A stretch of DNA of 64,000 bases, from contig MWCD01000004.1 in assembly GCA_002069885.1 (NCBI GenBank), positions 81,296 to 145,295 on the forward strand. The letters run 5' to 3'. Under the pieces are notes generated by a model. It saw only the letters and a list, made by a program, of their open reading frames with translations, was not told the origin of the DNA and did not search any database. Made by a program: the position numbers and the translations under genes. This DNA comes from a bacterium ADurb.Bin236 (GTDB lineage Bacteria; UBP15; UBA6099). Of this stretch, positions 1-64,000 are shown one piece after another. The first letter of the stretch is position 1, and every line of letters starts with the position of its first letter.

Positions 1-114
1 CAGGACGCCGAAAACATATATCATCCATTCGAGACGCATTATGAGGGCGGAGCCGGCCACTATCATAGCTCCTCTTAAAACCAACGCCCCTACTACTCCC
101 CAGAACAAAGTCCT

Positions 115-411
115 GTGTTGATACTTGAGAGGGACTTTGAAGTAATTGAATATCAAAGCGATTACAAATATGTTGTCCAAGCTGAGGGATTTCTCAATAA
201 CATAACCCGTGAAGAACTTAAGAGCCGCCTCGCGTCCGGAGGTTGCCGCTCCGGGATGCTCTCCCACGCCAAGAAAGTTGTATTCATACATGAAGTAAAC
301 GGCCACGTTAAACAGCAGCGACAGCGCTATCCAGAAAGCCGTCCAGCGCAAAGCCTCCGGGGCCTTGATTTCATGCGCCTTTTTGTTCAGGACGCCGAGA
401 TCAAGAGCTAG
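115..411 (+). CDS. Hypothetical protein (98 aa), possibly spurious or a fragment
   Basis: ORF track only; TTG start, no recognisable motif; converges on the transporter gene. Confidence 0.3.
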   Translation: MLILERDFEVIEYQSDYKYVVQAEGFLNNITREELKSRLASGGCRSGMLSHAKKVVFIHEVNGHVKQQRQRYPESRPAQSLRGLDFMRLFVQDAEIKS

Positions 412-530
412 AAGCCCAAATATTAGCGCAAAGAAGCCTATCCATAAGATTGTCATTTATATATTCCTTTTAAAATAATTAACAACAAATATCGGCCAAT
501 ACTATAAACTTTATATCGCCATGCTATATT

Positions 531-2753
531 TTAAGTCCATACCCGTTCCTCGCCGGAATCCATAACAAATAAACAGGAAGCGTCTAAGGCCTCTGCGGCG
601 TTGTGCATCGCCTCGCAATCGATTTCATCCGGCAGTCCGAATATGTTCAGATCGGCAGGTGGCGCTTGTTTGAGAGCCTTTTCGAAACCGCCTTCCAGAA
701 CGATTATTTCAGTGTCCGCCGGCATCCTAGCTATCTGAGCTATCTTCCTGAACGATTTATTAGCTTTTGTTCTTTCAGCTTCACTTTCGGCAGCGGACAT
801 GATTCTGATTTTTGCGTACCAATTTCTGGACAACTGCATAGACGTCAACAAGGCCAGATTTATGTTTTTGCTACCGTGTCGCATCCAGACATTGACGCTC
901 TTTCTGATACCGAAGGACGCCTTCGGGTGGTGTGAAAGGATTATTATGCCCAAGTTCTCTTTCATTCCAATAGCCATAAGACGTTCAAGATTTTGATCTT
1001 TTTCTCTGTCCGCGCTCATTGTCATGAACAATATATTGGGAGGAAAAAACATCCTTTTCATAACCTGAATAGCAAGGCTTGCCCCTTCAAGAAAGCTGTC
1101 GCTTTCGAGGGCCATTGTGGCTGTGAACACACCGTCTTTTTTCAACGAATCGGCCAGTTCTTCCATCTCTGCTTCGAGTTTTTCGTCATATACGGGTTGT
1201 TCAGACTCGACCGAATATCGTCGTTTTATCCTTGCAAGAGTCCCCATGAACAGTCCGGGCGACGACTTCTCCGATCTGTGCACAACTCGTATCGAAAAAA
1301 TTCTGAGCGAGCCGCCGGGCAAGGATATATCTCTAACGAACTGAAGGATATTGTGCCATTTGCCGGGTTCCTCGACCGGAAGAACCAGATTGGGCTTCCA
1401 TGATTTCGCGTTTCCGGGTAGAGACGCCGCTGTTTTTGCCGCCCACTCGGCTATCGACACGAAAAGCGCCCTCCTAACATCTCCCCACGGCGTCGTTAGG
1501 CCTCTTTTAACTTGAATCACATAAACGATAAACAACGCGGCTATAGCGGCGACGGCGAAATATGGATTTATAAAAATCATTACAATGAAACACCACAATG
1601 AGCCAACGAGAGGAACAGCCAGCGGAAGCTTGAAACTAGGGCGGAATGAGGGAATCCCTGTGCCCTGCTCAATAAGCACGGCAAGATTTATCGTTCCGTA
1701 TGTTATCAAAAAAAACATCGTCAAAAGAGGAGCTATGGAGTTCAAATCACCGGCGATAAGACAGATTGAAATAACCGTCGCGGTGAAAACGATAGCGTTT
1801 CTCGGTTCGCCATTGTCGCTCCTTCGGGCCAGAATCCTTGAAAACGGAATCACTCTGTCCTGCGCCAGAGCCATCAGAGTTCTAGGCCCGCCGACAATGC
1901 TGCCAAGCGCAGACGACAACGTGGCGCCGAACACGCCGGCGACCAAAAGTATTCTCCATCTGGCCAAAGACATCATCACAGTGTAGTCGTTCAGGAGTTG
2001 CTGTTCCGACGCCGCCATTCCAAGCCAAATCGCCATAATGATATAAATTACCAACGAAATGCCTATTGCCGCGAGAATGCCGTTTTTAAGACTCTTGCCG
2101 GGATTTTTCAAATCTCCAGACATTGCAGCTCCGGCTTCTATCCCTGTGACTGCCGGAAAAAATATGGCAAAAACAACCCAGAACGGAGCTTTTTCAAACC
2201 CGCCCCAAATCGCCGCGTCCGCCGGCGCTAAGTCGCCGTTTCCCATAAAAAACGAAAAAAGAGAAATTGTTATAACCGCCATTATTACGTATTGAATCTT
2301 CATCGCGATTTTCGCGCTAATCATCGAAACGACAAATAGCCCGGATAAAACGACGAATGAAACAACGAGGCTGTCGTGGCTTGGAAACACCGCGACCCAT
2401 GCTTCGGTGAAGCCGATTATATACATCGCGCCGGCAAGCGCTTGCGACAAATAAAGCGGAATCCCGACTGAACTGCCAATCTCTAAACCTAAAGAACGCG
2501 AAATCAGCGCGTATGAACCGCCCGCGCCCACTTTGATATTTGTGGCCATTGTGGCGATAGAAAGCCCAGTCGTGATGGTTACGATTTTTGCGAGAAAAAT
2601 AATTAGGATTGCTCCGCCTATTCCAGCGTTACCCACAACCCAACCCAGCCTGAGATACATTATTACGCCAAGAATAGTAAGGATTGTCGGCGTGAAAACG
2701 CCTTCAAAAGCGCCGAAGCCTGCTTCTCTATTGTTCTTTCTATCTTTTTGCAA
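531..2753 (-). CDS. APC-superfamily permease, cation-chloride cotransporter (SLC12/CCC)-like, with cytosolic C-terminal domain
   Basis: FGAFEGVFTPTILTILGVIMYLRLGWVVGNAG, FAIFFPAVTGIEAG and FFLITYGTINLA are CCC-type segments; about 12 hydrophobic helices followed by a soluble domain starting WKPNLVL. Confidence 0.85.
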   Translation of the reverse strand: MQKDRKNNREAGFGAFEGVFTPTILTILGVIMYLRLGWVVGNAGIGGAILIIFLAKIVTITTGLSIATMATNIKVGAGGSYALISRSLGLEIGSSVGIPLYLSQALAGAMYIIGFTEAWVAVFPSHDSLVVSFVVLSGLFVVSMISAKIAMKIQYVIMAVITISLFSFFMGNGDLAPADAAIWGGFEKAPFWVVFAIFFPAVTGIEAGAAMSGDLKNPGKSLKNGILAAIGISLVIYIIMAIWLGMAASEQQLLNDYTVMMSLARWRILLVAGVFGATLSSALGSIVGGPRTLMALAQDRVIPFSRILARRSDNGEPRNAIVFTATVISICLIAGDLNSIAPLLTMFFLITYGTINLAVLIEQGTGIPSFRPSFKLPLAVPLVGSLWCFIVMIFINPYFAVAAIAALFIVYVIQVKRGLTTPWGDVRRALFVSIAEWAAKTAASLPGNAKSWKPNLVLPVEEPGKWHNILQFVRDISLPGGSLRIFSIRVVHRSEKSSPGLFMGTLARIKRRYSVESEQPVYDEKLEAEMEELADSLKKDGVFTATMALESDSFLEGASLAIQVMKRMFFPPNILFMTMSADREKDQNLERLMAIGMKENLGIIILSHHPKASFGIRKSVNVWMRHGSKNINLALLTSMQLSRNWYAKIRIMSAAESEAERTKANKSFRKIAQIARMPADTEIIVLEGGFEKALKQAPPADLNIFGLPDEIDCEAMHNAAEALDASCLFVMDSGEERVWT

Positions 2754-2882
2754 TTGTTTTTTCCGACTAGATAGTAGCGCTCATATTATTAACAAAGCCG
2801 CTGATAACTATCCGATAATAATAAAATCCAAAAAATCATTAAGATGAGAAAACAGATAGAGCCAACGAAAAAATGCCGCCCA

Positions 2883-4031
2883 TCAGTAAATCAGATCGAA
2901 CAGTTTGGCGGCCAAGTCCTCATTGAGTTTTTGAAGTATCCTATATTCATCCAGCGCAGACTGCTTCTGTCCGCTCTGAGCGTACATGACGCCGAGACCG
3001 AAATGGGCTTCCGCATGATTCGGGAAGAGTTTAATCGCGTCTTTGAATGCGGCGGTCGCTTCTTGGTATTTTTTCATATTCAAATAAGTTGCGCCGATAT
3101 TATAGTGAGCCATAACGAATTTCGGATCCAATTTTATCGCCTCTTTGCACGAGGCAAGGCTTTCTTCGTATTTCCCGGCTTCTCTGTAAGCCACCGAAAG
3201 GTTCGAGTAAGCTTCCGCGCTTTCCTTATTTCGATCCGCGACATTTTTAAAAGCGGCTATCGCTTCGTCATATTTGCCCAGAGCGACATATACGGATCCC
3301 AAGCCTGACAATGCGACATCGAAATCAGGCTTGAGTTGAACCGCCTTCTGGAACGACTGCGACGCTTCTTCGTATTTCAAAGCCGCATTCTGAGCGAAGC
3401 CTAGATTAAAATAAACATTATGATTATCAGAAAACTTCTCCTTCGCTTTATCAAGAACGGCTATGGCTTCATCGGTTTTCTTCATCAACAAAAGAGCGCG
3501 AGCGAACGAAATATGAGCGTCCACAAACTCCGGCGCGGCCTCGAATGCCTTCCTGTAAAATTCTGACGCCTTTTCGTATTTCTCAAGCTTCATGTTGAGC
3601 AGTCCCATCCCGTATAGAGATTGCTCATGCTTGGAATTTATCTCCAAAGCTTTGTTGAAATTCTTTTCCGCTTCTTCATATTTCTCCAAGTAGGCGTTTA
3701 TTGAGCCTAAGTTAAAATAGGCGGCTGTCGATTTCGGATCAATTTCGACCGCTTTGTCGAATAACGCAATCGATTCGTCCAATACGCCTATTGTCGCGTA
3801 CATGGCTCCCAATTGAATGTACCATTCGGCATTGTCAGGTTCTTCAGCGATCTTTTTAGTCAATTCTTCAATTATAATCCCGATGTTTTCAGAGTTGTCG
3901 TCTGCCGCCACAGCATTCGTATTCGCTGATTCCGCAGAATACGCTACGATAGAGGTAAACAATGACGTTCCCAAAATAACCGCCATGCTTAGCGTCAAAG
4001 CCGCGACAAACACTTTTATAGATATTTTCAT
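2883..4031 (-). CDS. Exported tetratricopeptide-repeat protein
   Basis: Repeated TPR units (AYFNLG, AYSNL, AHYNIG, AHFGLG) after an N-terminal signal-like segment MKISIKVFVAALTLSMAVIL. Start moved to the ATG at 4031 (ORF track starts at 4070). Confidence 0.85.
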   Translation of the reverse strand: MKISIKVFVAALTLSMAVILGTSLFTSIVAYSAESANTNAVAADDNSENIGIIIEELTKKIAEEPDNAEWYIQLGAMYATIGVLDESIALFDKAVEIDPKSTAAYFNLGSINAYLEKYEEAEKNFNKALEINSKHEQSLYGMGLLNMKLEKYEKASEFYRKAFEAAPEFVDAHISFARALLLMKKTDEAIAVLDKAKEKFSDNHNVYFNLGFAQNAALKYEEASQSFQKAVQLKPDFDVALSGLGSVYVALGKYDEAIAAFKNVADRNKESAEAYSNLSVAYREAGKYEESLASCKEAIKLDPKFVMAHYNIGATYLNMKKYQEATAAFKDAIKLFPNHAEAHFGLGVMYAQSGQKQSALDEYRILQKLNEDLAAKLFDLIY

Positions 4032-4204
4032 TGTCTCTCCGCCTTTTTCGATGTTTTCATCGATCACCAATTATTCAATTTTCATGCACAAGCGCTTCTC
4101 AGTCAATAGCGCGCCTTGCGGCTTTAGAAGTTCGGTCGCCGCTATCATATATTAAATGAGTTATATAATTCTTACATCTGTTAATTATTGTATCGAAAAT
4201 TCGG

Positions 4205-6442
4205 TCACCCCGTTATCCTTGACAACACGGCTCCTAAAGGCATTATTTCCATATATAGATTATCGTCTTTAATCTCAGCAACGCCGGCGTCCGCGCAAAG
4301 TCCCATAGCCCTGTAGTTGTCGAAAACAGTGTTAATCCCGCTGATGCCGGGCATTTTTTCGCTAAGGAAGCTTACATCAAAAGTCGCGCTTCTCCGTGAT
4401 GCCGGATCAAGGTTGGCGGCAAAAACGAACGCCTCCCGGGCATTATGTCTTATCAACGCGAACAACCGGTCGTCGTGACCGAGCGATAGGTTCTCTCTCA
4501 AATAGAACACGCTGCCTTCAGCGATAATTGAAAGGCCGGTTTTCAGTTTATGAAGAGACATATAAGCTTGATGCGCCATTGCGCCCGCGCCTCGGTCTCT
4601 TTTTGAAAAATCCAGCAATGTCTCTTTTTCGAAATCAGTGCGCGTCGTCTCGATGAAGTCGGTTCCGTTTTCGAGCGCGCAACAGAAGTTCACCGCGTCC
4701 GCCGTGCCGGAGAAGATGTTTATCATCGAGCATTGCAAGCTCTTTAGCGCGGCTAAAACTTCAGGATATGAATTATGCTTTGCGACTTTAATGAAACTCC
4801 AGAGTTCCTGAGTCGCCGGATTGGAATCAAGGATTTCGGCGAATGTTTTCATCCACCGCGCCGAAGCCCGGTCGCTGTCGTGATTTTCAAAATATGCCAG
4901 CGCGCGCGCGCCGCGAGGAAACATGCGGTGGTATGTCTCGAACAAGTCATAATAAGGCGTCGCCCTGTCCACATTCACATGATTGTCCACAAGCAGGGAA
5001 TATATAATATCCGCCGGTATATCCAGAGCCTCATCGAGAGGACATAGAGTTTCGCCGATGACAATCGCGTCCGGTCTTGCTTCGTTGATTCTGTTTTTTA
5101 TCTGTTTTAAAAAAATACGGTCGACCGTCTGGCTGGCGTCGATTCTCACGCCGTCCAATCCGCACGTTTTCATCCAGTACGGAGCTACGGCGCTCAAGTA
5201 GCTCTGCAACGGCCTGTTGAATTTGAGCCTGAACAGAGCCACGTCCGAATAAACCAGCCATGCGATGCTGTGTATCTTTGGGACGCCGTTCTCGTCCAGT
5301 TCGTACCAGTCCAAATGCTCTTTAATCAGAGAGCTGTCCCTGCTGGTCTGCATAAGAACCAGATCGAAGACGACAAGTTTTCCCGCCAAGTGCGCTGCGT
5401 TAACAAGCTCGCGGAGCGCGGCGCGAGCTGCCAACTGGGCGGCGGCGTCTTCGCCAAGAATTTTCAACGCCTCAGCGTATGTTTTGATATTTTTCAAGTC
5501 CGCCGCATTTTCTATGTCGTTCGGTTTGCCTCTCTTGAAAACATCCGAAATATCAGAATCGGTTATTAAGCCGTCCGAGGCCAGCGCCGCGAAGTTTTTC
5601 TCTCGTGTGTCGCCTGCGTACGCGGGGTCTAGACGGTAAAAATCCTTAACCGCGTACACGCTTCCGAGTTCGCCTTTCCGAACGTCTTCGCCGGTAAAAA
5701 TATCGCCCGTGCCTGTCTCGAATATCGGAAGAAGATAAATTATGTCAGCCGGTATGTTCTGAATATCGCGAGTCACATCGGCGAAACATCCGCTGACAAA
5801 CTTGCCATTCTCGATCCTTGCTCCGTATTTCCTTACGCAAATCTCCATGACGGAAGGACAGTCGAGAACGCGAGAAGGACTGACTGACAGAGTCCCGTCG
5901 TTGTTGTGAGCTATGTCGTTGACGCACATCCAAGATTTGGAGATATCGCCGAGTTCGCTGTCGTCCGCTGAAAACTGTACGGTATAGCTGAACGCGCCTG
6001 TTTTCTCAATCCGCACAGGCTCGGAAATGAACACCGCGTTATTTCCGTTCACGACTGGAGAGCCGTCCGGATTTCGCAAGACCGACATTGGAACCAGATA
6101 TCCGAAATCGGGAAAGTGCGAGCCGGTTTTGTCCACGATGCCGTGCTTATTGATATCGGTCCAGAGGGCGGCGTCGATTTCTCCGTCAAGGAGCGGAGCG
6201 GCGTCCGTAACGCCTTTGATATAAATTTCGGCGGAAATTCGTATTTCAATCCCCGATTCGGGGTTCGTCGTGTCGATGAAGAATCTTTGAAGGGTTGACG
6301 GCAAAATATCTTTTCCGGCGTGAAGCTTCATGTTGCCGGCCCAGATATCGGTATTGTCGAACTGCTTGGCGATATAAGTTTCGTGGAGTTTGCGGCGTAT
6401 CACATCCCGCCGACCGCAGCTTCGTCCGATGTTGTGAGTCAT
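4205..6442 (-). CDS. Alpha-amylase family (GH13) glycosidase/transglycosylase
   Basis: IYLLPIF, YAVKDFYRLDP, nucleophile region GVRIDASQT, acid/base region IGETLCP, FENHDSDR. Confidence 0.85.
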   Translation of the reverse strand: MTHNIGRSCGRRDVIRRKLHETYIAKQFDNTDIWAGNMKLHAGKDILPSTLQRFFIDTTNPESGIEIRISAEIYIKGVTDAAPLLDGEIDAALWTDINKHGIVDKTGSHFPDFGYLVPMSVLRNPDGSPVVNGNNAVFISEPVRIEKTGAFSYTVQFSADDSELGDISKSWMCVNDIAHNNDGTLSVSPSRVLDCPSVMEICVRKYGARIENGKFVSGCFADVTRDIQNIPADIIYLLPIFETGTGDIFTGEDVRKGELGSVYAVKDFYRLDPAYAGDTREKNFAALASDGLITDSDISDVFKRGKPNDIENAADLKNIKTYAEALKILGEDAAAQLAARAALRELVNAAHLAGKLVVFDLVLMQTSRDSSLIKEHLDWYELDENGVPKIHSIAWLVYSDVALFRLKFNRPLQSYLSAVAPYWMKTCGLDGVRIDASQTVDRIFLKQIKNRINEARPDAIVIGETLCPLDEALDIPADIIYSLLVDNHVNVDRATPYYDLFETYHRMFPRGARALAYFENHDSDRASARWMKTFAEILDSNPATQELWSFIKVAKHNSYPEVLAALKSLQCSMINIFSGTADAVNFCCALENGTDFIETTRTDFEKETLLDFSKRDRGAGAMAHQAYMSLHKLKTGLSIIAEGSVFYLRENLSLGHDDRLFALIRHNAREAFVFAANLDPASRRSATFDVSFLSEKMPGISGINTVFDNYRAMGLCADAGVAEIKDDNLYMEIMPLGAVLSRITG

Positions 6443-6620
6443 AGTTCTTCCTCTTTAGAGTTGTGAAATGATAACATACGGATCCGTTCTAATCAAACCG
6501 GCGTTCTTCACGATGCAGGCGGCGCAAACGACAAAACAGCCACTCCGCCGCCGCTCATATTGACTTTGAATATTCATAATGATAATCTTGTTTTTGCGTT
6601 TTATCCGCATGGAGGCAGTT

Positions 6621-8639
6621 ATGAAATATTCTAGAGTTCTAAATGCTCTGGTAGTAGTCATGGCGGCGTCGGCTTCGCTTTCGCTTGGGGCGTACAGCCT
6701 CGACGTCGTTGACTCGGCTTACCACAATTCGTTCTCTTTCATGGCGCAAGACGAGCTTGCGTATCAGCCGGGAGATTATGTGCTGGTCACAAGAAGCAAC
6801 CAGAGAGTCATCGCGGTTGCGAAGGTAAGCTTCTCCCGCAGCGGATACGTGTACTGCGACATCGTCAAGAGCGTGATGGGAAGAACGCCCGGCAAGGGAG
6901 ACGTCGTGACCGCCGCCGGAAGCGAAGTGATGACCGCCGCGTCAAGATACGGAGACGACGCGGTTCTGGTGTCTCAATGGGAGGCGGCTTTATTTCCCTC
7001 CTTTGCGGAATTTCCGAATCAAAGGTCCGGGCTGCCCATCTCGCAGGAACCTCTCATTTCGTCGGGCAGACCGACAGTCATTCCCGGAACTACGCTTGCC
7101 CCGGCTATGGGCGAACTTGAAATATCAGTAGGAGCCGACGGGCGTTCTATAACCATGAACGCCAAGAACGCGCAACTCGCGCAGATTCTCCGCGAAATAT
7201 CCGCCAGAACCGGAGCGGCGGTGTACGTCGACCCCTCCGCTCAGTACATTGTGTCGGCGACATCGGTCACGCATTCTTTCAAAAATATGTCGCTCGACGC
7301 GGCGCTCGCAGAAATGCTCAGAAAGTACGGTCTGTCCTATTTCCATGAATCAGGCAGGTTCCACATCGTCCCCGCATCGGCGGCGATAAGCTTTGATGAA
7401 AGCAAAGAGCCGCTTGTCATCGAGAAGATTCAATTGAATTACGCCGACGCCGAAACGGTAAGGGATATGCTTCTATCAATGAGGCTGAGACCTGTCCCAG
7501 ATGTTATAGTGGCGTACAGCGGCCCTGCTCTGAAAAACACCGACCCTTCTCTTTCCATCGGCGGCAGACAGCAGGGAGAAACAACGAGGATGCTTCCCAA
7601 CGAACAGATTGTATCTGCAAAAAAGGACCTGCTGATAATCAAAGCGACGGAAGAGGTTCAGGAACAAGTTAAAAAAGTTGTTGAGTTAGTGGATGTGTCG
7701 CCGAAACAAGTTGTCATAAAAACGCTTATCCTCGAAGTGAACCGAAACAACCTAAATGACCGCGGAGCCGACAGCATCGAGTTTCCGAGCTTCAATGAGT
7801 ACGGCACGAGCGTTTTTACCGGAGATTTTGCTGAAGGAAAATACGACATCTCCATTGCGACACAGAAAACGCTGGAAGAAAGAATCAAGACGATGTACAT
7901 GAATCTGCACGTGCTTCTGCAGAACAACAAGGCAAAGATTCTTAACAATCCGACGATAGCTACCATCGACGGCCAGCCCGCGATGATAAGAGTAGGCAAA
8001 GAAATACCTCTGGAAAGAACCACAATGGTATCAAAGGAAGGCGTGGCTGTGACATCCAAGGAGACCGACTACAAACATATCGGGATGTCTCTTTACGTGT
8101 TGCCGCGCGTGCATTCGAACGGAAAGGATATCAGCCTCCTTATACATCCGGAACTCTCTGAAATGGAATCCGACTTCAAGCTGCATTTCAAAGAAACGCC
8201 CCCGATGGGATTGATGGACATGGTGGACTCAATAGCGGGAACGGAATACGGGGCGAACGCGCAGGGAGCGACCACTATGCTAGACAGCGCTCTGCCGCAG
8301 TCGCCGAACATCATCGTGCGGGAGTCCAACTCCATAGTTCAGGTTGCCAACGGGGAGGAAGTCATCATCGGCGGCCTGATACGGAGAGACAATAAAACCA
8401 GAGTTAAAAAAATGCCGCTCCTTGGAGACATGCCATTAATAGGCAATCTGTTCAGGCGCCAGTCAGACTACGTGGACGAACAGGAACTCATAATAATAAT
8501 GGTTCCCTTCGTCATGGATAAGTTGCCCGGAGATGAAAAAATCGGAGCTCCGGTCTTTGACATGATTTATAAGAATTATTCGGATATCAACGAAGAGAAA
8601 AGGTTGAAGAACAAAGACAAGTACAAGAAGAAGCAATAA
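6621..8639 (+). CDS. Secretin (GspD/PilQ family) with STN-like N-terminal domain
   Basis: Signal peptide after GGAGG at 6611-6615; PKQVVIKTLILEV, KAKILNNPTIATIDGQPAMIRVG, KMPLLGDMPLIGNLFR, EQELIIIMVP. Confidence 0.9.
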   Translation: MKYSRVLNALVVVMAASASLSLGAYSLDVVDSAYHNSFSFMAQDELAYQPGDYVLVTRSNQRVIAVAKVSFSRSGYVYCDIVKSVMGRTPGKGDVVTAAGSEVMTAASRYGDDAVLVSQWEAALFPSFAEFPNQRSGLPISQEPLISSGRPTVIPGTTLAPAMGELEISVGADGRSITMNAKNAQLAQILREISARTGAAVYVDPSAQYIVSATSVTHSFKNMSLDAALAEMLRKYGLSYFHESGRFHIVPASAAISFDESKEPLVIEKIQLNYADAETVRDMLLSMRLRPVPDVIVAYSGPALKNTDPSLSIGGRQQGETTRMLPNEQIVSAKKDLLIIKATEEVQEQVKKVVELVDVSPKQVVIKTLILEVNRNNLNDRGADSIEFPSFNEYGTSVFTGDFAEGKYDISIATQKTLEERIKTMYMNLHVLLQNNKAKILNNPTIATIDGQPAMIRVGKEIPLERTTMVSKEGVAVTSKETDYKHIGMSLYVLPRVHSNGKDISLLIHPELSEMESDFKLHFKETPPMGLMDMVDSIAGTEYGANAQGATTMLDSALPQSPNIIVRESNSIVQVANGEEVIIGGLIRRDNKTRVKKMPLLGDMPLIGNLFRRQSDYVDEQELIIIMVPFVMDKLPGDEKIGAPVFDMIYKNYSDINEEKRLKNKDKYKKKQ

Positions 8640-8795
8640 CCTCTTCAGATATCGGCAGCGAACTGCGGCGCGGAAACATTTGTTCGAGTAGCTACGGCCA
8701 ATTGAATTTGTCCCTGTTTCAGCTTTGTTGAATCTATTTGCTAAAGCGGCTGTCCCCATTTGAAATGACCGGGAGTATCGGCCAAGGAGATAAAA

Positions 8796-9233
8796 ATGCA
8801 AGAAATAGAATACGGCTCCACTGTTAAGATGCACTACGCGGTAAGACTCGATGACGGAACGGAAGTGGACAGTTCGGCAGGCCGCGAGCCTCTCGAGTTC
8901 ACAGTCGGCGAATCTCCTATTATTGCGGGAATGATAAACAATGTGATAGGAATGAGACCGGGAGACAAGAAGAGCTTCGCCGTCAAGCCGTCCGAAGCTT
9001 ATGGCGAGTCCGACCCCGAACAGATGAAGAGCATCCCCAGAAGCGCGTTTCCTGACGGAACGGATGTTTGCGTCGGAGCGCGATTCATGGCCTGCGACGA
9101 GAATGGAAACAATATTCCTTTAAATATCATTTCCGTCGATGAAGAGACTGTCGTCGCAGATTTTAATCATCCGCTGGCCGGAAAGCAATTGACGTTCGAC
9201 GTCGAGATTGTCGATGTAAAAGTCTGCAAATAA
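8796..9233 (+). CDS. slyD: FKBP-type peptidyl-prolyl isomerase (SlyD/SlpA-like, no His-rich tail)
   Basis: VKMHYAVRLDDG, EPLEFTVG, AYGE, DFNHPLAGKQLTFDVEIVDV; AAGGAG RBS. Confidence 0.9.
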   Translation: MQEIEYGSTVKMHYAVRLDDGTEVDSSAGREPLEFTVGESPIIAGMINNVIGMRPGDKKSFAVKPSEAYGESDPEQMKSIPRSAFPDGTDVCVGARFMACDENGNNIPLNIISVDEETVVADFNHPLAGKQLTFDVEIVDVKVCK

Positions 9234-9424
9234 CCCTTTTCGCGGCAAAATGAACTATAGTTGTCCCCCATCGCAAACGCGGCTGATATTTTTATTGACT
9301 GCCTGTTGTAAATTGTGATATGAATACCAACAAGGATTATTCGATTTCAATTGAGATTGCGGTGTGAAGGCGCGTTGTCGCCTTTCAGACAGCCGCAAAG
9401 CCGCTCAGGAAAGGAAATCGCGAA

Positions 9425-9886
9425 ATGGACGAGAATAAGATTTCAGTCTTGAAAGCAGCATACGAAGCGCATAAGAACGAGCTTATGCAAAGGCACAAGA
9501 TGGACACGACTGCCGGCGCGGTGACAATCCTGTTTTTTCTGCTCAGCTTCAGAGTGATAAGTCTGTATCCGCCCGCCGCCGGAGTTCTTTCCAGCCTCAC
9601 TGTTAAATGCGCCGGAACGATTATCTTTGTGATGATAACTGATGTCGCCGTTTACTTCATGTTGAAGAATTACAACAAGATATGCGAGCTGCAGAGGATA
9701 ATCGCGAGAATAGACGTCGCGTTCGGATTCTTCGACAAAGACGCGTATCTGCCGGGCGAATCGCTGTATCCGGTCGAGTGGAAAAAGTTCGGCGGAAGAC
9801 GCTCTTGGAGCGCTTTTACCCGCGCCGCCCTGCCTATCGTATTGTGCGCGATGGTTATCGCGCTGCTGTGGTTCAAGCAGTTCTAA
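9425..9886 (+). CDS. Hypothetical 3-TM membrane protein
   Basis: Three hydrophobic stretches; AAAGGA upstream; no firm family assignment. Confidence 0.65.
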   Translation: MDENKISVLKAAYEAHKNELMQRHKMDTTAGAVTILFFLLSFRVISLYPPAAGVLSSLTVKCAGTIIFVMITDVAVYFMLKNYNKICELQRIIARIDVAFGFFDKDAYLPGESLYPVEWKKFGGRRSWSAFTRAALPIVLCAMVIALLWFKQF

Positions 9887-9903
9887 TAGATGTCGCGTCA
9901 ATA

Positions 9904-11604
9904 CTAACTTTTCAATGACAGTTTGAAGCCGTCGCCAGTCACTATCTCTTTGCCTACCACCGGTATGTTCCCGTTTTCGGGGAGAACTATCTTCATCGGG
10001 CAGAAATCAAGTATGTCCCGTTTGATGTCGACGCCGGGCATAACGCGGCATAGTTCGACTCCTCGCTCCGTCAGTCTGAAAACGCCTACGTTCGTGTTGT
10101 AGAAAATTTTCATTCCGCGTTTCAGCGCTTCGCGTCCGCTGAATGTTATTTCGTCCACTTTGTCGACGAACTTGGGTTTGCCGCGTTTGATGATTTTAAG
10201 GCCGGACGGGGAGATGCTCATTTTTGAATGAGCCATGAATGTTCCTACGAAATTGACCATTTTGGCCGCGGTGGTCAGTTCCATGAAACCGCCCGGCCCG
10301 ACATAGTTGATCGCGCCCTCGCCTCTCTTGGAAACGTTCACGTTGCCTTCGCTGTCCACCTGAAGGAAACCGAGAGTCGTCACGTCGAGCTTTTCGAAGA
10401 ACATGTCGAATATGGAGGGAGAGGAAATCATTCTTTCGGGGCAGATGGAAGCGCCGAAGAATACTCCGGGAGCCGGGACGCCGCCGATGACGCCGCTTTC
10501 GACCAGCAGCTTCACATCGTTGAGAAGCCCTCCTTCAAAAAGGAGCCTGCACACTTCCTCCGGCAACCCGACGCCGACGTTAACATACATGCCTTTGCGA
10601 GCGTTTTCAGCAAATGTGGAAGCGGCAAGGCGCGCAAGCGCGTTGTCCACCTCGTTGCGGCGTGGCGTGATTCCGAGAACTTGGTTGACGAATTTCGACC
10701 TTGCGACGCCTTCCTCAATCGGGGTCGAGCTGTTAGTGGTGAAGAAGTCGAGCGGTTTGTCATGATAGATCGAGCCTGTCTGCTCAGTGCGGGGGTAGTA
10801 AACAATCGCGTCCACCTTGTCCGCCGGAAGAAAAATATCGTCATATCCTTCATCGACGATTAGGCCGACATTTACGATGACGATTCCGCCGTTGCGTTTT
10901 GCGGCCATGGCGGCCTCATAGCTTTCGCCTATCATTGAGGCGTTTTTCACATAAATATTTCCTTTGCGGTCTGCGGCGGGCGCGTTGAACAAAGCCACAT
11001 TAATCTTCGGGATGCTAAACCGGAGTTGGTCTCCCTCCGGGACAACGTATTGTTTGCCGTTCGGGTCGTTCAGAGGAGTGCCTCTGCCGACTCTGGGGTC
11101 AATGAAAGTGCCGACGCCGGTGGGAGTGAGAAGAGAGTCCTCGCCTCTGGCCTGAGCGGCGAAGAGCCTCGCTTCCGTCCCCTGAGGAATGACCTGTATC
11201 TCGCATTTTCCTTCGTCGCCGAGTTTAAGCTGAGCCTTGAATGTTTCCAGATGTCCTGCGAAGAACCTTGTGCAAAGGCCGGGGAGTCCCATTTCTTCGA
11301 CAGTGCCGGGAGCGATGCCTCTCCCGCCGTGTCCGCCTATGGAGCAGAATGTCAGGTCGCGCGGCTTTCCGGTTTCCTTGTATATTTCCTGCACGGCCCA
11401 GTACATTATCGAAGCGCGCTGGTTTCCGCCGAGTCCGGAGGTAGCTACGACCGAGCCGTCTTTAATCAGTTTAACCGCGTCTCTCGGCCCCATGAATTTC
11501 GGATTGCCGGGAACTGTGAACGTGTAATGAGTGTTCCTTTTGGCCCAAGTCAGCCGCCAATTTATGAGGTGTTTCAATAGACTCGCTTTGTCCACGATGT
11601 TCAT
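9904..11604 (-). CDS. Family I CoA-transferase, fused alpha/beta (propionate/acetate CoA-transferase type)
   Basis: PQG motif, TPTGVGTFIDPR, VNVGVGLPE, VESGVIGG (catalytic Glu), QVDSEGNVNVS, GPGGF. Confidence 0.9.
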   Translation of the reverse strand: MNIVDKASLLKHLINWRLTWAKRNTHYTFTVPGNPKFMGPRDAVKLIKDGSVVATSGLGGNQRASIMYWAVQEIYKETGKPRDLTFCSIGGHGGRGIAPGTVEEMGLPGLCTRFFAGHLETFKAQLKLGDEGKCEIQVIPQGTEARLFAAQARGEDSLLTPTGVGTFIDPRVGRGTPLNDPNGKQYVVPEGDQLRFSIPKINVALFNAPAADRKGNIYVKNASMIGESYEAAMAAKRNGGIVIVNVGLIVDEGYDDIFLPADKVDAIVYYPRTEQTGSIYHDKPLDFFTTNSSTPIEEGVARSKFVNQVLGITPRRNEVDNALARLAASTFAENARKGMYVNVGVGLPEEVCRLLFEGGLLNDVKLLVESGVIGGVPAPGVFFGASICPERMISSPSIFDMFFEKLDVTTLGFLQVDSEGNVNVSKRGEGAINYVGPGGFMELTTAAKMVNFVGTFMAHSKMSISPSGLKIIKRGKPKFVDKVDEITFSGREALKRGMKIFYNTNVGVFRLTERGVELCRVMPGVDIKRDILDFCPMKIVLPENGNIPVVGKEIVTGDGFKLSLKS

Positions 11605-11759
11605 AGTCAGCCTCCGAAGTTTAAAGCCGAAGATATTATAGTGTTTGGAGGGGTTATATCAACAGAAAACGACTCAAAAGAGTCAGCGCCGGCGGTTTTT
11701 TATATCTACGGATAATCGCGAACCCAATATGTATTTTGTCATACGGCAATCGTATTCGG

Positions 11760-13160
11760 CTATTTGGATTTATAGTAAATCATGAAACCGTTTGCAATTT
11801 TGCGTTCGCCTGAAGGCAGTTCGTTCATGATTTTATCGCCTATCGCCATCGCGCTCGATCCGCCTCCGTCAAGGTTCACCGCGTCCACCGCGCCGAGGTT
11901 TTTCATCAGGGACGCAAGCTCGTCGAGGGTCATCCCGATGCTCCGGGTTGAACGCCCTTCAACCACCACGAAAATCAATCGGTTGTCCGCCGTCGCGCCG
12001 ACCGCCGTTCTAGGGTTTCTCGCCGTTATAATTTGAGAGGTGAAAGTAAAATCCTCAATAAGGTTGGCTTGAATCGCGCTCTCTCGGACGAGCATCGGCC
12101 CTGCGGAAACGCCGTAAGCGATATTCCTGATGTCTGGGTATGAGGATAGAAGGAGTTTCACGCTCCCTCCAACAGCGAGAGGAGTCAGGAATTCGGCGTG
12201 CGAATCATCCGCTGACAGCACATAACCGTCTGCGGGTATAGCTGTGTCGCCGTCGCCGAAAGCGGAGATTTTGTCGCCACGAACGACAACCTCGCGGCGT
12301 CCCTTCGAGGTTCCGGTCTTCTTTCCGTATTCAGGCGTAAAAACGGCAATCTCGCCTTTGTTCGGTTTTATGTTCAGCCTGTGGACAAAATAAGATTTCT
12401 GGCCGTCAGCTCTTACGCCTATCTCGGCGTTCGGACGGATAAAAACCGGCTTGCCTTTATTGTCCACGCCGAAAAAGCCCCTGAATCTGTCCGGCAGAGT
12501 GAGAGCCTTGCCTTTGACGATAAGCAGGTCGATAGGAGCGCCGTTTTCGGTGTTGAAATAGCCGCCGTTGACGCCGATGGCCGCGCCCTTCCTTTTAACC
12601 ATCGATGAGAGGCTCTCAAGTCCGCCGAGTCTGTCTTCCCCAATGCACATGCCGAGGGATATGTTCGGGTCGGCGAGGTCCACTTCGAGAACATGATAAG
12701 CCATAGGCCCGGCTGGGGTCATTGTTTCTGTCGCCGAATAATCAATGCCCGGAAGCGGCTGCTTGCTCCTCTTTTTATCTTCTAGTTTTCGCGGAATCAC
12801 GATAACAAGCGACGGGCCGCCCTCGTGCGGAACTATGGTGTATGGCATTAGGAATGCGAGGTCGAGCACTACGCGCACTGTTTCGGGATTGGGTTTTCCG
12901 ACACGCGCGCCCTTAAGCAGCGCGTCTTCATATTTCTGTTCCGACATTTGAGCGGCGCCGGGAAAGTCAATCACAACTCGGGAAGGATTGCTCAAAACGA
13001 AACTGCTCGTCTTCGCCTCTTCATTGAGGCGTATAAGCAACTTGACGGAAGCGTCGTCGGAAATGTTTTTTATCTCAATAAGGTCCGCCGCCCTCAATGG
13101 AAGGCAGAAGGCTGAAAGCGAGACAGCGACCAGCGCCATGATTTTTACGAGCCTCGTCAT
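11760..13160 (-). CDS. Exported AMIN-domain protein with phosphodiester glycosidase (NAGPA-like) domain
   Basis: Signal peptide; FVLSNPSRVVIDF/VRVVLDL (AMIN); GVNGGYF, RNPRTAVG, NLDGGGSSAM. Start set at ATG 13160. Confidence 0.85.
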   Translation of the reverse strand: MTRLVKIMALVAVSLSAFCLPLRAADLIEIKNISDDASVKLLIRLNEEAKTSSFVLSNPSRVVIDFPGAAQMSEQKYEDALLKGARVGKPNPETVRVVLDLAFLMPYTIVPHEGGPSLVIVIPRKLEDKKRSKQPLPGIDYSATETMTPAGPMAYHVLEVDLADPNISLGMCIGEDRLGGLESLSSMVKRKGAAIGVNGGYFNTENGAPIDLLIVKGKALTLPDRFRGFFGVDNKGKPVFIRPNAEIGVRADGQKSYFVHRLNIKPNKGEIAVFTPEYGKKTGTSKGRREVVVRGDKISAFGDGDTAIPADGYVLSADDSHAEFLTPLAVGGSVKLLLSSYPDIRNIAYGVSAGPMLVRESAIQANLIEDFTFTSQIITARNPRTAVGATADNRLIFVVVEGRSTRSIGMTLDELASLMKNLGAVDAVNLDGGGSSAMAIGDKIMNELPSGERKIANGFMIYYKSK

Positions 13161-13191
13161 AAGGTGAGAATCCTCCGCGTCATGTGTTTTA

Positions 13192-15096
13192 TCAATGCCA
13201 TCTTGTCGCCGCAGGCCTCTGCCATACGTGTTGAGGATTCCACAGTTCCCCTTTGACGGTGAAACCTGAAGAGAATGTGGCGAGAGAGCCAAAATCCTCA
13301 ATAAAAACGAACGGAGCGATTCCGACGAAATTCCGGGCCGATTCTGGAGCCATCCGCGCGAAACCGGCCAGATTCAACATGCCGTTCAACCCGATAGTCC
13401 CGGACACATCGACGGAAATGCCGTTGCCTGTCAGCGACGCGTTTTTCACTTTCACAAAATTGTCGGTCAGTTCGAAAGATGACTGGAACGAGTCGAAATC
13501 GACTGTCTGATAAGGAACTCCGCGCCTTCCGGCGTACGGATTAGAGAAACTGCCATTCCTTATCGAGAGACTGCCGGAACCGGACGCGGCTCCCGCTCTG
13601 TTGAGAGAGCCGCGCGCGTTCAACTCCAGTTGCGCGGAGCCTGAAATCCTGCTCCTGAAGGAAGGGAAAAACGCGGCGAACTTTTCCGCATCGGTAATTT
13701 TTGCGGAAACTTTCAGCGACCAAGGCGCGCCCGGCATGAACAGAGACCCGAAAGAAAAGCCGCCTATCGCCGCTTCTCCCGACGCCGAGAAATCATTCGC
13801 CTCAATAAGAATGTTTTTCAGCCTCAGTTCCCCTCTTCCGCCCCCGATGTCGGCGATTAGGGATTTGAATGGAATCGAAGTCGGCCTTGTTCGGCGCTCA
13901 TCCGTCGAGAATAAATCGGGAGACGGCAGTTTCAAAGTTCCGTCTGTGACATGCGCCTTTCCGCTTTCGATATTCAGCGAGAAATTTTTCAGTCCGCCGG
14001 ATATCATGGCCTCTCCGTTAAGAAGCCCCGCAGGAGAATAGATAAAACCCGACATGTCTCTGAGGAGCCTCTGCAAGCGCACGTTTTCAATCGACACCGA
14101 CATGATGAAAGGTATGTCAGGCGAATTAAAATCGATGGTCCCGGAAGCGGTGGCGCGTTCGACGCCCACCCCGGCTTTCAACTCCGTCACGCGCATAATC
14201 CCCTTCGTATATGAAAACGACATGTCGAAATCTTTCAGGGAGGCTTTGCCTTCGAGTTGGGGCTGAGTCGGGAATCCGCGCGCCGCGAGAATAAGTTTTC
14301 CGGAACCGCCGGGAAGCTTCGCCGCGCCCGGCCCCTCAAACAGCGAGTTTTCCAGTGTGTCCCTCAAATTAGAGAAATTGAACGCGTCGGATGAATATGA
14401 AACATCCATGCCGATTTCCTTTGAGCACGGAGTGAAAATGCCAGATAGAAAAGATGGCGAACCCAACACATCAGACTTCATATCCAAAGCCAGCATACCG
14501 TCTGTTGTCTTTAACATGACGCCGCTCATGCCGGCCAGCCGAAGAGGCTCGAACCAAGCGGCTCCCGGCGGAGGCTCCATTTTCACAACCGCCCCCCTGA
14601 CCGATACGCGCGCCGGAAACGAGCTTTTGAAAGCGGCGCGGTCGCACTCCTCCAGCGCCTTCAGCCACGCGCCCGCGTTGTAAGCGCCCTTCTCGTCTCT
14701 GTAAATCGTTATTTCCGGGCTGTCTATCGAAACTTCCCTCAACACCACGCGCCCTAAGAGGAGCGACGGTATGTCCGCTGCAAGCTCCGCCTTCTTTATG
14801 GTGATATCGGGGATGCTCAGAGAACTGTCCTTCGACACCGCGCTAACGCCGATCAATTCAATGCGCAAACCGGGCGACACCCTTATTTCGTCGATTGTCA
14901 CGTCGCCCTGAATTGAAGAGCGCACATAATCCGCCGCCCGTCCGCGAACTTTCAGCACGGACACCAGAAGGATGGAATAGAAGACTGTGAGAGCGGACAA
15001 CACGCCGATTATCGGCGCCGGATTCCGCTTCATCCATTCCCAAACCAGTTCCGCGACCGCTAATATGAAAGTTGTCGCCTTGTCTAATATCGCCAT
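13192..15096 (-). CDS. AsmA/TamB-like membrane-anchored beta-rich protein
   Basis: Single N-terminal TM helix, then beta-strand-rich repeats (LREVSIDSPEITIYRD; FDSFQSSFEL..VKVKNASLTG..VSGTIGL). Confidence 0.7.
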   Translation of the reverse strand: MAILDKATTFILAVAELVWEWMKRNPAPIIGVLSALTVFYSILLVSVLKVRGRAADYVRSSIQGDVTIDEIRVSPGLRIELIGVSAVSKDSSLSIPDITIKKAELAADIPSLLLGRVVLREVSIDSPEITIYRDEKGAYNAGAWLKALEECDRAAFKSSFPARVSVRGAVVKMEPPPGAAWFEPLRLAGMSGVMLKTTDGMLALDMKSDVLGSPSFLSGIFTPCSKEIGMDVSYSSDAFNFSNLRDTLENSLFEGPGAAKLPGGSGKLILAARGFPTQPQLEGKASLKDFDMSFSYTKGIMRVTELKAGVGVERATASGTIDFNSPDIPFIMSVSIENVRLQRLLRDMSGFIYSPAGLLNGEAMISGGLKNFSLNIESGKAHVTDGTLKLPSPDLFSTDERRTRPTSIPFKSLIADIGGGRGELRLKNILIEANDFSASGEAAIGGFSFGSLFMPGAPWSLKVSAKITDAEKFAAFFPSFRSRISGSAQLELNARGSLNRAGAASGSGSLSIRNGSFSNPYAGRRGVPYQTVDFDSFQSSFELTDNFVKVKNASLTGNGISVDVSGTIGLNGMLNLAGFARMAPESARNFVGIAPFVFIEDFGSLATFSSGFTVKGELWNPQHVWQRPAATRWH

Positions 15097-15255
15097 ATTG
15101 CTCCGAGCGCTGACAATCTCCGTCTCCTATTCTAACAATGTTAGCGAATAATTTCTCAAAAAGTTTCCGAAAGCGTCAAATACCCTGTCTGTTTGGCGTC
15201 ATATTGGAAAAGCAGTTGATAAATTTAGCGAAATGCATAAAATTAGGATGGTTTT

Positions 15256-15344
15256 GGAGAGATGGCCGAGCGGCTGAAGGCGCACGCCTGGAAAGTGTGT
15301 TAGGCGCGAGAGCGTCTACGTGGGTTCAAATCCCACTCTCTCCG
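15256..15344 (+). tRNA. tRNA-Ser(GGA)
   Basis: GGAGAGA/TCTCTCC acceptor stem, D loop TGGCCGAGCGG, anticodon arm CACGC-CTGGAAA-GTGTG (GGA at 15290-15292), long variable arm TAGGCGC-GAGA-GCGTCTA, T arm GTGGG-TTCAAAT-CCCAC; CCA not encoded. Confidence 0.97.
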
Positions 15345-15427
15345 TAGGATTTTCCGGATGGAATATAGATAAGCGAAGTGTGTCTTTATCGCGAGTCAAG
15401 AGTAGAGCTACGGGGCTGTCGCGCGGG

Positions 15428-18142
15428 TTAGTATTTAAGCATACGTTGAGCATCCTCTTTCGGCGAAACGCGGGCGGCGCACACCTTCAGTTCGGGTATC
15501 TTGGCTATCGGGTCGAGCGCGGAGTTTGTGAGCGCGTTGGCTGCCGCCTCGGCGAAATGGAAAGGTATGAAGATAGAGCCTTCGGGAACCGCGTCCGAAA
15601 TAGCCGCCGCGATGCTTATCGCGCCTCGTCTTGATGTAACGTCGCAGAACTGTCCGTCGGCGATATTCAGGCTGCGAGCGTCTTCGGGATTGATCTGGAA
15701 AAAAGCCTGAGGCACATGCTCGTCGAGGGGCCGGGAGCGCCGGGTCATCGTCCCGGTGTGATAGTGATAAAGTATGCGTCCTGTGATGAGAGTCATCGGG
15801 TAATCGGCGTCGGGAACCTCGTCGGGGCCGGAGAATTCGACCGCCGCAAACTTGCCTTTTCCGCGAGTGAACGCGCCTATGTGAAGTATGGGTGTTCCGG
15901 GGTGCGACTTAGACGGACAAGGCCAATGCACGGCCTCTCTGTCGATGCGCTCATAGTCCACCCCGCCGTAGCTGGGCGTAAGTGACGCTATCTCCTCCAT
16001 TATCCGCTCCGGGCTTTCATAGTCCATTCTATAGCCGAACCGCATCGCCAACTCGCCGATGATGCGCCAGTCCTGTTTGCTATCGCCGGGAGCCGCCACC
16101 GCCGCTCTTACTCGTTGCACGCGCCGCTCCGTGTTCGTGAATGTTCCATCCTTCTCGGCAAAGCAGACGGCTGGAAGAACAACGTCCGCCAGTTTTGCTG
16201 TCTCTGTGATAAATATGTCCTGAACGATAAGCAAATCCAATTTTTCCAAAGCTTTGCGCACATGGCCGGTGTCAGGGTCGGACACCATAGGGTTTTCGCC
16301 CATGATGTACATCGCTTTAATATCGCCTTTTATTGCGGCGCGCATCATTTCTGTGGCGGTCAGCCCTGAGGATTCAGGAAGTTCGGCTTTCCATGCGGCG
16401 GAGAATTTTTTCCTCGCGTCGGGGTTGGAAACCTGCTGGTATCCGGAAAAGACGTTGGGCAGAGCGCCCATGTCGCAGCTTCCCTGCACGTTGTTCTGGC
16501 CTCTGAGAGGATTGACGCCTGTTCCGGGCTTGCCGATGTTGCCAGTCAGCATCGCAAGATTCGCGACGGACATGACGTTGTTCGTGCCGGATGTGTGTTG
16601 CGTTATGCCCATTGAGTAAAGTATGGCGGCTTTTTCGGCTGTGGCGTAAACGCGAGCCGCAGCGCGCAGGGCGTCCGCCGGGATGCCCGTGATATTTTCC
16701 ACATATTCCGGCGTGTATTTCTTGACCGCCGCCTTCATTTCTTCGAAACCTTCGGTGCGGTTCTCGATAAATGAGGCGTCATGCAGCCCTTCGCTGATGA
16801 TTACGTTGATGAATCCGTTTATCCATGCGACATCCGAGCCGGATTTCTGGCAAAGGTGGATTTCCGCGATATCGCAAAGCTGGATGCGGCGAGGTTCGAC
16901 GACAATAATCTTCGCGCCGCGCCTTGCCGCCTTTTTCACTTGAAGCGCGATTATCGGGTGCGTCTCGGTGGTGTTCGACCCGGTTATGAGTATGACGTCC
17001 GCCTGCGAGATGTCCGCGATGGTGTTGGTCATAGCTCCGCTGCCGAAGGATATCGCCAGCCCCGCGACTGTGGACGCGTGGCAGAGTCTAGCGCAGTGGT
17101 CCACATTGTTAGTTCCAATGACGGCGCGCATGAACTTCTGAAAAAGATAGTTCTCTTCGTTGGTGCATCTTGCGGAAGCGAGGCCGGCTATCGAATCCGC
17201 GCCGCTCTCTCCTTGAATGTCGCACAATCTTCTCGCCGCGAAATCCAAAGCCTTCTTCCATGTCGCTGGTTTCAATTCGCCGTCTTCTCTGACCAGAGGA
17301 ACTGTCAAACGTTCGGGGCTGTGGATGAAGCCGTAACCGAATCTTCCTTTCGAACATAGAGCGACGCCGTTCACGGGCGCGGAGGGATTGGATGTGACTT
17401 TCACTACTTTGCCGTCTTTGACGTTCAGGTCCAACTGGCAGCCGCAACCGCAATATGGGCAGGTGGTGGATACTTTGTTGAGTTCCCACTCCCGCGCGAC
17501 GCCCGCCGCGTCTCTTTCTCTCAAGGCCCCGGTAGGGCACGCCGCGACGCAGTTTCCGCAGAAGACGCATCCGGAATCCTTCATATTTCTGTTCAAAGGC
17601 GTTGAAATCATGGTAGCGAAGCCGCGATGGGCGAAATCGATTATGAAATCGCCTTGAATCTCCGCGCATGCGTTCACGCAACGACCGCACAGGATGCATT
17701 TGTTATAGTCTCTCACATAGAACGGGTTGTCACGGTGTTCGGGATAGTTGTAAATCGCGCCGCCTTTGAACCGCGTGTCCGAAACGCCGTATTCGTAGCA
17801 GTATTTCTGAAGCAGGCATTTGCCTGCCATATCGCAGGTCATACAGTCTTTGGGGTGAGCGGAAAGAAGCAGTTCAAGAACCATTTTTCTGGCTCTGACG
17901 ACCCGCTCGGTTCCCGTCGAAACTTTCATGTCAGGGGAAACTTTGACCGCGCATGACGGCATAAGAGCGCGCTGGCCCTCAACCTCGACCACGCACAGCC
18001 TGCATGCGCCTGTCGGTTGAAGATATTCCGCGTGGCAAAGATGGGGAATGTCCACGCCGTTCGCTTGCGCGGCTTCAAGGATAGTCATGCCATCACTTGC
18101 CTCCGCTTCCCGTCCATCTATGAAGAAATTGATTTCATTCAT
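15428..18142 (-). CDS. fdhF: Formate dehydrogenase alpha subunit, Cys-type (Mo/W-bisPGD, N-terminal 2Fe-2S/4Fe-4S domains)
   Basis: CPYCGCGC..CSKG cluster, NNVDHCARLCHAST (TGC, Cys354, at 17081-17083), LRGQNNVQG, C-terminal molybdopterin-dinucleotide domain LITGRILYHYHTGTMTRR. Confidence 0.95.
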   Translation of the reverse strand: MNEINFFIDGREAEASDGMTILEAAQANGVDIPHLCHAEYLQPTGACRLCVVEVEGQRALMPSCAVKVSPDMKVSTGTERVVRARKMVLELLLSAHPKDCMTCDMAGKCLLQKYCYEYGVSDTRFKGGAIYNYPEHRDNPFYVRDYNKCILCGRCVNACAEIQGDFIIDFAHRGFATMISTPLNRNMKDSGCVFCGNCVAACPTGALRERDAAGVAREWELNKVSTTCPYCGCGCQLDLNVKDGKVVKVTSNPSAPVNGVALCSKGRFGYGFIHSPERLTVPLVREDGELKPATWKKALDFAARRLCDIQGESGADSIAGLASARCTNEENYLFQKFMRAVIGTNNVDHCARLCHASTVAGLAISFGSGAMTNTIADISQADVILITGSNTTETHPIIALQVKKAARRGAKIIVVEPRRIQLCDIAEIHLCQKSGSDVAWINGFINVIISEGLHDASFIENRTEGFEEMKAAVKKYTPEYVENITGIPADALRAAARVYATAEKAAILYSMGITQHTSGTNNVMSVANLAMLTGNIGKPGTGVNPLRGQNNVQGSCDMGALPNVFSGYQQVSNPDARKKFSAAWKAELPESSGLTATEMMRAAIKGDIKAMYIMGENPMVSDPDTGHVRKALEKLDLLIVQDIFITETAKLADVVLPAVCFAEKDGTFTNTERRVQRVRAAVAAPGDSKQDWRIIGELAMRFGYRMDYESPERIMEEIASLTPSYGGVDYERIDREAVHWPCPSKSHPGTPILHIGAFTRGKGKFAAVEFSGPDEVPDADYPMTLITGRILYHYHTGTMTRRSRPLDEHVPQAFFQINPEDARSLNIADGQFCDVTSRRGAISIAAAISDAVPEGSIFIPFHFAEAAANALTNSALDPIAKIPELKVCAARVSPKEDAQRMLKY

Positions 18143-18157
18143 CCCTTTGCCTCCGCT

Positions 18158-20008
18158 TCAGGACAGCTCGATGGCGTCAAACGGGCACACCGTATGGCAC
18201 ATCCCGCATTTGACGCATTTCGCCTGATCAATTTTGTGGATTTCTTTTTTTTGCCCGGATATCGCGTTTGCCGGGCAAGACTCGGCGCACTTGTGGCACT
18301 TCTTGCATTTGTCTTCCGCCACCGTGTAAGTGAGAAGAGCCTTGCATTTGAGAGACGGGCATTTTTTCTGCTCAATGTGCGCCAGATATTCATCCCTGAA
18401 ATATTTCAGGGTGGTTATAACCGGGTTGGGAGCGGTCTGCCCCAGCCCGCACAGCGAAGTGTCCTTCACTATGTCAGCCGTCTCTTCGAGAAGCGCCAAG
18501 TCTTTCATCGTTCCCTTGCCGTCGGTGATTCTCTCCAGCAGTTCCAGCATTCTCTTTGTTCCCATCCTGCAGGGAACGCATTTTCCGCACGATTCGGACT
18601 GAGTGAACGTCATGAAATATTTGGCGATATCGACGACGCAAGTGGACTCGTCCATGATAATCAGGCCGCCGCTGCCCATAATCGCGCCGACTTTCGCAAG
18701 CGAATCGTAATCTATCGGGAGGTCCAAGAACTGCTCCGGGATGCAGCCGCCCGACGGCCCGCCTGTGAGCGCCGCCTTGAATTTTTTTCCGTTCGGGATG
18801 CCGCCGCCGACTTCGAATATTATTTCCCTTAAAGTCATCCCCATCGGAGCTTCCACCAGCCCGGTGTTTCTTATCATCCCGGCGAGAGCAAACACCTTCG
18901 TGCCCTTGCTCTTTTCAGTTCCCATCGACGCGTACCAATCCGAGCCGTTCTCAATGATGGCGGCGACGTTGGCGAGAGTTTCCACATTGTTGATGCAGGT
19001 CGGATGTCCCCAAAGCCCGGACTGGATGGGGAATGGGGGGCGCACTCTGGGAGTCCCGCGCTTGCCTTCGATAGAGGCCATGAGAGCTGTCTCCTCGCCG
19101 CAAACGAAAGCCCCGGCTCCCTCTTTTATATGCAGATCAAATGAGAATTTCGTCCCTAATATGTTGCGGCCCAGCAATCCAAGCTCTTCCATCTGCTTGA
19201 GAGCGATATTCAGATGAGCGATTGCGATGGGATACTCTGCGCGAACGTAGATATAACCTTCGTCAGATCCTATCGCATAAGCGCCGATAAGCATGCCTTC
19301 GAGAACGGCGTGCGGGTCGCCCTCAAGCACGGCGCGGTCCATGAAAGCTCCGGGATCGCCTTCGTCGGCGTTGCAAACTAAAAACTTCTTATCGCTCCGC
19401 TCTTTGTTCGCAAATCTCCATTTAAGCCCGGTTGGGAAACCCGCTCCGCCCCTGCCCCTCAGCCCGGATTTCAATATCTCCTCAACCACTTCCTCCGGTT
19501 TCATCGTCTCAAGCGCTTTTGAGAAAGCCGCATACCCGCCCCTGCATATATAGTCGTCAATCTCTCTCGGATCGACAACGCCGCAATTCTTCAGAACCAA
19601 CCGTTTCTGGTGGCTGTAGAAAGGAATTTCTTTTTCCTTGACGATTTTCTCCTGAGTCGCCGGGTCTGCGAACAGCAGCCGTTCCACCGTTCTGCCGTTA
19701 ACTACAGTCTCTTCGACAATCTCCGCGGCGTCTTCCGGTTTAAGATTTCCATAAAAAATATTGCCCGGCTCCACTACCGCCACCGGAGACATTGAACAGA
19801 AGCCGTGACAGCCGGTCTCGATGACTTTGAATTTATTCTCCAAACCGCGTTTTTTCAGTTCGGCCTTGAGCGACTCGGAAAAGGCGTCGGCTCCCTTTGC
19901 CCGGCAGCCCGTCATACACACCCTGACAGCGGTCGCTTCGGAGTCTCGCTCCTTGTTCAACTTTTCGCGGTATTTGGCGATGTCCTTGAATGTTTTAAAA
20001 CGCGCCAT
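18158..20008 (-). CDS. NuoF/HydB/HylB-like NADH-binding flavin subunit
   Basis: N-terminal thioredoxin-like 2Fe-2S region, GLRGRGGAGFPTG, NADEGDPGAFMDR, GAGAFVCGEETAL, GGPSGG, ESCGKCVPCR, two C-terminal 4Fe-4S motifs. Confidence 0.95.
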   Translation of the reverse strand: MARFKTFKDIAKYREKLNKERDSEATAVRVCMTGCRAKGADAFSESLKAELKKRGLENKFKVIETGCHGFCSMSPVAVVEPGNIFYGNLKPEDAAEIVEETVVNGRTVERLLFADPATQEKIVKEKEIPFYSHQKRLVLKNCGVVDPREIDDYICRGGYAAFSKALETMKPEEVVEEILKSGLRGRGGAGFPTGLKWRFANKERSDKKFLVCNADEGDPGAFMDRAVLEGDPHAVLEGMLIGAYAIGSDEGYIYVRAEYPIAIAHLNIALKQMEELGLLGRNILGTKFSFDLHIKEGAGAFVCGEETALMASIEGKRGTPRVRPPFPIQSGLWGHPTCINNVETLANVAAIIENGSDWYASMGTEKSKGTKVFALAGMIRNTGLVEAPMGMTLREIIFEVGGGIPNGKKFKAALTGGPSGGCIPEQFLDLPIDYDSLAKVGAIMGSGGLIIMDESTCVVDIAKYFMTFTQSESCGKCVPCRMGTKRMLELLERITDGKGTMKDLALLEETADIVKDTSLCGLGQTAPNPVITTLKYFRDEYLAHIEQKKCPSLKCKALLTYTVAEDKCKKCHKCAESCPANAISGQKKEIHKIDQAKCVKCGMCHTVCPFDAIELS

Positions 20009-20012
20009 GATG

Positions 20013-20504
20013 TTATTCCTCCGGGTCGGGCGTCCCTGCGTCAGCGCCGCCGCCGATATATTTTTTTAATATCTTTCCCACCGTCTTTGGCGTCTGCTCG
20101 CCGTAATAATCCTTGTCTATCATTATGGCTGGAGCGAGAAAACAAGTGCCGAGGCAGGCCACTGTTTCAAGTTGGAAGCTCAGGTCTTCAGTCGGATTTC
20201 CCGCCTTAACGCCCAGTTTTTCTTCGAGAGCCTGCAATGCCGCCCCGGCTCCGCGCACATGGCAGGCCGTGCCGACGCACACCTTAATCGTATGCTTGCC
20301 CCTCGGAGACAAATAAAACTGCGAATAGAAAGTCGCCACTCCGAAAACCCGGCTGAACGGGATTCCGAGTCCCTTTGAGATTTGCTCAAGAGTTTCCCCG
20401 GACAGGTATCCCATTTGGGCTTGCGCTTTCTGAAGAGCAGGGATAAGAGAACCGGGCTTTCCCCGATATCGTTCGATGATTTCCGTCAATGCGCTTGTAG
20501 ACAT
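20013..20504 (-). CDS. NuoE/HydC/HylC-like 2Fe-2S subunit
   Basis: VATFYSQF, CVGTACHVRG, ACLGTCFLAP; AAGGAG precedes ATG 20504. Confidence 0.93.
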   Translation of the reverse strand: MSTSALTEIIERYRGKPGSLIPALQKAQAQMGYLSGETLEQISKGLGIPFSRVFGVATFYSQFYLSPRGKHTIKVCVGTACHVRGAGAALQALEEKLGVKAGNPTEDLSFQLETVACLGTCFLAPAIMIDKDYYGEQTPKTVGKILKKYIGGGADAGTPDPEE

Positions 20505-20736
20505 GATGTCGGCTCCTTTCGGCAAACGCGCGCGTCCGCCCTTTCAGCCGGGACTGCGCGCTGAAATCCACGCGCGTGAAATATCAAACATGGATTATAT
20601 ATCGATTGTTCACAGCTCTCACCCGGTTGCGACTTAATTCATTGCTTAATAATAGCGGAATTCCTTCTCCGCTTATCTAATGAGTATGATTTTATATCAA
20701 AAACCCCTATATAGGAACAGGGAAAACAAAGGATAA

Positions 20737-21126
20737 TTATCTATCGTTTTTAACATTCAGTTTTTCCACAGCGGTGAACACCTCTTCCGGAGTAAAAGGC
20801 TTTGGAATAAAATCATCCGCTCCGAGTTTCATCGCCTCTACGGCTGTGTTTACGGTAGAATACCCGGTTATCACCACTACCGCGCAATCAGGATATCCTT
20901 TTTTTATAGACTTCACCAACTCCAGTCCCGGCATTCCGGGCATCTTCAGATCAGTCAAAATCACGTCGTATTTGTCCGATCTGAGAACTCTAAGAGCCTC
21001 GTCGCCGGAAGAAACGGTGGATATTTCATAGCGGTCGCTTTTTTCGCTGAATATATCTATGCAACTTTGCCGAACGACAATTTCATCGTCAACAATCAGC
21101 ATTTTAATTTTTTTAGGCATTTGCAA
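20737..21126 (-). CDS. Stand-alone response regulator receiver (no output domain)
   Basis: LIVDDE, TDLKMPGMPG, VITGY, KPF; 129 aa; overlaps the kinase stop. Confidence 0.93.
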   Translation of the reverse strand: MQMPKKIKMLIVDDEIVVRQSCIDIFSEKSDRYEISTVSSGDEALRVLRSDKYDVILTDLKMPGMPGLELVKSIKKGYPDCAVVVITGYSTVNTAVEAMKLGADDFIPKPFTPEEVFTAVEKLNVKNDR

Positions 21127-22846
21127 CCCCTTCCGCAGGCAGTTTTACACAGAATTTCGATCCTTGTCCGACAACGCTTTTTACGGTTATATCGCCATTG
21201 TGCCGTTTCACAATTCCGAAACAGATTGAAAGGCCCAATCCCGTGCCTTCTGTCGGACCTTTCGTGGTGAAAAAAGGATCGAACAAGCGCTCGAGATTTT
21301 CCGCTGGAACTCCGCATCCGGTGTCGGTGAAAGAGACTTCCACAAAACTGCGGGGCGGAGCGACTTTCGATTCCACAACCGACAAGCGCGATTCCACGCT
21401 CACTGTCCCTATTCCCTTCATCGCGTCTGCGGAATTAATCAAAAGATTCATAAACACCTGATGCATCTGTCCCCGGTCGACGTTTAATTCAGGCAAATCA
21501 GGCGCGAGGTCTTTCAGTATTTTTATGTTATGAAAAGACTCCTGATTTTCCACAAGCGAAATCGCGCGGAGTATCACATCGTTGATTTTCGTCTGAGTTT
21601 TTTCCGGCGTGGATTGCCGCGAAAATTCGAGAAGCCCCGCTACTATGTTGCGACATCTTTTTGTTTCGTCAACCACGACGCTAAGCCACTTTTTTTCCTT
21701 CTCGCCTTCTACTCTTTCAAGAAGGAGCGAACTGTAGCTAAGGACGGCGGTGAGAGGATTGTTAATTTCGTGGGCTATCCCGGCGGAAAGTTGTCCCAGA
21801 GAAGCCAATTTGACCGACCTAACCAGCTTCATGTGCGTCTCGTCGTTAATGCGGGAGTAGATGTCCTCGAAGGTCGAGCCTGATTCCGGGTCTCTTCCCA
21901 CGTATCCGGGGGCAATGGGACTTCTTTTCGAAATTGAATCTCCGTTCACAATTTCAGGAGCGACGGTGTCATAAGTAAGAAAGCTCCTGTATCCGGATTC
22001 CTTTCTGAGCTTCTCGGCCATTCGGTTGAACGAATGAGAAAGCCTTCCGAATTCGTCGCTGGCGTACACAGGCACGCGCGTGTTGTAATTCCCTGCCGAC
22101 ACGTCTCTAACTCCTCCCAGCAAGGCCGTCATGGGACGTATCAGAAAGTAATACAACATCGCCGCCAATGCGGTCATTATCGCGATGAAAGATGAAACTC
22201 CGAGGATTATCAGATGCCTCTTGATTCCAGCGATTTTATTATCGACGTCTGACAACGACATTGTGATATCGAAAAGGCCGAGAACTTTTTTGTCTCTCGG
22301 ATGATGGTCATGGCACATGAGGTAGCAACCTTCCTCATTGTAAATCGCCTGTGTGAGGCTAACAACCCGCCCTTCTCCGGATTTTGATTTGGAAATTCTC
22401 GCCCTGTCAGAAATTTCTATGTCTTCCAGCGGAGCGCCTCCCGCATGGCACACCGCGCACTGTTCGGCGCTTATGTCTATCGCGTCGCCAATCTCTCCGG
22501 GAACGGTGGATTTGCTGATCACGCCTCTCTTATCGAAAATCCTTATCGTCTCGATTTCATCGGATTGCTTGGCTATGTAGTCTATAGTCTCCTGCACTTT
22601 CTCTTTCGTGTTTTCAAGCATGTAGTTGCGAGTCGAGTATTTTACCGTTCCGGCTATGTTGTCGGCCCCGATAAGCACCTCGTCGATAAGTTGCTTCTCC
22701 TGCATGCTTATGTTGTAATAAGTGCCTATCCCGATCAGCGCGGTCAGCGCGGCTCCGATGAAAATAAACAGTTTGAAGCCGAAGCTGCTGAAGTAAGGTT
22801 TCAGAGCGACAAATCTGTTTCGGTATTTTTCAGCCTTTTTCAACAC
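21113..22846 (-). CDS. Membrane sensor histidine kinase with periplasmic CxxCH-containing domain, HAMP, HisKA and HATPase
   Basis: Two TM helices; CAVCH (22445-22459) and CYLMCH (22310-22327); DEFGRLSHSFN (HAMP); AHEINNPL; N, G1, F and G2 boxes. Confidence 0.93.
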   Translation of the reverse strand: MLKKAEKYRNRFVALKPYFSSFGFKLFIFIGAALTALIGIGTYYNISMQEKQLIDEVLIGADNIAGTVKYSTRNYMLENTKEKVQETIDYIAKQSDEIETIRIFDKRGVISKSTVPGEIGDAIDISAEQCAVCHAGGAPLEDIEISDRARISKSKSGEGRVVSLTQAIYNEEGCYLMCHDHHPRDKKVLGLFDITMSLSDVDNKIAGIKRHLIILGVSSFIAIMTALAAMLYYFLIRPMTALLGGVRDVSAGNYNTRVPVYASDEFGRLSHSFNRMAEKLRKESGYRSFLTYDTVAPEIVNGDSISKRSPIAPGYVGRDPESGSTFEDIYSRINDETHMKLVRSVKLASLGQLSAGIAHEINNPLTAVLSYSSLLLERVEGEKEKKWLSVVVDETKRCRNIVAGLLEFSRQSTPEKTQTKINDVILRAISLVENQESFHNIKILKDLAPDLPELNVDRGQMHQVFMNLLINSADAMKGIGTVSVESRLSVVESKVAPPRSFVEVSFTDTGCGVPAENLERLFDPFFTTKGPTEGTGLGLSICFGIVKRHNGDITVKSVVGQGSKFCVKLPAEGVANA

Positions 22847-25556
22847 GGACGGCGCAAACCTTCAATTCGGGTATTTTCGCCACAGGGTCGAGCGCGTCAT
22901 TCGTGAGCCTGTTAACCGGAGCCTCGCTGAAATGAAACGTCGTGAAAACAACCCCTTTTTCCACCATTCCGGACACGCGCGCGCGCAAACTGATTTTCCC
23001 TCTTCTGGAGGACACTTTCACCATGTCGCCGTCCGACACGCCTATGCGTTCCGCGTCGGATGGATTAATCTCAAGCGTTGCTTCGGGGGCGAGAGTTTCG
23101 AGGCTAGGACATCTGCGAGTCATCGTACCCGTGTGGTAGTGATACTGAATGCGTCCGGTCGTCAGAATCATCGGGTATTCATCGTCCGTTAATTCCGCCG
23201 CAGGTTTGTAAGGAATGGCGGTCATCAGACCTTTGCCGCGCTTGAAGCCTTCCGCGTGAAGGAATTCAGTGCCGGGATGATCGATGTCCGGACACGGCCA
23301 CTGTATGCCGCCTTTTTCAAGACGGGAGTAACTTATACCGGCGTACGAGGGAACAACTCTTCTAATTTCGTTGAATATTTGCTCAGGAGAGGCATAGTCC
23401 GCTGAGAATCCCATGAGCTGAAACAGCCGCTGGATTATTCTCCAATCAGGGTAACAGCTTCCGAGAGGCTGAACCGCCGCCCTAACGCGCTGCGCTCTGC
23501 GCTCTGTGTTTGTGAAAGTCCCGTCCTTTTCCGCCCAACTCGCGCCCGGAAGAACCACATCCGCTCTTGCGGCCGTTTCAGTCAGAAAAATATCCTGAAC
23601 CACAAGAAAATCAACTTTGTCCAACGCTTCCTCGATGTGGGTGATATTCGCGTCAGATAGCGCCGGGTTCTCGCCCATCACGTAAAGCGCGCGAATCTCC
23701 CCCTTCAGAATCGCAGGCATCATCTCAGTGACGGTTAATCCGGGTTTCGACGGCAGCGAATCGACGCCCCAGACGGCCGCGATTTTTCGTCTTGCCGAGT
23801 CGTCAGCGACGCTCGCGTATCCCGGAAGCGAGCTTGGCAGAGCGCCCATGTCGCAAGCGCCTTGCACGTTGTTCTGTCCTCTTAACGGATTGACGCCTGT
23901 GCCGCGCCTTCCGACGTTGCCTGTGAGCATCGCCAGATTCGCCACCGATTTCACAGCGTCAGTTCCTGTGACATGCTGCGTTATTCCCATCGCGTATAGA
24001 AAAGTCGTTTTATCGGATTTTCCTATCAGTTCGGCCACCGCAATCAGATCGGACGCCGGAATCCCCGTTATGCTCTCAACCTGTTCGGGAGTGTAACTTT
24101 CCACTTCGCGGGCCAGTTCTTCGAACCCTTCGCATCTTTCATCAATATATTCTTTATCATGAAGATTGTTCTTGATAATCCAATGCATTATGCCGTTTAG
24201 CCAAGCGACATCCGTTCCGGGTTTCTGGCGAAGCCAGTAGTTCGCCTGTTCGACCAAATCTATGCGCCTCGGATCAGCCACCACGAGACGGGCGTCCCTC
24301 CGCTCCACCGCTCTCTTAATTCTCTGCGCGATTATGGGATGGTTTTCCGTTGTATTGGTTCCGGTGATAACAATAACATCAGCCTCCTCAATCTCAGCAA
24401 TCGAGTTGGTCATCGCGCCGCTTCCGAAGACTGTGGCCAGACCGGCCACGGTGGAAGCGTGTCAAAGCCGGGCGCAGTGATCGACGTTGTTCGAGCCGAT
24501 CGCCTGCCTTATGAACCTCTGAAAAAGATAGTTTTCCTCATTAGTGCATCTTGCGCTTGAAAGCCCCGCGATGGAATCCGGACCGTGTTCCGCCAGAGTT
24601 CGCCTGAATTCTCTCGCCACCTTAGTCAAGGCTTTCGTCCATGTCGTTTCTTCAAGTTCTCCCTTTTCATTCCTCATCAGCGGCTTGCCGAGGCGCTCCC
24701 CGCTGTGTATGAATGCATACCCGAATCTGCCTTTCGAGCACAGTCTTCCTTTGTTGACGCCCGCTGCGTCGTCAGTCGTCACCCCGACCACTTTGCCGTT
24801 CACAACATTCAGTTCCAGAGAACAGCCTACCCCGCAGTACGCGCATGTCGTAGCCGTTTTTTCCGTTTCCCACGGTTTGCCCTTGCCGCCCCCCATCCGC
24901 TCTTCGATTGCGTTCACCGGACATACTCTCATGCACTCTCCGCATGAGACGCAGCGTGAAGGGCTTTCAGGATCGGCGAGAGCGGGCTGGATCGATGCCA
25001 GCGCCCCCGGCCCCGCCATCGTTATCGCTCCAAGCCCTCTTATCTCCTTGCAGACTTTCACGCACCTTCCGCACAACACGCACCGCCTCGGATGATAGTC
25101 GAGTATCGGCGTCGAAAATTCCTTCCACGGATACTCCTCCGTCTTGATGCTGTAGCTCCCGAAATCGTTCGGGGCTAGGTCATACTCGTATGCGATATCC
25201 TGAAGCTCGCAATCGCCGTTTTTTGGACACGGCGAACAGTTCAACGGATGATGCGCCAAGATCATTCTTATGACCTCGCGCCTCAGGTTAAAAAGCCTCT
25301 CCGAACGAGTGACCACTCTCATGCCGTCCAGAGCCTGAGTGTTGCAGGCGGTAGCCGGCCTGTCGACGCCTTCGACCTCCACCACGCACACCCTGCATGA
25401 GCCTATCGGGCTTAGAGCTTCGTGATAACAGAGCGTCGGGATTCTTACTCCCACCGCCCTTGCCGCTTCGAGTATGGTCGCCCCTTCCGGCGCTAATACC
25501 GTCTTCCCGTCGATCTCCAGTTGCACTTTCTTTTTCGTTTCGATGATTGTGGTCAT
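22830..25556 (-). CDS. fdhF: Formate dehydrogenase alpha subunit, selenocysteine-containing (908 aa, Sec365); joins ORFs 24462..25556 and 22830..24449
   Basis: Minus strand reads GAT CAC TGC GCC CGG CTT TGA CAC GCT TCC ACC GTG (DHCARL-U-HASTV) in one frame. The TGA at 24462-24464 aligns with the Cys of the paralog and is followed by a SECIS-like hairpin. Confidence 0.95.
24433..24464 (-). promoter_or_regulatory. Bacterial SECIS element and recoded UGA
   Basis: 12 nt after the UGA: GTGGCC-GGTCT-GGCCAC, a perfect 6-bp stem with a GGUCU loop (24433-24449), resembling the enterobacterial fdhF SECIS apical hairpin. Confidence 0.9.
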
Positions 25557-25560
25557 TGTT

Positions 25561-27525
25561 TTATTCCTCTGTGGCGAACAACGCGATTCTGTAACAACGC
25601 AGGCATCTCTCCGCCTCTCTTATAGCTTCGTCGGGCTTTAATCCGCGCTCGATTTCGACAAAGTCCGAAGTCCTCTCGCGCGCCGGTCTCATTTCCAGCC
25701 GGCAACGCGCCTTGTTTCCAAGCCTGTTCACCGGAGCTTGCGGCAGGGACATCGTTTTTAGCAATCTGAACATCCTTTCCGCTTCGGGCATGCTCATCTT
25801 CTCTCCGCGCATCCTCTGATCCATGCAATGGGCGACTCTCAATCCGTGTCCCATGGCGTCAATCAGCGCGGCGGGACCGCTCACGCAGTCTCCTCCAGCG
25901 AACACCCTGTCCCTGCCAGTCATCATCGTGTTGTCGTCCACGGCGATAGTTCCCCACTTCGTGGTCTCTATTCCGCTTCCGCTTGACAGGAAAGAAAAAT
26001 CCGAGGACTGCCCTATCGCCGGTATCACGATGTCGCACTCTATGAAAAAATCCGAGCCTTTGACTTCTACAGGCCGGCGACGGCCCGAAGCGTCGGGTTC
26101 GCCCAAGTCCATCTTCACGCAGGTTATCCCCTTCACTTTGCCGGCCTCGGCGTCGATTCTTACGGGATGCGTCAGAAATAGGAACTCCACGCCCTCTTCC
26201 ATCGCGCCTTCTATTTCCTCGTGGTCCGCCGGCATTTCTTTCTGAGTGCGCCTGTACACCACGCTCACTTTTGAGTATCCGAGTCGAATGGCGCTTCTCG
26301 CGCAGTCCATCGCAACGTTGCCGCCTCCCACAACCACGACTCTGGTTCCTACGGGAGGCTTGAATTCTCCTATGTGATGCAGAAGATTGAGATCGCGCAG
26401 GAAAGTCACTCCAGCCACATACCCTTCCGGATTAGCGTCTTCTCCCTCCATCCCAACGCTTTTGCTTCCGTGCGCTCCGACGGAGATTAGGACGCTGTCG
26501 TATTCCGTCTCAAGTTGGCTTAGAGACAAATCCCTTCCCAGCCGCTTGCCATAATGAAACTTCACTCCGATTTCTGATATCCGCCTGACTTCCGAACTGA
26601 TAACGTCGCGAGGCAGCCTGTAGTCGGGAATCCCAACCGCGCTCATCCCGCCCGGCTCCCGCAGGTCTTCGAATATATGGACTTCATGCCCCTTGCGCTT
26701 GAGATAAAAAGCGGCGGTAAGCCCGCAAGGCCCGGCTCCTATAATCGCCGCATTCTTTCCGCTAGCGGACGGAATTTCTTCCAGCGGCTTGGACCTTGCC
26801 GAGACATAAGACACTATCTGATCATTGACGAATCTTTTCAGGTGTTTGATTGAAATCGCCTCGTCAAGCTCTTCGCGGCGGCAGACAAATTCGCAAGGCC
26901 TGACGCAGACGCGCCCGCAGACTCCCGCAAGCGGATTCTTCCTGCCGATTATCGCAAGGCTTTCATAGTAGTTACCGCTTCTGATCGCGTCCACATATTC
27001 CGGGATATCCAGATGGGCAGGACAGGCTTCAATGCAGGGAGCGGTTGCCATCGCCCTGTAGTTTCCTCGTTTCACAGGCCCGCGGCCCGCAACCGCCTCC
27101 TCAAAAGCTTCAGGCATCAGTTCCATCATCTTGAGCAAAGCAGTCATGGATGTGTGGCCGAGTTCGCACATGGAGGCGTCCCGGATGACCGCCGCCATTG
27201 ACCGTATGGCGTCAATGTCCTCGCGCCGCCCGTGCCCGTCCGCCAACGCGGCCAGTTTCTCGGCCACTACTTTCGTGCCCACTCTGCACGGCGTGCAGTA
27301 TCCGCAACTTTCTTCCTGCGCTTTTTCGACGTACGCCCTTGCCATGTCCACGACGGGCGCGTCTCGGTCAAAAAGAAAAAAACCGTCCCATCCCATGAAT
27401 GCCAGAATGTCGTTGCCGCTCTCGAATTCCTTCAATCCTTTGAACGCTTCCGGAATCGCCGACTTCTTAAGTCCCCGGTTGTCCGTCACATCGTCCCGCC
27501 AACTGCCTAAGATAACTTTCGCCAT
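25561..27525 (-). CDS. FDH partner subunit: NuoF-like 4Fe-4S region fused to a GltD/SfrB-type FAD/NADP(H) oxidoreductase
   Basis: ESCGYCTPCRVG..CELG; APCIEACP..VCGRVCVRPCEFVCRR; IIGAGPCG; VVGGGNVAMDCAR; YRRT; FAGGD; C-terminal CLRC. Confidence 0.9.
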   Translation of the reverse strand: MAKVILGSWRDDVTDNRGLKKSAIPEAFKGLKEFESGNDILAFMGWDGFFLFDRDAPVVDMARAYVEKAQEESCGYCTPCRVGTKVVAEKLAALADGHGRREDIDAIRSMAAVIRDASMCELGHTSMTALLKMMELMPEAFEEAVAGRGPVKRGNYRAMATAPCIEACPAHLDIPEYVDAIRSGNYYESLAIIGRKNPLAGVCGRVCVRPCEFVCRREELDEAISIKHLKRFVNDQIVSYVSARSKPLEEIPSASGKNAAIIGAGPCGLTAAFYLKRKGHEVHIFEDLREPGGMSAVGIPDYRLPRDVISSEVRRISEIGVKFHYGKRLGRDLSLSQLETEYDSVLISVGAHGSKSVGMEGEDANPEGYVAGVTFLRDLNLLHHIGEFKPPVGTRVVVVGGGNVAMDCARSAIRLGYSKVSVVYRRTQKEMPADHEEIEGAMEEGVEFLFLTHPVRIDAEAGKVKGITCVKMDLGEPDASGRRRPVEVKGSDFFIECDIVIPAIGQSSDFSFLSSGSGIETTKWGTIAVDDNTMMTGRDRVFAGGDCVSGPAALIDAMGHGLRVAHCMDQRMRGEKMSMPEAERMFRLLKTMSLPQAPVNRLGNKARCRLEMRPARERTSDFVEIERGLKPDEAIREAERCLRCYRIALFATEE

Positions 27526-27559
27526 ATCGCAAGATTCTCCATTGCCTTCTTCTTGATAG

Positions 27560-28177
27560 TCACCAGATTTCCGATTCTAATCTCCGGGCCATCGTCATCA
27601 TCTGTTTATCCGTGAGCTTTCCGACGTTTTCCTCAATCCATTTCACGTCTCCGGTCGCTATCGCCGTTTTCGCTTCGGAACTGATGTCGTAATCTTTCAG
27701 AGCCTCCGAGCCTTCCATGTACAGCCGGTCAAAAAAGTCCGGGTCGTCGGATGTCCTGTCCAGAATCTCCAGCACGAGGGTCTCGCGCATTGATTTCTTC
27801 GGATCCTTCGCTCCGATAGCCTGAGACACCGCGTTCCTAAGTTCTTCGGGAGTGAAGGGTTTGGGGATATAGTCGTATGCGCCGAGTTTCATAAACTCTC
27901 TTGCGGTGTCCATAGATGGATAGCCTGTTATTACGATAACCGTTAATCGTGGATTCGTCTTTCTGATACGTCTTACGACTTCGACGCCGTTCAGTTCAGG
28001 CATCATAATGTCTGTTATGAACAGATCGATGCCGCCCGCCGATGCGATATCTATGCATTCTGCGGGCGATGTGCTTGTTATTATCTCAAGTCCGGTTTCC
28101 TCCAGTATTTCCCTGCACGTGTTGAGGATCACTTCCTCATCGTCAAGCACAAGCGCTTTTTTTGCTGTCTCTTCCAT
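27560..28177 (-). CDS. Response regulator with a small helical C-terminal domain
   Basis: LVLDDE, TDIMMP, ITGY, KPF, followed by about 75 aa with no HTH; AGGAGG RBS. Confidence 0.9.
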   Translation of the reverse strand: MEETAKKALVLDDEEVILNTCREILEETGLEIITSTSPAECIDIASAGGIDLFITDIMMPELNGVEVVRRIRKTNPRLTVIVITGYPSMDTAREFMKLGAYDYIPKPFTPEELRNAVSQAIGAKDPKKSMRETLVLEILDRTSDDPDFFDRLYMEGSEALKDYDISSEAKTAIATGDVKWIEENVGKLTDKQMMTMARRLESEIW

Positions 28178-28406
28178 GATGCTTTCCTCCTGTTTTGATA
28201 AATCACCGATATTATTGAAACATATACATAAACCGGAAACGCGCTAGCGAGCGATAAGCATACATCTCGCGCGTTCCCTCATCCCGGACACGATTAAACG
28301 CCGCTAAGCCGGGTTGTTTCTCTGTTGTTCACCGCGATCGATTGAGTTCTATTTCATTTTTTGCTTTTTTAGTTCGACCGCAGCAGCGCCACTTCACCTA
28401 TTTGAA

Positions 28407-28436
28407 ATCATATCAAAGGCATCATTGAAGTGTCAA
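28407..28436 (-). promoter_or_regulatory. Candidate sigma70 promoter of the FDH/regulator operon
   Basis: Minus strand TTGACA-N18-TATGAT with extended -10 (TG-A-TATGAT). Confidence 0.55.
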
Positions 28437-28610
28437 GAACGCGTTTTCTGCGACCTTCAAAACCCTTGTCACATCTATAGCTCTAGCCGTTATCCGCTTG
28501 TATAATGTTGTTGATATATTATGGCAATTGTAAACTGATATTTAATCGGCATTATGTCGGCGATTAGAATCAACATTTATTCTGAGTTGCTAGGAAAAGA
28601 GCGGGATAAA

Positions 28611-29345
28611 ATGTCAAAACGCGTAGTCGTGATGCCTGCGTTGAATGCTGAAAAAACGCTTGCGGCGACATATTCGCTGATCCCCAAGGACTGCGTTGAC
28701 GAAGTGATTCTTGTCGACGACGGCAGCGTTGACGCCACTGTGGATATCGCCAAACGGCTCGGAATTCATGTGGTGGCTCATCCGCATAACGCCGGTTACG
28801 GAGCCAACCAAAAGACGTGCTATATGGAAGCTCTGCGCAGGGACGCCGATGTGGTGATAATGCTCCATCCGGACGGACAGCACGATCCCAAAATAATTCC
28901 TCGGATGATTCAAGAGATCGAAAACAAAAGCGGAGACCTCGTCCTTGCGTCTCGTTTTCTCCCTCCGGGGGACGCTCTCAAAGGCGGCATGCCTCTTTAC
29001 AAATTCTTCTTCAACAGGCTCCTCACATTGGTCGAGAATATCGCCCTCGGACTCCGCATGTCAGAGTATCACACCGGGTATCGCGCTTATTCCAGAAAAC
29101 TCCTTGAAACGATTCCTTTCCTCCGCAACTCTAATGATTTCGTATGCGACCAACAGATTGTGTTTCAGACCGTCAGCTTCGGTTTTAATATCTGCGAACT
29201 GCCTATTCAGACTAGATATCTTGATGGGTCTTCTTCAATCGGATTCAGTCGGAGCGTCGTTTACGGCCTGATGACTCTTTGCTATGCTTTTTCATATCTG
29301 CTTTTCCGTTCGGGGCTTTTCAAAAGTCGCTTGTTCAAAAAATAA
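28611..29345 (+). CDS. GT2 glycosyltransferase (polyprenol-phosphate glycosyl synthase-like)
   Basis: VMPALN, LVDDGSVD, NAGYG, HPDGQH, ASRF, TGYRAYS; start set at ATG 28611. Confidence 0.9.
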   Translation: MSKRVVVMPALNAEKTLAATYSLIPKDCVDEVILVDDGSVDATVDIAKRLGIHVVAHPHNAGYGANQKTCYMEALRRDADVVIMLHPDGQHDPKIIPRMIQEIENKSGDLVLASRFLPPGDALKGGMPLYKFFFNRLLTLVENIALGLRMSEYHTGYRAYSRKLLETIPFLRNSNDFVCDQQIVFQTVSFGFNICELPIQTRYLDGSSSIGFSRSVVYGLMTLCYAFSYLLFRSGLFKSRLFKK

Positions 29346-29414
29346 AACACTCTATTCTCGCCAAACGAGAGACAAGAATATTTGTAATAGATCAAATCGA
29401 TAGAGACGATAATT

Positions 29415-31211
29415 GTGAAAAAGAATGCAAAACATAAAAAAGCTGAGAGCGCGAAACTGACTTTATATTCAGCCGCTTTGAAAACGCCCGCGAAGAATGC
29501 TATCGACAAATTAACTTCTAATGCAATGAACAGACCGGAAAATATCTACTTGGCGGCCGCTGCCGCAATCGTCATAATTCATTTTCTAATTCTCGCTTCC
29601 TTCTTCAAGCCCGCCGCTTCTGGACTGGATTCTCACGGCTATATCAAACAAAGCCGTCTGATAGCCGATACAGGCAGGAACTTCGAAGTTGTGGAGTCAA
29701 GAGCGCAATTCACGGGGTACACATGGAGACAAAGCATTGAAAAGGGCAGATACGACAATCCATGGCCGGCAGGATTCCCCGCAATATTGGCCGCGATTCG
29801 CATTGTTTTCGGGGCTAAATCCGTGTATTGGGCCAATCCGATAATGGCGTCGCTGGCTCTCATTGTTTTTTTTCTTTTCTGCCGTGAACGGATAGGATCG
29901 CGTTGGTCGCTCGCCGCTCTGACATTATTTGCGATTAACCCTGTCTTCAACCAGCACATTCACTATAACTATTCTCACATTGCCGTCCTGTTTTTTCTTA
30001 TGATGTCCTTGGCGCTCGCAGTTCGCAGCCTGCGCTCGGAACGATCCGCGCTTCTTTTATTAGCTGCCGGATTATCTGCAGGTTGCATACCTTCCATAAG
30101 GATGATTGAAAGCATTTTTGTGCCGGCAATATTATTCTACATTGTAATAATGAGCGATTCGCGCAAGTCGCGCCGAGCTGCGGCTTTCGCCTCCGGAGCC
30201 GCTTTGCCCATAATTGCTTTCTGCGTGTGGAATCAAATCGTCTACGGAGCCTTCTGGAAAACCGGCTATTCGTTGTTCTACGATGATATCTCAAGCATGT
30301 TCAGCTTTAAATATCTTGCTCTTTATTCGTTGGGATACATTCAGAAATTGTTAGGCGAAGGTTTAGGATTCGCGTTTGCTCCGGGCATTCTCGGAATAGT
30401 ATTTCTTTGCGCGCGCCGAGCAACATGGAAAGAAGGCTTTTTATTCGCCTCGATTGTTCTTCCTCTAATGTTATTGCAGATTTCTTACCTTTTTCACCCC
30501 GCGCCTGAAATGATGAGATTCTTTATTCCAGTTTTTCCCTTATTATCGCTTGCAAGCGTATGGCTGTTAAAGGAACTGACATCGGGGAAAAGAAAGCAGG
30601 GAATCGCCCTTGCCGCGGCTCTGATTGTTTTATCCGCTATATGGGGAATTCCCCAAACGAAGTATTCTCTCAACACGCTAAAATTCAGGCAGAACGCGTT
30701 GGCCGGCATCGCTGAAATGCTCGAGAAGAATGCGCCGCGAGGCTCGGTCGTTATCGCCGACGAAGTTGTCGCTCAGCATCTTGACGCGCTCGGTTACTGG
30801 AAAGTGGCGGACGCCAACCTGTTGGTTGAAGACAGGCAACGGCTGTACGGACGGACAACTCCACAGAATAAAGTCGCGGCCTTCGAGAAAGACGCTCTCG
30901 ATTGGGCCGGAGATGGCGGCCGTGTATTCTGGGTGGGGAAAGATAGCGCTGAACGCGCCTTCGCTCCTTATCTTGCCTCAACCCGCATGTCGCCGAAAGC
31001 TGAAATCATTCTAGAAGACAATCCATACTTAAGAGAAAGCGATTTCGCGATAAGAGCGCGCAATCGGACATCCCCGAACAGCCCGCCGCTTCTCAAAAGA
31101 GGTTGCGGCAACTTCGACATGGGCGCGCTCGGAAGATTTGAACTGATGTTCGCCGCGCTCCTCGACGGCTCTCCGTTTGTTCTGTACGAATTAAAGCCGG
31201 TTGCAGAATAA
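29415..31211 (+). CDS. Multi-TM GT-C (ArnT/PMT-like) glycosyltransferase
   Basis: First loop LDSHGY, PWPAGFPAILA, about 11-13 hydrophobic segments, soluble C-terminus; follows the GT2 gene. Confidence 0.7.
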   Translation: MKKNAKHKKAESAKLTLYSAALKTPAKNAIDKLTSNAMNRPENIYLAAAAAIVIIHFLILASFFKPAASGLDSHGYIKQSRLIADTGRNFEVVESRAQFTGYTWRQSIEKGRYDNPWPAGFPAILAAIRIVFGAKSVYWANPIMASLALIVFFLFCRERIGSRWSLAALTLFAINPVFNQHIHYNYSHIAVLFFLMMSLALAVRSLRSERSALLLLAAGLSAGCIPSIRMIESIFVPAILFYIVIMSDSRKSRRAAAFASGAALPIIAFCVWNQIVYGAFWKTGYSLFYDDISSMFSFKYLALYSLGYIQKLLGEGLGFAFAPGILGIVFLCARRATWKEGFLFASIVLPLMLLQISYLFHPAPEMMRFFIPVFPLLSLASVWLLKELTSGKRKQGIALAAALIVLSAIWGIPQTKYSLNTLKFRQNALAGIAEMLEKNAPRGSVVIADEVVAQHLDALGYWKVADANLLVEDRQRLYGRTTPQNKVAAFEKDALDWAGDGGRVFWVGKDSAERAFAPYLASTRMSPKAEIILEDNPYLRESDFAIRARNRTSPNSPPLLKRGCGNFDMGALGRFELMFAALLDGSPFVLYELKPVAE

Positions 31212-31265
31212 ATACATAACCCTGAAAAAACCGATTAGAATTATTTTCGCCTTCGTCGATTCTAT

Positions 31266-32162
31266 TTAGCCTTCAACCAATTTCCCGGTCTTTGGGTCGA
31301 ATGTCATCGCCTGAAAGTATTCAGGCATGACAATCCTAGCGCCGGGCGACACCGCTTTGACTTCGCTGAAGAAACTGTCGATATCAACGCCCGACATCAG
31401 GTTATTCCCGAATTTGAAAGGCTGAAAAAAATCGTCGTAATGATGAGGGATAATGTAATCCGGTTGAAGCCGGCTGTTGAGCCGTGCAATATAGTTCGGA
31501 GTGTCCTGCCTGCCTGCGAGGCATGTGAAAAGCGCGTTGACTTTTCCAACTTTCGCAGTTTCATCGTCTATGAGGTCGGCGCTTCCGATGTGATAAAGCT
31601 TTAGAGCGCCGATTTCGATGAGCAGTCCGTAGACGCCGCCTGCGCGGTAGTGCGAGGCGCGCATCGGCTGCTTCGGTCTTCCTGATATCTGGCCGGGAAA
31701 CGGTATTCTTCCGAGCACGGCTTTTCCGTGAACTCCGGGCACAAAAGTGACTTTGAAAGGCCCGCACATAATGGGAATGAAAGTCTCCACCACTTTGACT
31801 TTTTCATCCGGCATGCCCGCGCCCAGACAAACAGACGCGGTTGAGGGAGAGCCTAGGACAAGGGCGCGGGTCTTCGACGCAATCTCCGGAACATCCAGCA
31901 GGTGGTCGTAATGGCTGTGGCCGACGAGAATATAATCCGCCTCAGGGAAAACCTCCGCGCAAAGCTGTTCGTTGCATTTGAGCGGCATTGCGACCATTCC
32001 CGCCATCCGGGGCCGGGTTACGAATGGGTCTATAAGAAGAGTGGTTCCTTTGTGTTTCAACCTGAAACCGGCGCACCCGGTCCACTCGATGCTGACAGCG
32101 TCTTTTAGTTCCGAGAGTTCCGCCGACTTGATTTTATACTGCTCCGGGATTCCGTATGCCAT
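31266..32162 (-). CDS. MBL-fold metallohydrolase
   Basis: LLIDPF, GHSHYDHLLD, PGVHG, IPHHYDDF; start set at ATG 32162. Confidence 0.9.
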   Translation of the reverse strand: MAYGIPEQYKIKSAELSELKDAVSIEWTGCAGFRLKHKGTTLLIDPFVTRPRMAGMVAMPLKCNEQLCAEVFPEADYILVGHSHYDHLLDVPEIASKTRALVLGSPSTASVCLGAGMPDEKVKVVETFIPIMCGPFKVTFVPGVHGKAVLGRIPFPGQISGRPKQPMRASHYRAGGVYGLLIEIGALKLYHIGSADLIDDETAKVGKVNALFTCLAGRQDTPNYIARLNSRLQPDYIIPHHYDDFFQPFKFGNNLMSGVDIDSFFSEVKAVSPGARIVMPEYFQAMTFDPKTGKLVEG

Positions 32163-32240
32163 ATCGCCTCTCCTATCCGCCGCAAAAAAAACGCAAAGCA
32201 AAATCATACTCGCAAAACTTGATAAATCAATAAAAAGCGA

Positions 32241-32936
32241 TTATTTCCAGTGTTCCGGCCTGAAATCCGGAGGGAGAACTGTATGGAATTTTTTGACGCG
32301 CCAGTTTCTCAGGAAGGCGACACGGCGCAGATTAGGATCGGGATTGGTGGGCATCGGATGCCCCACTTTTTCCATCAGTGGCAGGTCTGAACTGCTGTCC
32401 GAATAGAAATAACAGTCCTTAAGATCGAACCCGTATTCCTGAACGTATTCGCGGGCGAGAATCAGTTTGCCTTCCTCGTAACAGAAAGGTTTATCCGCAG
32501 TGGCTACCATCAGCCCGTCTTTATAGTGAAAATTCGTGGCGATCGACTTGTTGACTCCGAGATAGTCGCCGAGCACGTCAATCAAAGGCTGGAGGCTGGC
32601 AGTCAGCAGCACCACATGATTGCCCCGCTTCTTGTGCCATACGATTTCTTTGTAAGCCAACCTGTATATGTTGTGCCGCATATGCTTATCAAAACAATTC
32701 TGAGCGATTTCATCTATTTCCGCTTTCGAGCGACCCTCGAACTGCGACAATCCCTTTTCCATCAGATTGTCGTAGTCGACCGCGCCCGTCTTGGAATCTA
32801 TCAACGCTTTCAACATGTCCCAAATGTAACGCGGGGATGTCGTTTCGCCTTTGCCGAGAAACATCAGCTTGGCCAACATCACTCCGGATGAGCCTTTTAG
32901 AATCGTGTCGTCAACGTCGAAAAATGCGACCGCCAT
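32241..32936 (-). CDS. HAD-IB family hydrolase (SerB-like)
   Basis: FFDVDDT, LLTAS, GK, YSDSSSDLPLM..VGHP..NPD. Confidence 0.9.
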   Translation of the reverse strand: MAVAFFDVDDTILKGSSGVMLAKLMFLGKGETTSPRYIWDMLKALIDSKTGAVDYDNLMEKGLSQFEGRSKAEIDEIAQNCFDKHMRHNIYRLAYKEIVWHKKRGNHVVLLTASLQPLIDVLGDYLGVNKSIATNFHYKDGLMVATADKPFCYEEGKLILAREYVQEYGFDLKDCYFYSDSSSDLPLMEKVGHPMPTNPDPNLRRVAFLRNWRVKKFHTVLPPDFRPEHWK

Positions 32937-32989
32937 GTGTCCGCCCCGCCCGCCGTTTTTCCAAATATCCGCCCCGCTGCTCCGGGAGC

Positions 32990-34126
32990 CTACTTAATAT
33001 ACCCTTCTTCCCGCAGTTCGTCCAGAACATATTTCGTTCTGTTGAACGTGTTGAATATCACCATCGACGTGATTGTGGCCGAGGTCACAGCGTCCGCTTT
33101 GGGGTCGAACAGCAACGGCCTTTCTATCTGTCTTCCGGCGACGCGTTGCCTGAATATTTCGGCGTCGGATTCGTCCCACGGCTTGTTTCCAAGCTTCGAC
33201 AGGTATACCGGCTCGAACCCAATGAACTTTCCCTTTTCGTCGAAACTGTACACAAAAAAGACATTGTGGCAGTCGTTGCACGGAATTCTTCTGGCGATTA
33301 CTCGCGCAAACACTTTTCCTGACTGGGAAGATGCAATGAATATTTCGCCGCTCACAGGCAGTTCGACCCTTTTAATATCCGATATCGAACCCGCCGGAGA
33401 AAGGGCCTTCTCCACCTTTGACTGTAGTTCCTCATCCGTCACGGGGAGTTTCAAATCGGCCTTCTCGTCCGCTTTTTTTATTTCTCTCGCTTTCGCCGCA
33501 AGCGCCGTCAAGTCGGCAATGAGCGCCGCGCGGGTAGATTCGTACAGTTTCTTTTCGTCGCGCATCAGCCCCAGATGAGTGTCGACAACCGTCAGACCGC
33601 CTGCTCCGTCCGGTCTGGCAAAAATCAGAAACGGCGTGCGAGGGTCTCCGGCCATCGCGTGAACCTCGAAATTTTCGTCCGGAAACAGCGGGAACTGCAC
33701 AACTTTCTCCCGCCTGAAGGCCGCAAGCTCGTTGACGTTGTTGCCCGCGCCCACCGCTATCATCTTCACCCTTCCCCGCAAATCAGCGTCCGATTCGATC
33801 ATGTCGTACAACTTGTTCATATAAGGAGCCATGCCGTGGCAGCTCACGCAATACACGCTGATTATCTCAACCAGCAGCAAATCCGCCTTGATGTCCGTCA
33901 ATCTGAAAGGGGCTTCGCTTTTAGGAAGGCCGAGGTAGTTCAGTGTCGCCTCGTCTCCGGGGGTTGGAAGACTGAAGTTCCACAGCGCGTTTCCGGGCCC
34001 CGGAAGGCTGCCGGTTTTATCCTCGCGCCAATCCTGTCCCATTATGCTGGGAATCACCGTTGCCGCCGCAATGATCGCGACAACTGCCGCCGCCACAAAA
34101 TATTTCGCCGTTTTCGATTTCTTCAT
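32990..34126 (-). CDS. Exported TlpA/thioredoxin-fold protein fused to a CxxCH- and FMN-binding-motif domain
   Basis: AAGGAGG RBS, N-terminal anchor, FSLPTP, EIISVYCVSCH (33836-33850), GDPRTPF, then CNDCH (33266-33280) and DAVTSAT (33074-33094). Confidence 0.75.
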   Translation of the reverse strand: MKKSKTAKYFVAAAVVAIIAAATVIPSIMGQDWREDKTGSLPGPGNALWNFSLPTPGDEATLNYLGLPKSEAPFRLTDIKADLLLVEIISVYCVSCHGMAPYMNKLYDMIESDADLRGRVKMIAVGAGNNVNELAAFRREKVVQFPLFPDENFEVHAMAGDPRTPFLIFARPDGAGGLTVVDTHLGLMRDEKKLYESTRAALIADLTALAAKAREIKKADEKADLKLPVTDEELQSKVEKALSPAGSISDIKRVELPVSGEIFIASSQSGKVFARVIARRIPCNDCHNVFFVYSFDEKGKFIGFEPVYLSKLGNKPWDESDAEIFRQRVAGRQIERPLLFDPKADAVTSATITSMVIFNTFNRTKYVLDELREEGYIK

Positions 34127-34155
34127 ATTGATGCCTCCTTGAAAATGGTAAATGT

Positions 34156-35121
34156 TCAACCGCCCGACCTGATTACATATCGATATGCGGATAGCGCCGC
34201 TTTGGCTCCCTCTCCCGCCGCAACGATTATTTGTTTTTCGGGAACTGTCGTAACATCGCCGGCCGCGAAGATGCCGGGAACGTCCGTGCGGCATGCGCAA
34301 TCGACGATAATTTCTCCCAGTTCATTCATAGGAACAACGCCTCTTGCGAAATCTACGGCCGGGGTCGAGCCGATCTCCACGAACACGCCGCTCACGCTCA
34401 ATTCGCTCGCGACTCGCGTCGCCTTATCTTCTATCTCGATTCCCTTCAGCATCTTTTCGCCGAACACTCGTTCGACGGAAGCGTTAACAATCGGCTCTAT
34501 GTTCGGCATTTTCTTGATTTTTTCAAGATAGACTTCGTCAGCCCTCAACGCCGGGCCGATTTCAATCAGATAAACCTTCGGACATATCTTCTGAAGCTGT
34601 ATAGCGGCCATCAAGCCGGAGTTGCCCCCGCCGACCACCGCCACATCCATCCCGGCGAACATCGGGCCGTCGCACGTCGCGCAGAACATCACTCCCCGGC
34701 CCGCATAGTCGTCTTCTCCGGGAACTCCCATTCTGCGAGGCTTTCTTCCGGACGCGATAATCACCGACTTGCCCGAAATGATTGCTCCGTCTTCCAAAGT
34801 GACTCTGAAAACTTGGCCGGTTTTAATCGACGCCGCCCGGCCGTATTCGCGCTTAATTCCGAACGAGGTCACGTGAGCCTCGAATTTCTCAACAAGCTCC
34901 GCTCCCGATATGTGCGTGTATCCTAGATAGTTTTCAACTTCCGAAGAGTATGCAGCTTGCCCGCCAAGCTCGTCGCCGAGGACTATCGCGCTCATATTTT
35001 TTCTAACAGCGTAAATTGCCGCCGTCATGCCGGCAGGCCCGCAGCCTATTATGATTGCGTCGTAAACTTCTTTCGATGATTCGTTCTCTGGGTTCATCGC
35101 GGCATCCATTCGCCGTCTCAA
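34156..35121 (-). CDS. trxB: Thioredoxin reductase (TrxB/AhpF C-terminal type)
   Basis: IIGCGPAGMTAA, FCATCDG, VVGGGNSG, FAAGDVT. Confidence 0.92.
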   Translation of the reverse strand: MRRRMDAAMNPENESSKEVYDAIIIGCGPAGMTAAIYAVRKNMSAIVLGDELGGQAAYSSEVENYLGYTHISGAELVEKFEAHVTSFGIKREYGRAASIKTGQVFRVTLEDGAIISGKSVIIASGRKPRRMGVPGEDDYAGRGVMFCATCDGPMFAGMDVAVVGGGNSGLMAAIQLQKICPKVYLIEIGPALRADEVYLEKIKKMPNIEPIVNASVERVFGEKMLKGIEIEDKATRVASELSVSGVFVEIGSTPAVDFARGVVPMNELGEIIVDCACRTDVPGIFAAGDVTTVPEKQIIVAAGEGAKAALSAYRYVIRSGG

Positions 35122-35351
35122 AGCCCTAATGCGTTATCAATGTCGGCTTTCTCGAAACCCGCTATGACACGACCGTCGATGTCCAGCACTGGCACTCCCA
35201 TCTGGCCTGACTTCTCGACCATTTCCTTCCTCTTATCGGCGTCCAATGCGACATCATAGTCCGTGTACGCGACGCCCTTTTCGTCGAGATATTTCTTCAA
35301 GCTCTTGCAGTGCGGACACGTGGATGTGGAATATACCAGCACGTCAGCCAT
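35118..35351 (-). CDS. Glutaredoxin-like (NrdH/YruB type) protein
   Basis: YSTSTCPHC, GQMGVPV, GF; overlaps the trxB ORF by 4 nt. Confidence 0.92.
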   Translation of the reverse strand: MADVLVYSTSTCPHCKSLKKYLDEKGVAYTDYDVALDADKRKEMVEKSGQMGVPVLDIDGRVIAGFEKADIDNALGL

Positions 35352-35398
35352 TTGTCGCCTCGTCTCTTCGCGCCCGCCTTCGCGGCGCTAATATTAAC

Positions 35399-35890
35399 TC
35401 ACTCGTTCATGAACAACCCGTGATCTTGAAAATAATTGTAGTAATCCTGAATGTAGTTAGCGTGACCCAACTCCCATTCCGCCAGCATGGCGTAGAGGCG
35501 TTTCTCCGTCTGATTTGAGGCTTTTTCGCTCAGTTCGAGGTACATAGCACGGCCCTTGTTTTCCATTTCTATGGCGCGTTCGAGCGCTTCGGTTTCCGTG
35601 GCAGTAACCGAGATGTCCTTAGCCAAGCTCCGGGAAGCTTCGACGAATATTGCTTTGAAATCCTTTTCGGGGCTGATGGTTATTTCATCCGGCCATTCGC
35701 CGCCCGCCGACAGCCTGTCGTGCAACCCGGACAAGTAATCGACGTGCTTCTTTTCATCTTCGACAAGCATCTCGAACAGCGCTCTCGTTGCGGGATTCAG
35801 CGCCCGTTCCGCTGCCATCCGGTAGTAATCCATGCCCTCTTTCTCGAAAAAAACGACCTCTATCAATGCTTGGATGCCTGCGTCGTCCAT
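35399..35890 (-). CDS. Ferritin-like di-iron protein (rubrerythrin family, no rubredoxin domain)
   Basis: EKEG..YY, EDEKKH, EMENKG..Y, EWELGH: two ExxH carboxylate motifs. Confidence 0.85.
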   Translation of the reverse strand: MDDAGIQALIEVVFFEKEGMDYYRMAAERALNPATRALFEMLVEDEKKHVDYLSGLHDRLSAGGEWPDEITISPEKDFKAIFVEASRSLAKDISVTATETEALERAIEMENKGRAMYLELSEKASNQTEKRLYAMLAEWELGHANYIQDYYNYFQDHGLFMNE

Positions 35891-35917
35891 TGTTTCCTCC
35901 CGCTGTTTGCGCCTCTG

Positions 35918-36862
35918 TCATTGATTCAACAGTTCCGCGATTTTTGCGCCAGCGTATTCTCCTTGCTTCATCGCGTTCATGTACGGCGAACCGTATTGCT
36001 GTTTTTCAGTCCCTTCGCCGGATGTTTCCGCGCAGTCTCCCGCCGCGAAAGCCGTCTCAGTCGATGTTCTTAGTTCCGAGTCGACGACGATGCCGCGCGC
36101 GGTCTTTATAGCCGAGCCTTCGAGAAATCTCAAATCCGGAGACGCGCCGATTGTGGCAATCGCAAGTCCGGTATGTATCACCGCGCCGCATTTTGTGACC
36201 ACTCTCTCCAGTCTGCCTTCTGAGCCTTCGAACCTTTCCACTTCGTCGTCCAGTTCAACATTGACCCCGTTCTTGATCATCGAGTCGCAGCGGTTCTCCG
36301 CCTGCTCAGGCTTCAGCGCGGGAGCTCCAACTTTATCCTTGCCGCCTCTGACAAGCAAAGAAACGCTCGCGCCTCTCTTGCACAGAGCTTCCGCCGCTTC
36401 GACTCCCAGAATGCCGGCGCCAGCCACGACTATCTTTGATTGTCCTTCCGCCCTGCGAAGTATGTCCTCCGCGTCTGCAAGCGTTCGCAGAGTAACCACC
36501 CCGTCCAACTCGGAACCGGGCCATCTTGGCTTGTTGGCTACCGCCCCGCTTGCAAAAAGCAGATAGCTGTAATTCAATGCGCTTCCGCCACGCAACATTG
36601 CGACTCGCGCTTCAGCATCAATTCGCTCGACCCGCCCGAACAAAAGCGAAACCGCGTTCCTCGAATAAAAGTCCGGCTTTAGAAAAATGTCGTCCTTCTT
36701 GATTTCGCCGGACATGAATCCGAGAGAAAGCTTCGGTCTCGGATAGAAGGGAAAAGGCTCGTCCGTGACCATGAGAATGGACGCGTTCGGGGAGCCCTTA
36801 CGAATAGTCTCGGCAGCCCTTCGCCCCGCCGCTCCGTTGCCGATTATCAACACATCTGCCAT
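35918..36862 (-). CDS. FAD/NAD(P)H oxidoreductase (rubredoxin reductase-like)
   Basis: IIGNGAAG, Y.RP.LS, LLFASGA, VAGAGILG.E, FAAGDCAE; next to rubredoxin. Confidence 0.85.
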   Translation of the reverse strand: MADVLIIGNGAAGRRAAETIRKGSPNASILMVTDEPFPFYPRPKLSLGFMSGEIKKDDIFLKPDFYSRNAVSLLFGRVERIDAEARVAMLRGGSALNYSYLLFASGAVANKPRWPGSELDGVVTLRTLADAEDILRRAEGQSKIVVAGAGILGVEAAEALCKRGASVSLLVRGGKDKVGAPALKPEQAENRCDSMIKNGVNVELDDEVERFEGSEGRLERVVTKCGAVIHTGLAIATIGASPDLRFLEGSAIKTARGIVVDSELRTSTETAFAAGDCAETSGEGTEKQQYGSPYMNAMKQGEYAGAKIAELLNQ

Positions 36863-36919
36863 CGCGACCTTCTTTCTCCAACTTAAAATTCGGAATTGTG
36901 CGCGCTCTGCCCGCTCGCG

Positions 36920-37078
36920 TCACACTTTCTCGAACATATCTTTGCCGACTCCGCAGTCCGGGCAGACCCAGTCTTCCGGGATGTCTTCAAAAGCCGTTCC
37001 GGCGGCGACGCCGTTATCGGGGTCTCCGACGGCGGGGTCATAGATGTAACCACATGCTGTGCATTCGTATTTCGACAT
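36920..37078 (-). CDS. rub: Rubredoxin (52 aa, absent from ORF track)
   Basis: Manual translation: [52 protein letters not shown]; GGAGG upstream. Confidence 0.97.
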
Positions 37079-37112
37079 TTCATTCCTCCATTATCACGGA
37101 ACACAGTTCCGG

Positions 37113-38303
37113 TTATTTGTAAGATTCAACTTTGTCGGCAAGCTCCGCGCCGAGCTTGCGGCATTCCTCAAGCGTCGCGGCGTCGGGCTTGTACACGCAT
37201 GTCAGAGGCTCGCGAACTCTCGCTATCCCGGTCTTTTCAAGCTCTTCGTCAACCTGCTTTGCTCCGCCGCCTGCCCATCCATGCGACCCGAACGCGGCTC
37301 CGATCTTATTTGTCGGTTTAAGCCCTCTCAAGTAAGCGCAGAACGCAGCGCAGGTCGGAAGTATGTTATTGTTTAGCGTCGGTGAGCCGACGGCCAACGC
37401 GCCTGCGTCTAAAACCTCTGTCATAATCTCGGTTAAATCGTTCACGCTCAGCTTAATCAGCCTTGCGTCCACGCCCGGCCTTGTCGCGCCTTCCAATATC
37501 GCCTTTGCCATCTGTTCCGTGCTCATCCACATTGTGTCATATATGACCAGAACTTTCGGTGTCGGCTTGCAGTCCGCCCAATCCTTGTACGAGGCGACGA
37601 AATCCGAAATATGTTTCCTCAAAATCAAACCGTGCGCCGGGGCCACCATGTCGATGTCAAGCTGCTCGACCGCAGGAATCGTCTTCTTCACCACCTTGCC
37701 GAGGTGCATGATTATGTTCGCATAATATTTCTTTGCCTCGCGCATCAGCTCTTCGAAAAGAACTTCGTCGTCGAAACAGCCCGATGAGGCGAAGTGCTGT
37801 CCGAAAATATCCATCGAAAAAAGAAGCTTGTCCGAAGGGCTGTATGTGACCATCGAGTCTGGCCAATGCGCCATCGGGGTGGCCACGAACGAAAGCGTCC
37901 GAGAGCCGATATTTAGAGTGTCCCCCGTTTTTACAACGTTGATTTTCCAGTCGGAACCGCCGTAGTATTTTTCCAGCCCGGATTTCCCCGCCGCAGTGGC
38001 TATTATCGTCGCGCCGGGAGCGGCCGCCATCACATGCGGGGTCGAACTGGAGTGATCCGGCTCCGTGTGGTTCGATATCAGATAGTCTATCTTCGCGGGG
38101 TCAACAATCTTCGATATGTTTTCAAGCAGACGCGACGAAAATCTATTCTTGACCGTATCGACGAGGGTTATCTTCTCGTCGACTATCAGATACGCGTTAT
38201 ATGTGGAGCCTCTCGAAGTGGTATATCCGTGAAAGTCGCGCACATTCCAGTCTTTGACCCCTACGGTATATATATTTTTTTTAACCTCAATAGGATTGCC
38301 CAT
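37113..38303 (-). CDS. fprA: Flavodiiron protein (FprA)
   Basis: GSTYNAY, SNHTEPDHS, HWPDSM, PAHG, flavodoxin domain YDTMWMST..GSPTLN..FGSHGW. Confidence 0.95.
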   Translation of the reverse strand: MGNPIEVKKNIYTVGVKDWNVRDFHGYTTSRGSTYNAYLIVDEKITLVDTVKNRFSSRLLENISKIVDPAKIDYLISNHTEPDHSSSTPHVMAAAPGATIIATAAGKSGLEKYYGGSDWKINVVKTGDTLNIGSRTLSFVATPMAHWPDSMVTYSPSDKLLFSMDIFGQHFASSGCFDDEVLFEELMREAKKYYANIIMHLGKVVKKTIPAVEQLDIDMVAPAHGLILRKHISDFVASYKDWADCKPTPKVLVIYDTMWMSTEQMAKAILEGATRPGVDARLIKLSVNDLTEIMTEVLDAGALAVGSPTLNNNILPTCAAFCAYLRGLKPTNKIGAAFGSHGWAGGGAKQVDEELEKTGIARVREPLTCVYKPDAATLEECRKLGAELADKVESYK

Positions 38304-38351
38304 TTTGAATCCCCCCGGATGTCTTTAAAACAAACCGCTCGAAAAATCCGC

Positions 38352-38387
38352 GAAACGCCCGCGCCTCAAGCGGCGCGGGCGCGTTTC
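38352..38387 (-). terminator. GC-rich hairpin after rubrerythrin (terminator or mRNA stabiliser)
   Basis: CGCCCGCGCC / GGCGCGGGCG perfect 10-bp stem; followed on the minus strand by TTTCGCGGATTTTTC. Confidence 0.5.
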
Positions 38388-38418
38388 ATCGCTGCAAAAC
38401 TTCGCGGACACTTTTTGC

Positions 38419-38991
38419 TCAGAACTTCTCGCAGAGCAACTGGAAATAAGGCTGTTCATGCTTGCAGGCGGGACATATCTTGGGCGCGTCCGCGCCTTTG
38501 TGAACGTATCCGCAGTTCCTGCATGTCCATGTGGTCGCTTTTGCTTTCTTGAAAACCGACTTTTCCTTCACAACCTTGAGAAGGTCGAGATATCTTTTTT
38601 CATGATGCTTTTCGGCAACGGAGACCGCGTCGAAAGTGGCGGCAACATCCTTGAAGCCTTCTTTGCGGGCCACTTTCGCGAACATCGGATAAAGAACGCT
38701 GTGTTCGTGTTTCTCGCCCATAGCCGCGTGCAGCAGATTGTCGGCGGTCGTTCCCATGTCGCCGGCGGGATACATGGCGGTTATCTCCACGTCTCCGCCT
38801 TCAAGGTGCTTGTAGAACCTTTTAGCGTGTTCCTTCTCCTGATTGGCGGTCTCTTCGAAGATCGCCATGATCTGCTGATAACCTTCATTGCGCGCGACCG
38901 ACGCGAAATAGGTGTACCTGTTTCTCGCCTGCGACTCGCCGGCGAACGCCGCCAGCAGATTCTTTTCCGTTTCGCTTCCCTTAAGCTTCAT
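38419..38991 (-). CDS. rbr: Rubrerythrin
   Basis: AFAGESQARNRY, EKEHA, GEKHEH, EKHHE, C-terminal CRNCG..CPAC. Confidence 0.97.
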   Translation of the reverse strand: MKLKGSETEKNLLAAFAGESQARNRYTYFASVARNEGYQQIMAIFEETANQEKEHAKRFYKHLEGGDVEITAMYPAGDMGTTADNLLHAAMGEKHEHSVLYPMFAKVARKEGFKDVAATFDAVSVAEKHHEKRYLDLLKVVKEKSVFKKAKATTWTCRNCGYVHKGADAPKICPACKHEQPYFQLLCEKF

Positions 38992-39064
38992 ACAATCCTC
39001 CTATGGATGTTAATTTAGCTCATGCGTCTGCCCGGCATTACGCGCGGACAGCGTTCTTCGAAAA

Positions 39065-39442
39065 CTAAGCTTTCCAGAGACCGTGCAGGTTGCAATACTC
39101 GCGCACTGCCACTTCCCCGTCCGCCTTGAAGCAAATCTCCGCCTCCGGAGCCATGCCGGGTTCGAGGAACACTCTGCACGTCCTGCCGCCGGAGATCACT
39201 TGTATCCATTCAATCCAGTGTTTCTCCTCCATCGGATGCGGGACCGACCCGACTTTGACCACGTAACCGTCGGTTGTCTTTTCGGCGACGGGCACGTGCT
39301 TCTCTTTCGACGCGTCCACCGTGTTCTCGGTGAACAGGATCATTTCCTTGCCGCAACATTCGAGAGAGCCTTTGCCCCCATGTAGAACTTCCACGATATT
39401 GCCGCACATCTCGCATTTGTAAACCTGAAATCTTTCAGCCAT
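39065..39442 (-). CDS. dfx: Desulfoferrodoxin (2Fe superoxide reductase)
   Basis: [32 protein letters not shown]. Confidence 0.97.
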
Positions 39443-39526
39443 TTCTTTGCTCCCTTCACTGAATATATTTTCTTATTATATTCGCGCGCCGCCCGGTTTT
39501 CAATCGCCGCCGCGCCATTCACTTCT

Positions 39527-40084
39527 TCAATGCTTCGTTTCCGTTTTTGCCTCAATCATGTCTTTCATCATCTTGCGCGCCCTGAATATCCTCGATTTCA
39601 CCGTCCCTATCGGCAAATCAAGGATTTTCGCCACTTCTTCATACAAATATCCTTCAAAATGAAATAACGAAAAAGGCATCCTGAATGAGTCGGGCAGAGA
39701 GTACAACATCCTCTCTATCCCATTGTCTATATGAGTTTCCATGAAAACTTTTTCGGGGTTTTCAGCGTAATGAACCGCGCTCTCCGCCACAGCGTGATAT
39801 ATGATATTCTCGCATTCGCCGTCCGAAAAATCGCATTCCATCTTCCTCTTGTTCTTGTTCACGTTGTTTATGTGGGTGTTAATCATTATCCGACTCATCC
39901 ATGCTTTGAAATTAGTTCCCAGTTCGAATTTGTCCCAATAGTTGTAACCCTTCAACAGCGTTTCCTGATACAGGTCTTCTGCGTCTTGTATGTTGCGGGT
40001 CAGGCTGACTGCCTGCGACCATAATCTGGTTCTTTCCCGCTCCACATATTCTGTGAATTCCATGTATTCTTCCGCGCCGTTCAT
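39527..40084 (-). CDS. ECF sigma factor (SigR/SigH-like)
   Basis: DAEDLYQETLLK, GTNFKAW (region 2), YEEVAKILDLPIGTVKSRIFRAR (region 4). The ORF track start at 40105 is also possible. Confidence 0.9.
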   Translation of the reverse strand: MNGAEEYMEFTEYVERERTRLWSQAVSLTRNIQDAEDLYQETLLKGYNYWDKFELGTNFKAWMSRIMINTHINNVNKNKRKMECDFSDGECENIIYHAVAESAVHYAENPEKVFMETHIDNGIERMLYSLPDSFRMPFSLFHFEGYLYEEVAKILDLPIGTVKSRIFRARKMMKDMIEAKTETKH

Positions 40085-40105
40085 TTCATCACCTCTCTGT
40101 TTCAT

Positions 40106-40306
40106 TCATTCCCATTTGTTTTTGTCTTTATGTTTCAAAATTTCCTCTTCCGCCATTTTCTTTATTTTGTATGCGCTATCTCTCACTACTCCGTACAAAA
40201 CGCCACAACTGTCGTCATTCCTGTCCTCATCGCCCTGTTCGGCGACTTGAAACATCTCGTTTGTGACTTCGAGAACTTTTTTCAGGTTTTCGTTGAATGC
40301 TTTCAA
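40106..40306 (-). CDS. Small helical protein (66 aa) with a single Cys
   Basis: ORF abuts the sigma ORF (stop at 40106, sigma ORF start at 40105); GDEDRNDDSCGVLYGVVRDSAYKIKK looks like a genuine conserved segment. Confidence 0.7.
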   Translation of the reverse strand: MKAFNENLKKVLEVTNEMFQVAEQGDEDRNDDSCGVLYGVVRDSAYKIKKMAEEEILKHKDKNKWE

Positions 40307-40740
40307 ATTGATGCCCTCGATATTTCCAAGTATTTGTGATTATTCTGTGTTTTTCCTCATCGGTTCGACATCCCGCTCCTTTATTAAGCAAACACTTAGC
40401 CAGATTGATGTCGATAGCCGCAATATTCGCAAATATCATTTGAAACAGGCAATATTTATTTTTCAACAGACATTGTCAAGATGTTCGTTAACTGTGACTC
40501 GTATCTGTATTTCGATACATATTTCAGCGGTATAATCGCCCATATCGATTGAAAAGACATGCAAAATATCTTTTAACAAGACTGATTTATTGATTTTAAA
40601 TCCAATGCGAAGTGTTTCACATCCAATTTGAGACAGTATTGTATTTTGAGACGGAATCGATGCTTTTTCATCGGAATTTTTGCGCATTTCGAAATTGATA
40701 ATTATTGATATGATATCGCGGTTAATGTAACATCTTTTTC

Positions 40741-42519
40741 ATGTCTGAAAATAAAGAGATGACGCAAACCGGATTGAGCTTAGAAAGAAGTTCCGTCCGA
40801 CCTGCGGCAAAGTATGCGATACTGCTGATAATTCTTTGCATTGCGGGACTCATCCGTTTTTGGCATCTAGGCATTCTGCCTAACGGGCTTCAGGTCGACG
40901 AGGCGTCGATTGCGTTCAATGCGTATCTTGTGGCTGAAACAGGGCGAGACGAGGCCGGGCAGCAATGGCCGCTCTATCCCCGCTCATCATGGAACCCGAA
41001 GCATCCTGTTTATTTCTATCCGGTCTTGCTCTCTGTCAAGGCTTTCGGTCTTAACGAAACAGCCGCCCGGATTCCATCCGTAATTTTCGGCCTAGCTGCG
41101 ATATTCCTAGTTTACTTTCTTGCAATCGCGCTGACGGGCGATTGGCGCACAGGCGCGGTCGCCGCGTTTCTTCTTGCCGTATCGCCATGGCACTCCCATT
41201 TCAGCAGGGTCGGATTCGAAGCTGTTTCCCTGCCCGCCCTGCTCTGCGCCGCTCTGCTGTTGGCTCTCAAAGGCGCCAAATCGGGTAAAGGTTTGGCGCT
41301 CATCGCGGGAGCTTTGTTTTTGGGACTGTCATTCTATGCGTATCCGGTTTCGCTTGCGTTCTGCCCTCTTCTTGCAGCTGGTTTCGCGTTGATATATCGG
41401 AAAGAACTTCGCAGGATCATTATTCCATCCGTTGCCGCGATTGCGCTTCTGACGGCGATGTATGTGCCGGCAGCGACAGTCTCTTTCAAGAAAACGGGCA
41501 TGGACGATTATTTTAACGATGTCTCTATCACAGGCCCGCGATTCGAGCGGAACGTTGCGGAGCATTTCTCGGTCGGCGGAAAAGAGCCGGAAGGCTTCAA
41601 AGCGTGGGTGGCCCAAGCGCCTGCCGCGCGCGCGGCGTACGGGTTCGTCACAAACTATATCGGGTATATGTCTCCGAATTTTTTTGTGATTCGGGGCGAC
41701 ACGACTTCCGGGGTGCATGGCCCGGCGTCGGGAGGCCAGATGCTGGCGGTTTCATACGCCCTTTTTATCGCGGGGCTGGCGGCGATTATCCCGCGTCTGC
41801 GCCGGGATAAATCCGCGCGTCTGATTCTCTGGTGGGTCTTGATATTCCCTGTCGCCGCGAGCTTGACAGACTGGGGACGCCAGCACGCCATCCGCTCCAT
41901 AACAGCGCTGCCTGTCATCGAAATAGTGGCCGCAATCGGATTAGTATCTTTGGCGACGCTATTGTCAAAAAGAACAAGTTTTTCATTCGCGGCGGTTGCC
42001 GCCGCCGCTTTGATTGCGGTGTCCGCCGACGCCTCGTCTCATTTCCATTCATATTTTACCAACTACCCCGCAGAATCCGCCGCTCCTTTCAAATACGGAT
42101 TCAGGGAAGGCTTTGAGTTTGTAAATAAGCGCCGGAACGAATATGAGTCCGTAATCGTCGCCGACTCGATCCCATATCTTCATTCATATATATTCTTTTA
42201 TAATCCGCCGGCGGCGAACCGTGTTGTCAGAAACGCCGCAACCGGAGCGCTGGACATTCAGGCGACATACCGCAACATCGGATTCGATGTCTGCGACGTC
42301 AGATTCTGCATTGAAACCGCGCCCGTCCCGGCTCTGGTCATGGGCAGACCTCAACAGTTGCCGGACGGCATCTACAAAATGAGGAACTCGGAAGGCTGGT
42401 TCGCGCTCGAACAGATTCGCATGATTAGTTTTCCAGACGCGATAGCCACGTTAAAAATATCGGAAGTGTCTCATATGACGCCGGAAGATGTTTTAAGGGC
42501 AAGCGAAAAAAATAACTAG
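40741..42519 (+). CDS. ArnT/PMT-like GT-C glycosyltransferase
   Basis: GLQVDEASIAFNAY, ARIPSVIFG, SPWHSHFSRVGFE, many TM helices, soluble C-terminus. Confidence 0.85.
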   Translation: MSENKEMTQTGLSLERSSVRPAAKYAILLIILCIAGLIRFWHLGILPNGLQVDEASIAFNAYLVAETGRDEAGQQWPLYPRSSWNPKHPVYFYPVLLSVKAFGLNETAARIPSVIFGLAAIFLVYFLAIALTGDWRTGAVAAFLLAVSPWHSHFSRVGFEAVSLPALLCAALLLALKGAKSGKGLALIAGALFLGLSFYAYPVSLAFCPLLAAGFALIYRKELRRIIIPSVAAIALLTAMYVPAATVSFKKTGMDDYFNDVSITGPRFERNVAEHFSVGGKEPEGFKAWVAQAPAARAAYGFVTNYIGYMSPNFFVIRGDTTSGVHGPASGGQMLAVSYALFIAGLAAIIPRLRRDKSARLILWWVLIFPVAASLTDWGRQHAIRSITALPVIEIVAAIGLVSLATLLSKRTSFSFAAVAAAALIAVSADASSHFHSYFTNYPAESAAPFKYGFREGFEFVNKRRNEYESVIVADSIPYLHSYIFFYNPPAANRVVRNAATGALDIQATYRNIGFDVCDVRFCIETAPVPALVMGRPQQLPDGIYKMRNSEGWFALEQIRMISFPDAIATLKISEVSHMTPEDVLRASEKNN

Positions 42520-42542
42520 AACAAAGAAGAGGAATCGCCGCG

Positions 42543-43505
42543 ATGTCCGACGAGAGAAAAAAGAAGGTTTTGCTGACAGGAGGCGCGGGAGGTCTTGGAG
42601 CGGTGTTCACGCCGAGGTTCGCCGCCGCCGGATTGAGCGTGAGGATGTTCGATCTGCCGACGCCCGTGAATGTCAAAACGTTCCGCTCGGTTCCGCCCGG
42701 TGTCGAGCTTTTCTGGGGCGACATTGCCGACGCGGCATCCGTTCGCGAGGCTGTCCGAGGGATGGACGAGGTTTTTCACCTCGCCGGCATCGTGCCGCCG
42801 CTGACGGAGACGAACCGGGGGCTGTGCATGAAGGTGAACGTGGAAGGAACTCGGAATATTCTCGCGGCGGCGGAAGAGGAATCGCGCGAGACCGGACGCC
42901 CTCTGCCGGTAAGGTTTTCATCGTCGGCGACAGTGCATGGAATCACTGTGAACGAGCAGCCGCCCGTCTCGGCAAATCACCCTCTAAGCGCCACCAGCAA
43001 TTACACCGAATCAAAAATCGCGGCGGAAAAGCTTGTGAAAGGCTACAGCGGTCCGTGGACGGTTTACCGCTTCACCGCCACTTTGTATCTCATCATCAGA
43101 AAAGGCGATTTCTCGCGCATGAAGATGATCCCGGCGGACACACGCGTCGAAGCCGCTCACCTGTACGATGTCTGCGACGCGCTGATTAACAGCGTCGGCA
43201 ATCCGGCGGCGGACAACAAAACATTCATTCTCGGCGGCGGCGAATCCTGCCGCATGCTTTACCGGGACCAGATAAAAAAAATGTTCGATATGTTCGGATT
43301 TCCGGAGCCTGACTGGAAAAAGTTCTCGACTGAGCCGTTCGCGCTCGACTGGTATGACACTGCGGAGGCTCAGGCGGTCTTGAACTACCAGAGCCGTTCA
43401 TTTGACGACTACGTGGATGATTTCAGGCGCGCGCTCGGCTGGAAATACTACGCCATCAGATATCTCGCCGCCCCACCCATGCGACTCCTCCGCATCCGCC
43501 TGTGA
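42543..43505 (+). CDS. NAD-dependent epimerase/dehydratase (extended SDR)
   Basis: LTGGAGGLG, HLAG, VNVEGT, SSATV, YTESK. Confidence 0.9.
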   Translation: MSDERKKKVLLTGGAGGLGAVFTPRFAAAGLSVRMFDLPTPVNVKTFRSVPPGVELFWGDIADAASVREAVRGMDEVFHLAGIVPPLTETNRGLCMKVNVEGTRNILAAAEEESRETGRPLPVRFSSSATVHGITVNEQPPVSANHPLSATSNYTESKIAAEKLVKGYSGPWTVYRFTATLYLIIRKGDFSRMKMIPADTRVEAAHLYDVCDALINSVGNPAADNKTFILGGGESCRMLYRDQIKKMFDMFGFPEPDWKKFSTEPFALDWYDTAEAQAVLNYQSRSFDDYVDDFRRALGWKYYAIRYLAAPPMRLLRIRL

Positions 43506-43605
43506 CACATTCAGCGCCAATCACGCGAACGCTTCGCATTCCGCTATTAAAGCCTGTAACAAAACGAAGTAGATATCAGTATGATGTATTGTATATTTCT
43601 CGAGT

Positions 43606-43678
43606 TTTTTTAGTAATCAGTTGGTAGAACATCAGATCTCCAAGCTGAGGGTCGCGGATTCGAGCCCCTTTTCTTGCT
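43606..43678 (+). pseudogene. Decayed tRNA-Gly-like pseudogene
   Basis: AGTAATCAGTTGGTAGAAC-ATCAGA-TCTCCAA-GCTGA-GGGTC-GCGGATTCGAGCCCC-TTTTCTTGCT follows the tRNA-Gly layout (TCC at 43639-43641). The 5' acceptor strand is replaced by a T run, and the D, anticodon and T stems have mismatches. Confidence 0.7.
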
Positions 43679-43692
43679 TTTTCACAAACAGT

Positions 43693-43711
43693 AATAATGA
43701 TAACTATTATT
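43693..43711. promoter_or_regulatory. Fur-box-like palindrome
   Basis: AATAATGATAACTATTATT, 15/19 match to GATAATGATAATCATTATC; not upstream of any gene here. Confidence 0.3.
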
Positions 43712-43742
43712 TGATATTTCGCTGGTTCCTGATGAGCTGATT

Positions 43743-44774
43743 CTATTTGTTTTTTATCAGTAATGCCGCATCTAACAAATCTGGTTTTGGGTGATCTTCA
43801 AGTTCGCTTGTGCTTCCATATCGTTCCCAGTTCATTTGCCACAAATACAATAATCCAACCGCCATCTGTTCCAAATAGACTCCGAGCGTCCATGCAATAC
43901 CTTCATACAGTATTACAAAAAACCAAACAATCGCCGGTATTGCTATTTTCAGTTTTGCCAGAACAAAAATAGGCAATATCGGTAAAAACATAATCAATAA
44001 TGCTAGCTCAGTTAATGTGTATGTTGTTAGAAATTGAATTGGGTGCTTTTTTATTATTGAGATTGCTTTGCTAATGGCCGAAGCCGGCCATTTATTTTCC
44101 CATGTTATTGCAGGCAATGCCAAAAATACAGTCATGCGAACAAGCTTTTCGAACATGCTTAATCCCAAGGTCCACCAAGTAGTTGGGCTGTTATCTAATC
44201 CAGCTAACGTCTCTGCCGCTCCCTGTAATGAAAAATCATCGTCTAAATCATCATCACCCCGACGCTTTATACACCTGATTATTACAATAACCCACCAGAT
44301 AAATGCCCAGACAATTGCAATTGGTATGACTTTTATCAAATCTCTAAATACAGCATCGAAAGTTGCTCTTACTAACGATATTTGTTTCCCGCTTTCCATT
44401 CGTTCAATAAACTCCAGCATAAACACATTCGATATACAGATCGATAGTGACATAATAAATATCATCACAAACGCAACAAAGCATTCAATAAGTACTGATG
44501 ATGTCGACTCATATACATATTTACCATACAACGTAACTGATGCAACAACTACCCATGAACAGAAAATCGGTAGTGCTAATATCGGTCTTTTAATTATCAG
44601 ATCAATAGATCTCTTAATTAATAACCATCCTTCTTTAAAACCAGTGCCAAGTTTACCCTTTTTCGCTGGCACCCGAACAATTTGCCTGCACGAAGTACAA
44701 TGCACCGTTCTACCGAGTTTGTCTTCCGATATATCAAAAATCATCTGTTTGCATTTTGGGCACCGTAAGTGCAT
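43743..44774 (-). CDS. AT-rich membrane protein with N-terminal zinc ribbon
   Basis: CPKC-x16-CTSC, then several TM segments; base composition clearly lower GC than the flanks. The ORF track start at 44810 is an alternative. Confidence 0.75.
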   Translation of the reverse strand: MHLRCPKCKQMIFDISEDKLGRTVHCTSCRQIVRVPAKKGKLGTGFKEGWLLIKRSIDLIIKRPILALPIFCSWVVVASVTLYGKYVYESTSSVLIECFVAFVMIFIMSLSICISNVFMLEFIERMESGKQISLVRATFDAVFRDLIKVIPIAIVWAFIWWVIVIIRCIKRRGDDDLDDDFSLQGAAETLAGLDNSPTTWWTLGLSMFEKLVRMTVFLALPAITWENKWPASAISKAISIIKKHPIQFLTTYTLTELALLIMFLPILPIFVLAKLKIAIPAIVWFFVILYEGIAWTLGVYLEQMAVGLLYLWQMNWERYGSTSELEDHPKPDLLDAALLIKNK

Positions 44775-45114
44775 AATTATTCTTCCTGTTCGCCAGATCG
44801 AGTCGTCCATATATTAAACCTTAAATGCGCCTGATGTGCAACAGTGTGTCGTCTTACAGCATGTTTCTTTTTACGATCACAGAAATCACCCACCATCCAA
44901 AACTACCGCTTACCATTAACAATCCAAAGTTGGCGGAGGGTCGGGCGGGGGGAGCGAGCGCGGTTTGGGACAATTCGCGGGCGTTTTGCGGATATTATAT
45001 GGAAAGCGGATGCGGCCCGGTTTTTACGCATTGCCGCGTTTCGGGCGGCGTGTTGTTTTTTTGTCGTTTTGATTATAATAAGTTCAAAGTCTTGCCGGTA
45101 AATCCGCGCGGCGC

Positions 45115-46731
45115 ATGGAGGATATGGTGTCCGACCTTTTGCTTCAACAGAAGAACGACCTGCTGAAACAGCTTATTTCGGTGATGAACACCACCATCAA
45201 GCTGGACAATATCCTGAGATATATCCTTGATTTGATTAACATGGTGACAACCGCCGAAGCCAGCGTCATCATGACCAAAGAAGTTCTCGAAGGGGAGAAC
45301 CTGACAGTGAAGGCGGTGGCGGGCGAGTTGAAAAAGACGCTTGTCGGCAAGGAATGGCCGATGAGCAAGGGGCTGATTTCCGAGGCGTACACTACCGCAA
45401 AGGAAAAGATTGTCAACAAGCCGTCCGCCGAGCCGGGCTATTCACCTGACATCAACACATTCCTAAACATCACGGTTAGCACGGCGATGGTTATCCCCCT
45501 CAACTCCGACGGGCGCATGGTCGGAGCTTTAGAGGTAATCAACAAAAAAAGCGGACTGACGTTCCAGCCGGATGATATGGAACTGGCGATGGTGCTGGCC
45601 GAACAGGCTGCGGCGCTTCTGGGCCAAGCGGCGGCGGTGAAAAGCACAGAAGCGCGCATTCAGCGTTTCAACGCGCTGCTCGGAGTGGCAAAAGAAATCG
45701 CGCAACTCGACGACCTGCATTCTCTTCTGTTGAGAATCATGAGCGCGGCGAAAAAAGTAATGCGCGCCGAGGCCAGTTCGCTCTTTCTAGTGGATGAAAA
45801 AACAAACGAGTTGTACATAGAGAACGCGCAGGGCGATGTGGGAGAGCAGATAAGCCAGATACGGCTGCCGATCGGTCGGGGAGTTGCAGGCTGGGTCGCT
45901 CAAAAGGGCAAACCCGATCTTGTGCCGGACGCATATCAGGATTCTCGCTTCAACCCGGAGTTCGACAAGAAGACCGGTTTCAGAACGAAGTCAATAGTTT
46001 GCGTGCCGCTGGAATTCAAAGGCAGGACGACTGGCGTCATACAAATCATCAACTCGATGGATAAAGAGGCGTTCGAGGAAGAAGACGTCGATTACATGGT
46101 GGCGCTTGCGGGACAGGCGGCGGTCGCCATAGAAAACTCCCGGCTTCTGAAGGAAAACAAGGAACTCTTCCTAAACGTCGTTATGTCGCTGGTCAAGCTT
46201 ATAGATTCAAGGTACAAATATTTCGCCGGACATTCGGTGAGAGTCGCCACGTACGCGTCGCTCACCGCTCGAATGATGGGGCTTACGGGGGACACTGTGG
46301 AGAGAGTGCAGATATCGGCGTTTCTGCACGATATCGGCAGATTGCAAATACCCGAACGCGTGTTGCTTAAGCCCGGCCCTCTGGCTCCCGAAGAAATCAA
46401 GGTTGTCAGGATGCAACCTTTGATAGGCGCAAAATTCGTGCAAGGCATCAAACAACTGGGTTACGCGGTTGAAGCGATTCTCGGCCACATGGAGCACTAC
46501 AACGGACAGGGATATCCGCGCGGACTCAAAGGCGAAGACATTCCTCTGTTCGGAAGGATAATAGGGCTTTGCAACGCGTTCGACGCGATGTGTTCCGAAC
46601 GACCCTACCGTCAGCCGATGGAGATGAACGCGGCGAGAGGCAAAATATCCACTATGGCGGGAAGCCAGTTCGACCCCAACGTGGTGAAAGCCTTCATCGC
46701 GGTGTATGACAAAGGCCTTATCAAACGATAG
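45115..46731 (+). CDS. GAF-GAF-HD-GYP cyclic di-nucleotide phosphodiesterase
   Basis: Two GAF domains (VIPLNSDGRMVGALEVINK; CVPLEFKGRTTGVIQIIN), then GHSVRV, LHDIG, HMEHYNGQGYPRGLKGEDIP, RPY. Confidence 0.93.
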   Translation: MEDMVSDLLLQQKNDLLKQLISVMNTTIKLDNILRYILDLINMVTTAEASVIMTKEVLEGENLTVKAVAGELKKTLVGKEWPMSKGLISEAYTTAKEKIVNKPSAEPGYSPDINTFLNITVSTAMVIPLNSDGRMVGALEVINKKSGLTFQPDDMELAMVLAEQAAALLGQAAAVKSTEARIQRFNALLGVAKEIAQLDDLHSLLLRIMSAAKKVMRAEASSLFLVDEKTNELYIENAQGDVGEQISQIRLPIGRGVAGWVAQKGKPDLVPDAYQDSRFNPEFDKKTGFRTKSIVCVPLEFKGRTTGVIQIINSMDKEAFEEEDVDYMVALAGQAAVAIENSRLLKENKELFLNVVMSLVKLIDSRYKYFAGHSVRVATYASLTARMMGLTGDTVERVQISAFLHDIGRLQIPERVLLKPGPLAPEEIKVVRMQPLIGAKFVQGIKQLGYAVEAILGHMEHYNGQGYPRGLKGEDIPLFGRIIGLCNAFDAMCSERPYRQPMEMNAARGKISTMAGSQFDPNVVKAFIAVYDKGLIKR

Positions 46732-46942
46732 CCTCTGCGCCCCTGCCCGCTCTTTCATCCATTTGCTATAGCGCCTTTCGATTATCATGTTTGACGTTAA
46801 GCTGCGATTCAAGACGCTTGCCAATGCAGTTTGCCATCTACGATAAGGGAAACCGCGGTTTTTCTTCGAGCATAAATAATTTGAAATTAATATGTATTTC
46901 TGATATGTTTTTTAATCGCAAGTGAATATCAAGGAGGATATT

Positions 46943-47401
46943 ATGGCCGACGCTAGAAATTTCAGGAAATATCTGGAAGAGCTTTCTGGAAATAATTATC
47001 TAAAGAAAAAAGTAAAATCTCTCGAGAAAAAGAACGAATCGCTCGAAAAAGAAATGAAGGAATTGAAGGAGCTTCTTAAACAAATCAAAACCAACATTCC
47101 CAAAGCTCTTCCCAAGCAAAAAGGGAGAAAACCTCGTCCGATGATAAGAATCATCGAGGACGAACTGGCGAAACAAAAAGACGGAAAGATGAAAGTCACC
47201 GACATCGTAAAGATGTTGAAGAGGAAGAATATAAAGTCAAAGACGCAGAATCTGTATTCGTCCGTGGCCGCATCGCTGGCGAACAGCCCGAAGTTCGAGA
47301 AAATCGGAAAGGGCGAATATCGTCTAAAATCAAAAGCTTCGGCTGCTCCCGCCAAGAAAAAAGTCGTTAAGATAGCGACGAAAGGCAAATCCAAGTCATA
47401 A
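46943..47401 (+). CDS. Basic coiled-coil plus winged-helix protein (candidate nucleoid-associated protein)
   Basis: AAGGAGG RBS; heptad region LKKKVKSLEKKNESLEKEMKELKELL; wHTH-like IIEDEL..MKVTDIVKML..LYSSVAASL..FEKIGKGEYRL; Lys/Ala tail. Confidence 0.75.
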   Translation: MADARNFRKYLEELSGNNYLKKKVKSLEKKNESLEKEMKELKELLKQIKTNIPKALPKQKGRKPRPMIRIIEDELAKQKDGKMKVTDIVKMLKRKNIKSKTQNLYSSVAASLANSPKFEKIGKGEYRLKSKASAAPAKKKVVKIATKGKSKS

Positions 47402-47449
47402 TCAAAGAGGCCGGCCTATCTGGGCGGCCCCGTAGTGTGTTGAGATTTC

Positions 47450-47486
47450 ACAAGCCTTCCCCTGAAAAGGAAGGCTTGTTTATATT
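47450..47486 (+). terminator. Intrinsic terminator
   Basis: ACAAGCCTTCC-CCTGAAAA-GGAAGGCTTGT, a perfect 11-bp stem followed by TTATATT. Confidence 0.7.
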
Positions 47487-47538
47487 ACAAAACTCATCGA
47501 TGAGCTAGACTCTGTCGGACAGTCAACGCGGCGAAGAC

Positions 47539-48435
47539 ATGAAGACGCTTATTTCAAAAATATCTATACTAATGGCGGCGGCGTTAATTATCGCGTCCAT
47601 TCCGGCGAAAACAGAGGCCCTAGTATGCAACGGGTCGAGCGCGTTGTGCGACAGGCGCTATGACGAGACAGTATTCGCAGGCGCTCACAATGCTATGTCC
47701 AGTGCGGACGCAGGATGGATTCTTCCCAATCATTATGTGGGAATAGAAGAACAGCTTGAGTTAGGCGTAAGAGCGTTGAATCTGGACATATACGTATACG
47801 CAGGAGAAGTATATATGTGTCATTCCGACTGCGCGTTCGGAAGAAGGTCGTTAAAAGACGCGCTGTCGGCGGTTAAAAGATTCATGGAGAATAATAAGGG
47901 GGAAATAATTACAATCAACTTTCAGGACGAGACGCGTGGCGAAATGGATGTGGCATCCGTGTTCGAGGAGGCAGGACTGTCGGAATACGCGAGCGAACAT
48001 AAAAGAAGAGAGAGTTGGCCGACGCTTCGCGAAATGATAGACTCCGGCAAGCGCCTCGTCGTCTTCGGCAATAGCGGATACCCTCGCGCCCCGTGGTTTC
48101 TTGTCGAAAGCGAACACGCATGGGCTTCGCCTTATTATGCTGAAACTATCAAGCAATTTGAGTGCGGAAACGCGGTGGAAGACCGTCAGGTTTATATACT
48201 TTCTCATTTTCTGACCGCGCCGTACGCGATGCCGCCCCTAGCCGCCAAAGCAAACAAGAAAGATATTATTGTCGGGCGCGCCGCGAGATGCTGGAAAGAA
48301 ACAGGGAGACGTCCCAACATTATTCTATTCGACTTCGCGACCGTCGGAGATGTTGTGGAAGCTGTTTCGATGTTAAATGAAATGCGCGACCCGTCAGACC
48401 TCCGCCCTGTGTCGCGACAGGAGCCACGAGAATGA
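47539..48435 (+). CDS. Exported PI-PLC-like phosphodiesterase
   Basis: Signal peptide; FAGAHNA, QLELGVRALNLD, MCH, EIITINFQD. Confidence 0.85.
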   Translation: MKTLISKISILMAAALIIASIPAKTEALVCNGSSALCDRRYDETVFAGAHNAMSSADAGWILPNHYVGIEEQLELGVRALNLDIYVYAGEVYMCHSDCAFGRRSLKDALSAVKRFMENNKGEIITINFQDETRGEMDVASVFEEAGLSEYASEHKRRESWPTLREMIDSGKRLVVFGNSGYPRAPWFLVESEHAWASPYYAETIKQFECGNAVEDRQVYILSHFLTAPYAMPPLAAKANKKDIIVGRAARCWKETGRRPNIILFDFATVGDVVEAVSMLNEMRDPSDLRPVSRQEPRE

Positions 48436-49310
48436 AAAAAGCGTCGCCCGCTCTAGCCGGAGGGCTTCTTCTACTCGGTGTGTTTTTCTGGGGAGTCACA
48501 TTCCCGGTGGTCAAAGAGGCGATGCGGACGCTCGATGTGTTTTCATTTCTTGCGTTCAGATTTTTCGCCGCAGGGGTTCTTCTGTTCGCGATGTATTATA
48601 AGAAAATCGTAAGATGCTCGAAAGCCACAATTATTAAAGGAATCGGAATAGGAGCGCTGCTTGCGCTTTCTTTTGCCGCGCAGACGCTGGGAATAAAATA
48701 CACAACCGTTTCCAACGCGGCATTCATAACTGGACTGTACATAATAGTCGTTCCCGCGGTCGTGGCGATATTGGACAAGCGAGCGCCCGGAGGCGCTCAG
48801 ACGCTTTCGGTTATTATGGCGTTGGCCGGACTGACAATTCTGACATTCACGCTTCCGTTTTCACTCAACGCGGGAGACTGGTGGACGCTGCTCTGCGCGT
48901 TCACGTTCGGGCTGCACGTTGTCTCCATGGGACGAATGATGGGAGACGTGGACGCGGAAGCGTTTTCTGCGATACAGGCAATGACTGTGGCGATTCTATG
49001 CGGAGTCGCCGGGATTTTTTCCACAGGCGGGCTGGATTTCGCCGCGGGGGCCGCGTCGTGGAAAGCGATTCTGTTCTGTGCCGTTCTGGGAAGCGCGTTT
49101 ACTTTCACGGTGCAGGCGCGCTACCAGCGGAGCATTTCCGAAATCAGCGCGGCGGTGATATTCTCAGCCGAGCCGCTGTTCGCGGCTATAGTCGCGAATT
49201 TTTATCCGGGAATCAACGAGCCTCTCACAGCGCGGACGCTGATAGGAGGACTTCTGATTTGCGCGGCGATGGCGGTGTCAGGCGCAAAAACAGCAAAAAC
49301 CCGGAAATAA
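48432..49310 (+). CDS. EamA/DMT family transporter
   Basis: FWGVTFPVVK, RF, AAFITGLY, EPLFAA; about 10 TM helices. Confidence 0.9.
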   Translation: MKKASPALAGGLLLLGVFFWGVTFPVVKEAMRTLDVFSFLAFRFFAAGVLLFAMYYKKIVRCSKATIIKGIGIGALLALSFAAQTLGIKYTTVSNAAFITGLYIIVVPAVVAILDKRAPGGAQTLSVIMALAGLTILTFTLPFSLNAGDWWTLLCAFTFGLHVVSMGRMMGDVDAEAFSAIQAMTVAILCGVAGIFSTGGLDFAAGAASWKAILFCAVLGSAFTFTVQARYQRSISEISAAVIFSAEPLFAAIVANFYPGINEPLTARTLIGGLLICAAMAVSGAKTAKTRK

Positions 49311-49501
49311 CCATCGTTTTATTTTCGAGACATTATTTCTATATGGTTTCAGAGGCGCGTAAATTTGTCTTGTTACAATGTTGCGCTTTTGATGAGTGAA
49401 ATTATGTGCTAAAATCCAATGCGCGGCGCAGATTAGACATCGGACATCATCGCAGCGTCTGAGAATGAAAAATAACACAACAATAATGGAGGATAGATGC
49501 A

Positions 49502-50263
49502 ATGAGAATGCCTTTGATAGCAGGGAACTGGAAGATGAACGGAGACGTGGCGGGAGTTGAAAAGTTTGCAGACGAATTCGAGATTTCGCAGGAAATCATA
49601 GAGAAGCGTCAGATGGCAATCTGCCCGCCATTGACGCTGATGAGCGCGTGGAGAGCGGCCGCCGAAAGCAAACCGCACATCAAGCTCGGAGCGCAGAACG
49701 CGCACTGGAAGTCGAGCGGAGCGTACACCGGCGAAGTGTCTCCCGGAATGCTAAAGGAAGCCGGCTGCTGGTGCTGTATCGTCGGCCATTCAGAGAGACG
49801 GCAGTATTTCGCAGAGAACGACGCTGACGTGAACAAGAAGATGAACGCGCTTCTTGACGCTGGATTGGTTCCGATCGTGTGCGTTGGAGAGACACTGGAA
49901 GAACGCGAGGCTGGAAAGATGGAACAGGTTATAACGACGCAGGTTTCAGGCAGCGTTCTTGCTTCCGCCGACAGAGGCGATCTGTCCGTGATAGTGGTAG
50001 CATACGAACCCGTGTGGGCAATCGGGACAGGCAAAACAGCCACCTCCGATCAGGCGCAGGAAGTCTGCGGACTTATCAGAAAACTGCTTTCGGACAAGCT
50101 TGGCGCGGCTTCTGCGGATGCCATAAGAATTTTGTACGGCGGCAGCGTGAAACCTGACAACATGTCGGAACTCATGTCGAAGCCGGACATCGACGGAGGT
50201 CTTGTCGGCGGGGCAAGCCTTAAAGCGTCGGACTTCATGGGCATAGTAGGATATAAAGGGTAA
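49502..50263 (+). CDS. tpiA: Triosephosphate isomerase
   Basis: AGNWKMN, GAYTGEVS, GHSERR, AYEPVWAIGTG, YGGSVK, LVGGASL. Confidence 0.99.
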   Translation: MRMPLIAGNWKMNGDVAGVEKFADEFEISQEIIEKRQMAICPPLTLMSAWRAAAESKPHIKLGAQNAHWKSSGAYTGEVSPGMLKEAGCWCCIVGHSERRQYFAENDADVNKKMNALLDAGLVPIVCVGETLEEREAGKMEQVITTQVSGSVLASADRGDLSVIVVAYEPVWAIGTGKTATSDQAQEVCGLIRKLLSDKLGAASADAIRILYGGSVKPDNMSELMSKPDIDGGLVGGASLKASDFMGIVGYKG

Positions 50264-50314
50264 GCTGGCGCGCGCGACGGAAACCGCAACGGAACAGAAA
50301 ACGCGGAACGAGCT

Positions 50315-51424
50315 ATGCTGCCGAGGGGTTTTCTAAAAAATCTGGACGCGGGGCTGATCGGCTCCTCCGGGCTGTTGGCTCTGATAGGTCTGGCGTCTCT
50401 GTATTCTTTAGGTCGCCAAGACCCTTCGGGTTGGATGTCGCAATTTTCCTTCAATCAGGCGATGTGGCTTGTCGCCGCCGTCATCCTCGGCGTCGCTTGT
50501 TGGACGCTCAACTACCGCTTATGGGACAGGTTCTCATGGGCGCTGTACATGGTGAATATAGCGTTGCTGGTAGGGTTGCTCGTTGCGGGAATGACGATCA
50601 AAGGCGAGGCCACGATGCGCACCCTCGGAGCAGGCAGCATCCAGCCTTCGGAGCTTGCGAAAGTCCTCTTCATTCTCACTTTCGCCGGATACCTCGCCAG
50701 ATACCGCGAAGAGATGGACAAACTTCTTTTCCTCAGTCTCGCCGCAGCTCAGTTCATACTGCCGTTCATTCTCATAATGCTTCAGCCCGACCTCGGAACG
50801 GCGATAGTGTTCATAATTGTTTTCTTCGCGATGCTTTATGTGAGCGGCGTCGACTGGCTGACTGTTTTCGTGAGCATGGTGGCGCTTGTTTCTGCAGGAC
50901 TCGCGGCCTCGCCTTTCGCGCTTAAAGAGTATCAGTTCAAGCGGTTGATATCGTTCATAAACCCAGACGCTGACCCTCTCGGCTCCGGCTACCAGCTTAT
51001 GCAGTCCAAGATAGCTATAGGTTCTGGAGGCCTTTGGGGAACGGGATTGCTGGACAGTCCGCAATCCGGGTTGGGCTTTTTGCCTGCGTCTCATACTGAT
51101 TTCATATTCTCTTCTATCTGCGAGCAGGCTGGGTTCATAGGCGGGGCCGCCGTCATTCTGCTTTTCGCGTGGTTTCTTTTCAGAGTGGTGCGAATAGCGG
51201 CTCAGGCGGAAGACCTTTTCGCGGTGTACATCGCCGCCGGAGTCTTCGCGATGATCGCCGGTCAGGCCATGATCAATATCGCGATGACAATGGGCTTGTG
51301 CCCGATAACCGGAATACCGTTGCCATTTGTCAGCTACGGCGGAAGCTCGATGCTTGTGAACGCCGTAGCAGTGGGGCTGCTCCTCAACATTTCTATAAGG
51401 CGCAGAAAAATAATGTTCGGCTGA
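50315..51424 (+). CDS. rodA: SEDS family peptidoglycan polymerase RodA
   Basis: IQPSELAK, LQPDLGT, GYQLMQSKIAIGSGG, HTDFIFS, GIPLPFVSYGGSS. Confidence 0.93.
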   Translation: MLPRGFLKNLDAGLIGSSGLLALIGLASLYSLGRQDPSGWMSQFSFNQAMWLVAAVILGVACWTLNYRLWDRFSWALYMVNIALLVGLLVAGMTIKGEATMRTLGAGSIQPSELAKVLFILTFAGYLARYREEMDKLLFLSLAAAQFILPFILIMLQPDLGTAIVFIIVFFAMLYVSGVDWLTVFVSMVALVSAGLAASPFALKEYQFKRLISFINPDADPLGSGYQLMQSKIAIGSGGLWGTGLLDSPQSGLGFLPASHTDFIFSSICEQAGFIGGAAVILLFAWFLFRVVRIAAQAEDLFAVYIAAGVFAMIAGQAMINIAMTMGLCPITGIPLPFVSYGGSSMLVNAVAVGLLLNISIRRRKIMFG

Positions 51425-51462
51425 CGGACCTGCCAAAGGGCCGTCGCTGTGGGAGATAAACA

Positions 51463-52215
51463 ATGTCAATAGATGAAAAGCTCGCAGTTCTCGTGTTGGC
51501 GGCCGGCAAGGGAAAACGCATGAAGTCGGACATCGCCAAGGTGTTGCACGAGGTTGCGGGCAAGCCGATGTTGTCTTACGTTCTGGAAAGGGCGTCGGAA
51601 CTTGCAGCCGCGCGCGTGATTGTCGTCGTCGGACATAAAAAGGAAACCGTCATCTCCATGCTTCCTTCAGGAGTGAGCCACGCCGTTCAAGAGCCGCAGC
51701 TTGGCACCGGTCATGCCGTGATGTGCGCGGAGAGCCTCTTCAGAGACGCTAAGGGAGATATACTAATCCTGTACGGAGACGTCCCGCTGATAACGGCCCG
51801 CACCATCCGTTCGCTTTTGAAAAACCATAGAGAATCGGACAATTCCGGAACGATACTAACCGCGATTCTAGCCGAGCCTGCGGGTTACGGCAGGATTGTT
51901 AGAAACGAATCGGGAGGAGTAGACGCAATAGTCGAACATAAGGACGCCGGGCCGCAAGAACTCGCCATAAAAGAGATAAACACCGGGATATGCTGTTTTA
52001 AAGTCGCCGATCTTCTATCAGTGCTAACGGAAATAAAAGACGACAACGCGCAGGGCGAGTATTACATCACGGACGCAGTGGGTCTGATGAGGAGCCGCGG
52101 GATGCGTGTCGGGGCGGTCGTCGCGTCGAACCCGGCTGAGACGGAAGGCATAAACACGGAAGAACAGAGAGCCGCTGCGGAGCTTGTCATGATAAATCGC
52201 CTCGGCGGCAATTGA
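51463..52215 (+). CDS. GlcNAc-1-phosphate uridyltransferase (GlmU N-terminal domain only)
   Basis: LAAGKGKRMKS, EPQLGTGHAV, LYGDVPL, GYGRIVR, EINTG, NAQGEYYITD, GIN; stops before any hexapeptide-repeat domain. Confidence 0.85.
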   Translation: MSIDEKLAVLVLAAGKGKRMKSDIAKVLHEVAGKPMLSYVLERASELAAARVIVVVGHKKETVISMLPSGVSHAVQEPQLGTGHAVMCAESLFRDAKGDILILYGDVPLITARTIRSLLKNHRESDNSGTILTAILAEPAGYGRIVRNESGGVDAIVEHKDAGPQELAIKEINTGICCFKVADLLSVLTEIKDDNAQGEYYITDAVGLMRSRGMRVGAVVASNPAETEGINTEEQRAAAELVMINRLGGN

Positions 52216-52261
52216 ATAATATTGCGTTTGCTTTGGAAATCACTTTTGCAGATTAAGTCCG

Positions 52262-53068
52262 TCAAAAGCGCGAGCGGCGCGGGCGGACAGCTCCTGAAAG
52301 CAGAAACACTGCGGCTCCGAGCAAGACTATGGACGCGCCGCTAGATATATTCAGATAGTAGCTGACGACAAGACCGCCGATGACGGTGAAAAAAGTGTAA
52401 ACCATCGAAGCGGCGATTACTGCGCGGTAATCATTGAACCACATTCTTGCCGTCGCGGCTGGCAAAACCAGCAGCGCGCTGATAAGCACTATGCCTATGA
52501 CTTTCATGCTCATCACCACGGTTACGGCTATCGCGCCGAGCAGCGCGTAGCGGAGAGCGTCCATAGGGAGCTTGAGAGAGCGCCCGTATTCCTCGTCGAA
52601 ACACATCACAATGAACTCTTTGAAGAACAGAGCGACGACGCCTAGCACGACCGCGCCCATAGCCGCCACCGCGATGATGTCGCCTGAAGTCACAGCAAGA
52701 ATGTTGCCGAATAGATAGCCGAACAAATCTACGGTGTATTGTTTTTTTAAGCCAATTAAGAGAGCGCCCATAGCCATCGCGACGGAGAACATGATGCCGA
52801 TAGCGGTGTCTTCGGAAATCTTCCTCGACTGGCTGACCCGCGCCACTATCAGAGCGGCGGTGAAAGAAAAGACGACCGCGACGCCGACGGGATTAGCTCC
52901 GAGGAAGCTGCCAAGCGCCGCCCCGCCGAAGGCGGTGTGGGATATGCCAACTCCTATGAAGCCGAGGTTGCGGTTCACCACGAAAAAGGAGATCACGGGA
53001 CAAACCAAGCTGACAAGCGCGCCGATTATGAGAGCCCGCTGCATGAATGTGTATTCTAATATTTCCAT
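52262..53068 (-). CDS. znuB: Zn/Mn ABC transporter permease
   Basis: GISHTAFGG, DTAIG, YLFGNIL, SALLVLPAA. Confidence 0.92.
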   Translation of the reverse strand: MEILEYTFMQRALIIGALVSLVCPVISFFVVNRNLGFIGVGISHTAFGGAALGSFLGANPVGVAVVFSFTAALIVARVSQSRKISEDTAIGIMFSVAMAMGALLIGLKKQYTVDLFGYLFGNILAVTSGDIIAVAAMGAVVLGVVALFFKEFIVMCFDEEYGRSLKLPMDALRYALLGAIAVTVVMSMKVIGIVLISALLVLPAATARMWFNDYRAVIAASMVYTFFTVIGGLVVSYYLNISSGASIVLLGAAVFLLSGAVRPRRSRF

Positions 53069-53069
53069 A

Positions 53070-53864
53070 TCAGTCCGCGACCTCAGAGACTTCCCCGCCG
53101 CGCCTGACGACCCGGTGCGGGATGTCCCCGTGCAGAAATATCTCTTTGTGCTCTCCTATGAAACCCTCTGTCACCGGGCATGTCAGTCTTTCAGGCTTGT
53201 CGTGAACCACCACATTCACGTTCACGCAGGCGACTTGGTTGCAAACGCGGGGAATAACGCCCATATCATGGGTAACGATAATGATTGTCAAACCGAGATC
53301 GTCCCTGAGCCTTTCTATCAAAGCGTAGAACGAATCCTGAGAATGAGCGTCCATGCCGGCCGCAGGCTCGTCGAGCAGAAGAAGCTCCGGCTTGGCGGCG
53401 AGCGCGCGGGCTATGAAAACGCGCTGTCTCTGTCCGCCGCTCAATTCGGAGATGTGGCGCGAGCTCATATCGCCCACCTCCATGATTTCAGCCGCTTCAG
53501 CCGCCGCCGCTCGCTCGCTCGCCCCCACCCTCTTCATCATCCCAAGTTCGCCGTACATCCCCATGAGTATCACATCGATGACTTTTATCGGGAAACGCCA
53601 GTTGGCCGAGGCGTGCTGCGGCATATATCCCACGCCCCTGCCGTTGGCGGAACGTCTGAAGTCAAACTCGATCTGTCCTTCCTCAGGTTTTATCAGGCCT
53701 GCGACGAGTTTTAAAAGAGTGGACTTTCCACCGCCGTTTGGGCCGACCATTCCGAACACCTGTCCGCGCTCGACATCCATGCTGACTCCGGCAATAGCCG
53801 GAGTCGCCGCTCCGTCGTATGAAAATGAAATTCCTTTTGCTTTTACAATCGCGTCGGACAACAC
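53070..53864 (-). CDS. znuC: Zn/Mn ABC transporter ATPase
   Basis: GPNGGGKST, LSGGQRQR, LLDEP, VTHD. Confidence 0.92.
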   Translation of the reverse strand: MLSDAIVKAKGISFSYDGAATPAIAGVSMDVERGQVFGMVGPNGGGKSTLLKLVAGLIKPEEGQIEFDFRRSANGRGVGYMPQHASANWRFPIKVIDVILMGMYGELGMMKRVGASERAAAAEAAEIMEVGDMSSRHISELSGGQRQRVFIARALAAKPELLLLDEPAAGMDAHSQDSFYALIERLRDDLGLTIIIVTHDMGVIPRVCNQVACVNVNVVVHDKPERLTCPVTEGFIGEHKEIFLHGDIPHRVVRRGGEVSEVAD

Positions 53865-53865
53865 T

Positions 53866-54828
53866 CTACCTCAACGCTTTTCTCATTTCGCCCAAGTTGT
53901 ATCTCATGAGTTTCAGATAGCTGTCCCTGCCGAGGACGCCGGGGCCTCCGAGGGGATCGAGTATAGCCACTTTAATTCCGGCTTCCTTCGCTATGACATC
54001 GGCTGTTTTCGAGTTCAATTGAGGCTCGGCAAAAATCGCTTTTGCTTTCGACGCTCTGGCTTTGTCCACAATTCTCGCCAACTGCTCCGGCGCAGGCTCC
54101 TTGCCCGGAAATTCCTGTATCACCCCGGCCTGCTCCAGTTCGTAATCCTTTGCCATGTAGTCCCAAGCGGAATGGAAGGTTATGAATTTTCTTCCTGCCA
54201 ACGCTTTAGAGTGGACCGTCAATTCGCCGTCAAGCTTTTTTAGTTCAAGGATATAATCATCGGCTTTCTCCGAAAAATAACCGGAGCTCTCAGGAGCCTT
54301 CTCAATCAAAGCGTCTTTAATCACGCTTACGATTATCATCGCTCTCCTCGGACTAAGCCAGTAGTGCGGATTCGCCTCAATTCCGTCTTCTTGCTCGCCT
54401 TCATGCGCGCTCTCGCCTTCATGTCCGTGTTCGTGAGCCTCTCCCATGATGGGTTTCACATGGTCGGAAAAATGAATCGTTTTAACATCCTTATTCTGAA
54501 CTGAAGAGAGCATTTTATCAGCCCAGAACTCGAACCCGAATCCCACCAGAGCCACAATGTCGGCGTCGCTCAATACCTTCATGTCCGCCGGAAGAGGCTC
54601 GAACGTGTGAGGCGACTGTCCCGGTTGAACTAAGAACTTAACGTCAACATGCTCGCCGCCCACCTGACTTATTATGTCCGCAAGAGGAAATATCGATGTC
54701 ACGACGACGATGCTGTCGTTTTCAGGTTCGACTTTTTTCGTCGGTTTTTTCGAGCACCCCGCCGCCGCGACAATCAAAACAGCCGCCGCTATCGCCGCCG
54801 CGGCATTCATCCCCTGTCTTATCCGCAT
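53866..54828 (-). CDS. znuA: Zn ABC transporter substrate-binding lipoprotein
   Basis: Lipobox AAAGC; SPHTFEP, His/Glu loop EAHEHGHEGESAHE, NPHYWLSP, FHSAW, EP. Confidence 0.92.
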   Translation of the reverse strand: MRIRQGMNAAAAIAAAVLIVAAAGCSKKPTKKVEPENDSIVVVTSIFPLADIISQVGGEHVDVKFLVQPGQSPHTFEPLPADMKVLSDADIVALVGFGFEFWADKMLSSVQNKDVKTIHFSDHVKPIMGEAHEHGHEGESAHEGEQEDGIEANPHYWLSPRRAMIIVSVIKDALIEKAPESSGYFSEKADDYILELKKLDGELTVHSKALAGRKFITFHSAWDYMAKDYELEQAGVIQEFPGKEPAPEQLARIVDKARASKAKAIFAEPQLNSKTADVIAKEAGIKVAILDPLGGPGVLGRDSYLKLMRYNLGEMRKALR

Positions 54829-54943
54829 GTCAAAGCCTCCTGAATACTATCGTTGAGTAGATTCTATAGCGCGCCGCAACGAACGACAACCTAGTTGAAT
54901 CCGCGCGGAAATCATGCGCCCCGCGAATAATTGCTGAAGCTAC

Positions 54944-55366
54944 TCAACCGAGGTTGTTCATTATCTTTTGGATTATCTCGTCTTTTTCCGCGCCGCTCAA
55001 TTCGACCTGCTTGAATTCCATCGTAACGCCGTCGTTCTCATATCTCGGAAGCACGTGAAAATGCGAATGCATAACACGTTGCCCTGCGGCGGCTCCCACA
55101 TTGTTAATGAAATTAATTCCATCGCAGCCTACAGCGCTCTTCACTGCGGAGGCGACTTCGCTCATCAGCTTCGAGCAGTCCGCCAACTCCTCTGTGGTCA
55201 TCTCCAGCAAATCCTGCCTGTGCTCCTTTGTTATTATGAGAGCGTGCCCCTTGGTGGCCGGAAAGGCGTCCAGCATCGAAACGCATGTGTCATTCTCCGC
55301 GATAAAACGCACAGGGATTTCGCCTGCGATTATTTTACAGAATATGCAATCCGGATTCTTTGCCAT
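54944..55366 (-). CDS. HIT family hydrolase
   Basis: CIFCKII, GHALII, GQRVMHSHFHVLPR. Confidence 0.93.
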   Translation of the reverse strand: MAKNPDCIFCKIIAGEIPVRFIAENDTCVSMLDAFPATKGHALIITKEHRQDLLEMTTEELADCSKLMSEVASAVKSAVGCDGINFINNVGAAAGQRVMHSHFHVLPRYENDGVTMEFKQVELSGAEKDEIIQKIMNNLG

Positions 55367-55476
55367 GTTCGTTCTCCATGAGTTTCCGCCAACCGTTCGC
55401 GGCGGACTTTTTCTGAGTAAATATTATCACAGCGCCGAAATACTTAAAACAGTTTAATCTTGCCGTTTATGTCTAT

Positions 55477-56703
55477 TCAGATAATCTCGACGCCTTTTTT
55501 CCTCGGCTTTGAAGGCAGTTTTATCTGCATTGGGAAATCGCCTTGGATATCGCGTTTGGTAGGATAGCCGACGGAAATGAGAGCGACTATGCGGGAGCGG
55601 CTAGGCGCTTCTATAATCCTTGCCGCCCTGCCCTCATGGAAATCGGGCATAATGTTCAGCGCTAATCCCAACTCGGCGGCCATAAGAGATATGTGAGAAA
55701 TCGCGATCGGCACGTCAATCATAAAATAAGGCTGTTCTTTGCCGCGCGCGCGTTGAGCGCCGTCATCAGCAATCGCCGCAATTACAACTCCCGCTTCCGG
55801 GAAAGGCGTCTGAAGCCCCCTCTCATTGTGCGCGCACGATTCGAGCCTCCATTGATTCTCCTTGCAGCGAATTATCACAAATCGCCATATCTGACTGTTA
55901 GAAGAAGACGGAGCGAGCCGCGCGGCTTCCATCAGCCAGTTCAATTTCCACTCTTCAACATCCTTCTTCGCGAACGTGGAAACAAACCTCGTCTTTTTCA
56001 GAAGCCCCGGCACGATGTCATCGGCGTTCATGCCCGCCGATATTGAAGCGCCAGCAAGAAGCTCTGCGTCCGGCGTAAGGTCCCATACAGCCGGCTTTCC
56101 GAACTTTTCCAAGAACACTGTTTCAGTCAGCGGCCTTCTCTGATAGTGGAGTCTCTTCTTAATAAACCTGTCGAACTGCCCCGTGATGTCCAAGGGAGTT
56201 ATCTGTTTCTGAAAAGGTATGCCGATCGGCGACATTGCGACTATTCGCGTTCCTTTAGGCAGCTCCAATGCCTTTGCCACCGGAGCTTCGTCGAAAGCTC
56301 CCAGCCAACAAGTTCCCAAGCCCGACGCTCTAGCGGCCAGCGCGAAGTTCTCAAAGGCCATCGCCGTCTCCATAAGGTAAAACTGCTTGTCTCCCTTTCT
56401 CGGAGCGGAGTCTGGGTTAGCCGTGACGCACACCATCCCCGGTATGTCACCTGCTGCCATCCAAACATTGGTTTTCCCCTTAAAGCCGGACATAGCGGCT
56501 TTTCTGCACGCCGCCGCCTGTTTCTCCTCCAAAATAACTTTAATGTTCCAAGAGGGAGAACTGCCGAATGCGGCGGACAGCCGCGCTGCCGCTACCGCGC
56601 CGTTCAGCGCCTTTTTCGGCGCGACTTCAGACTCATATTTTCTTACACTTCTTCTTAATCTGATAACTTCAATAAGAGAAACGGGTTCCTTGATTTCTGC
56701 CAT
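55477..56703 (-). CDS. Tandem (double-domain) nitroreductase family protein
   Basis: RRSVRKY..SPSW..LAARASGLGTCW, repeated as RLAPSSSNSQIWRF..LMAAELGL. Confidence 0.85.
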   Translation of the reverse strand: MAEIKEPVSLIEVIRLRRSVRKYESEVAPKKALNGAVAAARLSAAFGSSPSWNIKVILEEKQAAACRKAAMSGFKGKTNVWMAAGDIPGMVCVTANPDSAPRKGDKQFYLMETAMAFENFALAARASGLGTCWLGAFDEAPVAKALELPKGTRIVAMSPIGIPFQKQITPLDITGQFDRFIKKRLHYQRRPLTETVFLEKFGKPAVWDLTPDAELLAGASISAGMNADDIVPGLLKKTRFVSTFAKKDVEEWKLNWLMEAARLAPSSSNSQIWRFVIIRCKENQWRLESCAHNERGLQTPFPEAGVVIAAIADDGAQRARGKEQPYFMIDVPIAISHISLMAAELGLALNIMPDFHEGRAARIIEAPSRSRIVALISVGYPTKRDIQGDFPMQIKLPSKPRKKGVEII

Positions 56704-56832
56704 CTCGCCCCCCGGTCATTTTTTATTCACAGGCTTGTGCAATATTTCACTTGTTGGATTTTATTATAGCGCTTATGGCAAATATTGGTCAAAATTCGAT
56801 TATTTTACGACAAACCAATTTCTGCCAGAGCG

Positions 56833-59349
56833 TTATTGTTTGATTTTAAAGCTTTTCCCTCTTAGAAGATAAAAACGATGAAGAGTTATGTCCACATCTT
56901 CGACGACCTCTCCGCCTTTCACCGTCAGAAGCGTCGGATCATGAAACGACCCGAACCCGCCGCACATATCGTCATATTGTTCGCATATCAGCCCGTCTCC
57001 GTCGCAGTCGGTCGCGGCCATAAAGTAGTACTTGCCGTCAGGAATATTGAAAAAGGAATAACCCCCGCCCGGAAAAGGAATAGCCCTGTAATCAACTAAA
57101 TCTTCAAATCTATCAAGGAGCGCTACATACAAATAATTCTGGTATTCACAGTTCTCCAGCGGGGCTACGCTTGTATCAGGAACAGACATTCTGACCTTCA
57201 CAACTTTCTCGCCGCCGTTAGAGAATAACAGAACGCGCCCGTTGTAAGTTCCGGCGGGCAATCCAGTCCTGTCAACTTCTACCCTTAAAGTAACTGAGTT
57301 CGCCGCCGGAGCCGATAGAACCGCCTTCAACCAATTCGGATAAAGTTCCGTGGTCGCCATAACGGAATTGATTACCAAATCCCCGGAGCCTGTGTTTGTG
57401 ATAATGACAGTTTTGCTGTTTATGCCCGTGTGGAAATAAACATCGGAAGGAGACGCAGAAATCGCCGGCCTCGAAGGCTCTACATACGACCCTGCCGACT
57501 TTTTCGCTTCCCTGACCGCCGCGTAAGCATTAATCAAACCGGCTCCATACATCGTGTCCGTCCCCGGCTCGCCAAGGTCCGTGGCGGTCTGCGACATCGT
57601 TTCTGCTATCTCGTCGGAGGTAATCGAAGGATTTGCCGCAATCATTAGCGCCGCCACTCCCGACGCGTGGGGAGCCGCCATAGACGTCCCTTGGTAATAA
57701 GCATAAGCGGAATCGTTGTCTGCTTCGTCGCTCCTAACCGAGCTTAAAACTCCGTGAGCCGTCTCGTAATACGTGTAACCTCCGGGAGCCGCCAGTCCGA
57801 GTCCGGGGCCTTTGTTCGAGTACCCTGTAACAACCCCGTATGTGTCTACCGCGCCCACTCCCACCGTGTAATCGCACAGCGCCAATGTGTTTATTCCGCT
57901 CGAGCTATAGTGGTTTCCAGAAGATATGAAAGCGATTGCCCCAGCGTTGTGAATCATCTGAAACGCTTCCCTGAAAGTCGATAGGCAACCCGAACCGGGA
58001 CCGTATCCCAAACTCAAATTTATTATCTTCGCCGGCTTTGATGGAACCGTCCCTGAATCGTTCGGCAATCCGACGGCATAATACAACGCTTGAATCAGAT
58101 CATCAGCGTCAATGCCTCTGGTTCCGGCGACGCGAATGGGCATTATCTTTCCTGACCACGTCACTCCCGCCACGCCTTTCGAGTTGTCGGACGCCGCCGC
58201 GATCGTTCCCGCCACATGAGTTCCGTGGTGTCCTCTATGCTCTGAGGAGTCTGGCGGAATTGCTCCGTAAAAACACCTTGAATCCGTCACATCCTCCGGG
58301 TCGGAGTCTATGCCGTCGCCGTCGCATGCGCTGTAGGGGTCTGAAATGAAGTCATACCCTGCAACCAGCCTTCCTCTCATATCCTCATGCTTTGAGACAA
58401 TCCCGGAATCCAACACGGCAACGATGACATCGTCGCTGCCCGTCGTTATATCCCATGCTCTAGGCAGGTTAATCAATTCATAGTGCCACTGATTGTAATA
58501 CATAGGATCGTTAGGCGTTCGGAAAACGCCGCCTATCGCGTTCAAACCGACTGTTTGCACATCCGGGTCTGATGTCAGATCGAGGCATGCGCTGCGGGTC
58601 ACATCAAGAGCTTCTTTTTCTCCGGCTCCTCCTATGCCTATGGTCAGCAAGGAAAAACCGAAATCTCTTTTCTTTTTCACGCCCAATCCGCGCGAAGCGG
58701 CGAAATCAGAAACCGACACTCCCTGCCTCAGGCCGACCATCAGTTCCCCGGCTATGAATTCTTGGGCTTCGCACGCCGTTGTCGCGATATTCTTGCCTCG
58801 ATATATCGTCCGCCGCGAGAGATCGCGTTCCGTATCATCTTTCAATATAATCGGCGAGTCGAGAGCTTCATACGAGTATTCGCCAGTCTCTGAAACGCGG
58901 CCGGACGTCTGCGACAAATTCAAAATCAGCCTGCCTGTCGCCCCTCCGTATTCCGAAGTGGGCCCAAGACACCTTATTTTGGTCTCAGCGTCCGTCCACA
59001 GATTGTCCTTCCCGTCGTTTACTCTGACCCGCACTGTAAACTCGCCGCTCAGAGCCGTTGTGAATATGTATTTGTTGTTTTCAACCTTTATCAACGTTCC
59101 GCCGGGGTCTGCGCTCCATTCATATCTGACAGAATCCTTATTTGGGTCGCTCGCCCTCGCAGTGATCGTCGTCTGTTCGCCGATTATGATATCCTTCTTT
59201 GAAACCTCTAATGCTTCGACTATCGGAGGAAAATTCACCAAGTCCCTCGTCATCCCTCCCCCGCCGCCGCATCCCGCGAACGTCATTACGACAAAGGCAA
59301 TGCCAAACGCAAATAATGCCGCCCGCAGCGCTCTGCTCGTAAATCTCAT
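56833..59349 (-). CDS. Subtilisin-like S8 serine protease lipoprotein with Ig-like accessory domains
   Basis: Lipobox FAGC; catalytic VAVLDSG, HGTHVAG, GTSMAAP; N-terminal PKD-like and C-terminal BACON-like regions. ORF track start is 59370. Confidence 0.9.
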   Translation of the reverse strand: MRFTSRALRAALFAFGIAFVVMTFAGCGGGGGMTRDLVNFPPIVEALEVSKKDIIIGEQTTITARASDPNKDSVRYEWSADPGGTLIKVENNKYIFTTALSGEFTVRVRVNDGKDNLWTDAETKIRCLGPTSEYGGATGRLILNLSQTSGRVSETGEYSYEALDSPIILKDDTERDLSRRTIYRGKNIATTACEAQEFIAGELMVGLRQGVSVSDFAASRGLGVKKKRDFGFSLLTIGIGGAGEKEALDVTRSACLDLTSDPDVQTVGLNAIGGVFRTPNDPMYYNQWHYELINLPRAWDITTGSDDVIVAVLDSGIVSKHEDMRGRLVAGYDFISDPYSACDGDGIDSDPEDVTDSRCFYGAIPPDSSEHRGHHGTHVAGTIAAASDNSKGVAGVTWSGKIMPIRVAGTRGIDADDLIQALYYAVGLPNDSGTVPSKPAKIINLSLGYGPGSGCLSTFREAFQMIHNAGAIAFISSGNHYSSSGINTLALCDYTVGVGAVDTYGVVTGYSNKGPGLGLAAPGGYTYYETAHGVLSSVRSDEADNDSAYAYYQGTSMAAPHASGVAALMIAANPSITSDEIAETMSQTATDLGEPGTDTMYGAGLINAYAAVREAKKSAGSYVEPSRPAISASPSDVYFHTGINSKTVIITNTGSGDLVINSVMATTELYPNWLKAVLSAPAANSVTLRVEVDRTGLPAGTYNGRVLLFSNGGEKVVKVRMSVPDTSVAPLENCEYQNYLYVALLDRFEDLVDYRAIPFPGGGYSFFNIPDGKYYFMAATDCDGDGLICEQYDDMCGGFGSFHDPTLLTVKGGEVVEDVDITLHRFYLLRGKSFKIKQ

Positions 59350-59513
59350 GGCGATTGCCTTAATTCCCACAGGATAATTATATCAATAAAATCATCCTGC
59401 AAAGACGCTCAACTAAAAATCGTTGACGAATGACATTAATATCGGACATTCGTCTAATACTCTCAAATCTATATATTCAATTTCTATTAAGTTATAGTCG
59501 CTTTCATGCCGCG

Positions 59514-60641
59514 TTACTCAAACAACCGCTTATATTCCGGATAACCTTCCTTTTCCAAATCCTCCACAGGGACGAACTTCAACGCCGCCGAATTGACGCA
59601 ATACCTTGTTCCTTCCGGAGCCGGGCCGTCCGCAAACACATGTCCGAGATGTGAATCCGAAGCCTTGCTCCGTATTTCCACTCGAACCATCCCATGCGTC
59701 GAATCCTTCTTTTCCACTATACTGCTTTTATCTATAGGACGGGTAAAACTCGGCCAACCAGTTCCAGAATCGAACTTGTCCTTTGAACTGAAAAGAGGTT
59801 CGCCTGTAACCACATCCACATAAATGCCTTCCCTTTTGTTGTTCCAGTATTCGTTGTCGAAAGGCGATTCCGTCGCGTTGCGCCTTATGACCTCATACTG
59901 CAACGCAGAGAGCCTCTCTTTTAACTCATCGTCTCCCGGAATATCGGCGAGTCTGTTGGATTCGGGCGGCTGAACTCCCGTTCGCGGCAACGGACATCCC
60001 TTCCATGCTCTGTCAATAAATCCGGTCCTGCCTGAAGCCGCCTTGTAAGCGTTGTACCGGGCGTGATTCTTTTTGTAATAATCCTGATGATAATCCTCCG
60101 CCGGATAAAATTTTTCCGCCGGTCTTATCGCCGTCGCAATTGGCCGGTTGAATACTCCCAGTTTCCCCAGCCGCTCTTTAGACGCTTCAGCAGTTTTCTT
60201 TTGATTTTCATCATGATAAAAAATCGCTGTTGCGTACTGAGTCCCTCTATCGGCGAACTGCCCCCCTTCATCCGTCGGGTCTATCTGCCTCCAGAAAACC
60301 TCTACCAGCGTCTCGTAGCTCACCTTGTCCGGGTCAAACTCCACTTGAACGGCCTCCAGATGCCCCGTATCCCCGGATGTCACATCCTCGTATGAAGGAT
60401 CGTCCAGATGTCCGCCAGTGTAGCCTGCCACAGCGGATATAACGCCATCGATTTTCTCGAAAGGTCCCTCTATGCACCAGAAGCATCCTCCCGCAAAAGT
60501 CGCCTTATCAGTTTTGATCGCTGTCATTATTTTCTCTCCTCCGTTTGCGCGCGCGTCCATGCTTTCACGACGAAACATGCCGAACAAGGCAAATGCCGCT
60601 GTTACAGCAATTAATGCCGCCGCGATGATTTTTATATTCAT
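59514..60641 (-). CDS. msrAB: Methionine sulfoxide reductase MsrA-MsrB fusion with N-terminal export/anchor segment
   Basis: [21 protein letters not shown] (MsrA); [23 protein letters not shown] (MsrB); hydrophobic [20 protein letters not shown]. Confidence 0.95.
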
Positions 60642-60766
60642 AATTGCGCCTTCTGCCAAATGACTCCGTTGAGTCATTTGAGAATCAGTTCATGCAAATA
60701 TAAAACCCTTTTCTAACGTTTGAAACAATCAAGAAGACGATGAAGTTCCTTAGATGATGCGGCAGA

Positions 60767-61216
60767 TTAAGAGTCGCCTTGAGGATCGTCCAGTAAGCTT
60801 GATACTTTTTTCAATAGAATATCGTTTTTGAATGGTTTTTCCAGATAGTCGTTTGCGCCGGCTTGTTTAGCGGCGAGCTTGTGCTCGCGGGAGCTTAAGG
60901 CCGTAACCATTATGACAGGAATTTCCGCTGTATCTTCTTTCGACCTTATTGCTTTCAGCGCGTCTAGGCCAGAAAGCCTTTCGAGCTTGTCGCCCGGCAT
61001 GGCGATATCCATTAAAACGAGATGGATTGTTTCGTTTTTGAGGATTGAGAGCGCTTTTATGCCATTCTCCGCTCTCAGCAAGTCGTACTTGTCTCGTAAA
61101 ATTTCTTCTATGTAATCGGTAATGTCAGATTCATCGTCGACGATGAGTATTCGTTTTTTTTCGATTTCAGACGTTGAATTCAATTCGTCGCTTCTCCTAA
61201 GCCTTACTGTCATCAT
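60767..61216 (-). CDS. Stand-alone response regulator receiver
   Basis: LIVDDE, MDIAMP, MVTA, KPF. Confidence 0.9.
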   Translation of the reverse strand: MMTVRLRRSDELNSTSEIEKKRILIVDDESDITDYIEEILRDKYDLLRAENGIKALSILKNETIHLVLMDIAMPGDKLERLSGLDALKAIRSKEDTAEIPVIMVTALSSREHKLAAKQAGANDYLEKPFKNDILLKKVSSLLDDPQGDS

Positions 61217-61304
61217 AATATAATACAGGCGCTCGCCTCGAAATCAACAAAAAAATGTCATTGCCCGGTAGGACAATCGCCGTCTACCGACCGCCGACGG
61301 TTTT

Positions 61305-62162
61305 TTATTGGTGACTTAATCCGAGCCTTTCGTTCAGCATTCCCTGTATGTGGCTCCTCAATCCGTCCACAAGCTCGCGCACTCGCTTAGGCTCCGCCAT
61401 AGCGTCAGGATGCTCTTCATAATAATTTATAGGCGTGTCGAAATAAATGTCGAATTTAGACGGCAGCGGCACAAGTCCCAACAACCCCAGCCACGGAAAC
61501 AACGGCGTCAGGGGCAGATGCTTGAAGCCTAGAAAATTCAGATCGACTTTGCCTAGAGTCATGGCCGCCTCTTCCGAACCCGTCACGCAAGTCGGTATTA
61601 TCGGCGTTCTGTATTTTAGAGCGTATTCCATGAATCCGACGGTGAACTTATCGACCTTGTATTTTTTGAAAATCGTGTGAACGTCGCCTTCAGCCCCAGT
61701 GGGAAACACGACTATTAGATTCTGGTTCTCAAAGACTTTTTTCACATTTTCATCACAGCCGACTATCTGTCCGCCGCGTATCACGAGCACCGACCCGCCG
61801 GGTATCCCCGGTATCGATTTGTTAACAATCGTTCTTATGAAACGGGGTTTCTCCAGTTCCACAAGCCCGGCAGTCCATATCATCGCGGCGTCGAAAGGAA
61901 GAATAGGCGCATGATTCGCCACTATGAGGCCCGGCCCTTCGACCGGAATGTTTTCGATGCCGTGCGCGTCCGCCTTGAAATAGTTCTTATAAATAAAGAG
62001 GATAATAGCGCCAACCTTCGATATCACTTCTAAGCTGGTCCCGAAATCGTCATATCCGTTTTCATCGAAATCGATGTCGGAATTCTGGATTTTGTTCTTC
62101 ATGAATTCGACTGCGGTTCCGTCGAAGAAATCCTTGTTTTTCAATTCCCTGTAATCGTCCAT
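61305..62162 (-). CDS. Lysophospholipid acyltransferase (PlsC family)
   Basis: VANHAPILPFD (HX4D), VFP, PIIP; start set at ATG 62162 (ORF track 62189). Confidence 0.85.
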   Translation of the reverse strand: MDDYRELKNKDFFDGTAVEFMKNKIQNSDIDFDENGYDDFGTSLEVISKVGAIILFIYKNYFKADAHGIENIPVEGPGLIVANHAPILPFDAAMIWTAGLVELEKPRFIRTIVNKSIPGIPGGSVLVIRGGQIVGCDENVKKVFENQNLIVVFPTGAEGDVHTIFKKYKVDKFTVGFMEYALKYRTPIIPTCVTGSEEAAMTLGKVDLNFLGFKHLPLTPLFPWLGLLGLVPLPSKFDIYFDTPINYYEEHPDAMAEPKRVRELVDGLRSHIQGMLNERLGLSHQ

Positions 62163-62213
62163 TGCGTCTCCCGTCATAGAAATTTGCAAGGCAATCGCCC
62201 GCGCGGGCGCGTC

Positions 62214-63191
62214 TTAAGAGCCGGCGGCTGTTCCCGAAACATCAGGCGCAGCGCCGTCATCTCTGGGCCTGTTTCTTTCCGCGCGGCTTTTCTTTAAAGC
62301 GGCAGGGTCATATCCCAACTCCTCAAAAGCCCTTGCGCCGTCAACCGTGAACGGATATTTGATATAGTTAAAATCAAAGGACAGTTTCTTTGACCAAATG
62401 AATCTGCCGTTGTTGTGAACCAAGAAATCGGGGAGCGGAACCGGTTTTTTGCCGAGCCGACGGATAACTTCGCCGAGAGGAAGATGGATGTGGCCTCTGA
62501 TGTTGTAAGCGCCTCTGGCGGTCGGGCATTTCAGAGCGGCTATAAAGGCGTCAAGAACTTCGTCTTCATATATTATCTGAAACATCGGATCGAACCCCAG
62601 AAGCGTCGGCACATAGTCGCCTTTCATGTACATCGTAAGAAGGCTCTCGCCCGAACTCCTCCAAATGGGAACCATTCGCAATATCACTACGCGCAGGCCG
62701 CTTGAACTCTGCGCCTGCGTCTGGCATATCATGTCCGCCTCGATGCGGTCTCTCACGCTCGGAATATCCCTGTTGCCGAGCAAAGGATGCGATTCGCGCA
62801 GAAGAGCCGGGTTGTCCAACCTTGCTCCGTAAACTATCGTCGAACTCGGATAAATAAACTGCCTGACGCCGTACTTTTTTGCCAGCCCCAGCATCTGGAA
62901 CGTGCCGTACACGTTGGTCATCATTCGCTCGTCAGTTGACATCTCTTCGCTCTGCCCGAACGCAAGGTGTATGACGGCGTCGATGCTGCCCTCCGTCTTG
63001 AACACGTCTTCGATCCTCTTTTTTCGCGAATCGCCGAAAACGTGTCTCATGTCAGAACACTCTTGTTCGTCCATGTCGCACTCGCGCACATCGACTCCCA
63101 CAATATCTATATCGTCGCCATACTCCTCGCGAAGCCGCCCTGCCAGCAATTTTCCAAAATATCCCGAACCGCCCGTCATTAAAACTTTCAT
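62214..63191 (-). CDS. NAD-dependent epimerase/dehydratase (extended SDR, atypical catalytic motif)
   Basis: MTGGSGYFG, HLAF, NVYGT, SSTIVYGA; YxxxK appears replaced (SVRDR). Confidence 0.8.
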   Translation of the reverse strand: MKVLMTGGSGYFGKLLAGRLREEYGDDIDIVGVDVRECDMDEQECSDMRHVFGDSRKKRIEDVFKTEGSIDAVIHLAFGQSEEMSTDERMMTNVYGTFQMLGLAKKYGVRQFIYPSSTIVYGARLDNPALLRESHPLLGNRDIPSVRDRIEADMICQTQAQSSSGLRVVILRMVPIWRSSGESLLTMYMKGDYVPTLLGFDPMFQIIYEDEVLDAFIAALKCPTARGAYNIRGHIHLPLGEVIRRLGKKPVPLPDFLVHNNGRFIWSKKLSFDFNYIKYPFTVDGARAFEELGYDPAALKKSRAERNRPRDDGAAPDVSGTAAGS

Positions 63192-63381
63192 AGCTCTCTC
63201 CGAAAATCATATTAGAACATCAATGTAGGCATAACCATAAGATGAATTTCACTCTGATTCTAACACAATAACAGAGCTAAAGCCATAAAGATGTAATCAT
63301 CGCGACGCGCTCTTTAAGACAGAAGCGAAATAAAAAGATAGCCGCTTTGATCATTCGATCGCAATGATTTGAATCTGATAT

Positions 63382-63999
63382 CTACAACGTTGCAGAAGTC
63401 TCGCGAATGTATTTTTCTGCGCGATCAAGCCGGGCCAAGCAGACATCCTGCCCGAGCAATTCCATCAATTCGAAAAGGCTGGGACCGAAGGTTTTGCCTG
63501 TGAGGGCAAGCCTGACCGGGTGTATCGTCTGATTGGCTCCAAGCCCCTTTTCCTCTTTCAAACGGACGTACATCTTCTCTATGCCGTCGTGATTGAAAGG
63601 CTCGACGGCGGCCAGTTCGGACTTGACCAGCGCGATGTTGTCCGCCGCGTTCTCCTTCGAAAAATGTTTCTTGGTTCCCTTTTCGTCGTAGGACTCTACA
63701 TCTTTGAAAAAGAAATCCGCGTATTCGTCTATGTCGCTGAGTATCTTTACTCTCTCGGCTGATATCTCGACAATGCGCTCTATCCATCCCCGCTTCGTTT
63801 CCGACTCGTCGGCTGTGACATATCCCCGCTCCACAAGATAGTCCACCCACATTTTTACCACTCTGCTTCTGTCTATCGTCTTCATCCAATAAGCGTTTAG
63901 GTAGTGCAAACGAGCCTCGTCGAAGACGGAAGGAGCCTTGCTCATGGCCTCGATAGAGAACGCTTCAGCCAGTTCCCTTATCGTGAAGAATTCCCTGTC
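63382..63999 (-). CDS. gltX: Glutamate--tRNA ligase, C-terminal part (runs off the window edge)
   Basis: Open to the end of the window (DREFFTIRELAEAF..); SKAPSVFDEARLHYLN, PVRLALTG..GPSLFELMELLG..LARL. Confidence 0.9.
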   Translation of the reverse strand, partial: DREFFTIRELAEAFSIEAMSKAPSVFDEARLHYLNAYWMKTIDRSRVVKMWVDYLVERGYVTADESETKRGWIERIVEISAERVKILSDIDEYADFFFKDVESYDEKGTKKHFSKENAADNIALVKSELAAVEPFNHDGIEKMYVRLKEEKGLGANQTIHPVRLALTGKTFGPSLFELMELLGQDVCLARLDRAEKYIRETSATL

Positions 64000-64000
64000 G

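Follow-up and report, generated by a model that had tools for sequence, protein, structure and literature searches.

Fusions of a thioredoxin module with a flavin module have precedents that run in both directions, with QSOX on one side and enzymes of the TrxR, NTRC and AhpF type on the other. In the domain logic of QSOX, a helical linker joins a thioredoxin CxxC to a flavin domain that has a proximal CxxC of its own. Exported TlpA-like domains can likewise be joined to a client, as in Neisseria PilB, in which such a domain is fused to MsrA/MsrB, is fed by DsbD and has a role in oxidative stress. ResA-type domains normally reduce the CxxCH sites of apocytochromes. Electron carriers outside the cytoplasm are seen as falling into three classes, namely ApbE-flavinylated proteins, thioredoxin-like proteins and cytochromes (PMC8238504). 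In hybrid gene clusters that combine ApbE, DUF3570, a thioredoxin-like protein and DUF4266, a protein flavinylated by ApbE works together with thiol-disulfide carriers on the extracytoplasmic side, and DsbD has been proposed as the electron source; a thioredoxin-FMN_bind fusion is not mentioned in that work (Meheust et al. 2021, PMC8238504). The NqrC-type sites of classical ApbE substrates are normally one-electron carriers, and the GLWG segment of NqrC holds Leu149 and Trp150 of the isoalloxazine pocket in a loop that sandwiches the ring (PMC4348036).

The gene presented here lies within a window of 64,000 nucleotides, the whole stretch of DNA that was analysed, and belongs to an undescribed family from anaerobes that probably links thiol and flavin chemistry outside the cytoplasm. 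The partners in the hybrid clusters are separate proteins and the flavinylated domain there is DUF3570, whereas the members of this family are single chains with an FMN_bind-like domain that carries its own CxxC. No DUF3570 or DUF4266 partners were found among the neighbour clusters as annotated, at the level of general annotation. Neither Pfam nor NCBIfam holds a model for the fusion family, and a literature search for a thioredoxin-FMN_bind fusion returned no paper describing it. An initial impression of a small family, given by a word-index protein search that returned only 18 clusters, was overturned by a genome scan and an exhaustive profile search. At 50% identity the family falls into ~350 clusters. 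Members were confirmed in 260 genome stretches from species representatives, most of them Thermodesulfobacteriota, and relatives are 29–96% identical to the window protein over the full length. Conservation was assessed in an alignment of 70 sequences, one relative per species, and motif and locus counts refer to 72 full-length relatives.

Table 1. Features of the fusion gene and of the two genes upstream of it, with coordinates in the window.
Feature	Window position	Strand	Basis
Exported thioredoxin-like / FMN_bind-like fusion gene	32990..34126	(-)	ORF and translation, 378 aa plus stop
Shine-Dalgarno AGGAGG	34134..34139	(-)	Read from the sequence; 7 nt before the ATG at 34126
N-terminal signal-anchor or signal peptide, residues 1-31 (basic MKKSKTAK, then hydrophobic helix)	34034..34126	(-)	Kyte-Doolittle and AF2
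TlpA/ResA-like thioredoxin-fold domain, residues ~45-190	33557..33994	(-)	Foldseek; Pfam below threshold
Thioredoxin active site C93-V-S-C96	33839..33850 (C93-C96-H97: nt 33836-33850)	(-)	Both Cys invariant, 70 sequences
Pro165, presumed cis-proline of the thioredoxin fold	33632..33634	(-)	P165 invariant, T164 nearly so
Helical linker, residues 191-245	33392..33556	(-)	AF2 secondary structure; low conservation
Divergent RnfG/NqrC-type FMN-binding domain (predicted), residues 246-378	32993..33391	(-)	AF2, Foldseek, hhalign, Pfam
C283-N-D-C286-H287, putative equivalent of NqrC flavin-contacting loop 6-7	33266..33280	(-)	Conservation and transitive alignment
D345-A-V-T-S-A-T351, ApbE flavinylation-type motif; T351 is the predicted FMN attachment site	33074..33094	(-)	Conservation, RnfG alignment, apbE context
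Upstream TrxB-like pyridine-nucleotide disulfide oxidoreductase	34156..35121	(-)	Pfam Pyr_redox_2 E 4e-42
Upstream 77-aa glutaredoxin/NrdH-like redoxin with CPHC	35118..35351	(-)	Pfam Glutaredoxin E 2.6e-19

The features of the gene are collected in Table 1. The sequence-only reading of this DNA had described a membrane-anchored TlpA-like domain with CVSC followed by His, a linker, a CNDCH motif and a C-terminal DAVTSAT, and all of these are found in the translation where it had placed them. The protein has one hydrophobic segment (residues ~7–30, with a Kyte-Doolittle peak of 2.48 at residues 10–28), which is modelled by AF2 within a helix at residues 5–36; from this single basic and hydrophobic N-terminal segment the protein is predicted to be extracytoplasmic and membrane-anchored. 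It contains exactly four cysteines (C93, C96, C283 and C286). The only residues that are invariant in the 70-sequence alignment are C93, C96, P146, D150, P165, G186, C283, C286, D345, A350 and T351, and the motifs can be taken as more than chance because this short list includes both cysteine pairs together with D345, A350 and T351. The relative orientation of the domains in the whole-protein AF2 model is uncertain (pTM 0.57).

The whole-protein model was used to search for structural homologues with Foldseek. The top 50 matches were ResA, DsbE, TlpA, StoA and SdbA (E down to 4.7e-9, TMt 0.80–0.87, rmsd 2.5–3.3), with ResA matched at TMt 0.85 and the lowest of these E values, which bears out the assignment of the N-terminal domain to an exported TlpA/ResA-like fold. 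By sequence the match is more distant: the window protein scores 19.7 against a threshold of 26 bits for Pfam AhpC-TSA, is also below threshold for Pfam Thioredoxin, and remains under the NCBIfam cut-offs for ResA (NF002854, 25 versus 170) and TlpA (13.5 versus 230). AhpC-TSA does match 56 of the 70 relatives at E<=0.01. A peroxiredoxin reading of this domain was rejected by eye, as the P-x3-[TS]-x2-C pattern is absent and the site is a CxxC. In comparison to the TlpA, ResA and CcmG (DsbE) reductases, the N-terminal membrane anchor, the thioredoxin fold and the invariant CxxC and cis-Pro are all shared, as is the presence in the genome of a DsbD/CcdA-type donor, whose gene adjoins the fusion gene in two relatives. 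The family differs from those reductases in its scores under the curated cut-offs, in a CxxC dipeptide that never has the proline typical of them, and in being permanently joined to a flavin domain with a second CxxC.

The whole-protein search returned thioredoxin-fold matches only, and the C-terminal domain was therefore folded and searched separately. The resulting model has a pLDDT of 91 and a pTM of 0.86, and its only credible Foldseek matches are RnfG chains, with probability 0.97–0.99 and TMq 0.52–0.57. Profile alignment with RnfG using hhalign gives a probability of 88% and an E of 2.8e-6. The Pfam model FMN_bind (PF04205) scores 12.5 against a gathering threshold of 22 bits in the window protein (E 0.24), gives a weak match to 36 of the 70 relatives at E<=0.01 and reaches 22–24 bits in five relatives, most relatives remaining under the Pfam threshold. 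On the predicted model and these profile matches, the C-terminal domain is a divergent FMN-binding fold of the RnfG/NqrC type and not an unrelated one. The FMN_bind and AhpC-TSA assignments that the sequence-only reading had proposed to check by HMM search are carried at the profile level by many relatives; the window protein itself lies below every curated threshold. Sequence searches of the PDB with the whole protein and with the C-terminal profile gave marginal matches only; one of these, a weak profile match to a multihaem cytochrome over the stretch 'CxxCHN', was judged to be a match of the motif only.

The domain has in common with RnfG and NqrC the fold, a Dxx[ST]xA[T] motif where the C-terminal helix begins, a (predicted) periplasmic location and linked apbE, but the fusion protein does not belong to an Rnf or Nqr complex, its HMM score is below the gathering threshold, and in the family the domain is joined to a thioredoxin domain. 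The ETPGLG flavin-pocket motif is also absent. In its place is S-K-L-G-N-K-P-W, following the pattern K-x-x-N-x-x-W with K311 and N314 conserved, and the flavin environment would therefore be remodelled. A further difference lies in the flavinylation motif, D-x-x-[S/T]-G-A-[S/T], where the glycine is usually serine. The hhalign alignment places DAVTSAT of the fusion protein on RnfG DAVTGAS with D, T, A and T kept, and the replacement of G by S noticed at the outset is genuine and common in the family (S in 52/72 relatives, G in 15/72, A or T in 5/72). A change of this glycine to alanine in a tested protein retains ~50% flavinylation (PMC12052999).

Flavinylation is strongly supported by gene context. 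An apbE gene (Pfam E 4.6e-93) is found in the locus of 22 of the 72 full-length relatives, and in 18 of the 72 it adjoins the fusion gene directly on the same strand, with gaps mostly of -10 to +8 nt. This linkage, which bears out the neighbourhood conservation that the earlier reading had suggested looking for, occurs in two separate clades, one with the SGAT motif (14 of 15 members) and one with the TSAT motif (8/8, with an identical DAVTSATI). In 16 such genomes, the product of this apbE is the sole full-length ApbE in 15 and the only or best ApbE in all 16; neither another FMN_bind gene nor RnfD/NqrB was found in them. Among genomes in which apbE is not adjacent it is present elsewhere in 16 of 17, and no ApbE was found in the remaining one (G006). 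The window's genome, in which apbE had been proposed as a thing to look for, encodes a single ApbE, which carries a signal peptide and a Cys lipobox and whose gene does not adjoin the fusion gene. A covalent FMN at T351 is likely despite the G-to-S replacement because of the FMN_bind-like fold, the exported ApbE in the genome and the adjoining apbE genes of the relatives.

The second cysteine pair appears to be placed close to this flavin. In hhalign, CNDCH aligns to SSYGG of RnfG, which in turn aligns to GLWG of NqrC; by this transitive alignment, the second CxxC would occupy the position of the NqrC loop that lies against the flavin ring, so that the flavin-stacking loop of the classical proteins (GLW in NqrC, SYGG in RnfG) is exchanged for an invariant CxxC(H) in the fusion family. 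The pocket-loop alignment is at 19% identity and may be offset by a few residues, and the CxxC loop forms the lowest-confidence 10-residue block of the C-terminal model, with a mean pLDDT of 83. Both cysteines are invariant in the 70-sequence alignment, and H287 is conserved at ~90%.

Taken together, the chain would carry three redox centres in the periplasm: the thioredoxin CxxC, a pocket CxxC usually followed by His, and an FMN attached by ApbE to Thr351. We propose a relay between the thioredoxin dithiol, the pocket dithiol and the FMN, through which two-electron exchange between thiols and disulfides would be linked to extracytoplasmic flavin chemistry. Electrons may pass from NAD(P)H through TrxB, a small redoxin and CcdA/DsbD to the thioredoxin domain, and from there through the pocket CxxC and the FMN to a periplasmic acceptor, for which O2, peroxide or a one-electron carrier such as a c-type cytochrome are candidates. 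The thioredoxin domain would then serve its fused client, and the protein would help strict anaerobes to defend themselves against oxygen and ROS. This relay core with flow from thiol to flavin is our leading option, at a little under an even chance; that the flow is fed by DsbD/CcdA is a guess held somewhat more loosely, and the acceptor is likewise a guess.

The gene neighbourhoods bear on the source of these electrons. The fusion gene follows the stop codon of the trxB-like gene after 29 nt with no predicted terminator between them. It is covered in an activated-sludge metatranscriptome, where contigs show it to be transcribed and none bridges the junction with trxB. Genes for TrxB or Grx are neighbours in four clades, and 19 of 88 loci have genes for O2/ROS defence or thiol redox within 8 kb (Dfx, Rbr, FDP, SOD, a Fur/PerR-type regulator, TrxB, Grx). 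DsbD and CcdA are indeed absent from the window, as had been observed, but their absence is a weak argument for a new route, as the genome's single CcdA is encoded on another contig and a full DsbD stands next to two relatives. This DsbD gene is 13 bp upstream on the same strand in one locus (L015) and divergent in another (L025), and DsbD is a neighbour in these 2 of ~80 loci only.

What the C-terminal domain does can be read in other ways. The window copy could be a degenerate FMN_bind domain that is not flavinylated, with a changed motif and a remodelled pocket, and the protein a simple exported TlpA-like reductase with a non-redox C-terminal module. The low FMN_bind score, the lost ETPGLG, the apbE that does not adjoin in the window's genome and the lowered flavinylation of a tested protein upon change of the motif glycine (PMC12052999) are in keeping with this; the invariance of D345, A350 and T351 across 70 species argues against it, as does the DAVTSATI clade, where apbE adjoins in every locus, is the sole ApbE and has no other detected client, and we regard such degeneration as very doubtful. 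It is also improbable, to a lesser degree, that the C-terminal CxxC(H) forms a structural disulfide or binds Zn or Fe in a metal site, perhaps one shared in a dimer, with the thioredoxin and FMN working independently. The motif C-[DN]-x-C-H-[DN] or C-x-D-C-H-[DN] is full of metal ligands, the loop is in the least confident block of the model, and a longer subfamily has an added Cys-rich C-terminal tail that resembles a metal or Fe-S module. However, each chain with its four cysteines offers one such pair, the C-terminal domain has no other invariant Cys, His or Asp besides D345 of the flavin motif, and the loop maps to the flavin-contacting loop of NqrC. A c-type haem on the second CxxCH would make the protein a flavo-cytochrome whose fused ResA-like domain keeps the site reduced, in line with the usual apocytochrome role of such domains. 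The CxxCH is present in 65 of 72 relatives, the weak profile match mentioned above spans its 'CxxCHN' stretch, and the window's genome encodes cytochrome c maturation proteins along with many multihaem cytochromes; the three Cytochrom_C_asm matches permit haem attachment and do not demonstrate it. An axial His is obligatory for ordinary c-type haem, whereas this residue is Lys in five, Glu in one and Gly in one of the seven remaining relatives, all with both cysteines, and the motif lies in a beta-hairpin loop of an FMN_bind fold that still has the flavinylation motif and the ApbE linkage. Haem at this site is therefore extremely unlikely, and the possible haem that had been read from the first CxxCH fails, because H97 is specific to the species of the window (it is found in the window protein and in L022 from the same species) and is elsewhere Q, as is usual, or M, N, R, K or V.

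The direction of flow is a separate matter, and neighbouring genes for multihaem cytochromes and formate dehydrogenase are just as compatible with the opposite one. The sequence-only reading had envisaged flow that way, from flavin to dithiol. In such a reversed relay, a covalent FMN would be reduced by periplasmic one-electron carriers, for example c-type cytochromes fed by hydrogenase or formate dehydrogenase, and would pass electrons via the pocket CxxC and the thioredoxin domain to oxidised periplasmic proteins or TlpA-like partners. It would be a disulfide-reducing route independent of DsbD and analogous to the TrxR-Trx fusions (NTRC) or AhpF. A Pfam-matched multihaem cytochrome lies directly upstream in five loci of one clade and nearby in a sixth and in L079, genes for periplasmic formate dehydrogenase or FdhE are upstream in L016, L017, L018 and L096, and most loci have no DsbD neighbour. 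Acceptors could be the extra TlpA-like proteins encoded next to the fusion gene in L011, L015, L025 and L043 and next to a paralogue in the window's genome, and a possible substrate is 'sec133', a secreted CX6C protein of 15 loci with no homologue in the window's genome. On the other hand, the recurrent TrxB/Grx neighbours would be merely thematic, the TlpA/ResA fold class is usually fed by DsbD/CcdA and CcdA is present, the 16 apbE-adjacent genomes have no conserved cytochrome partner in the locus, and NqrC-type flavins favour one-electron cycling (PMC4348036). On balance we find the reversed route rather unlikely. The domain logic of QSOX suggests a further variant, a disulfide-forming enzyme of the QSOX/Erv kind in which the thioredoxin CxxC would oxidise substrate thiols and hand electrons via the pocket CxxC and the FMN to a cytochrome, for which the multihaem neighbours could serve, or to O2. 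Reducing thioredoxins typically have Pro as the third CxxC residue, which is found in no family member, and a Geobacteraceae/Desulfuromonadales clade has DsbA/PDI-like CPHC, CSHC and CVHC sites. An argument from a missing disulfide oxidase was dropped, as DsbB is absent from the window's genome yet two VKOR homologues are present, which would already provide for disulfide formation. With structural neighbours in the reductive ResA/TlpA/DsbE class, a context of oxygen defence, TrxB and DsbD, and a C-terminal domain that is alpha/beta and RnfG-like rather than the four-helix FAD fold of Erv/ALR, an oxidase of this kind appears quite improbable.

In the favoured relay from thiol to flavin, the thioredoxin-type CxxC would exchange with a flavin-adjacent CxxC as in QSOX, Erv1-Mia40, TrxR, NTRC and AhpF. 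Those enzymes hold a non-covalent FAD in an Erv or Rossmann fold, a flavin domain that is not homologous, whereas the fusion protein would use a covalent, phosphoester-linked FMN in an NqrC-type fold and has no NAD(P)H domain. An exported TlpA-like domain joined to the client that it reduces is shared with Neisseria PilB, with the difference that the client is a flavin/CxxC domain and not a methionine sulfoxide reductase. We tentatively suggest a new class of extracytoplasmic flavoprotein-disulfide oxidoreductase, in which the covalent FMN that ApbE puts on an NqrC-type fold would react directly with a CxxC(H) in its own pocket and would be recycled by the fused thioredoxin domain. Within this proposal, thiol-driven reduction of O2 or H2O2 may proceed by flavin-Cys-His chemistry like that of Nox or Npx.

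The fusion family joins two of the three classes of extracytoplasmic carriers in one chain, and if the CxxC does lie in the flavin pocket this would be the first covalent-FMN NqrC-type domain with a flavin-disulfide centre. At least 16 genomes show no other client for their only, or only adjacent, ApbE, which offers a clean experimental entry point to how anaerobes manage thiol and oxygen stress outside the cytoplasm. If the proposal is true, the fusion protein would be the reason for keeping ApbE in Desulfobacterota that have neither Rnf nor Nqr, and in strict anaerobes the TrxB/DsbD thiol network would be tied to periplasmic chemistry of oxygen, peroxide or single electrons.

The fusion gene lies within a long co-directional oxygen-defence run ordered ECF sigma-like, desulfoferrodoxin-like, rubrerythrin, flavodiiron protein, NAD(P)H oxidoreductase, ferritin-like, glutaredoxin-like, TrxB-like, fusion gene, HAD hydrolase and MBL-fold, and the operon context described in the sequence-only reading was confirmed by Pfam assignments for the same-strand upstream redox genes. 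An AGGAGG stands 7 nt ahead of the ATG, 29 nt separate the start from the stop of the TrxB-like gene with no terminator-like site in this intergenic stretch, and the co-directional HAD gene follows 53 nt downstream. Activated-sludge metatranscriptome contigs cover the fusion gene at lower depth than the upstream dfx, rbr and fprA, as is true of the operon tail relative to the dfx-rbr-fprA end, and none of these contigs bridges the trxB/fusion-gene junction. The encoded protein has a single hydrophobic segment, at its N-terminus, and four cysteines in total (C93, C96, C283 and C286); the three motifs that had been picked out, C93-VS-C96-H97, C283-ND-C286-H287 and D345-AVTSAT351, are present where they had been placed.

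Features of the window, of contigs C8 and C76 of the same genome, and of loci L008 (the paralogue's) and L038 (a relative's)
Feature	Position	Strand	Remarks
Fusion gene	32990-34126	minus	ORF, 378 codons
Oxygen-defence run	31266-40306	minus	fusion gene inside
Glutaredoxin-like gene		as fusion gene	upstream; Pfam
Ferritin/rubrerythrin-like gene		as fusion gene	upstream; Pfam
Pyridine-nucleotide disulfide oxidoreductase gene		as fusion gene	upstream; Pfam
Flavodiiron protein gene		as fusion gene	upstream; Pfam
Rubrerythrin gene		as fusion gene	upstream; Pfam
Desulfoferrodoxin-like gene			farther upstream; by eye
ECF sigma-like gene			farther upstream; by eye
HAD hydrolase gene	32241-32936	as fusion gene	downstream; Pfam (PF12710)
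MBL-fold gene			downstream; Pfam
Paralogue	C8:16443-17573 = L008:8444-9574	plus	376 aa
Exported protein	L008:9571-10674		367 aa
Tandem VKOR homologues	C76:10869-12175
Syntrophaceae-type locus	L038:5626-6755

Thioredoxin-fold profile matches to the window's protein are all sub-threshold (Pfam AhpC-TSA, 19.7 bits; NCBIfam ResA, 25 bits). The AF2 model of the fusion protein (mean pLDDT 83) matches the structures of ResA, DsbE, TlpA and StoA with E-values down to 4.7e-9 and TMt ~0.85. Because of these matches, and because both cysteines (C93, C96) and P165, presumably the cis-proline, are invariant among 70 relatives, the N-terminal domain is a real, divergent thiol-disulfide oxidoreductase of the TlpA/ResA class.

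The C-terminal domain, modelled alone from a 15-sequence alignment (pLDDT 91, pTM 0.86), credibly matches just one kind of structure, the RnfG chains in the Rnf complex from Azotobacter (TMq 0.52-0.57, probability 0.97-0.99), all others being noise. Profile-profile alignment with RnfG (hhalign; probability 88%, E 2.8e-6, 102 columns) sets DAVTSAT opposite DAVTGAS, and Pfam FMN_bind is matched at E<=0.01 by 36 of the 70 relatives and at E 0.24 by the window's copy. The domain has an FMN_bind fold that has been remodelled: the pocket motif ETPGLG has become K-x-x-N-x-x-W, and at the Gly position of the flavinylation motif 52 of 72 relatives carry Ser, 15 carry Gly and 5 carry Ala or Thr. This Gly is not essential, as a G-to-A change retained ~50% flavinylation in published mutagenesis (PMC12052999).

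Clustering of every ORF up to 8 kb to either side of the family gene, across 88 loci, gave as the commonest specific neighbour a ~340-aa protein assigned by Pfam to the flavin transferase ApbE (E 4.6e-93). An apbE gene occurs in the locus of 22 of the 72 full-length relatives; in 18 of these 22 it is the immediate co-directional neighbour, with gaps usually of -10 to +8 nt. The linkage falls into two separate clades of the family tree: one carries the canonical D-S-[VI]-S-G-A-T and shows linkage in 14 of its 15 members, and the second carries D-A-V-T-S-A-T, identical to the window's motif, and shows it in 8/8, with a gene for a small secreted protein preceding apbE. Of 16 searchable genomes with apbE beside the family gene, 15 have no full-length ApbE but the adjacent one, and since all 16 give no FMN_bind hits beyond the family genes and have no RnfD/NqrB, the family is their only recognisable ApbE client. 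These are Thermodesulfobacteriota-type MAGs (G018-G033; loci L028, L030, L035, L037, L040, L041, L045, L051, L052, L059, L061, L063, L064, L069, L071 and L089), in which RnfG/NqrC, the FMN_bind type, is not detectable. Where apbE is not next to the family gene, 16 of 17 genomes carry it elsewhere; that of the window encodes a single ApbE, with signal peptide and Cys lipobox, and an Rnf complex whose RnfG bears DAVTGASISS. The flavin part of the sequence-only reading is well supported by genomic evidence, and T351 probably carries covalent FMN.

A secreted protein of ~130 aa, here termed sec133, is encoded in 15 loci, where the usual gene order is sec133-apbE-family gene (upstream of apbE in L051, L059, L061, L063, L064, L069, L071 and L089; also in L011, L015, L019, L025, L026, L033 and L036). 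A G-x-[TN]-C-x6-C-P-[VIL]-x-K-x-D motif is conserved in sec133, which has no Pfam match and no homologue in the window's genome and could be a partner or substrate. HAD hydrolases of ~215 aa recur beside the family-apbE pair, convergent and downstream of apbE (L028, L035, L038, L041, L044, L045, L053), and differ in type from the window's co-directional HAD; one may speculate about a tie to flavin nucleotide metabolism.

A word-index protein search returned 18 clusters. An exhaustive profile search with the C-terminal domain returned 351 at E<=1e-3, of which 205 reach E<=1e-10; nearly all share one architecture and a length of ~370 aa. Scanning species-representative genomes confirmed 260 stretches carrying the family, nearly all in MAGs of Thermodesulfobacteriota (Desulfobacterales, Syntrophaceae, Desulfuromonadales/Geobacteraceae, Desulfatiglandales). 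Across 70 full-length sequences, ~30-45% identical to the window's protein, only the two CxxC pairs, P146, D150, P165, G186, D345, A350 and T351 are invariant. No curated family covers the fusion proteins, and no account of this fusion turned up in the literature searched, which included the two main flavinylation surveys. The paralogue in the window's own genome (43% identity; CSSC, CNDCHH, DAITSATV) stands downstream of two paired genes, one for a sensor kinase and one response-regulator-like, recognised by eye and clustering, and it overlaps with the beginning of the gene for the 367-aa exported protein. In that protein a second, thioredoxin-like region comes before the TlpA-like thioredoxin-fold domain; genes for a similar protein of 361 aa and for a thioredoxin are found ~4 kb away. 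A longer subfamily has two thioredoxin-like domains (P0073, P0090 and P0097, ~570 aa; P0068, P0105, P0107), CD[IV]CHD and DAV[ST][QATM]ATMSS in its FMN_bind-like domain, and a Cys-rich C-terminal tail (~6 Cys and His) resembling an additional module for a metal or Fe-S centre.

The sequence-only reading had also allowed for haem, a part that finds no support. The residue after the first CxxC is usually Gln in relatives and His in this species only, so the first CxxCH is coincidental. C283 and C286 are invariant; among 72 relatives, 65 have His at position 287, five have Lys, one Glu and one Gly. An ordinary c-type haem needs the His of CxxCH, and because H287 is not universal such a haem is disfavoured here too. 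In a divergent clade (L013, L085, L087, L088, L092, L095) the pocket motif is CDVCK or CDVCE, and a ~498-aa multihaem cytochrome gene immediately precedes the family gene in five of the six loci, lying nearby but non-adjacent in L095.

By hhalign, C-N-D-C-H falls opposite S-S-Y-G-G of RnfG, a segment that aligns with A-G-L-W-G of NqrC. In the 1.56 Å structure of V. harveyi NqrC, Leu149 and Trp150 of this segment, loop 6-7, form part of the flavin pocket's lining, and Leu149 and Leu180 squeeze the pyrimidine ring (PMC4348036). The secondary structure predicted for the domain is in keeping with this: a strand, the CxxCH loop, a beta-hairpin and the pocket loop are followed by a helix starting at the Thr expected to be flavinylated. 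From this transitive alignment, at ~19% identity, and the predicted secondary structure, the C283/C286 pair most likely lies against the isoalloxazine ring, a placement it would share with the Cys pair of flavoprotein disulfide oxidoreductases.

Thioredoxin CxxC, pocket CxxC and FMN would then form a three-centre relay. We tentatively prefer, at less than even odds, electron flow from thiol to flavin, with TrxB and CcdA/DsbD as the source. Proteins of the ResA/TlpA fold class usually receive electrons from DsbD/CcdA; CcdA is encoded in the window's genome, a full DsbD gene precedes one relative by 13 bp and is divergent from another, and TrxB and/or Grx genes are neighbours in four clades. The opposite direction, with the FMN end feeding the thioredoxin CxxC, draws on a multihaem cytochrome directly upstream in one clade, periplasmic formate dehydrogenase genes upstream in a few loci, and extra TlpA-like genes beside several copies, including the own-genome paralogue, whose products could be acceptors. 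We consider it rather unlikely, though the new reductant route proposed earlier survives as one of two live directions. The window's genome encodes two tandem VKOR homologues, which weakens the case for a QSOX-like oxidase role; DsbB is absent from that genome, so disulfide formation in this organism probably proceeds through VKOR.

Oxygen or ROS defence is a repeated theme of the neighbourhoods: Dfx, Rbr, FDP, Tat-signal SOD, a Fur/PerR-type regulator, TrxB or Grx is encoded within 8 kb in 19 of the 88 loci. In the Syntrophaceae-type loci L038 and L043, a Fur/PerR-type regulator and a twin-arginine-signal Fe/Mn superoxide dismutase lie between the family gene and apbE, an arrangement that suggests a periplasmic oxidative-stress module. 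The family is a new, fairly widespread combination of two known extracytoplasmic redox modules, and possibly holds a new kind of flavin-disulfide centre.
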